The notes beneath the pieces are model-generated. The model ran no database searches. It was not told the DNA's origin and saw nothing but the letters and a program-made list of their open reading frames with translations. Below are positions 1 through 29,771 of a stretch of 29,771 nt of DNA, piece by piece (the first letter of the stretch is position 1; the number at the start of each line of letters is the position of its first letter). The stretch is from a virus (taxonomy: Duplodnaviria > Caudoviricetes): positions 1 to 29,771 of IMG/VR virus record IMGVR_UViG_3300022178_001566. One strand, 5' to 3'. The position numbers and the translations under genes were made by a program.

Positions 1-2
1 TA

Positions 3-176
3 TCTGCCTTACAATCTAAGGTTGAATCTCAACAAAAGCATATAGATATGCTAGTACAGCAAAAAGATGCGTATGAGGCTCAAATAATAGCCTTACAGAA
101 CGATATTATCGACAAGCTGTCTTTAGCAGGTTCGGTAGCCTTTGATTCTATATTTGAGTTAAAGAATAAAAAGTAG
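3..176 (+). CDS. 5'-truncated coiled-coil hypothetical protein (lysis-region neighbour)
   Basis: Open frame from window edge: SALQSKVESQQKHIDMLVQQKDAYEAQIIALQND...ELKNKK, TAG at 174-176. Confidence 0.75.
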   Translation, partial: SALQSKVESQQKHIDMLVQQKDAYEAQIIALQNDIIDKLSLAGSVAFDSIFELKNKK

Positions 177-184
177 TATATTAG
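149..184 (+). promoter_or_regulatory. Possible Bacteroidota primary-sigma promoter upstream of endolysin
   Basis: TATATTTG at 149-156; alternatively TTTG(153-156)-N20-TATATTAG(177-184). Confidence 0.4.
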
Positions 185-201
185 CCGTAAATAACTAAAT
201 T

Positions 202-552
202 ATGTTACACTTTGAAATATCTGAATTTGATTCGCCTGATGAAATCGGTAGTGGTTCTAATATGGACGCTACCTTTTTACAAATGCTCGATGATGCAAGA
301 GGAATTGCAGGAATACCCTTTAGAATTACAAGTGGATTTAGAACGCCATCTCATAACGCCTATGTTGGGGGTGTGCAGGGAAGTTCACATTTGTTTGGAT
401 ATGCAGCCGATATTGCCTGTAACAATTCAGCGGACAGAGAGGTTATACTTAATTCACTTATCAGAGCAGGATTTAGAAGAATTGGAATCGCCAAAACCTT
501 TATCCATTGCGACAATGACCCTGATAAAAACCCAGCCATTTGGTTGTACTAG
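202..552 (+). CDS. Endolysin, peptidase M15 family (Zn peptidoglycan peptidase)
   Basis: ITSGFR..HN..VGG...SSH..G.AADI and FIHCD Zn-ligand motifs; adjacent holin. Confidence 0.92.
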   Translation: MLHFEISEFDSPDEIGSGSNMDATFLQMLDDARGIAGIPFRITSGFRTPSHNAYVGGVQGSSHLFGYAADIACNNSADREVILNSLIRAGFRRIGIAKTFIHCDNDPDKNPAIWLY

Positions 553-580
553 AACCGTAGGAAATACTTTAAATGAGTGA
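239..580 (+). CDS. Overprinted (+1 frame) lipoprotein-like ORF inside endolysin, candidate outer-membrane spanin
   Basis: Frame open 212-580; from ATG 239 reads MKSVVVLIWTLPFYKC (basic, hydrophobic, Cys16); endolysin codons avoid NTA+purine pairs. Confidence 0.5.
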   Translation: MKSVVVLIWTLPFYKCSMMQEELQEYPLELQVDLERHLITPMLGVCREVHICLDMQPILPVTIQRTERLYLIHLSEQDLEELESPKPLSIATMTLIKTQPFGCTRTVGNTLNE

Positions 581-992
581 TAAGAAAAAATTCAAAGATA
601 CAAAGGTTGGTCAGTTCTTGCTTAACAAAATTCCATCCGTTGTTGGTAGTCTTGCTGATGGTCATCCCATTGGCAACGTGGTTCGCACTCTTATTAGTGG
701 TAGTGAAATGTCCGACGCTGATAAAGAAATTGCTCTTAAGAAACTAGACCAAGAGATACACGAGTTTGATGGTATTACTAGACGTTGGGTAGCAGACAGT
801 AGAAGTAATTCTTGGCTTGCACAAAATGTTAGACCCTTAACTTTAGCGTTTTTAACTATTGCTTTTGTTATTGGATGGGCATATCAATTAGAGGGCTTAG
901 ATACTGTAAAAGAATTGCTTACAATCGTTTTTATTGGGTACTTTGGTAGTCGAGGAGCAGAGAAGATTATGGGTAATAATAAGCATAAATAA
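573..992 (+). CDS. Holin, 3TM (GTA-holin-like) family
   Basis: RWVADS.S.SWL..NVRP motif, hydrophobic C-terminal helices, YFGSRG.EK ending; follows endolysin. Confidence 0.85.
   Translation: MSDKKKFKDTKVGQFLLNKIPSVVGSLADGHPIGNVVRTLISGSEMSDADKEIALKKLDQEIHEFDGITRRWVADSRSNSWLAQNVRPLTLAFLTIAFVIGWAYQLEGLDTVKELLTIVFIGYFGSRGAEKIMGNNKHK
577..747 (+). CDS. Overprinted (+1 frame) 56-aa single-TM ORF inside holin, candidate inner-membrane spanin component
   Basis: GTG 577 overlaps the TGA of the 239-580 ORF (GTGA); MIRKNSKIQRLVSSCLTKFHPLLVVLLMVIPLATWFALLLVVVKCPTLIKKLLLRN. Confidence 0.4.
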   Translation: MIRKNSKIQRLVSSCLTKFHPLLVVLLMVIPLATWFALLLVVVKCPTLIKKLLLRN

Positions 993-998
993 TATCAT

Positions 999-1035
999 AT
1001 GTAGTGCAGTTTTTAATGCATACATAAATTTTTTT
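999..1035 (+). terminator. Weak hairpin after holin, possible terminator
   Basis: ATGTA-g-TGCA...TGCA-TACAT followed by AAATTTTTTT. Confidence 0.3.
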
Positions 1036-1121
1036 AAAATTATTTTGTTTTTCTATTGACTTATTAAAAAAAAAGTCCGAACTTTGGTGGGTGGAGGCTA
1101 ATAATATGTACCTTTAAAGAT

Positions 1122-1358
1122 ATGAAAAAAGAAATACAAGAAAAAGCATTAGAAATTGCAAGAGAATTTAATTTAAGTATTAAAGAAAGAACAGATGCTT
1201 TATTAAAAATGGATTGTAATATGTACACTAACTTAGGTACTGATTCAACAAGTAAAGAAAAAAAAGATGTTAAAGCAACATCAAAACAAATTTACAAGTA
1301 CATTAAAGGAATAGACGAAGCAAGTGGAGATTTACTTTTAAGAGCTTTAGACAATTAG
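1122..1358 (+). CDS. Hypothetical protein
   Basis: 78-aa ORF with A-rich start context. Confidence 0.8.
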   Translation: MKKEIQEKALEIAREFNLSIKERTDALLKMDCNMYTNLGTDSTSKEKKDVKATSKQIYKYIKGIDEASGDLLLRALDN

Positions 1359-1365
1359 AAAGACA

Positions 1366-1764
1366 ATGCCAAAAACAGCAAAGAAACCTACAAGAAGCAA
1401 GCTAGTTAAAAAACTAGATGTTGTCTTTAGTCAATGGGTAAGATTAAGTAATGCAGACCATAGAGGATTTTGTAGATGTGTTACTTGCGGTAAAGAAGGA
1501 CATTGGAAAACAGGAGGCATACAAGCAGGACACTTTATAAGTAGAAAACATTACTCAACGAGATGGGATGAACGCAATGTTAAACCTCAATGCGTAGCTT
1601 GTAATGTATATAGAGCAGGAGAACAATATCAATATAGTTTATATCTTGGTAATAAGTTATCTAAAGAACTTTACGAACTAAGTCAACAAATAACTAAATT
1701 TACAAATATAGAATTAGAGGAAATGATTTCAGATTATTCTAATAGACTGAAAAAACTTTCTTAA
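1366..1764 (+). CDS. ninG: NinG/Rap-like junction endonuclease
   Basis: KLDVVFSQWVR, CVTCG, QAGHF..R, RWDERNV.PQCVACN motifs. Confidence 0.9.
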   Translation: MPKTAKKPTRSKLVKKLDVVFSQWVRLSNADHRGFCRCVTCGKEGHWKTGGIQAGHFISRKHYSTRWDERNVKPQCVACNVYRAGEQYQYSLYLGNKLSKELYELSQQITKFTNIELEEMISDYSNRLKKLS

Positions 1765-1791
1765 TATTTTTCTTTTAATTGTTTGTTTTTT

Positions 1792-1822
1792 AAGGGTGGG
1801 AATTAATTTTCTTACCCTTTTT
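1792..1822 (+). terminator. Intrinsic terminator
   Basis: AAGGGTGGGAA-TTAATT-TTCTTACCCTT then T-run. Confidence 0.85.
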
Positions 1823-1852
1823 GCTTTTATTTAAAAAAAAAGTGTAACTTTA
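1820..1852 (+). promoter_or_regulatory. Host-type (early) promoter of recombination/replication operon
   Basis: TTTG(1820-23)-N21-TAACTTTA(1845-52), one mismatch to TAnnTTTG. Confidence 0.6.
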
Positions 1853-1875
1853 CATAAATAATTAAAACAAACATT

Positions 1876-2397
1876 ATGAGTAAACAATTAACATTACATC
1901 AAAAGCTGTTCAACTTACAGCAAGAAATTGGAACAATTAGCAAAGATGCTAAGAACCCATTTTACAAATCAAAGTATTTTGACATTAATTCACTAATCGG
2001 ACAACTACAAGATTTACTTAAAAAAAACAGGCTTGTATTATTACAACCTATTTATGGGGATAGTATAGAAACTCAAATTAAGTGTATTGATACCGAGCAA
2101 TCTGTAATATCGAATTTAAAATTACCTGAATTAAACGACCCTCAAAAACTAGGTTCTGCGATTACATATTACAGAAGATACACCTTAGCAAGTTTATTAG
2201 GACTACAAGCGGTAGATGATGATGGCAATTTAGGCAGCGGTAAAGTAGAATCACAAGTAGAAAAAAAGTGGTTAAACGAAAACACCCCTGAATTTTCTAA
2301 AGCAATAGAATACATTCAACAAGGTGGAAACGTAGAGGACATAAAGTCAAAATATAAGGTTTCTAAAAAAGTACAAGATGCCTTATCTAAACTGTAA
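1876..2397 (+). CDS. erf: ERF-family ssDNA annealing protein
   Basis: KDAKNPFYKSKY, PQKLGSAITYYRRY.L..LLG...DDDG signature. Confidence 0.92.
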   Translation: MSKQLTLHQKLFNLQQEIGTISKDAKNPFYKSKYFDINSLIGQLQDLLKKNRLVLLQPIYGDSIETQIKCIDTEQSVISNLKLPELNDPQKLGSAITYYRRYTLASLLGLQAVDDDGNLGSGKVESQVEKKWLNENTPEFSKAIEYIQQGGNVEDIKSKYKVSKKVQDALSKL

Positions 2398-2451
2398 AAT
2401 AAAAACCGTATATTACGAAGGAAAACACAATAACTATAAATTTAAAATACA

Positions 2452-2778
2452 ATGGAAAAAAAAGACAATTTATCAGCAATCATTAGCGGAAGCATTAATC
2501 TCAATGCAATCGATAAACAAAGGCTAAAAGAAGCAAATGGAAAAACATTTTTAAACTTTAGTGCTTTTATAAAAAATGAATCAAAATATGGAAATAATAT
2601 TATGATTGTAGAGTCAGTTTCAAAAGAAGAAAAAGAAGCTGGGATTAAGGGTGCTGTTTTAGGTAATGCAGGAGTGCGTTATATAAATCCAAATATACCT
2701 ATTGTTAAAGCCGAAAAAGACAATGAAGTTACCAATACGGTACAGAACGAAGCGAGAGAAGTAGATTTACCATTTTAA
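2452..2778 (+). CDS. Putative single-stranded DNA-binding protein
   Basis: C-terminal DLPF tail, position after ERF. Confidence 0.7.
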   Translation: MEKKDNLSAIISGSINLNAIDKQRLKEANGKTFLNFSAFIKNESKYGNNIMIVESVSKEEKEAGIKGAVLGNAGVRYINPNIPIVKAEKDNEVTNTVQNEAREVDLPF

Positions 2779-2785
2779 TTTAATT

Positions 2786-2811
2786 GGGGGTGTAACAGCC
2801 CCCTTTTTTTT
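2786..2811 (+). terminator. Intrinsic terminator
   Basis: GGGGGTG-TAA-CAGCCCCC followed by 8 T. Confidence 0.85.
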
Positions 2812-2970
2812 ATGACACCAAAAGAATTACGACAAGATGAACCAATGCCTTACGATTTCTGGAATTACAAAGTTAACCCCATTATGGGTTATTATGTAGA
2901 ACCGCAGGGCAGGGATATAAAAAAAGAATCATTAAAATATGGACTTAGTCCGTTACCAAACAGAGAATGA
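2812..2970 (+). CDS. Small hypothetical protein (52 aa, not in ORF track)
   Basis: MTPKELRQDEPMPYDFWNYKVNPIMGYY...PNRE; ATGA overlap with helicase start. Confidence 0.7.
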   Translation: MTPKELRQDEPMPYDFWNYKVNPIMGYYVEPQGRDIKKESLKYGLSPLPNRE

Positions 2971-3884
2971 TAGCAAAAGCAGCAAACTTAGAGAAAAAAA
3001 TATTAGACGTTAAATATGGTAGAATTAAAGAGGGGTTAAAATTAGATATTCCTGAAATGGATGAATACCTACGTTTTAAGCACGGTAATTTTAATTTATT
3101 AATTGGACACGCAAATGTTGGAAAGACTACGGTTTTAACTTATCTTTTTACCGTATGGGCTGTTAGACACAATTTAAAGTTTTTAATTTGGTCTAGTGAG
3201 AACACACCGCAAAGCATCGTTAGAAAGATAATAGAATTTAAGATGGGGAAACCAATACAAACCGCAACCGAAAAAGAAATATCGGAAGCTGTTAATTGGT
3301 GTGATTCTCATTTTAAGATTATAGATGTAAAAGATTTAGTAACCTATAAAGACTTATTAAAAGAAGTAAACGACATAAAGGATGCTTGGGATTACGATGC
3401 ATTAATGATTGACCCATATAATAGTTTATCAATAGACAACCAACTAATGAGAAGCGTTGGAGGACATCAGTACGATTATCAAGTAGCATCAGAGTTTAGG
3501 CTTTTTACAAAAAATAGGAATGTTACTTTGTTTTTAAATGCACACGGTGTTACTGAAGCAATGAGAAGAACCTACCCTAAAGGACACGAATACGAAAACT
3601 TACCTCAACCATTATCAATGAGCCAAGTTGAAGGAGGGGGAAAATGGGGTAACCGTGCTGACGATTGCTATTGTGTACACAGAATGACAAACCATCCTAG
3701 CGAGTGGATGTATTCAGAACTTCACGTACTCAAAGTAAAAGAAACGGAAACAGGTGGTAGATGCACACCATATGAACAACCAATGAGATTACGAATGAGC
3801 AAAAACAATGTAGGGTTTGAGTTCTTAAATAGAGATATACTACATAGCAGGCACACAGATATTAACGAAATAATAGACTTCTAA
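2967..3884 (+). CDS. SF4 (DnaB/Twinkle-like) replicative helicase, ATPase domain only
   Basis: Walker A GHANVGKT, SSEN, Walker B LMIDPYN, AH and NRADD..VHR..KVK motifs. Confidence 0.85.
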   Translation: MIAKAANLEKKILDVKYGRIKEGLKLDIPEMDEYLRFKHGNFNLLIGHANVGKTTVLTYLFTVWAVRHNLKFLIWSSENTPQSIVRKIIEFKMGKPIQTATEKEISEAVNWCDSHFKIIDVKDLVTYKDLLKEVNDIKDAWDYDALMIDPYNSLSIDNQLMRSVGGHQYDYQVASEFRLFTKNRNVTLFLNAHGVTEAMRRTYPKGHEYENLPQPLSMSQVEGGGKWGNRADDCYCVHRMTNHPSEWMYSELHVLKVKETETGGRCTPYEQPMRLRMSKNNVGFEFLNRDILHSRHTDINEIIDF

Positions 3885-4105
3885 TGATACCAATAATTTT
3901 AACTTTATCAATAATAGCAGTTCTCTTTATATTTTGGGGGCAATTAAATAATGCAGAGATTCAAATAGCACCTATTGTTGGGATTGTGTTCGGTGCTTTA
4001 TATTCAAGTGAAAACTTTGAAGATGAAACGGAATACATTTTGCAATGCTGTATTCTTTGTATAAGTATTCAAGTAGTATGGGCGAAACCAAATGGCTTAG
4101 ATTAG
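3884..4105 (+). CDS. Small membrane protein
   Basis: Hydrophobic N-terminal helix; TAATG coupling to helicase. Confidence 0.75.
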   Translation: MIPIILTLSIIAVLFIFWGQLNNAEIQIAPIVGIVFGALYSSENFEDETEYILQCCILCISIQVVWAKPNGLD

Positions 4106-4623
4106 TAGCCGAAAGACATCAAGAGTGGATTAAAATCGTTCATTCTTTTGGAGAGTACACTTATGCCGAAGACTTGGTACAGGAGGCGTATCTCGTTATT
4201 TTTAAATACACTACCCCTGAAAAGATTATAAAGGATGGGGTAGTTTCAAGAGGGTATATATATTTCACACTTCGTTCCCTCTACTTCCAATATTACAACA
4301 AGAAAAAGAAAGTTACCAAAGTCAGCCTTGACGATGAAGAATTTTCAATACAGATTCCCGACTTTGACCACATAGAAGAACACGAAGCATTTCATAAGAT
4401 ATGTTTGCTAGTTGATGAGGTTGCAGATACTTGGGGATGGTACGACAGAAAGCTGTGGAAACTATATTCGCAAACAGATATGAGTATGCGAAAACTAGCA
4501 GCAGAAACCAACATAAGTTGGGTAAGTATATATAATTCATTAAAACACCTTAAAGAAGATTTAAAAGATAAACTAGGCGAAGACTTCGCTCATTTTAAAA
4601 ACCAAGACTATGACAGAATTTAA
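4078..4623 (+). CDS. ECF-like sigma-70 factor
   Basis: Region 2 AEDLVQEAYL...YIYFTLRSLY; region 4 HTH MSMRKLAAETNISWVSIYNSLK. Start at 4078 preferred over 4045. Confidence 0.85.
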   Translation: MGETKWLRLVAERHQEWIKIVHSFGEYTYAEDLVQEAYLVIFKYTTPEKIIKDGVVSRGYIYFTLRSLYFQYYNKKKKVTKVSLDDEEFSIQIPDFDHIEEHEAFHKICLLVDEVADTWGWYDRKLWKLYSQTDMSMRKLAAETNISWVSIYNSLKHLKEDLKDKLGEDFAHFKNQDYDRI

Positions 4624-5020
4624 AGGAGATAAAAGAAGTAAAGAGTACAGAATTTGGAAAGCTAAACACTCATTAGAAAGTGAAGGGTTTGGCGATACTA
4701 TTCAAAAAATAACCGAAGCAACTGGAATTTCAAAGGCTGTAAAATTTATAGCAGGCGAAGATTGTGGCTGCGATAAACGTCAAGAAAAACTAAATGAGAT
4801 ATTTCGATACGATAAGCCTAAATGCTTAGAAGAAGATGAATACAACTTGCTTAGGGATTCAATAGAAAGTAAACAGAATAAATTTACAGGCGAAGACCAA
4901 AAGAAATTCATTAGTATATTTGAAAGAGTGTTTGATACTAAGGTAGTGGGTTGTTCTTCTTGTGCATTTAGAAGTACGGTTTACGAGAAGTTAGTCAAAT
5001 TGTATAACACCTACAAATAA
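4610..5020 (+). CDS. Cys-rich phage hypothetical protein
   Basis: GFGDTIQKIT..TGI, DCGCDKR..KLN, CSSC motifs. Confidence 0.85.
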   Translation: MTEFKGDKRSKEYRIWKAKHSLESEGFGDTIQKITEATGISKAVKFIAGEDCGCDKRQEKLNEIFRYDKPKCLEEDEYNLLRDSIESKQNKFTGEDQKKFISIFERVFDTKVVGCSSCAFRSTVYEKLVKLYNTYK

Positions 5021-5400
5021 TGAAAGAGGATGAGTTGTTCGAGTATCTTGTTAATTGTTGCTACCCTAACTTGGTAAAAGCAAAAAAGCAGATGAGCCGT
5101 TGGGATTGTTATTCTGTCGAGCATAGACACCGAATAGAATTAAAATGTAGGGGAAAACATTATCCTACTCTTTTGATTGAAAAAAAGAAATTTGATTCTA
5201 TGATTCAAAAATGCAAAGACAATTTGGACATTCCGTTATATATTTGTTCCACACCTAAAGGGGTATTTAAATTTAATTTGTACCTTGTTGACCCAAAGTG
5301 GGAAATTCAATATCACAATAAGACAACTGAATTTTCAAACACAAACAAAATAGCAAAAGAGATAGCAATGCTACCTGTAATAAATGCAGAGATATTATGA
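5020..5400 (+). CDS. PD-(D/E)XK nuclease-like protein
   Basis: RWDC...IELKCR catalytic-like motif. Confidence 0.7.
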   Translation: MKEDELFEYLVNCCYPNLVKAKKQMSRWDCYSVEHRHRIELKCRGKHYPTLLIEKKKFDSMIQKCKDNLDIPLYICSTPKGVFKFNLYLVDPKWEIQYHNKTTEFSNTNKIAKEIAMLPVINAEIL

Positions 5401-5729
5401 CAACAAGAGATGCAATGCAAGAAAAGTTCGACAACCTAGATGACTTGAACCTTACTACTAATTTATTAGTAATACAAGAGAATGTATTAGCTTGGTGTAA
5501 AGCAAAACCTGATAACGAAAAACTAAAAGAAGTTAGGAGTGCTATTATTCAAATATCCTTACTAACTAATAAACTTTTATTGGATAGGGGAAATTATCAT
5601 ATTGCACTTGACCAGTACAGAAGTCGAAGCACACGTTCAATACAAAGAGCTAGAAATGCAGATGAAGAAATATTAAGATTAGAAAAAGAATTAGAAATAT
5701 ATAAAAACAAAGAAAAATTAGGTTTATGA
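5397..5729 (+). CDS. Coiled-coil hypothetical protein
   Basis: 110-aa ORF, ATGA overlaps at both ends. Confidence 0.85.
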   Translation: MTTRDAMQEKFDNLDDLNLTTNLLVIQENVLAWCKAKPDNEKLKEVRSAIIQISLLTNKLLLDRGNYHIALDQYRSRSTRSIQRARNADEEILRLEKELEIYKNKEKLGL

Positions 5730-5971
5730 GTGATTCAGTAAGTAAGTATTTTGAAAACGCAAACGCTACAATTCCTGTCGACCTTAGACAGACAGACAAA
5801 ATAGTTGAAGATGTTATAAAGCGATTTAAGCAACGTTCAGAGGTGGGAGTACAAAAGTATGGCACTACACTTTATGATTCCCCTGATGGCTTCTATTCAT
5901 TCTTAAATCATCTACTTGAAGAATTAATGGATGCTACTTTGTACATCGAGAAACTTAAACAACTTAAATGA
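5726..5971 (+). CDS. All-alpha NTP pyrophosphatase (MazG-like) fold protein, putative
   Basis: RSEVG..KYG and HLLEELMDA..Y (EExxD) motifs. Confidence 0.6.
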   Translation: MSDSVSKYFENANATIPVDLRQTDKIVEDVIKRFKQRSEVGVQKYGTTLYDSPDGFYSFLNHLLEELMDATLYIEKLKQLK

Positions 5972-6090
5972 GAGCGGAAGACTTAACCAACATATTAATA
6001 TTTATGGAAATGTGTTTGGAAGATGGAATAAGCGAAATGAACGTCAAGTTTGACGAAAACGGAATAACAGCAATAACACCAGTAGAATGA
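5968..6090 (+). CDS. Small hypothetical protein (40 aa)
   Basis: MRAEDLTNILIFMEMCLEDGISE...TPVE; ATGA overlaps at both ends. Confidence 0.7.
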   Translation: MRAEDLTNILIFMEMCLEDGISEMNVKFDENGITAITPVE

Positions 6091-6227
6091 AAGAATCGAC
6101 CTTAATAAAAATGCAGCAGGACTTGAAATTAACACAACAAGCAGTTGTAGTGGCATTACATAGAATAGAAAAACTAGAAGCTAAATTCCCACCTGAACTA
6201 GACGAGGAAGAAAAAGATAGTGAATAA
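6087..6227 (+). CDS. Small coiled-coil protein (46 aa)
   Basis: MKESTLIKMQQDLKLTQQAVVVALHRIEKLE...; ATGA coupled. Confidence 0.7.
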   Translation: MKESTLIKMQQDLKLTQQAVVVALHRIEKLEAKFPPELDEEEKDSE

Positions 6228-6228
6228 C

Positions 6229-6259
6229 TTGTTTATATCAAAAAAGTTTACGTAATTAG
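6229..6259 (+). promoter_or_regulatory. Possible host-type promoter
   Basis: TTG at 6229 and degenerate TAATTAG at 6253-59; followed by the same AAAACAAACA leader as other early operons. Confidence 0.35.
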
Positions 6260-6283
6260 CTTCATAATTAAAAACAAACAATT

Positions 6284-6595
6284 ATGAAAGTGTATGTAGA
6301 AATGTCAGATGCAAAGTCCGAATGGTTTTTAAATCTTACGCAGTTATTTCAAAGAAAATTTGATGAATACAAAATTCTTCCAAGTAAAGGTGATTACGTT
6401 GGTTGTTTATTTGAAGAAGTGCACAGAGTAGAAGGTATTCAATGGCTTGACGGAACAGGTGATGTTATTGTGTGGTTAAAAACAGATTTAAGTTACATAG
6501 ATAGGCATTGGGATAATTGGGAGAAAGATATACAGGGATATGTTGATTGGTACAACGAACAAAGGTCAGAATACACAGGTAAAATAAAAATATAA
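6284..6595 (+). CDS. Hypothetical protein (Trp-rich)
   Basis: 103-aa ORF with strong A-rich leader. Confidence 0.85.
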   Translation: MKVYVEMSDAKSEWFLNLTQLFQRKFDEYKILPSKGDYVGCLFEEVHRVEGIQWLDGTGDVIVWLKTDLSYIDRHWDNWEKDIQGYVDWYNEQRSEYTGKIKI

Positions 6596-6601
6596 ACAAC
6601 T

Positions 6602-6748
6602 ATGAATTACAAAGAAAGCGACTACATTACAGAACAGTATTCAGAGATGAGTATAGCACGTTTAAAATTTACAATTCAAAATAAAGATGAGTATTTATCT
6701 GCACACGTAGAAAGATGCGAACAAGAATTAAAAAGCAGGGGGTTATGA
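6602..6748 (+). CDS. Small hypothetical protein (48 aa)
   Basis: MNYKESDYITEQYSEMS...QELKSRGL; ATGA overlap at 6745. Confidence 0.75.
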   Translation: MNYKESDYITEQYSEMSIARLKFTIQNKDEYLSAHVERCEQELKSRGL

Positions 6749-7515
6749 TTACATTACTAAACGGAGAACATTGGGGCAAAGAAGAAATACTTACTCAAAT
6801 GTACGATGATACCTTTTACTATGGACACTTAGGCAAACACGCACTATCAAGTAGTAGTCTAAAGATGATTCTTAAAAGTCCAAAGACTTACAGGAATGTA
6901 ATTAAGTACGGAAACCCTGATAACGAAAGCCCTGCATTATCTGCTGGTAAGTTAGCTCATTGGATGGTACTTGAACCACACAAAATAGATGAGTTGCACT
7001 TTATAGAAGCATCCACCAAGAACACCAAAATATATAAGGAAGCTAAAGAAGTACACGGAGAAGTATTCTTAAATAAAGAACGCAAAGCAGCAGAACGATT
7101 AACGGATGCAATTTTTAGAAACGAAGCAGCACTACAATTACTAAACAAATCACAGTTTGAAATACCTACAATAGAAATGATGGAGGGATTACCCTTTAGA
7201 GGGAAAGCAGATATAATACAAGATAATACCATTATAGATTACAAAACTACTGGTTCAGATTTAGCTTCCTTTAAATGGAGTGCTGACAAGTACGGCTACG
7301 ACTTACAAGCATATATGTATAAGCGAATGTTTAAAGCCGATGACTTTAAGTTTTTAGTGATTGACAAAGCAAGTTGTGATATTGGAATATTTGAAACGTC
7401 TGATGACTTTATAGCAAGAGGCGAAGAAAAATTCTTTGCAGCAGTCGAAAACTACAAATACTTTTTTCAAGGAGATACAGACCTTGACCAATATGTGATG
7501 AGAGGGATATTGTGA
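6745..7515 (+). CDS. RecE/exonuclease VIII-like PD-(D/E)XK exonuclease (DUF3799-like)
   Basis: LSSSSLK, G.LAH..VLEP, RGKADII....IIDYKTT, YGYDLQA..Y. Start 6745 chosen for ATGA coupling. Confidence 0.88.
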   Translation: MITLLNGEHWGKEEILTQMYDDTFYYGHLGKHALSSSSLKMILKSPKTYRNVIKYGNPDNESPALSAGKLAHWMVLEPHKIDELHFIEASTKNTKIYKEAKEVHGEVFLNKERKAAERLTDAIFRNEAALQLLNKSQFEIPTIEMMEGLPFRGKADIIQDNTIIDYKTTGSDLASFKWSADKYGYDLQAYMYKRMFKADDFKFLVIDKASCDIGIFETSDDFIARGEEKFFAAVENYKYFFQGDTDLDQYVMRGIL

Positions 7516-8111
7516 AAAAGAAAAAAAATAATGTATATTCTTTAAATGAAAAACAAGTTGTTTTTTTAAGGCAATTAAGACTAAATGAACAATACAAAAA
7601 AGTGTTACCTAAATACAAATCTATGGTAACAGTGTCCATTAATCAAAAGAAAATTATTAATGATAAACATTTAGATGGAGTAATACAAGCTGTAAAAACA
7701 ATATCCCCAGAATTAGTAGGATTTTTAAATTTCTCAACATTTAACAAAAAGAGTAAAAGAAAAAGAAATACTAAATCAACATTAATAAAAATAAAACCTT
7801 TTAAAGAAATATATAAAAAAGACCCTTTACTTACTAACCAAGAAAATCATAAAAAATATTTAAAAAGTGGCGTATGGAAAAGAAAAAGATGTTTTCTTCT
7901 TAAAAAACGTGGTTGCAAGTGTGAAATGTGTAAGAAGAAATTTAAGAAAGAACAATTACATATACACCACAAGACATACAGAAGATGGGGTGCAGAATAT
8001 CAAAATCACTTACAGGTTTTATGTTCAAGTTGTCATAATAAATTACACGATAAACATACAATTACAGAACTTGAAAATAAATTTTCAAAAGGAATAAACC
8101 CAAAGGTTTGA
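7512..8111 (+). CDS. HNH endonuclease with basic N-terminal extension
   Basis: YLKS..W, CEMC, LHIHHKTY, LQVLCSSCHNKLH. Confidence 0.85.
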   Translation: MKKKKNNVYSLNEKQVVFLRQLRLNEQYKKVLPKYKSMVTVSINQKKIINDKHLDGVIQAVKTISPELVGFLNFSTFNKKSKRKRNTKSTLIKIKPFKEIYKKDPLLTNQENHKKYLKSGVWKRKRCFLLKKRGCKCEMCKKKFKKEQLHIHHKTYRRWGAEYQNHLQVLCSSCHNKLHDKHTITELENKFSKGINPKV

Positions 8112-8650
8112 ATAAAGAGATAATATAACAATAGATATGAAGTTAATATACGGAAGCAAATATAGTTTAAGTCTGAATGAGCAGCAACAGATAAAAGAAA
8201 TGGCTGACAAAATAGAATCACAAGGCAGAGATTATTTTAAAAACAATTACAAGATTGACAAATCAATGCGGTTTAGAGATATGAATATTAATGGGTTTGG
8301 TGCTGAACTTGCTTTTTGTAAGTTGTGTAATACAGATTTTGATTCCTCTACAAATGAATCGGAAAATCATTTTAATAAATTTGATACTGTATTAAGAAAT
8401 GGTCTTTCAGTAGATGTAAAAACGACAAAGTACAGAACTGGCAAATTATTAGTAAGACTAGGAAAGGAAAAAAAGAAGGTGGATGTTTACGCTTTGATGA
8501 TTGGGGAATTTCCTAATTATGAATTTAAGGGGTTTGCTTATTACCAAGACATTGTGAATAATGATAACATTATAAAAATTAGAGATGTAAAAACTTACGC
8601 TTTAACACAAGATTTTTTAAAAAAAGAATTACAATTTGAATAAAGACATA
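8107..8650 (+). repeat. 16-bp direct repeat (1 mismatch) at 8107-8122 and 8635-8650
   Basis: TTTGAATAAAGAgATA and TTTGAATAAAGAcATA flank the 8137-8643 gene. Confidence 0.8.
8137..8643 (+). CDS. PD-(D/E)XK restriction-endonuclease-like protein
   Basis: G..AELAF, FD......VDVKTT, DVYAL motifs. Confidence 0.7.
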   Translation: MKLIYGSKYSLSLNEQQQIKEMADKIESQGRDYFKNNYKIDKSMRFRDMNINGFGAELAFCKLCNTDFDSSTNESENHFNKFDTVLRNGLSVDVKTTKYRTGKLLVRLGKEKKKVDVYALMIGEFPNYEFKGFAYYQDIVNNDNIIKIRDVKTYALTQDFLKKELQFE

Positions 8651-8851
8651 GTTGAAGAATTTTATTTCCTTGCGCTTTTAGATATTAGAGAAGGAGTTTC
8701 ATTACAAGAGTTAGAGGACGTGATACAACTCTACGAGGATGTAGAAGATTACGAAGCCTGTGCAGGGATTTTAAAAGCAGTAAACGAAGCAAGATACGAT
8801 ACAATAAACAACTTAATAGAAAAAACAAATGGAGATACTACAAGAGATTAA
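8636..8851 (+). CDS. Small helical protein with UVR-like motif
   Basis: TTG start; YEDVEDYEACAGI.KA. Confidence 0.75.
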   Translation: MNKDIVEEFYFLALLDIREGVSLQELEDVIQLYEDVEDYEACAGILKAVNEARYDTINNLIEKTNGDTTRD

Positions 8852-9302
8852 ACACCTAGTTGAAAAAGAACTACAACTAAACCTAGACAACAAAACACGC
8901 AAAAGAGAATACGTATTCGCTAGAGCAGTTTATTACAGATTATGTAGCGAGTTTACAAAACACTCATTAAACGCAATAGGAGAAACAATAAACAAAGACC
9001 ACGCAACTGTAATACACGGGCTAAAAATATTCAAATCGTTTTTAGATTTCCCTAATATGTATCAAGCTGAAATAAACGCATACGATAACATACACCCTAC
9101 ACTAAAAAAGATTAGTACCGAAATAAAAGAAGAAGCACCTGAAACAATACTGGAAAGATTTGCAAGGGAAAAGCAGGAAATGACAAACGAAAGAAACAAC
9201 AGTATAGAGAAATACAATACACTAAAAGACAAACACAATAAGCTACTCAAATACTTTAGTAAGTTTGAGAAAAACGCTTATGAGAAATACGCTGAACTAT
9301 GA
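8829..9302 (+). CDS. DnaA C-terminal (domain IV) HTH protein with coiled-coil tail
   Basis: TRKREYVFARAVYYRL...SLNAIG....KDHATVIHG signature. Confidence 0.88.
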   Translation: MEILQEIKHLVEKELQLNLDNKTRKREYVFARAVYYRLCSEFTKHSLNAIGETINKDHATVIHGLKIFKSFLDFPNMYQAEINAYDNIHPTLKKISTEIKEEAPETILERFAREKQEMTNERNNSIEKYNTLKDKHNKLLKYFSKFEKNAYEKYAEL

Positions 9303-9394
9303 TAGGAAGTATCTTTTTCTTTTTCTTACTTATTTGGTTTATAACACTAGCATCCATCTGGACTTACTTTGAAGATTACTACAAGGATAAGTAG
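9299..9394 (+). CDS. 31-aa single-TM peptide
   Basis: MIGSIFFFFLLIWFITLASIWTYFEDYYKDK; ATGA coupled. Confidence 0.6.
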   Translation: MIGSIFFFFLLIWFITLASIWTYFEDYYKDK

Positions 9395-9402
9395 TTAGTG
9401 TT

Positions 9403-9429
9403 TAACAAACCGTTATAAATCTTATTGTA
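9403..9429 (+). promoter_or_regulatory. Late motif copy 1 (before terminase)
   Basis: TAACAA-N14-TATTGTA. Confidence 0.8.
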
Positions 9430-9454
9430 TAATTGAATAATCAATCTATTTCAA

Positions 9455-9697
9455 ATGGATAAGAGAATAAACAACGGAGGTGCTAGACAAGGAGCAGGAC
9501 GCAAACCTAAGAGCGAAGAAATTAAATTAGTAGAAAGACTAAGCCCATTAGAAGATGATGCGTTAGCTGCAATGGCAGAGGGTGTAAAGTCAGGAGATAT
9601 TAAATGGATTAAGTTGTACTTGGATTATTATGTTGGAAGACCAAAAGAAACTAAGGATATTACCATTAACGAAGATTTGCCATTATTCTTGGACTAG
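9455..9697 (+). CDS. Terminase small subunit (putative)
   Basis: GGARQGAGRKPK motif; abuts large subunit. Confidence 0.7.
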   Translation: MDKRINNGGARQGAGRKPKSEEIKLVERLSPLEDDALAAMAEGVKSGDIKWIKLYLDYYVGRPKETKDITINEDLPLFLD

Positions 9698-10867
9698 ATG
9701 CGGGTAACTAAAACCAAAGCACTAGGCAAGCTTAGAAAACTAGATAAACGAATTAAGGTTGTTAGAGGTGGAACGTCAGCAGGAAAGACTATATGTATCC
9801 TGCTTATATTGATTGACTACGCTATAAGAAACAAAGGCAAAGAGATTAGTGTAGTAAGTGAAAGCATACCACACCTGCGTAGAGGTGCTTTAAAGGACTT
9901 CTTAGGCATCTTAAAAGGGATGAATAGGTATAAGGATAGCCAGTTCAATAAAAGTACCTTAAAATACACGTTTACAAATGGAAGTTATATTGAGTTCTTT
10001 TCAACCGACCAAGCAGATAAACTTAGGGGAGCAAGAAGAACAGATTTATATATCAATGAGTGTAACAATGTACCCTTTGACGCTTACCAACAATTAGTAG
10101 TAAGAACATCGGGCAATATTTGGTTAGACTATAACCCTGCTTCATTATTTTGGGTTGACAAGGAATTGATAGGAAAAGAAGATACCGACTTTATAACACT
10201 AACCTACAAGGATAATGATTCACTATCAGAAACTATTGTAAGGGAAATAGAGAAAGCAAAAGAGAAAGGTAATACCTCAACCTATTGGGCTAATTGGTGG
10301 AGAGTATATGGACTAGGGGAACTTGGTTCATTAGAGGGTGCTTGTATTCCTGATTGGAAAGAAATTGATACAATCCCTGTCGAAGCTAGACTACTCGGAT
10401 ATGGAATGGACTTTGGATATTCTATTGACCCTACAACTTTAATAGCATTATACAAATGGAATGATGCCTATATATACGATGAGGTTCTTTATAAGAAAGG
10501 GATGCTTAACAGGGATATAAGTAGATTCCTAGATGCAAACGATATAAGAGAAACCATTGTAGCAGATTCAGCAGAACCTAAATCAATTGCAGAACTACAA
10601 CAATACGGACACAATATACACGGTGTAAGTAAAGGCAGGGATTCAGTAGTATATGGAATAAACCTAATGAACCAAAACGAGATATACGTTACAAGCCGTT
10701 CTAAGAACCTTAAAAGAGAATTAGGTGGTTATATATGGGCAAAGGATAAAGAAGGCAATACACTACAAAAGCCAAGCGGTCTACACCCTGACTGTATAGA
10801 TGCTGCACGTTACGTTTTAACTGACCAACTAGAGAACCCAAACAAGGGAGAGTATTTTATTTATTAA
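9698..10867 (+). CDS. terL: Terminase large subunit, PBSX/SPP1-like
   Basis: VRGGTSAGKT, LRG, YINECN, DYNP, GMDFGYS.DP, ADSAEPKSI, DAARY. Confidence 0.97.
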   Translation: MRVTKTKALGKLRKLDKRIKVVRGGTSAGKTICILLILIDYAIRNKGKEISVVSESIPHLRRGALKDFLGILKGMNRYKDSQFNKSTLKYTFTNGSYIEFFSTDQADKLRGARRTDLYINECNNVPFDAYQQLVVRTSGNIWLDYNPASLFWVDKELIGKEDTDFITLTYKDNDSLSETIVREIEKAKEKGNTSTYWANWWRVYGLGELGSLEGACIPDWKEIDTIPVEARLLGYGMDFGYSIDPTTLIALYKWNDAYIYDEVLYKKGMLNRDISRFLDANDIRETIVADSAEPKSIAELQQYGHNIHGVSKGRDSVVYGINLMNQNEIYVTSRSKNLKRELGGYIWAKDKEGNTLQKPSGLHPDCIDAARYVLTDQLENPNKGEYFIY

Positions 10868-10884
10868 AAAAATATTCAAAAAGT

Positions 10885-10914
10885 TTTGTAGTTTATAAAA
10901 TGTTTATATCTTTG
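10885..10914 (+). promoter_or_regulatory. Host-type promoter of accessory island
   Basis: TTTG(10885-88)-N18-TATCTTTG(10907-14). Confidence 0.75.
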
Positions 10915-10929
10915 AACAAAACAAACGAT

Positions 10930-11067
10930 ATGAGTTATTTAGTAGATGAGTACGAAAGTTATTTAAGAAGCATTGGAGATACCGATGACAAGCCCTGCGA
11001 AACTTGTGGGCTACCGACAGAAAAAGAGTTTTGTTCGGGTTTATGTTTTGAAGCATATTTACATTAA
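10930..11067 (+). CDS. 45-aa zinc-finger protein
   Basis: CETCGLP....FCSGLC (CxxC...FCSxxC). Confidence 0.8.
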   Translation: MSYLVDEYESYLRSIGDTDDKPCETCGLPTEKEFCSGLCFEAYLH

Positions 11068-11079
11068 AAACAAATTATT

Positions 11080-11247
11080 ATGAAGATTCAAGAAACACAG
11101 GAGTATCGATTAGTTAAACAATTAACCGCAAAAGAAAACAAGGTTAGATTAATCAAAGCAGCATTTGCTGTAACAACTTTTATGGTTGTAGCCTATGGAG
11201 GTATGATAGCAACAATGGACTTATTGTTATATTTATGGAAGGCTTAA
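11080..11247 (+). CDS. 55-aa membrane protein
   Basis: MKIQETQEYRLVKQL...AAFAVTTFMVVAYGGMIATMDLLLYLWKA. Confidence 0.75.
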   Translation: MKIQETQEYRLVKQLTAKENKVRLIKAAFAVTTFMVVAYGGMIATMDLLLYLWKA

Positions 11248-11468
11248 AACAATGGCAAATCAATAAGGCTTGTTGGGAACAAAAGTTCTTTGTAGTTCAG
11301 CGACCAATGGGAATAGGATGGTCTAAGAAACCTTTTCCTGTACAGCTGATAATGGATATGCAAGGACAATTAAAACTAGGGAAAGACAGCTACGAACAGA
11401 ACAGCAAAGCCTTAGAAGAAAAAATTAATGAAATGTATTTGTATATGTACAAAAGATTTGTATCTTAG
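11235..11468 (+). CDS. Hypothetical protein
   Basis: 77-aa ORF overlapping the previous gene. Confidence 0.8.
   Translation: MEGLKQWQINKACWEQKFFVVQRPMGIGWSKKPFPVQLIMDMQGQLKLGKDSYEQNSKALEEKINEMYLYMYKRFVS
11438..11468 (+). promoter_or_regulatory. Host-type promoter at the end of the 11235 ORF
   Basis: TTTG(11438-41)-N19-TATCTTAG(11461-68). Confidence 0.6.
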
Positions 11469-11471
11469 TGA

Positions 11472-11546
11472 AAGATTAGTTTTTGATTTTAGTTTTTTAA
11501 TTAGTAATGCGGAATAGGGAGGTGGAAACACTTCCCTTTTCTTTTT
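11472..11546 (+). ncRNA. Candidate U-rich small RNA (~75 nt)
   Basis: Lies between a promoter motif and a terminator, no credible ORF; composition inverted relative to the A-rich + strand. Confidence 0.45.
11516..11546 (+). terminator. Intrinsic terminator with GAAA tetraloop
   Basis: AGGGAGGTG-GAAA-CACTTCCCT then TTTCTTTTT. Confidence 0.9.
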
Positions 11547-11573
11547 ATACATAATCCACTTAATTTTATTGTA
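11547..11573 (+). promoter_or_regulatory. Late motif copy 2
   Basis: ATACAT-N14-TATTGTA, 5 nt before ATG 11579. Confidence 0.7.
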
Positions 11574-11578
11574 TTAAT

Positions 11579-12241
11579 ATGAGAGTTGAAATAATAGTAC
11601 CAAGCAGCTTAAATGATATTACCCTAGAGCAGTATCAGAAGTTCGAGAAAATAAACACCGAAGACAATGCGGATAGTAACTTCTTACTTCATAAGACCGT
11701 TGAGATATTTTGCAACCTTGAACTAAAGGACATTGCAAAGATTAAATTCTCATCCGTTAGAAGCGTTATAGACGACATAAACAAAGCGTTTGAAACAAAG
11801 AATGAGTTAATACCTACCTTTGAGTTAAATGGCATCACATACGGCTTTATAACAAACCTAGACGATATGACCTTAGGGGAGTATATAGACCTTGACGAGA
11901 ACTTAGGGGATTGGGCTTCTATGCACAAAGCAATGAGAGTACTTTATAGACCGATTAAACTCCAAAAGGGGGATAGGTATCAGATAGAGGAATACGATGG
12001 CTTAAAGGATTCTGATATAATGAAGAAGATGCCACTTGACGTAGTAATGGGTGCAATGGTTTTTTTTTGGAATTTAAACAGCGAACTGCTGGAAACTACC
12101 CTGAACTATTTGAGCAGGGAATTGAAGGAGGACAAGAATACTCATCTACTGCATCATTTGGAAAAAAATGGGGTTGGTATCAAAGCGTCTATGGAATCAC
12201 TAAAGGAGATGTTACCAAGTTTGACGAGGTTACAAGACTAA
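11579..12241 (+). CDS. Putative tail assembly chaperone (0-frame product)
   Basis: First gene of tail operon; contains in-frame slippery T-run. Confidence 0.65.
   Translation: MRVEIIVPSSLNDITLEQYQKFEKINTEDNADSNFLLHKTVEIFCNLELKDIAKIKFSSVRSVIDDINKAFETKNELIPTFELNGITYGFITNLDDMTLGEYIDLDENLGDWASMHKAMRVLYRPIKLQKGDRYQIEEYDGLKDSDIMKKMPLDVVMGAMVFFWNLNSELLETTLNYLSRELKEDKNTHLLHHLEKNGVGIKASMESLKEMLPSLTRLQD
12061..12091 (+). other. Programmed -1 frameshift signal
   Basis: T TTT TTT (12061-67) and T TTA AAC (12073-79), both in 0-frame register; small hairpin CAGCG-AAC-TGCTG at 12079-91. Confidence 0.75.
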
Positions 12242-12321
12242 ACGTACACGAGTGCTTAATGTTTTTAGCATTTGAAAAAGAAAAAAACGAACTGGAAAGA
12301 CAGTTAATTAAAAAGCGATGA
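12067..12321 (+). CDS. -1 frame extension of tail chaperone (gpGT-like)
   Basis: Frame opens after TGA 12037-39 with no early ATG; protein-like FGKKWGWYQSVY...LMFLAFEKEK; stop is ATGA-coupled to the next gene. Confidence 0.75.
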   Translation: MEFKQRTAGNYPELFEQGIEGGQEYSSTASFGKKWGWYQSVYGITKGDVTKFDEVTRLNVHECLMFLAFEKEKNELERQLIKKR

Positions 12322-12773
12322 AAGGATTTTACAACATAACCGACAAAATTAAAGATGCATTAAATGCAGAACCATTTGTGAACACAGTTACTTATGGTAG
12401 CCTTGATGATGTGGATTTAAACAAGCAGACAATATTTCCTTTGTCGCATCTTATAGTTAACAATTGTACGGTAGGAACAAACACACTTACTTTCAATATT
12501 AGCATCCTAGCAATGGACGTTGTAGATGAAAGCAAAGAAGAGGTTACAGATGATTTTGTAGGAAACGACAATGAGCAAGATGTATTGAATACACAACTAG
12601 CCGTATTGAATAGAGTTATTGCAATTCTACAACGTGGGGATTTATATACCGAACTTTATCAATTAGAAGGTGGTGTAAGTTGTGAGCCATTTGTAGATAG
12701 ATTTGAAAACAAGTTAGCAGGATGGGCTGCTACATTTGATGTATTGGTACAAAACGATATGACAGTATGCTAA
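12318..12773 (+). CDS. Putative tail terminator/completion protein
   Basis: Size, acidic composition, IFPLSHL...GW...FDV pattern, tail-operon context. Confidence 0.55.
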   Translation: MKGFYNITDKIKDALNAEPFVNTVTYGSLDDVDLNKQTIFPLSHLIVNNCTVGTNTLTFNISILAMDVVDESKEEVTDDFVGNDNEQDVLNTQLAVLNRVIAILQRGDLYTELYQLEGGVSCEPFVDRFENKLAGWAATFDVLVQNDMTVC

Positions 12774-13303
12774 CAAAAGGAAAAACATACGAGGCTTTAA
12801 ATACCTTTAAACAGATAGTAATAAACCAAAGTAGGGCAATGCTAACTAAGAAGGGTAAAAACGTTTCTAAGAAGCTCTTTAATAGTATTGATGGTAAAGT
12901 TACCGTATCTGCCAATTCGATTAACCTTACTTTTGAAATGGAGGATTACGCATACTTTCAGGACTTAGGTGTTAAAGGTGCAAAAACTACATACCCTGAA
13001 ACAGCAAGATATGGAACATTGGCAAAGTTTGGAAGCGGTAAGGGCAAGAAGGGTGGTTTAAGTAATGGTATATTGAAATGGGTAGAAAGTAAACGATTTC
13101 AATTTAAGGATAAGAAAGGAAGGTTTATGAGTTATAAATCTACTGCATTTTTAATTTCACGTTCGATATTTAATAAAGGATTAAAACCTAGTTTGTTCTT
13201 TACACAACCATTCCAAAACGCATTTAAAACATTACCTGACGAATTAATAGAAGCATACGGATTAGACGTAGAGGAATTTCTGAAATTTACACTTAACAAA
13301 TGA
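12767..13303 (+). CDS. Putative neck/tail completion protein (HK97 gp10-like)
   Basis: Basic; L.NSI, Y..FQDLG, AFLISRSI..KG.KP..FF pattern. Confidence 0.6.
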   Translation: MLTKGKTYEALNTFKQIVINQSRAMLTKKGKNVSKKLFNSIDGKVTVSANSINLTFEMEDYAYFQDLGVKGAKTTYPETARYGTLAKFGSGKGKKGGLSNGILKWVESKRFQFKDKKGRFMSYKSTAFLISRSIFNKGLKPSLFFTQPFQNAFKTLPDELIEAYGLDVEEFLKFTLNK

Positions 13304-14178
13304 GTACATTAATAAAAGCTAGAAGCCCATATCATATAAGAACTCAAAACCTTGTAAGTGAACCCGTGCTATTTAATTTAACCTGTCAAGATATTACTAT
13401 AACAGGATTTCAAGTAGATGATGAAGGTGCTATTACAACTCCAACAGCTAAGATAAATGACACTCAAGTAAGTTTAACAATAGACAGCACGTTGCCAACC
13501 AGTTTTGAGCCAACTAATGAAACTACACCAAGAAGTTTGTATTGTACTATGACAGTTCCTAGTGGATATAAAAACACAGGACAAGAAATAGAATGCGTAA
13601 CAACTACATTACAACAAAGACAAGCAGTAGTATTGCAATGTAAAACAATGCGAATCATAAACAACGCTAGTGTTTCAAGGGTTTATAGATATAATGATTG
13701 TGGTAATGTTACAAGAGATGTTACAGTAGCTGCAGGAGCACAGAATTTCACAGATGTTTGTACTCATCCGTTGAGTTATCCACAGCCAATAGATGCAGAA
13801 GCCAATACCACTATTAGTTTTCAGAGTTATGGTTGTACTTTGTTTAGTAACATATTTATTTTAGATAATAACATTTGGGGTGCATTTTCTAGTAGACAAG
13901 CTGCTATTGATGCAGCAACAGAAGAAAATTTTAATCACCCATTATTTAAAACTGAACCATTTTTTAGAGATGCTTTTCCACAGACATCTGCGAATGGATT
14001 AAGACCAGGCACTTTAGTTTCTACAAGTCGAACTAACGAAGGTTTATATGGAGTTTTAGTAGATGGATGGTATGGGTCTTCAAGGCTTATATCAGGAACA
14101 AAAGTGTATTATGCATTTAGAACAGTTGATAGCATTATAGCAGAAGGTGGATTGTTAAACGATGGCACTATATTATGA
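13300..14178 (+). CDS. Virion structural protein, Thr/Cys-rich beta domains
   Basis: 292-aa ORF beginning IKARSPY; tail context. Confidence 0.75.
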   Translation: MSTLIKARSPYHIRTQNLVSEPVLFNLTCQDITITGFQVDDEGAITTPTAKINDTQVSLTIDSTLPTSFEPTNETTPRSLYCTMTVPSGYKNTGQEIECVTTTLQQRQAVVLQCKTMRIINNASVSRVYRYNDCGNVTRDVTVAAGAQNFTDVCTHPLSYPQPIDAEANTTISFQSYGCTLFSNIFILDNNIWGAFSSRQAAIDAATEENFNHPLFKTEPFFRDAFPQTSANGLRPGTLVSTSRTNEGLYGVLVDGWYGSSRLISGTKVYYAFRTVDSIIAEGGLLNDGTIL

Positions 14179-14357
14179 AATTAAACACAAGAAGCCCATT
14201 TTATAGACAGTACACAAAAACAATCACTATTGATAGCGACTACGGTGATGTTATAAATGACACAATTCCCGTAAGTGGTCTTACGGTAGATAACACAAAA
14301 GACGAAAATAGAGTAAGTAACAATTATATAAATTTATCAAATGCCAATACTGAATAG
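14175..14357 (+). CDS. 60-aa virion-associated protein
   Basis: Begins LNTRSPFY like the upstream gene; ATGA coupled. Confidence 0.65.
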   Translation: MKLNTRSPFYRQYTKTITIDSDYGDVINDTIPVSGLTVDNTKDENRVSNNYINLSNANTE

Positions 14358-15330
14358 AGTACAACTAAACATATACGTTTATACAGGAACACAAGGTTCA
14401 TACAATTCAGGAGATTTAAAATATACCCTAAGCAAAGAGCGTATATCCACAGATGAGTATGTAAATTTTGAAATAGCTGAATTGGTTAGGGATTTTATAG
14501 ACTTAGATTTTAATGATGATTATTTAAGTACATCTAAATGGGTTACTACTGTCGCTTATTTATATGACGTTAATGACGACCAGTTTTTGTCTGGCAGTCC
14601 TGTTACTAATCACTATTTAGCTTTAGATGGTTATGGCTATTTTGAGGATGGTATTAATCCACAAACATCAGATAACTGTTTAATAGAAAACAATACTATT
14701 TACTTGCCAGAAGATACTGCGGGAAAGTTACCCATATTTGCAGAAGGGGTTGGAAAGGTAACAATTGATTCAGTAGATACACAAATAACAGATAATGGTA
14801 ACAGCAATCAAAAGATTCAATATGTTACTATACCTGCTAATAGTTCTACAATACAAGTATATGACACAGACGATACCACATTACTAAAAACAGTTTCAGT
14901 AGTAAACGTGTGCGAACCTAAATTCACACCTTACAAAGTTGTTTTTGTAAATAAAAATGGTGCTTACCAAGAAATTTTCGCGTTTAAAAAGAGTGTGGAA
15001 TCTATGAGCGTATCAAGTGAACAATTTAAAACAAATACTATTAATCACAACAGTTTGTCATATGCTACAAATAAAGGTCAAGTAGAAAAATATAATGTAC
15101 GTGCTACAAAAACTTTGCAGCTTAACACGGGTTTTGTAAATGAAGATTTTAACAAGGCAATAGAAGAGTTGTTATTAAGCGAAAATGTTTGGATAAGATG
15201 GGAAAACAAAACTCTTCCTGTAATTGTAAAGACAAGCTCAATGACTTACAAAACATCTTTAAATGACAAACTTATAAACCATACATTGGAGTTTGAATTT
15301 GCATATAATAAGTTAAACAACATTAGATAA
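14341..15330 (+). CDS. Tail tip structural protein (distal-tail-like)
   Basis: FVNKNG, LNTGFV, ELLLSENVW motifs; precedes large tail protein. Confidence 0.6.
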   Translation: MPILNRVQLNIYVYTGTQGSYNSGDLKYTLSKERISTDEYVNFEIAELVRDFIDLDFNDDYLSTSKWVTTVAYLYDVNDDQFLSGSPVTNHYLALDGYGYFEDGINPQTSDNCLIENNTIYLPEDTAGKLPIFAEGVGKVTIDSVDTQITDNGNSNQKIQYVTIPANSSTIQVYDTDDTTLLKTVSVVNVCEPKFTPYKVVFVNKNGAYQEIFAFKKSVESMSVSSEQFKTNTINHNSLSYATNKGQVEKYNVRATKTLQLNTGFVNEDFNKAIEELLLSENVWIRWENKTLPVIVKTSSMTYKTSLNDKLINHTLEFEFAYNKLNNIR

Positions 15331-17612
15331 TGATTAACTTACAGGTTTACATAAAAAACAAAGAAGGAGTTTTTGAACAAATAGAATTGTATAACGATGA
15401 GTCTGTAACTATTACGCAGTCATTGCAAAATATAACTGACATAAGTAAAATTTTTACAGATTTTAGCAAAACGTTTAGCGTACCTGCTTCCAAAAAGAAC
15501 AATAAAATACTAAGACATTTTTATTCAGCTTATGTATCAAGTTATAATTTAGGCACAAAGCTAGAAGCAAAGCTATATCTTAATCATCAATTTTTTAAGA
15601 AGGGGAAAGTAGCTTTAGAAGGTGCTACAATGAAAGATAATAAAGCGATTACGTACAAAATTACTTTCTTTGGAGATACAATAAAGTTACCAGATTTAAT
15701 AGGCAAAGACACTTTAAAGGCATTAACTCTATTATCACAGATAGACTTTGAATACTCTTCGACAACAGTTAAGGCGTATTTGCAAAATGGTTTAGACGTA
15801 ACAGCAAATGGTGAAACATTTACGGATGCCGTAATAGTACCTTTAATAAGCCATACAAGAAGATTGTTTTATGACAGCACACAAGATGTAGAGGGTTCAG
15901 GTAATTTACACTACGGGAGTGAGAACAAAGGGGTGCTATTTAATGATTTGAAACCTGCAATTCGTGTACATTTTTTAATTAGAGCCATAGAAAATCAATA
16001 CAACATAAACTTTGATAGTTCTTTTTTTAACCCTTCTAATGAAATTTACTATGATTTGTATATGTGGATGCACGTCAATAAAGGGAAAGTACTTGTAGAT
16101 TTAGCAGATGTATCACAAGCACCATTAATACCTTTTAAGGATTTTCAAAACATTACTAACCCATTGTGGAATAGTACTGAAGAATCTGATTCGAGTTACA
16201 TTTCTAATGATTATTGGTATTTCTCTATGCCTGAAAATAGCCGATATACATTTGATGTCAATGTTATAACTGAATGTCCTAATTACAATTTATTTGTATA
16301 TAGAGATGGAGTTCTTTTAGATAATATTGCATTATACAATGTTAGCGGAAATCAACAAATATCAAATTACACAGGAGGAATTATAAACGAAAATCTTGAC
16401 TCATCAATTACGTCGGGAAAATATCAAGTTTTTATACAATCTGTCGAAGATTCTGAATTTGAGTGTTTTATAAATCTTGCAGAGCACAGATATGCGTTTG
16501 ACGGAGCTGGATTGGATGATGGGCAGTTTGTAAATCAAGACGAAACTTTTAGCGAACAAACCGAAGGGTCGTGGCAAAAAGTAGAAATCTCAAACTTTAG
16601 AGGATTTACATCAAGTTCAGATAGAGTTAATTTTAATGCCCAAACACAAGTTCCAGACATAAATGTATTAGATTTTTTAACGGGGCTGTTTAAAATGTTT
16701 AATCTAACAGCTTTTGTAGATGACAATGATATCATAAATGTAACGCCACTAGACACGTTCTACGAGAACTCTAAGAACACTTGGGATATAACACCTTACT
16801 TAGATACAACAGACAGTTCTGTGAGCAAGCTAACCCCGTACAAATCATTAAAGTTTGAGTACGAAGGTTTAAATACTTTTTTTGCAAAAAACCACAAAGC
16901 ATTCTTTGGTGTTGATTGGGGTACGGAAATTTACAACAATCCAACAAGAATAGAGGGAGAAACCTACAATGTTTCAGTACCTTTTGAACATCATAAATTT
17001 GAAAGATTAATAAATAGTGATGATGTTATTACAGACGTGCAATGGGGATGGAGTGTAGACGATGATTTAAGAAGCGTTGTGGGTAAACCTCTTATTTTTT
17101 ATACTCACAAAGTAACGTCAGGAACAGCAATTTCGTTTCAAGAGTCTGAATCGACTAAACAGTCATTATCTCAATATTACATCCCTTTAAACCACAGACT
17201 CCCCACAACAGATTCACAGACGTTGCATTTTAGTTTAGAGCCTAGTGAATATGCAATAGGTGCAGACCAAAAGCCATTTACCAAAAGTTTATATAGTGAG
17301 TTTTATAGTAATTATGTATCAGACACATTTAATTCAAGAAGAAGGCTGTACACTTTTCAAGCATATTTACCATTAAGGGTTTTGTTAAATCTAAATCTAG
17401 CGGATAGAATTGTTATATATGACACCCTCTATAAGATAAATGTAATTAAAACAAATTTTGCAACAGGAATATCATCACTAGAGTTAATCAATGAGGTACA
17501 AGGCTTTAAATTAAAAATAAATGAAGATGATTTTGCAGATACAGTTGATAAACCATACCTACGTGTAGACACAACAGCGGTCAAAGTAGATAATACAGGA
17601 AATAGTATATGA
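15330..17612 (+). CDS. Large tail tip / hub protein
   Basis: 760 aa; DISKIFTDFSKTFSVPAS..NN N-terminus, FLTGLFKMFNL. Confidence 0.65.
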   Translation: MINLQVYIKNKEGVFEQIELYNDESVTITQSLQNITDISKIFTDFSKTFSVPASKKNNKILRHFYSAYVSSYNLGTKLEAKLYLNHQFFKKGKVALEGATMKDNKAITYKITFFGDTIKLPDLIGKDTLKALTLLSQIDFEYSSTTVKAYLQNGLDVTANGETFTDAVIVPLISHTRRLFYDSTQDVEGSGNLHYGSENKGVLFNDLKPAIRVHFLIRAIENQYNINFDSSFFNPSNEIYYDLYMWMHVNKGKVLVDLADVSQAPLIPFKDFQNITNPLWNSTEESDSSYISNDYWYFSMPENSRYTFDVNVITECPNYNLFVYRDGVLLDNIALYNVSGNQQISNYTGGIINENLDSSITSGKYQVFIQSVEDSEFECFINLAEHRYAFDGAGLDDGQFVNQDETFSEQTEGSWQKVEISNFRGFTSSSDRVNFNAQTQVPDINVLDFLTGLFKMFNLTAFVDDNDIINVTPLDTFYENSKNTWDITPYLDTTDSSVSKLTPYKSLKFEYEGLNTFFAKNHKAFFGVDWGTEIYNNPTRIEGETYNVSVPFEHHKFERLINSDDVITDVQWGWSVDDDLRSVVGKPLIFYTHKVTSGTAISFQESESTKQSLSQYYIPLNHRLPTTDSQTLHFSLEPSEYAIGADQKPFTKSLYSEFYSNYVSDTFNSRRRLYTFQAYLPLRVLLNLNLADRIVIYDTLYKINVIKTNFATGISSLELINEVQGFKLKINEDDFADTVDKPYLRVDTTAVKVDNTGNSI

Positions 17613-17761
17613 TAGAAAATATATTACAAATGCTAGAGATAGCAAAAAGAGAAAAAGATATTAAAGAGAATACTAGAATAGCACTAGGAAAGTATTCCAT
17701 TCCTTTAACAATAAAAGAAGGGTATAAACAATTAAAATATGAGTTATGGGAAAAAAGATAG
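17609..17761 (+). CDS. Small hypothetical protein (50 aa)
   Basis: MIENILQMLEIAKRE...IALGKY...ELWEKR; ATGA coupled. Confidence 0.75.
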   Translation: MIENILQMLEIAKREKDIKENTRIALGKYSIPLTIKEGYKQLKYELWEKR

Positions 17762-19341
17762 TCATTGAATTAGACATTGAACAAGGGGCTGCAATAAAAG
17801 ACCTTGATGCTGTAAAAAAGGGCTTTGAAAAAGTAATTGATGAGCAAGATAAACAAATTGAAGCTACAAAAGAAAGTACAAAAGCATCATCAGAATTAGG
17901 CGATAAGTTAGATGGTGTAACTGGTGGTGCTGTAACTAAATTCAAGAGTTTAGTAGGTGGGATTAAAAATTCCGTTACAAGTTTAAAAGCAATGAGAGTA
18001 GCATTAATAGCTACTGGTATTGGGGCTTTTGTTGTTGCTATTGGTACTTTAGTTGCAAATCTACAAAACAGCGAAGAAGGCTTTAATCGTGTAAACAAAC
18101 TAATGAAGCAACTAGGGGTTGTTGCAGGAAATGTTACCGATATATTTTATAATCTTGGAACTGCTTTATTTGCTTTATTATCGGGAGATATGGATTTAAT
18201 GAATGAATCCTTTGAGAAAGCAACAAACCAAATTAAAAACTTTGGAGAAGAAACCAAAAGAGAAATTGCATTACAAGGCGAATTATCAGACAAACAAGCC
18301 GAACTTGTAAAAATAGAAAGAAGCTTAATATTACAAAGAGCAGAAGCAAATAGGGATAGAGCAGATTTATTAGAAAAAGCAGCCGATAGAGAAAATTATA
18401 CAGCATCACAAAGAGTTGCATTTTTAAAAGAAGCGGGAAGAATTGAAGAAGAAATAACGAATGCAGAAATAAAAGCTGCACAGTTAAGACTAGAAATAAA
18501 AGAACAATCAAACTCACTTTCTGAAAGTTCAACAGAAGACTTAAATGAACAAAAACAATTAGAAGCCGATATAATAGATTTACAGACGGCTAAGCTAACA
18601 AAACAAAAAGAAGTTACAAGTCAGATAATAGGTGCTTTAAATGAAGAACGTGCAGCTGAAAAATTAGCTTTACAAGAAAGACAAAGTGAAATAGAAATAT
18701 TTTCTGAACAACAAGACGCCATTACTTCTATTTTAGATGGAGCTGTTACTAAACGAAAAAAATTACAAATAGGAAGTGATGAAGATGTAGCTTCTAGTTT
18801 AAAAGGTTTGTTAAAAACACAAGAACAGGTAGCAGGTTCATCTCTTAAAATAGAAAAACTAACTACTGACCAAAAATTAGGGTTAGCTCAAGATACTTTT
18901 GGGAATTTAGCAGCAATAGCAGGAGAACAAAGTGCGGTAGGAAAAGCAGCAGCAATAGCCCAAACCACAATAAGCACTTTTCAAGGAGCACAATCCGCAT
19001 TCGCTTCATTGGCAGGTATTCCAATAGTCGGACCAGCTTTAGGTGCGGTTGCAGCAGCGGCAGCGGTAGCAGGTGGTATAGCACAGGTAAAAAATATAAC
19101 AGCAGTAAAAACACCATCATTTGGCGGTCAAAAAACTATAACTAATACACCATCACCAAGAGCAACATCAGCACCACAACCCCCTGCCTTTAACGTGGTA
19201 GGAGCAGGAGAAGGAAGTCAAATTGCACAAGCATTGGGTGATAAAGACCAACAACCAGTAAAGGCTTATGTAGTATCGCAAGATGTAACAACGGCACAAT
19301 CACTAGATAGAAATATCATTGAATCTGCTTCAATAGGTTAA
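17746..19341 (+). CDS. Tape measure-like protein
   Basis: Long helical Ala/Glu/Lys-rich; ALIATGIGAFVVAIG and Ala-rich hydrophobic segments; AYVV..DVT ending. Confidence 0.8.
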   Translation: MGKKIVIELDIEQGAAIKDLDAVKKGFEKVIDEQDKQIEATKESTKASSELGDKLDGVTGGAVTKFKSLVGGIKNSVTSLKAMRVALIATGIGAFVVAIGTLVANLQNSEEGFNRVNKLMKQLGVVAGNVTDIFYNLGTALFALLSGDMDLMNESFEKATNQIKNFGEETKREIALQGELSDKQAELVKIERSLILQRAEANRDRADLLEKAADRENYTASQRVAFLKEAGRIEEEITNAEIKAAQLRLEIKEQSNSLSESSTEDLNEQKQLEADIIDLQTAKLTKQKEVTSQIIGALNEERAAEKLALQERQSEIEIFSEQQDAITSILDGAVTKRKKLQIGSDEDVASSLKGLLKTQEQVAGSSLKIEKLTTDQKLGLAQDTFGNLAAIAGEQSAVGKAAAIAQTTISTFQGAQSAFASLAGIPIVGPALGAVAAAAAVAGGIAQVKNITAVKTPSFGGQKTITNTPSPRATSAPQPPAFNVVGAGEGSQIAQALGDKDQQPVKAYVVSQDVTTAQSLDRNIIESASIG

Positions 19342-19365
19342 CAAATAAACTAAAATACTATTGTA
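19339..19365 (+). promoter_or_regulatory. Late motif copy 3
   Basis: TAACAA-N14-TATTGTA, 5 nt before ATG 19371. Confidence 0.8.
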
Positions 19366-19370
19366 ATAAT

Positions 19371-20279
19371 ATGGACATAATAGAATTATTCATTGATGAA
19401 AATGACGAAGTATCAGGAATTGAAGCGGTATCTATCGTAGAGAACCCTGCAATTGAAGAAGACTTTGTAGCATTAAAGAGCCAAGAGTTCAAGTTTGCCG
19501 AAGTGAACAAAGAGAAGCGTATCCTGATGGGTGCTGCTCTGATTCCAAATAAGCCAATTTACCGAGCCAACGAAGAAAACGAATACTATATATATTTTTC
19601 AAGAGATACGGTCAGAAAAGCCTCTGAATTGTTCTTTATTAAAGGAAACCACAATAAATCTACATTAGAACACCAAATGCCATTACAAGGATTGGTAGCG
19701 GTAGAATCTTGGATTGTAGAGGACAAAGAAAAAGATAAGTCTAAGATATACGGAATGGATATGCCGTTAGGAACTTGGATGTTATCAATGAAAGTACTAA
19801 ACGATGACGTTTGGAATAACTACGTTAAAACTGGAAAAGTAAAAGGGTTTTCAATTGAGGGCTATTTTGCGGACAAGGTAGAAAGACCTAACGAACCTAA
19901 TAACCTATCAGCTTGGAACGAAGAAGAAGAAGAGCATTTAGTAAATGAATTAAAACAAATACTTTCAGGTCAAGAATTGGAATCATATTCAGACTACCCA
20001 GAATCAGTAAGTAATAACGCCAAAAGAGGAATAGAATTAAACGAGAAAGTCAACAACAAGTGTGCAACGCAGGTGGGAAAAGTAAGAGCAACCCAACTTG
20101 CACAAGGGAAACCTGTAAGTGTAGAAACAATAAAAAGAATGTTCAGCTACCTAAGTAGAGCGGAAGTCTATTATGATAAAGGCGATACAGAAAGCTGTGG
20201 TTATATTTCCTATCTTTTATGGGGTGGTAAAAGTGCTAAGTCTTGGGCTGAATCTAAACTTAGACAATTAGATGAGTAA
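19371..20279 (+). CDS. Prohead protease (XkdF-like) with C-terminal extra domain
   Basis: S.VENPAIE, LEH, ESWIV, GTW, G.VKGFSIEG motifs. Confidence 0.85.
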   Translation: MDIIELFIDENDEVSGIEAVSIVENPAIEEDFVALKSQEFKFAEVNKEKRILMGAALIPNKPIYRANEENEYYIYFSRDTVRKASELFFIKGNHNKSTLEHQMPLQGLVAVESWIVEDKEKDKSKIYGMDMPLGTWMLSMKVLNDDVWNNYVKTGKVKGFSIEGYFADKVERPNEPNNLSAWNEEEEEHLVNELKQILSGQELESYSDYPESVSNNAKRGIELNEKVNNKCATQVGKVRATQLAQGKPVSVETIKRMFSYLSRAEVYYDKGDTESCGYISYLLWGGKSAKSWAESKLRQLDE

Positions 20280-20475
20280 TTACGACAGATACGCACCAAG
20301 CCCTAAAAGCAACAAAAGAGCCTGTTTATGTCCTGATGGAACATATAGTAGAAAATGCTGTGATGGAAGTTTTCAAGCACAAGGCATTGGCAACATAACA
20401 AGAATTTTGTTTTTTTTATATACAGAAGAAGGCGAAAAATTCATACAAGAAGATAACAGTAAATTATATCAATAA
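20272..20475 (+). CDS. Small Cys-rich head-associated protein
   Basis: RACLCPDGTYSRKCCDG..QAQGIG plus LYTEEGEKFIQED tail. Confidence 0.75.
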   Translation: MSNYDRYAPSPKSNKRACLCPDGTYSRKCCDGSFQAQGIGNITRILFFLYTEEGEKFIQEDNSKLYQ

Positions 20476-20948
20476 TGGCTGACAAAAAAATAAGTCAATT
20501 AACGGCAGTAACGGCTGCAAATATTACAGGAAGTGAAGATTTACCAATAGTACAAACAGGTACTACTAAAAAAACTTCATTACAGGATGTGCAACATTAT
20601 ATCGTGAACCATTTAGAACCCACTACAATAACTGTAAGCGCAGGAAACACTTATGACTTAGGAGATGCTTCTTACGATGAGGCAGAACTTATTGTAATTA
20701 CTTGGAGTGGTGGAAATGGCACAGCAACTATCACTTTGCCGGATGTAACTTTGGCTAAAAACCTCAACAGAGCCAAACGTTTAATTACAGACTCTACATT
20801 CTCTAATTCAACGCACGCAAATGTAACGCCTTACGGTTCTCAAACGATAGACGGTGATAATAGTGCATTTGACCTAAATAGAGCTTATGAGGGGATTAAA
20901 GTATGGGGAAATGGAACTGAATGGTTCATTATTCAACAAAAAGCATAA
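20475..20948 (+). CDS. Putative head fibre/decoration protein
   Basis: MADKKISQL...LPIVQ..TTKK N-terminus; ITLP...G.QTIDG...GTEWFI C-terminus. Confidence 0.65.
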   Translation: MADKKISQLTAVTAANITGSEDLPIVQTGTTKKTSLQDVQHYIVNHLEPTTITVSAGNTYDLGDASYDEAELIVITWSGGNGTATITLPDVTLAKNLNRAKRLITDSTFSNSTHANVTPYGSQTIDGDNSAFDLNRAYEGIKVWGNGTEWFIIQQKA

Positions 20949-20953
20949 AAATA

Positions 20954-21013
20954 CAACAAAACCTTAAATATTTAATTGTAAATATATAACAACGCACTAA
21001 AAATATAATTGTA
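20954..21013 (+). promoter_or_regulatory. Late motif copies 4 and 5 (tandem, 33-bp period)
   Basis: CAACAA-N14-AATTGTA (20954-80) and TAACAA-N14-AATTGTA (20987-21013). Confidence 0.8.
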
Positions 21014-21020
21014 TACATAT

Positions 21021-21608
21021 ATGAAAGCGACAGAAATTTTAAACAAAGCAAAAGAACTACTTTCTATTCAAGAGGAAGAAGTTAAGTTAGCACAAGCTAA
21101 TTTGGAAAATGGTACTGTTATCGAAGCGGATGAGTTCGCAGAAGGTAAAGAAGTATTCATTGTTACCGAAGATGAGCGTGTAGCATTACCAGTTGGAGAT
21201 TACACTTTGGAAGACGGTCAAGTATTGATTGTTGAAGAAGAAGGAATCATTGCATCAATTGGAGCGGCAGAAGAAGCACCTGCCGAAGAAGAGGTAGAGG
21301 CTGAACAAGTAGAAGCAGCCGAAGAAGAAATGGAATACGCAACTAAAGCAGAATTATCAGAAATCAAAGAAATGGTTGAGGAAATCAAAGCGATGCTTGA
21401 ACCAAAAGAAGAAATGAGTGCTGATAAATTAGCTGAAGAAGCGGTGGAAAATATTGTTGAGGAAGTTAAGGAAGAACTTTCAGAAGTTGAAAGAGTAAAC
21501 CATAACCCCGAAGCAAGTGCAGATAAAGAGTTAAACCTTTACTCACAAAAACAGGGAACAACTACATTTGATAGAGTTCTCTCAAAATTGAATAAATTTA
21601 ATAAATAA
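21021..21608 (+). CDS. Capsid scaffolding protein
   Basis: Very acidic; LP.GDY.LEDG motif; precedes capsid. ATG 21021 preferred over TTG 21009. Confidence 0.75.
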   Translation: MKATEILNKAKELLSIQEEEVKLAQANLENGTVIEADEFAEGKEVFIVTEDERVALPVGDYTLEDGQVLIVEEEGIIASIGAAEEAPAEEEVEAEQVEAAEEEMEYATKAELSEIKEMVEEIKAMLEPKEEMSADKLAEEAVENIVEEVKEELSEVERVNHNPEASADKELNLYSQKQGTTTFDRVLSKLNKFNK

Positions 21609-21614
21609 ACAAAA

Positions 21615-22571
21615 ATGGCTACAACTGTTACTATTACCTCCCCTACATATAATGGGGAATTTGCAGGAAAATATATTGCTGCTGCATTATTAAGTGGTTC
21701 TACTATCGAGAACGGTGGAATTACTGTAAAACCAAACGTAAAGTTCAAAGAAGTAATTAAGAAAGTATCTACTAATGATTTAGTAAAAGATGCTTCTTGT
21801 GATTTTGATGCAACTTCTACAATTACACTTACTGAAAGAGTTCTACAACCAGAATTTCAGCAAGTGAACTTACAATTATGTAAGAAAGACTTTGTATCTG
21901 ATTGGGAAGCTATCTCAATGGGATATTCTGCACACCACGATTTACCAAGTTCTTTCTCTGACTTCTTAATTGCACACGTTGCGGCTAAAGTTGCTCAAAG
22001 AACAGAAAACTCTATTTGGACTGGGGATACTTCAACTAACGGACAGTTTGATGGAATCTCTACTTTGATTGCAGCGGATGCAGCTTTACCAGCAGCACAA
22101 GAAGTTGCAGGAGCAACCGTTACATCATCTAATGTAATTACTGAACTAGGAAAAATCGTTGATGCTATCCCTTCTGCTCTTTACGGAAGCGAAGACTTAA
22201 ATGTTTACGTTTCTCAAAACATTGCTCGTGCATACGTGCGTGCTTTGGGTGGATTTTCTGTGGCTGCGACTTCAAATGCAGGTACAAACTCAATGGGAAC
22301 TCAATGGTGGAACAACGGTTCACTTTCTTTTGATGGTGTTAAATTGTTTGTTGCTAACGGACTTGGAGATAACACAGCTATCGCAGCTGAAAAAAGCAAC
22401 ATCTTCTTTGGAACTGGATTACTAGCTGACCACAACGAAGTGAAAGTTTTAGATATGTCTGACCTTGATGGTTCTGACAATGTACGTGTAGTAATGCGAT
22501 TTACCGCAGGAGTACAGTACGGAATTGCAGAAGATATTGTTACCTACGGGATTACAAACTCTGCCAACTAA
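21615..22571 (+). CDS. Major capsid protein
   Basis: 318 aa after protease and scaffold, followed by strong terminator; biased codon use. Confidence 0.85.
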   Translation: MATTVTITSPTYNGEFAGKYIAAALLSGSTIENGGITVKPNVKFKEVIKKVSTNDLVKDASCDFDATSTITLTERVLQPEFQQVNLQLCKKDFVSDWEAISMGYSAHHDLPSSFSDFLIAHVAAKVAQRTENSIWTGDTSTNGQFDGISTLIAADAALPAAQEVAGATVTSSNVITELGKIVDAIPSALYGSEDLNVYVSQNIARAYVRALGGFSVAATSNAGTNSMGTQWWNNGSLSFDGVKLFVANGLGDNTAIAAEKSNIFFGTGLLADHNEVKVLDMSDLDGSDNVRVVMRFTAGVQYGIAEDIVTYGITNSAN

Positions 22572-22592
22572 GACTCAATAATTAATAATCAA

Positions 22593-22629
22593 AGAGGGTA
22601 GGTGGTTTTATATCTGCCTACCCTTTTTT
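22593..22629 (+). terminator. Intrinsic terminator
   Basis: GAGGGTAGGTGG-loop-TCTGCCTACCCTT then T-run. Confidence 0.9.
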
Positions 22630-22642
22630 AATACAAAACAAT

Positions 22643-23191
22643 ATGGCTTGTGATTTAACTAGAGGTAGAAAAGAACCTTGCAAAGACGTTGTAGGTGGTC
22701 TACGTGCTGTTTATTTTACAGATTTCGGAGATTTCGGAACTGTAACTCAAACGGACGATGAGATTACTGATATGTCAGGAACTTTTACTGCATACAAATA
22801 TGAACTAAAGGGAAATAGCAGCTTTGAACAAGCTGTAACTTCTAGCCGTGAAAACGGAACTACTTTCTTTGACCAAACTTTAAATATTACATTTAAAAAA
22901 TTGTCTAAAGAAGATAACAAGGAGATTAAACTTCTTGCTTATGGAAGACCACACGTAGCGGTTGAGGACTATAACGGAAATGTATTCGTTATGGGATTAG
23001 AACACGGTGCAGAGGTAACAGGAGGAAGCATAGCTACTGGAGCAGCAATGGGAGATTTGTCAGGATATACTTTGACATTTAATGCCCAAGAATTGAAACC
23101 AGCTAACTTTGTAGCTAGTCCAACGGCAGCAGACCCATACGCAGGTATGACAAGTGCTACTGTAACGGTTACAGAAGGAACAAACGCTTAA
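22643..23191 (+). CDS. Putative major tail tube protein
   Basis: 182 aa; MAC...C...GG N-terminus, ENGTTFF.Q.L, TG....D.SGYTLTF; biased codon use. Confidence 0.7.
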   Translation: MACDLTRGRKEPCKDVVGGLRAVYFTDFGDFGTVTQTDDEITDMSGTFTAYKYELKGNSSFEQAVTSSRENGTTFFDQTLNITFKKLSKEDNKEIKLLAYGRPHVAVEDYNGNVFVMGLEHGAEVTGGSIATGAAMGDLSGYTLTFNAQELKPANFVASPTAADPYAGMTSATVTVTEGTNA

Positions 23192-23207
23192 ACAAATCTG
23201 TTTGTGT

Positions 23208-23240
23208 TAAAGAGGGGGCTTTATTGCCCTCTTTTTTTTT
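23208..23240 (+). terminator. Intrinsic terminator
   Basis: AAAGAGGG...CCCTCTTT followed by T-run. Confidence 0.85.
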
Positions 23241-23249
23241 GTAAAAATG

Positions 23250-23280
23250 TTTGGTATATCAAAAATAAATATTACTTTTG
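23250..23280 (+). promoter_or_regulatory. Perfect Bacteroidota primary-sigma promoter
   Basis: TTTG(23250-53)-N19-TACTTTTG(23273-80). Confidence 0.8.
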
Positions 23281-23281
23281 A

Positions 23282-23351
23282 AGTGATAAGACCTCAGAAA
23301 TTTTATCACTAAAGGGCAAATTCAGTTATAGCTGGTTTGCTCTTTTTTTTT
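23282..23351 (+). ncRNA. Candidate two-hairpin small RNA (~65-70 nt)
   Basis: Hairpin AGTGATAAGA-CCTCAGAAA-TTTTATCACT then terminator; own promoter. Confidence 0.6.
23311..23351 (+). terminator. Intrinsic terminator
   Basis: AAAGGGCAAATTCAGT-TATA-GCTGGTTTGCTCTTT then T-run. Confidence 0.85.
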
Positions 23352-23361
23352 GCTTTATATT

Positions 23362-23388
23362 TAACAAAAATCATAAAGATTTATTGTA
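23362..23388 (+). promoter_or_regulatory. Late motif copy 6
   Basis: TAACAA-N14-TATTGTA, 5 nt before ATG 23394. Confidence 0.8.
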
Positions 23389-23393
23389 TATAT

Positions 23394-23735
23394 ATGATTG
23401 TACTTCAAACATCAGATAGCGACCAAACATTTAGTTTTATTCCACGTTCATACGTGAGTGGAACAACGTACACTATCAAAATAAAAAACGAATCAACCAA
23501 TACAGAAGTATTTAGTAGCACCGCTACAACTTTTGCAGAAGTTGAATATTATTATCAATATACAAACACTTTTACTTTAGTAGAGGACACAATGTACACC
23601 CTTGAAATAAAAGCAGGAAGTGAATTAATATTTAGAGATAAAATATTCTGTACAAATCAAACTATTTCATCATATAGCGTAAACAATGAAGAATATACGG
23701 TACAAAGTGAAGAAAACGAATTTATATTCCTATAA
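23394..23735 (+). CDS. Small beta-rich structural protein (possible head closure)
   Basis: ATG 23394 (MIVLQTS...); the track's TTG 23337 lies inside a terminator. Confidence 0.7.
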   Translation: MIVLQTSDSDQTFSFIPRSYVSGTTYTIKIKNESTNTEVFSSTATTFAEVEYYYQYTNTFTLVEDTMYTLEIKAGSELIFRDKIFCTNQTISSYSVNNEEYTVQSEENEFIFL

Positions 23736-25489
23736 TGGCAAGAAATAATAACACAAAAGGAGGGGTTCACGTAATAAACCTATCTACTTACAATCGTCCA
23801 CAAATTTCAGAGGACAAAAAGAAAGATTGGGTAAATTACGGTCAAGATAATAACTATTATCAATACCTTATAGACCTTTACACAAACTCAACTACAAACA
23901 ACGCTATTATTAATGGTGTAAGTGGTATGATTTACGGAAAAGGATTAGATGCCTTAGATAGCAGCACAAAGACTGATGAGTACGCTGCATTGCGTTCTAT
24001 ATTCCACGATAAATGCTTAAAGAAAGTTGCGTTAGATTTAAAACTACTAGGCGAAGCATCATTTCAAGTATTATATAAAGATGGTAGAGTAGTAAGAGCG
24101 GAACACTTTCCACGTCAAACACTACGTGCCGAAAAATGTAATGAAGAAGGAGAAATTGAAGCATACTATTATTTCCACGATTGGGGAAAATTAAAACCTA
24201 CTGACAAGCCTAAAAGAATTGCATCCTTTGGATTTGGTAATGGTAAAGAACCTGAAATAGAAATTATAAAGAAATATGTTTCAGGATATGACTACTATTG
24301 TCCTGTGGATTATCAAGGTGGACTAGCATACGCTGAACTAGAGAATGAAGTATCTGATTATCTTATAAACGATGTACAAAACGGCTTTAGTGGAACTAAG
24401 GTAGTCAACTTTAATAACGGTGTGCCTGATAGAGAAAAGCAAATGCAAATCAAGAATGATGTAATGCATAAGCTAACTGGTTCACGTGGAGAAAAGGTAA
24501 TCATTGCTTTTAACAACAATGCCGAAAGCAAAACAACCGTAGATGATATTCCTTTAAACGATGCACCTGCACACTATGAATATTTAAGCAATGAATGTTC
24601 TAACAAGTTAATGGTTGCCCACCGTATTACTTCTCCTTTGCTTTTAGGTATTAGAACAGGGAACAATGGGCTAGGAAATAATGCTGACGAAATTAAAACA
24701 GCATCTTTGCTTTTTCAAAATGTTACTATTAAACCATACCAAGATTTAATCATTGATTCTATTGACCAAATACTATCGGTTAACGGTATTAGTTTAAAAC
24801 TGTATTTTAAGACCTCACAACCGCTTGAATTTATCGAAACGGATAATGCCATCACCGACGAGGCTAGAGAGGAAGAAACAGGCGTTAAATTGTCTAAGGA
24901 AGCGTCTTTTGATGATGACAAGATGTTTGAACTTCTTGACGAGTTTGGAGAGGAAGAAAACTTAGATGATTGGGATTTGGTAGATGAAAGACCGGTTGAC
25001 TATGACCAAGAAGAGGCGTTAGATAAAATGATTGGATTGGCGAGTACTGGTTCTGCAAGACCTAATGCAAAAAGCAACCAAGATGGCGAAGTTGACGGAA
25101 CTAACTTTAAAGTAAGATACCAATATGCACCTTTACAAGTTGGAGCAAATAGTCGAGAGTTTTGTATAAAAATGGTATCTGCTAAAAAGATATATCGCAA
25201 AGAAGATATTGAAAAGATGGATAGCGTTTCATTAAATTATGGATGGGCTAAAAAAGGCGAACAATCAAAAGGGTATTCTATTTGGTTTTATAAAGGCGGT
25301 GGTAATTGTCATCATTTTTGGATGAGAAAGACCTATATGGCAAAAGGTGTTAAACCTGATGCGAACAACCCTAAAGCGGAGGTATCTGTAAATAAGGCAA
25401 AGAAAGAAGGATTTAAACCTGAAACAAACGACCCGAAAGTGGCAAAACGTCCAAAAGATATGCCTAATAAAGGATTCGTAAATAAATAA
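23735..25489 (+). CDS. Portal protein with C-terminal Cys/His extension
   Basis: YG.DNNY, S.TNNAII, D.KL.G, NGFSG, AHR.TSP.LLGI, IKPYQ. Confidence 0.9.
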   Translation: MARNNNTKGGVHVINLSTYNRPQISEDKKKDWVNYGQDNNYYQYLIDLYTNSTTNNAIINGVSGMIYGKGLDALDSSTKTDEYAALRSIFHDKCLKKVALDLKLLGEASFQVLYKDGRVVRAEHFPRQTLRAEKCNEEGEIEAYYYFHDWGKLKPTDKPKRIASFGFGNGKEPEIEIIKKYVSGYDYYCPVDYQGGLAYAELENEVSDYLINDVQNGFSGTKVVNFNNGVPDREKQMQIKNDVMHKLTGSRGEKVIIAFNNNAESKTTVDDIPLNDAPAHYEYLSNECSNKLMVAHRITSPLLLGIRTGNNGLGNNADEIKTASLLFQNVTIKPYQDLIIDSIDQILSVNGISLKLYFKTSQPLEFIETDNAITDEAREEETGVKLSKEASFDDDKMFELLDEFGEEENLDDWDLVDERPVDYDQEEALDKMIGLASTGSARPNAKSNQDGEVDGTNFKVRYQYAPLQVGANSREFCIKMVSAKKIYRKEDIEKMDSVSLNYGWAKKGEQSKGYSIWFYKGGGNCHHFWMRKTYMAKGVKPDANNPKAEVSVNKAKKEGFKPETNDPKVAKRPKDMPNKGFVNK

Positions 25490-25492
25490 GAA

Positions 25493-25993
25493 ATGGCAGA
25501 AGCACTATTAATATCGAGAAAGGACGTAGTTAAGTTTACTGCGATGAATGGAAATGTAGACACAGACAAATTCATTCAATACATTAAAATAGCACAAGAT
25601 ATACATATCCAAAACTATTTAGGTACTGATTTATTTCAAGCAATACAAACTAAGATAATTGATGCTAGTTTAGAAGGTAATTATTTAACATTAGTTAATG
25701 ACTGGATAAAGCCTTGTTTAATTCATTGGGCGATGGTTGAGTATTTACCATTTGCTGCTTATTCTATTTCAAACAAAGGTGTATTTAAACACGGTAGCGA
25801 AAACGCAGAAAACGTATCAAAAGAAGAAGTTGATTTCTTAATGGAAAAGGAAAGAGATACGGCACAATATTACACCGATAGACTTATAAACCATTTAAGT
25901 TTTAATAACTCTACTTATCCTGAATACAATTCAAATAACAACGAGGATGTATATCCTGATAAAGATGCAAGTTTTGAAGGATGGGTGTTATAA
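25493..25993 (+). CDS. Putative head-tail adaptor
   Basis: Helical; AQD.HIQNYLGT.L, IKP.LI, YPEY; directly after portal. Confidence 0.65.
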   Translation: MAEALLISRKDVVKFTAMNGNVDTDKFIQYIKIAQDIHIQNYLGTDLFQAIQTKIIDASLEGNYLTLVNDWIKPCLIHWAMVEYLPFAAYSISNKGVFKHGSENAENVSKEEVDFLMEKERDTAQYYTDRLINHLSFNNSTYPEYNSNNNEDVYPDKDASFEGWVL

Positions 25994-26100
25994 AAAAGAA
26001 ATACAAACCAAAACAGGAGAACGTTAAGAAATTAACTCAATACCTGAATAAAACTAATAACAAAACAATAAAAAAAGTATTGTATAAATATGGCGAATAA
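25981..26100 (+). CDS. Small basic protein (39 aa)
   Basis: MGVIKKKYKPKQENVKKLTQYLNK...; fills the gap and overlaps both neighbours. Confidence 0.45.
   Translation: MGVIKKKYKPKQENVKKLTQYLNKTNNKTIKKVLYKYGE
26058..26084 (+). promoter_or_regulatory. Late motif copy 7
   Basis: TAACAA-N14-TATTGTA, 5 nt before ATG 26090. Confidence 0.8.
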
Positions 26101-26308
26101 CATTAACTGGGGTCAAATATATTGCTTTACAGAGTTTGGAGATGAGGATAACACCGTTGCCAAATCAATACCTAGTCTTTCATCGGCTGTATGTTTTTTA
26201 GCATCGATAGTGATTATAGGACAAATTGAAACTATAGCAATAACATCAGATGACGCTAGATATAGAGTAGACAATACAGAATTAACAGTAGATAAATCAT
26301 TAGTATAA
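26090..26308 (+). CDS. Small structural/adaptor protein
   Basis: MANNINWGQIYC...; C-terminal RVDNTELTVD. Confidence 0.75.
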   Translation: MANNINWGQIYCFTEFGDEDNTVAKSIPSLSSAVCFLASIVIIGQIETIAITSDDARYRVDNTELTVDKSLV

Positions 26309-26319
26309 AGTAAAATAAA

Positions 26320-27258
26320 ATGGCAACAGCAAATTTAAACGAACCTACTTCAGCATCGGATGGCAATATACCATACATTGGTGCAACAGCAGATGATGGA
26401 ACAGGGAACACGCTACGTGAAGCAATAGACAGAATTAACACAAGATTACGTGAAATATATGGAGCTCAAGATGGTTCTAACGTAGTACAGACACCTTTCG
26501 TTGATGCAGATAACATTAAAGATGGAGTTATTACAGAAGCAAAATTAGACATATCTAATGCAGCAGTAAATGGATATATATTGTCTTGGAATAATACAGC
26601 AGGACAGTTTGAGTGGAAACAGGAATTTGATGGAGATATTACATCTATTGTAGCAGGTGATGGATTGACAGGTTCATCGTTAGACACCGACGATGCTACA
26701 TTAAATGTTGGCGCAGGAACAGGTATTACAGTAAACGCTGACGATATACAAATTACAGATGGCGGTGTAGATACCACTCAATTAGCAGACAATGCCGTAA
26801 CAGCAGATAAATTAGCTGATTCTATCAATTCAGAAATAGCACTAAATTCAGCTAAATTAACAAACGCAACTCATACAGGGGATGTAACTGGCTCAACTGC
26901 TTTAACAATAGCAAATGATGTAGTTGATTACGATAAACTAGCAGGAGAATTTACTACCGCTAGTGCATTAATAGCAGCGACAGACTTAGATGTAGATTTT
27001 AGTACGGCAGCAGTATTTACCACTACTTCTTCTATTGCAATGGATTTAAACTTTACTAACGCAGAGATAGGGCAAGTAAAAACAATAGTTGTAACAGATT
27101 CAGGAGGTACTTCTTCTTTGACTTTCGACACAGCAACAAATACAGTTGTAAACCTCAACGGAACTTATTCAGCAACGGCAGGAGCGGTTAATTACATCCA
27201 AGCGCAATGCATCGCAGCGAATAGCTTTATATTAACAATTTCACAAGCAGCAGCATAA
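26320..27258 (+). CDS. Fibre protein with T4 gp9/gp10-like N-terminal motif
   Basis: IG...DDGTG.TLR.A..RIN....EIY; I.DG.VT..KL shaft repeats; AG.GL motifs. Confidence 0.8.
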   Translation: MATANLNEPTSASDGNIPYIGATADDGTGNTLREAIDRINTRLREIYGAQDGSNVVQTPFVDADNIKDGVITEAKLDISNAAVNGYILSWNNTAGQFEWKQEFDGDITSIVAGDGLTGSSLDTDDATLNVGAGTGITVNADDIQITDGGVDTTQLADNAVTADKLADSINSEIALNSAKLTNATHTGDVTGSTALTIANDVVDYDKLAGEFTTASALIAATDLDVDFSTAAVFTTTSSIAMDLNFTNAEIGQVKTIVVTDSGGTSSLTFDTATNTVVNLNGTYSATAGAVNYIQAQCIAANSFILTISQAAA

Positions 27259-27770
27259 TGAAAGCAAGAATAGAAGAAGGAAAGATTGTAAAGTACAATA
27301 CTATTCCAAACAGTTTTAAAGCAAGCGGAAAGTTAATCTTAGGAGGTGGTAAAAACCTATCTAACGAAAAGCTAGAAGAATACGGATTCTTTGACGTTAT
27401 CGTACCAGATTACGATTCTGTAACAGAAGTAATTCATAACCTACACTTTGATAACGCTTATCCTAGTCCTTCTCCCGAAGATTCAGACGCAACAAGAGAA
27501 GTATTTACCTACGATAAGAAAACAAAGGTAATTAGTGAAACAGTAGCCGAACTTAAAATAAGCCAAATTAAGGCACTTAAAAAGGTTGCCTATGATAAAC
27601 TATCTATAACAGACTGGTACGCCATTAGAAAGGCGGAAAACGGTACTGATATCCCTTCTGACGTAGTAACAGAGCGTGATGGAATAAGAACTAGCGTAGC
27701 AACAAAAGAAAGTGAGATTAACGCACTCACAACAAAAGCTTCTATATTGAAGTACGATATTAACTTCTAA
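27258..27770 (+). CDS. Tail fibre assembly/chaperone-like protein
   Basis: C-terminal LSITDWY.IRK.E....IP.....R..IR. Confidence 0.7.
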   Translation: MKARIEEGKIVKYNTIPNSFKASGKLILGGGKNLSNEKLEEYGFFDVIVPDYDSVTEVIHNLHFDNAYPSPSPEDSDATREVFTYDKKTKVISETVAELKISQIKALKKVAYDKLSITDWYAIRKAENGTDIPSDVVTERDGIRTSVATKESEINALTTKASILKYDINF

Positions 27771-27780
27771 AATCCCTTTT

Positions 27781-29771
27781 ATGGCGATTAACGAAAGACT
27801 TATAGATACTAAAGTAGAAGCAGCAGGAAACGGTGGAGCAGGAACAGGAAACCAAGAAGAAGGACTTATCCTGCACTTAGATGCTAACGATGTAGATAGC
27901 TACGATGGAGATGGTTCTGTATGGTACGATATAAAAGACCACGAATATACTCCTGAAACAAATGTAGACGAGCATTTTAATACTGTTACATATACTGGTT
28001 CTGCATCACCTCATATAGTTGATACGGTAGGCTTTCAACCAGATTTAATCTGGATAAAAAATAGAGATACTACAGATTCACACGCTATTGTTGACTCGGT
28101 AAGAGGTATTTCTTCATCAACAGGTTATTTAGCCTCTAACGAAACTACACAAGAACAATTTAGTACTAATATGCCCACGTCTGTTCAACCAGAAGGATTT
28201 ACCATAACAGGTAACGGTGGTAGAACTAACGCAATCGGAGAAGATTATGTTGCTTGGTGTTTTAAAGCAGGAGGTGCGCCAACAGCTACTAATACAGGAG
28301 GGCAAACGCCTACAAGCGGAAGTAAAATGGTAGATGGTACTGCTGTTACAGATAATTATCCAACAGCAAACATATATCCAACAAAACAAAGTGTTAACAC
28401 AAAATTAGGCTTTAGCGTAACAGAATATACGGGTGCAGGTAGTAACAATAGCTTACCTCACGGTTTAGATGTACCCCCACAAATGTATATAATTAAACGG
28501 ACAAGTATTGCTCAAGATTGGTGGGTATATACAACAGAAGGCGGAGATTTTCAATACCTTAGATTGAATGAAACTAGCGCAGGAATAGATGCAGACCAAT
28601 ATTACGCCAGACCAACAGGTTCAATAATATCGCAAGGAAATTCAGGTACGAATATAATGTATGCGTTCGCTTCTAAAAGAGGTGTATCTAAAGTAGGTAG
28701 TTATACAGGAACAGGAGCATCAGGTAATAAAGTTTATACAGGATTTGAACCTGCTTTTGTTATGGTAAAAAGTCTTTCTACTGGAAGTTGGATTATTTTA
28801 GACAATAAAAGGAATATAAGCGACCCAAGAGCAAAGATACTTCAAGCCGATTTAAGTGCAGCTGAAATTGATTTAAAATCAACTTTCAATCTTGATTGTA
28901 TGTTTTTCCATAAAGATGGTTTTTCGCTTCAAGACAGTAACTCAACAAGAAATGCTATCAACACTAAATACATCTACTACGCAGTAGCTAAAAACACTAA
29001 CGAAACAAGTTTAATACCCGATACAGATTTAGAACTACATTTAGATGCAGCTAGCTTCCCCGAAAAAAATGAAATAGGATATAACCCTACACCATCTACT
29101 TGGACTGATTCTAGTGGAAATGGTTATAATGGTACTATAAGTGGTGCTACTTTTGATAGTGAATTAGGAAACTGGTTAGATTTTGATGGTGTTAGTGATA
29201 AAGTTGATTTTACAGGAAGACCCATCACAGCTACGTCAAGTGTTACCATTGAAACTTGGGTAAAATTTGAAGCTGGTGGAGGCAATTATCCTTATGTAGC
29301 TATGATTGGTCAAGGAAATAATATTGCAGGTTCTACTTTATCAATTGCAAGGTTTTATCAAACAAATAATTTTTACAGTTATGTAGGCAATCAGACTGTC
29401 GATACAGGTATTAGTTTGAGCAACGATACGTGGTATCATTTAGTTGTAACGCAATCTGGAACATCTTTAAAGCAGTATATTAATGGGGAATTAGTTAAAA
29501 CATCAACAATTACTGCTAATAACTTTGCTGATAATTTTAGATTAGGTTATTTTTATGACACAGCTCAACAACAAGAAGCTAACTATTTAAGTGGCAAAAT
29601 AGGACAAACAAGAATATATTCGTCAGCCCTTACACAAGACCAAGTAAGACAAAACTATAACTTCACTAAGAATAACTATCCTAATGGCATCAACGCTTCT
29701 TTAACGAATGTAAGTTGGGCTGCGAATTACTTTGAAATAGACAGTTCAAGCGATGCAATAGAATTTGGTAA
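27781..29771 (+). CDS. 3'-truncated receptor-binding/adhesin protein with LamG (ConA-like) domains
   Basis: Open frame from ATG 27781 to window end, absent from track; LHLDA, W.D.SGNG, ETWVK, WYHLVVT, G.I...RIY..AL motifs and a YTG/GF.PD..WIK.R repeat domain. Confidence 0.9.
   Translation, partial: MAINERLIDTKVEAAGNGGAGTGNQEEGLILHLDANDVDSYDGDGSVWYDIKDHEYTPETNVDEHFNTVTYTGSASPHIVDTVGFQPDLIWIKNRDTTDSHAIVDSVRGISSSTGYLASNETTQEQFSTNMPTSVQPEGFTITGNGGRTNAIGEDYVAWCFKAGGAPTATNTGGQTPTSGSKMVDGTAVTDNYPTANIYPTKQSVNTKLGFSVTEYTGAGSNNSLPHGLDVPPQMYIIKRTSIAQDWWVYTTEGGDFQYLRLNETSAGIDADQYYARPTGSIISQGNSGTNIMYAFASKRGVSKVGSYTGTGASGNKVYTGFEPAFVMVKSLSTGSWIILDNKRNISDPRAKILQADLSAAEIDLKSTFNLDCMFFHKDGFSLQDSNSTRNAINTKYIYYAVAKNTNETSLIPDTDLELHLDAASFPEKNEIGYNPTPSTWTDSSGNGYNGTISGATFDSELGNWLDFDGVSDKVDFTGRPITATSSVTIETWVKFEAGGGNYPYVAMIGQGNNIAGSTLSIARFYQTNNFYSYVGNQTVDTGISLSNDTWYHLVVTQSGTSLKQYINGELVKTSTITANNFADNFRLGYFYDTAQQQEANYLSGKIGQTRIYSSALTQDQVRQNYNFTKNNYPNGINASLTNVSWAANYFEIDSSSDAIEFG

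What the first reader, a model, noticed from the sequence alone, without database searches (positions are those of the whole stretch)
23250..23351. Insulated transcription unit without a credible ORF inside the structural module: candidate phage small RNA
Seen: terminator (23208-40), then a perfect host-type promoter TTTG-N19-TACTTTTG, a 10-bp hairpin with CCUCAGAAA loop, a second terminator, and then a late motif that restarts the operon. The only ORF is a 9-codon GTG frame (23283-23312). Inference: an early ~65-70 nt RNA, for example a decoy for a defence protein, an antitoxin mimic or a base-pairing sRNA. The AGTGATAA-N13-TTATCACT dyad over the start site could instead be an operator.
Basis: partly seen in the sequence, partly recalled or inferred. 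Interest (0 to 1): 0.75.

Follow-up and report, generated by a model that had tools for sequence, protein, structure and literature searches.

The report
Phage-captured satellite antisense RNA gene
An aquatic phage carries, as a 111-base insert among its virion genes, a copy of a likely small RNA gene that small integrated mobile elements hold backwards in front of their excision and replication genes; that RNA is predicted to switch those genes off, so the phage likely uses it to silence an element that would otherwise parasitise it.

Summary
The anatomy is confirmed, and it is a 111-112 bp insert ('moron'): 83 of 96 distinct versions of this intergenic region are empty, and contigs join across the gap. 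The unit has no Rfam match. It recurs in related phages, where changes pile up in the 9-nt loop (4 of 5 differences over 201 bases in one contig). It also occurs in three excisionase-AAA ATPase mobile elements (two in Flavobacteriales genomes with integrase and primase-like gene), always counter-oriented 60-80 nt upstream of the excisionase, with compensatory stem changes. There it is predicted to lie inside the operon's leader; in all three, covering the complementary stretch refolds the leader so that the start codon is buried, like plasmid pSK41 RNAI. The window's hairpin and loop are identical to those of one element (L134), while its terminator differs. The phage has no target of its own. 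Best reading (0.62): a captured ~65-nt antisense repressor, made early, that silences a matching satellite in trans, with the loop as key. Not shown: expression, a shared host, satellite status, and partners for the other loop variants.

The parts
22643..23191 (+). Upstream conserved virion-module gene (182 aa; 'tube' unverified); left flank of the slot
   Evidence: (phrog_19091, unknown function)
23209..23240 (+). Resident intrinsic terminator of the upstream late transcript; present in empty-site relatives
23229..23241 (+). 13-nt direct repeat, copy 1 (3' end of terminator 1): left junction of the insert
   Evidence: (joint 23228 to 23340 with 13 ambiguous letters)
23250..23280 (+). Bacteroidota sigma-A-type promoter: -33 box 23250-53, spacer sharing 11 nt with the phage promoter at 6234, -7 box 23273-80 (start of the identity to element L134)
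23285..23351 (+). Predicted small RNA, about 65 nt (start G23285 inferred from the -12..-5 position of the -7 box; could be 2-3 nt earlier)
   Evidence: no transcript data
23282..23310 (+). Hairpin 1: invariant stem among phage copies; compensatory changes in element copies
23292..23300 (+). Hypervariable loop, identical to that of element L134; predicted recognition loop
23311..23351 (+). Hairpin 2 and U tract: terminator; in the elements its complement is the stretch predicted to keep the excisionase start codon open
23340..23352 (+). 13-nt direct repeat, copy 2: right junction of the insert
23363..23388 (+). Late-promoter-like motif AACA-N16-ATTGTA, resident in empty-site relatives
23394..23735 (+). 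Downstream conserved 113-aa gene before the portal; right flank of the slot

Best explanation
The 111-bp insert is a copy of a likely antisense RNA gene that sits counter-oriented in front of the excisionase operon of small Bacteroidota mobile elements; the phage likely captured it, would make the ~65-nt RNA early from a host-type promoter, and the RNA is predicted to pair with the matching element's leader and bury the excisionase start codon, which would block excision and replication of a likely satellite. Shown by sequence: the insert and its empty site; homology from the -7 box to the U tract; position and orientation in three elements; loop identity with L134; loop variation among sister phages; no opposite-strand gene in the phage. 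Predicted: the transcript and its start; the leader promoters; the refolding switch; loop-first recognition. Inferred: direction of capture, a shared host, that the elements parasitise this phage, and that loops are swapped or selected to match different elements (the phage encodes an ERF annealing protein and a RecE-like exonuclease).
For: Insert: 83 of 96 distinct intergenic versions are short, 13 carry inserts, 2 of them this unit; contigs in runs X13, X11, X18 join across it. Element copies: L134 93% over 76 nt and nothing else shared with the window; a model built without them hit L582 (38.3 bits, E 9e-7) and L578 (27.1 bits, E 5e-4), both counter-oriented just upstream of the excisionase. 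Covariation: 8 of 21 pairs change on both sides, 2 of 500 shuffles; cells paired 88.7%, 0 of 500. Promoter-like boxes on the excisionase strand lie beyond the RNA gene in 3 of 3 elements, at -182, -185 and -205/-162. Switch: unpaired probability of codons 1-3 falls 0.34 to 0.16, 0.28 to 0.12 and 0.36 to 0.05; 3, 5 and 2 of 100 shuffled leaders do as much. Specificity: window hairpin top against the L134 leader -24.5 kcal/mol, equal to the cognate RNA; L110 -8.5, L086 -5.0. Loop clustering: 4 of 5 and 3 of 6 differences in 201 bases (binomial 2e-5 and 2e-3). Precedent: pSK41 RNAI and pT181 RNAI (PMC5703833, passages).
Against: No discrete transcript: the one RNA run that covers the unit gives a 774-nt contig crossing terminators. 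Only one loop match exists (window = L134); the three other phage loops have no known element. L134 is a 1.7-kb contig without integrase, and its leader promoter is only near-consensus. Only 2 of 26 genomic relatives of its AAA gene carry the RNA. L578 scores only 2 bits above a plain terminator (24.9 bits). No window DNA matched the two genomes that hold the elements (0 of 2), so no host link. Satellite status is weak: a DUF5681-like ORF below cut-off in L583, none in L584, no att repeats found, and no similarity to the phage gene before terL. The predicted free leader is only partly open (0.28-0.36), and with the second L582 promoter the lowest-energy fold is closed in both states. Three of the six aligned sequences are near-identical.
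Confidence: 0.62

Rival explanations
1. The unit is an antisense gene of the elements, but the phage copy is a passenger picked up at a permissive slot and does nothing useful; loops differ because they are unconstrained or come from separate captures.
For: The slot takes many unrelated inserts (13 of 96); the unit is rare (4 IMG/VR contigs); loops are the least constrained part of any hairpin; no host link.
Against: Promoter, stem and terminator are intact in all phage copies, including one with 59% identity in the flanking gene; 40 nt of promoter and both stems show no change where the loop shows 3-4, which neutral drift does not give; the -33/spacer is phage-type, so the gene was rewired.
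Confidence: 0.14
2. The RNA is shared cargo of phage and elements aimed at the host: a trans-acting sRNA or a decoy for a defence or RNA-binding protein, with a loop matched to the host.
For: Early host-type promoter, insulated unit, placement like solitary-repeat RNAs (PMC10651486, passages); identical loops could reflect one shared host.
Against: No CRISPR-repeat, abiF or antitoxin family in Rfam; no array or excess of the dyad in 401 host-family genomes; no host copy in 151 or 401 genomes; fixed position and the covarying leader switch in three elements are unexplained by cargo.
Confidence: 0.12
3. The hairpin mimics a tRNA anticodon arm and decoys an anticodon nuclease; the variable letters are the 'anticodon'.
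For: Loops fit pyrimidine, U or G, three variable letters, then AA, which recalls the anticodon loop (recalled consensus).
Against: The invariant U of anticodon loops is missing in 3 of 6 loops; loops are 6-9 nt; the AA is explained as the UU of a U-turn-type motif on the target side, present in 6 of 6.
Confidence: 0.05
4. The dyad is a DNA operator or recombination site over the start site, or the unit encodes the 9-codon peptide.
For: The outer pairs lie upstream of the predicted +1; the stem is invariant in the four first homologs; the phage has a DnaA-C-type HTH protein.
Against: Spacing between half-sites is 12, 13 or 15; arms change sequence while keeping pairs in L582 and L578; the dyad is no commoner than its reversed control in hosts; the outer pairs are expected in the longer complementary leader; the frame is broken in L110 and L086.
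Confidence: 0.07

Closest known systems
pSK41 RNAI (staphylococcal RepA_N plasmids) and pT181 RNAI with its pre-emptor (PMC5703833, passages)
   Same: Short two-hairpin RNA counter-transcribed to the leader, about 60-100 nt upstream of the start; binding frees a stretch that then sequesters the translation start; an upstream pairing prevents this in the free leader.
   Different: No sequence relation tested or expected; target is an excisionase-AAA-primase operon of an integrative element, not a plasmid Rep; the window's copy has left its target and sits in another replicon, a phage.
SviR of the Vibrio cholerae satellite PLE (bioRxiv 10.1101/2022.04.08.487710, abstract)
   Same: Small RNA acting across genomes in a phage-satellite conflict, lowering translation.
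   Different: SviR is satellite-encoded and hits the phage; here the direction is reversed and the RNA is the element's own regulator, fully complementary to its target.
RNA anti-CRISPRs, Racrs (PMC10651486, passages)
   Same: A phage intergenic unit with its own promoter that copies an RNA part of the opponent's system.
   Different: Not a CRISPR repeat; predicted to act by base-pairing, not by soaking up proteins.
RteR of Bacteroides CTnDOT (PMC3809561, passages)
   Same: Small RNA of a Bacteroidota mobile element near the excision genes that represses in trans.
   Different: RteR is 90 nt, lies downstream of exc and acts on the tra operon; no Rfam hit here.
P4 CI RNA and P1/P7 C4 RNA (recalled; no paper read)
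   Same: Loop-specified RNA control of satellite or prophage genes.
   Different: Those are processed from the same strand as their targets; no Rfam match.
Phage morons (term recalled); Nonlabens phage P12024S gp04
   Same: Promoter-payload-terminator unit between conserved virion genes; the cultured relative has a small reversed ORF in this slot.
   Different: Payload is non-coding.

Membership tests
Phage moron | Own promoter and terminator, inserted between two genes that are adjacent in relatives | tested here: met
Plasmid-type countertranscript antisense RNA (pSK41/pT181 RNAI) | Short RNA with two stem-loops, own promoter and terminator | tested here: met
   predicted fold and covariation
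Plasmid-type countertranscript antisense RNA (pSK41/pT181 RNAI) | Encoded opposite the leader of the replication operon (element copies) | tested here: met
   3 of 3 element copies by sequence; leader promoters predicted
Plasmid-type countertranscript antisense RNA (pSK41/pT181 RNAI) | Target encoded in cis at the same locus (phage copy) | tested here: not met
   no opposite-strand ORF or promoter reading through it; no loop target above shuffles in the phage
Plasmid-type countertranscript antisense RNA (pSK41/pT181 RNAI) | Binding induces a stem that hides the translation start; upstream pairing prevents it | tested here: met
   computed only: 3 of 3 leaders, 2-6 of 100 shuffles
Plasmid-type countertranscript antisense RNA (pSK41/pT181 RNAI) | Controls a plasmid Rep initiator | tested here: not met
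   operon is HTH_17 excisionase, AAA_25, DUF6371 beside an integrase
Plasmid-type countertranscript antisense RNA (pSK41/pT181 RNAI) | RNA is made and represses in trans with loop specificity | not testable with these tools
   contigs only; pairing energies
PICI-like phage satellite (for the elements L134, L583, L584) | Integrase, excisionase, helicase/primase module | tested here: met
   L583 and L584 complete; L134 truncated
PICI-like phage satellite (for the elements L134, L583, L584) | Packaging gene such as small terminase, and att repeats | tested here: inconclusive
   DUF5681 23.5 bits under cut-off 27.5; terS family hit only in the more distant L521; no att repeat found
PICI-like phage satellite (for the elements L134, L583, L584) | Induced and packaged by a helper phage | not testable with these tools
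   no host link
RNA anti-CRISPR (Racr / solitary repeat unit) | Similarity to a CRISPR repeat of the host | tested here: not met
   no Rfam repeat family; at most 3 dyads per genome in 401; SRUfinder repeat set not available
Type III / AbiF antitoxin RNA | abiF motif or tandem 33-50-nt repeats upstream of a toxin gene | tested here: not met
   no Rfam hit, single unit, no toxin gene downstream
P4 CI / P1 C4 RNA | C4-family structure, same strand as target leader (recalled) | tested here: not met

The most novel reading that the evidence does not exclude
Lytic flavobacterial phages steal the antisense off-switch of their satellites and broadcast it at infection, and swap a 4-5-nt loop key to keep up with satellite variants: an RNA anti-satellite weapon and a one-loop arms race, in a slot that also carries several other uncatalogued structured RNAs.
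Probability: 0.45. Interest if true: 0.88.

Novelty: new variant of a known kind. Interest (0 to 1): 0.76.

Why it matters
It would be a phage counter-measure against satellites made of nothing but the satellite's own repressor RNA: plasmid-style incompatibility used as a weapon between replicons. The known RNA in such conflicts runs the other way (SviR). The loop would be a readable barcode that pairs uncultured phages with the elements that parasitise them, and a 111-bp cassette with a three-way natural loop series makes the test cheap. It also defines an uncatalogued antisense switch for Bacteroidota integrative elements, in a phylum where translation control without Shine-Dalgarno sequences is an open question (PMC7366714, passage). 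My searches for prior description (listings and abstracts only) showed none, but the library lacks most subscription papers.

Tried and rejected
Rfam: no hit at gathering score in the window, six slot loci or five element/phage loci; E-value mode gave only terminator-like scores of 23 bits or less. Loose pattern scans gave mostly chance hits: 46 of 50, 71 of 75, 36 of 40, 56 of 56 in GTDB; one search covered 3 of 64 parts and gave none (L242 is coding). Bacteroidales promoters followed by a similar dyad (L430, L462, L424) lack the terminator and score under 29 bits. Named phages and plasmids: no match. Host copy: none in 151 and 401 genomes. Targets within the phage: best duplex -15.5, within the range of 15 shuffled loops, -12.4 to -17.1. 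More elements among 232 genome slots around G907 and G868: none new. RNA runs X19, X20: contigs only; X19 holds the L110-type unit inside a 774-nt contig, X20 does not cover it; no evidence for or against a discrete RNA. Partial holders with small shares were not used. DnaA-box reading of the half-site (box recalled): one base short, not repeated in the phage. The structure job for the upstream gene did not finish, so 'tube' stays open. Chimeric assembly of L134: rejected, both flanks and five terminator places differ from the phage.

Full report
OBSERVATION. The described parts are all present: terminator 23209-23240, TTTG-N19-TACTTTTG at 23250-23280, a 10-pair hairpin 23282-23310, a second terminator 23311-23351 and the motif AACA-N-ATTGTA at 23363-23388. 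The promoter alone is not above chance (2 matches, 1.23 expected). The fold is (z -4.25, 1 of 200 shuffles), and so is the late motif (7 on +, 0 on -, at most 4 in 200 shuffles). In Flavobacterium psychrophilum the -7 box lies at -12 to -5 (PMC9723704, passage), which puts +1 at G23285 and gives about 65 nt with a 7-pair 5' stem, predicted stable from that start but not from one base later. The window is a 29.8-kb virus record whose only named relatives for the upstream gene are Nonlabens phages P12024S and L (36%), so a flavobacterial host is likely.

THE UNIT IS AN INSERT. I fetched the best 80 loci for each flanking gene (about 1100 and 850 stretches exist, so this is a part). Of 160 loci, 149 hold both genes, giving 96 distinct intergenic sequences: 83 are short (83-134 nt: terminator plus late motif), 13 carry inserts, 9 with an ORF of 64 aa or more and 4 without. 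The closest relative, L004, lacks exactly this block; contigs in three other runs join across it, one with 13 ambiguous letters, the direct repeat at 23229-41 and 23340-52. P12024S has a small reversed ORF in the same slot. This is a moron slot.

HOMOLOGS IN PHAGES. Three complete IMG/VR pattern scans returned the same four contigs among 50, 75 and 40 hits: two identical to the window, L110 and L086. L110 has the same promoter and stems and three changes in the loop; L086, 59% identical in the flanking protein, has the unit in the same slot with another spacer, loop and terminator. An 11-kb contig of run X10 spans 23200-23400 with five differences, four in the loop; run X11 has six, three in the loop (binomial 2e-5 and 2e-3 with the loop chosen after the fact). 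The 9-codon frame is broken in L110 and L086.

HOMOLOGS IN MOBILE ELEMENTS. The metagenome scan gave three loci: two of the phage and L134, a 1.7-kb contig with an HTH_17 excisionase and an AAA_25 gene. Identity to the window starts at the -7 box, ends at the U tract (93% over 76 nt) and there is nothing else; hairpin 1 and its loop are identical, the terminator differs. I then collected 26 genomic relatives of the AAA gene and scanned them with a model built from the four sequences above. Two hit: L582 (38.3 bits, E 9e-7) and L578 (27.1 bits, E 5e-4; a plain terminator reached 24.9). Both are counter-oriented just upstream of the excisionase, as in L134, in elements with integrase, excisionase, AAA_25 and DUF6371 genes; the L578 excisionase is 44% identical to that of L134. 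The other 24 have no hit (also with the second model; some loci are cut short). Across six sequences 8 of 21 pairs change on both sides (2 of 500 shuffles) and slid controls pair 46-56% against 89%; three of the six are near-identical and the tool warns that kin can beat the shuffles. No chromosomal copy was found in 151 or 401 genomes and no Rfam family matches.

HOW IT LIKELY WORKS IN THE ELEMENT. Promoter-like boxes on the excisionase strand lie beyond the RNA gene: perfect -33 and -7 in L578, perfect -7 in L582, near-consensus in L134. The leader, 170-190 nt, would contain the whole complement of the RNA, ending 59-81 nt before the start codon. In the free leader the complement of the RNA's terminator pairs with a stretch just upstream of the start; when the complement is held single-stranded, that stretch pairs with the first codons instead. 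The three elements do this with different sequences. The unpaired probability of codons 1-3 falls from 0.34 to 0.16, 0.28 to 0.12 and 0.36 to 0.05; 3, 5 and 2 of 100 shuffled leaders fall as far. The effect is moderate, depends on the 3' length folded, and with the second L582 promoter the best fold is closed either way. This is the logic described for pSK41 RNAI (about 83 nt, two stem-loops, about 100 nt upstream, sequesters the ribosome site) and the pT181 pre-emptor (PMC5703833, passages). It also explains why the dyad reaches upstream of the predicted +1: the full stem belongs to the longer leader. A U-turn-type motif (recalled as typical of such loops) is on the target side in 6 of 6, partly by the conserved AA.

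WHAT IT LIKELY DOES IN THE PHAGE. The phage has no gene or read-through promoter on the opposite strand and no loop target above shuffles. Upstream of the -7 box the promoter is phage-type, sharing 11 nt with the promoter at 6234. The window RNA pairs with the L134 leader at -88 kcal/mol; its hairpin top scores -24.5, as the cognate RNA does, against -8.5 for L110 and -5.0 for L086. Phage against phage, loops differ and flanks agree; phage against L134, the loop agrees and the flanks differ. I infer capture from an element, early expression, and silencing in trans of an element with the matching loop. ERF and RecE-like genes could swap loops between short shared arms. That the elements are satellites is only suggested: the 15 listed members of the L134 AAA cluster lie on contigs of at most 7.6 kb; a more distant element has a small terminase hit; marine satellites with integrase, excisionase and primase are reported integrated in Flavobacteria (PMC9618062, passages). 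Against: the terminase-like ORF of L583 is under cut-off, L584 has none, no att repeats were found, no window DNA matches G907 or G868, and only one of four phage loops has a known partner. If they are not satellites, the RNA would still be predicted to keep a resident element from excising during infection.

EXPRESSION. Not shown. Two metatranscriptome runs were laid as contigs: X19 carries the L110-type unit within a 774-nt contig that crosses terminators; X20 does not cover it.

RIVALS. Passenger (0.14), host-directed sRNA or decoy (0.12), operator or peptide (0.07), anticodon mimic (0.05); see the table. AbiF RNA carries two 33-35-nt motifs before its toxin (bioRxiv 10.1101/2025.04.15.648962, passages); Racrs are CRISPR-repeat copies (PMC10651486, passages); neither holds here.

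NOVELTY. The element RNA works like a plasmid countertranscript but is not a member of those families: it controls an excisionase operon and has no Rfam match. The phage copy fails the cis-target test, which is the point of interest. The reported small RNA in a phage-satellite conflict is satellite-encoded (SviR, abstract); RteR is the Bacteroidota precedent for an element sRNA (PMC3809561, passages); PMC5415839 (passages) notes that loops carry specificity in FinP. Searches (listings, abstracts) showed no phage-borne copy of an element's antisense RNA. Earlier notes of this scan (unchecked, seen after my reading was formed) describe similar switches in other satellites, none in a helper phage; sequence and place look-ups were empty.

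VERDICT. Real, structured, mobile, uncatalogued; best mechanism 0.62; interest 0.76.

Noticed in passing
L006:4150-4410 and L158:330-560: A different ORF-less insert of about 230-300 nt in the same slot, homologous between two phages, with a GNRA-capped hairpin that changes on both sides; z -4.4 for L158; no Rfam hit.
   Followed up: partly
L017:3660-4110: An ORF-less, structured insert of about 440 nt behind a host-type promoter in the same slot (z -3.0, no Rfam hit); its first 50 nt match the 5' part of the L006 unit.
   Followed up: partly
L054:1060-1146: A third short ORF-less unit in the slot: -7 box, 9-pair hairpin from the predicted +1, linker, terminator; not matched by models R1 or R2; may be another captured antisense RNA.
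   Followed up: partly
L134:359-376 and the matching place in L578: A conserved 18-bp palindrome overlaps the -7 box of the RNA promoter in two elements and is absent from the phage: candidate operator or leader hairpin.
   Followed up: no
window 10868-11578: Three small ORFs behind a host-type -7 box (10907) and before a terminator, between terL and the next late motif: a second moron slot; no Pfam match.
   Followed up: no
window 9404, 19340, 20955, 20988, 23363, 26059: Late-promoter-like motif a few bases before start codons, suggesting near-leaderless late mRNAs; the sigma-like gene at 4045-4623 is the candidate reader.
   Followed up: partly
window 8829-9302: Protein with a DnaA C-terminal HTH domain just before the packaging genes.
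   Followed up: no
L006, L171 (reversed); L035, L137, L189: The same protein-coding inserts recur in this slot in different phages, in either orientation and stacked up to two.
   Followed up: no
L511-L531: AAA_25 plus DUF6371-type elements in 20 of 401 genomes of one flavobacterial family sample, many with long hairpins upstream of the first gene; L521 has a small terminase family hit.
   Followed up: partly
L430:2001-2035, L462:2001-2036: Bacteroidales promoters directly followed by an 11-12-pair hairpin with the same half-site, before a hydrogenase-like operon and a small gene; no terminator.
   Followed up: partly
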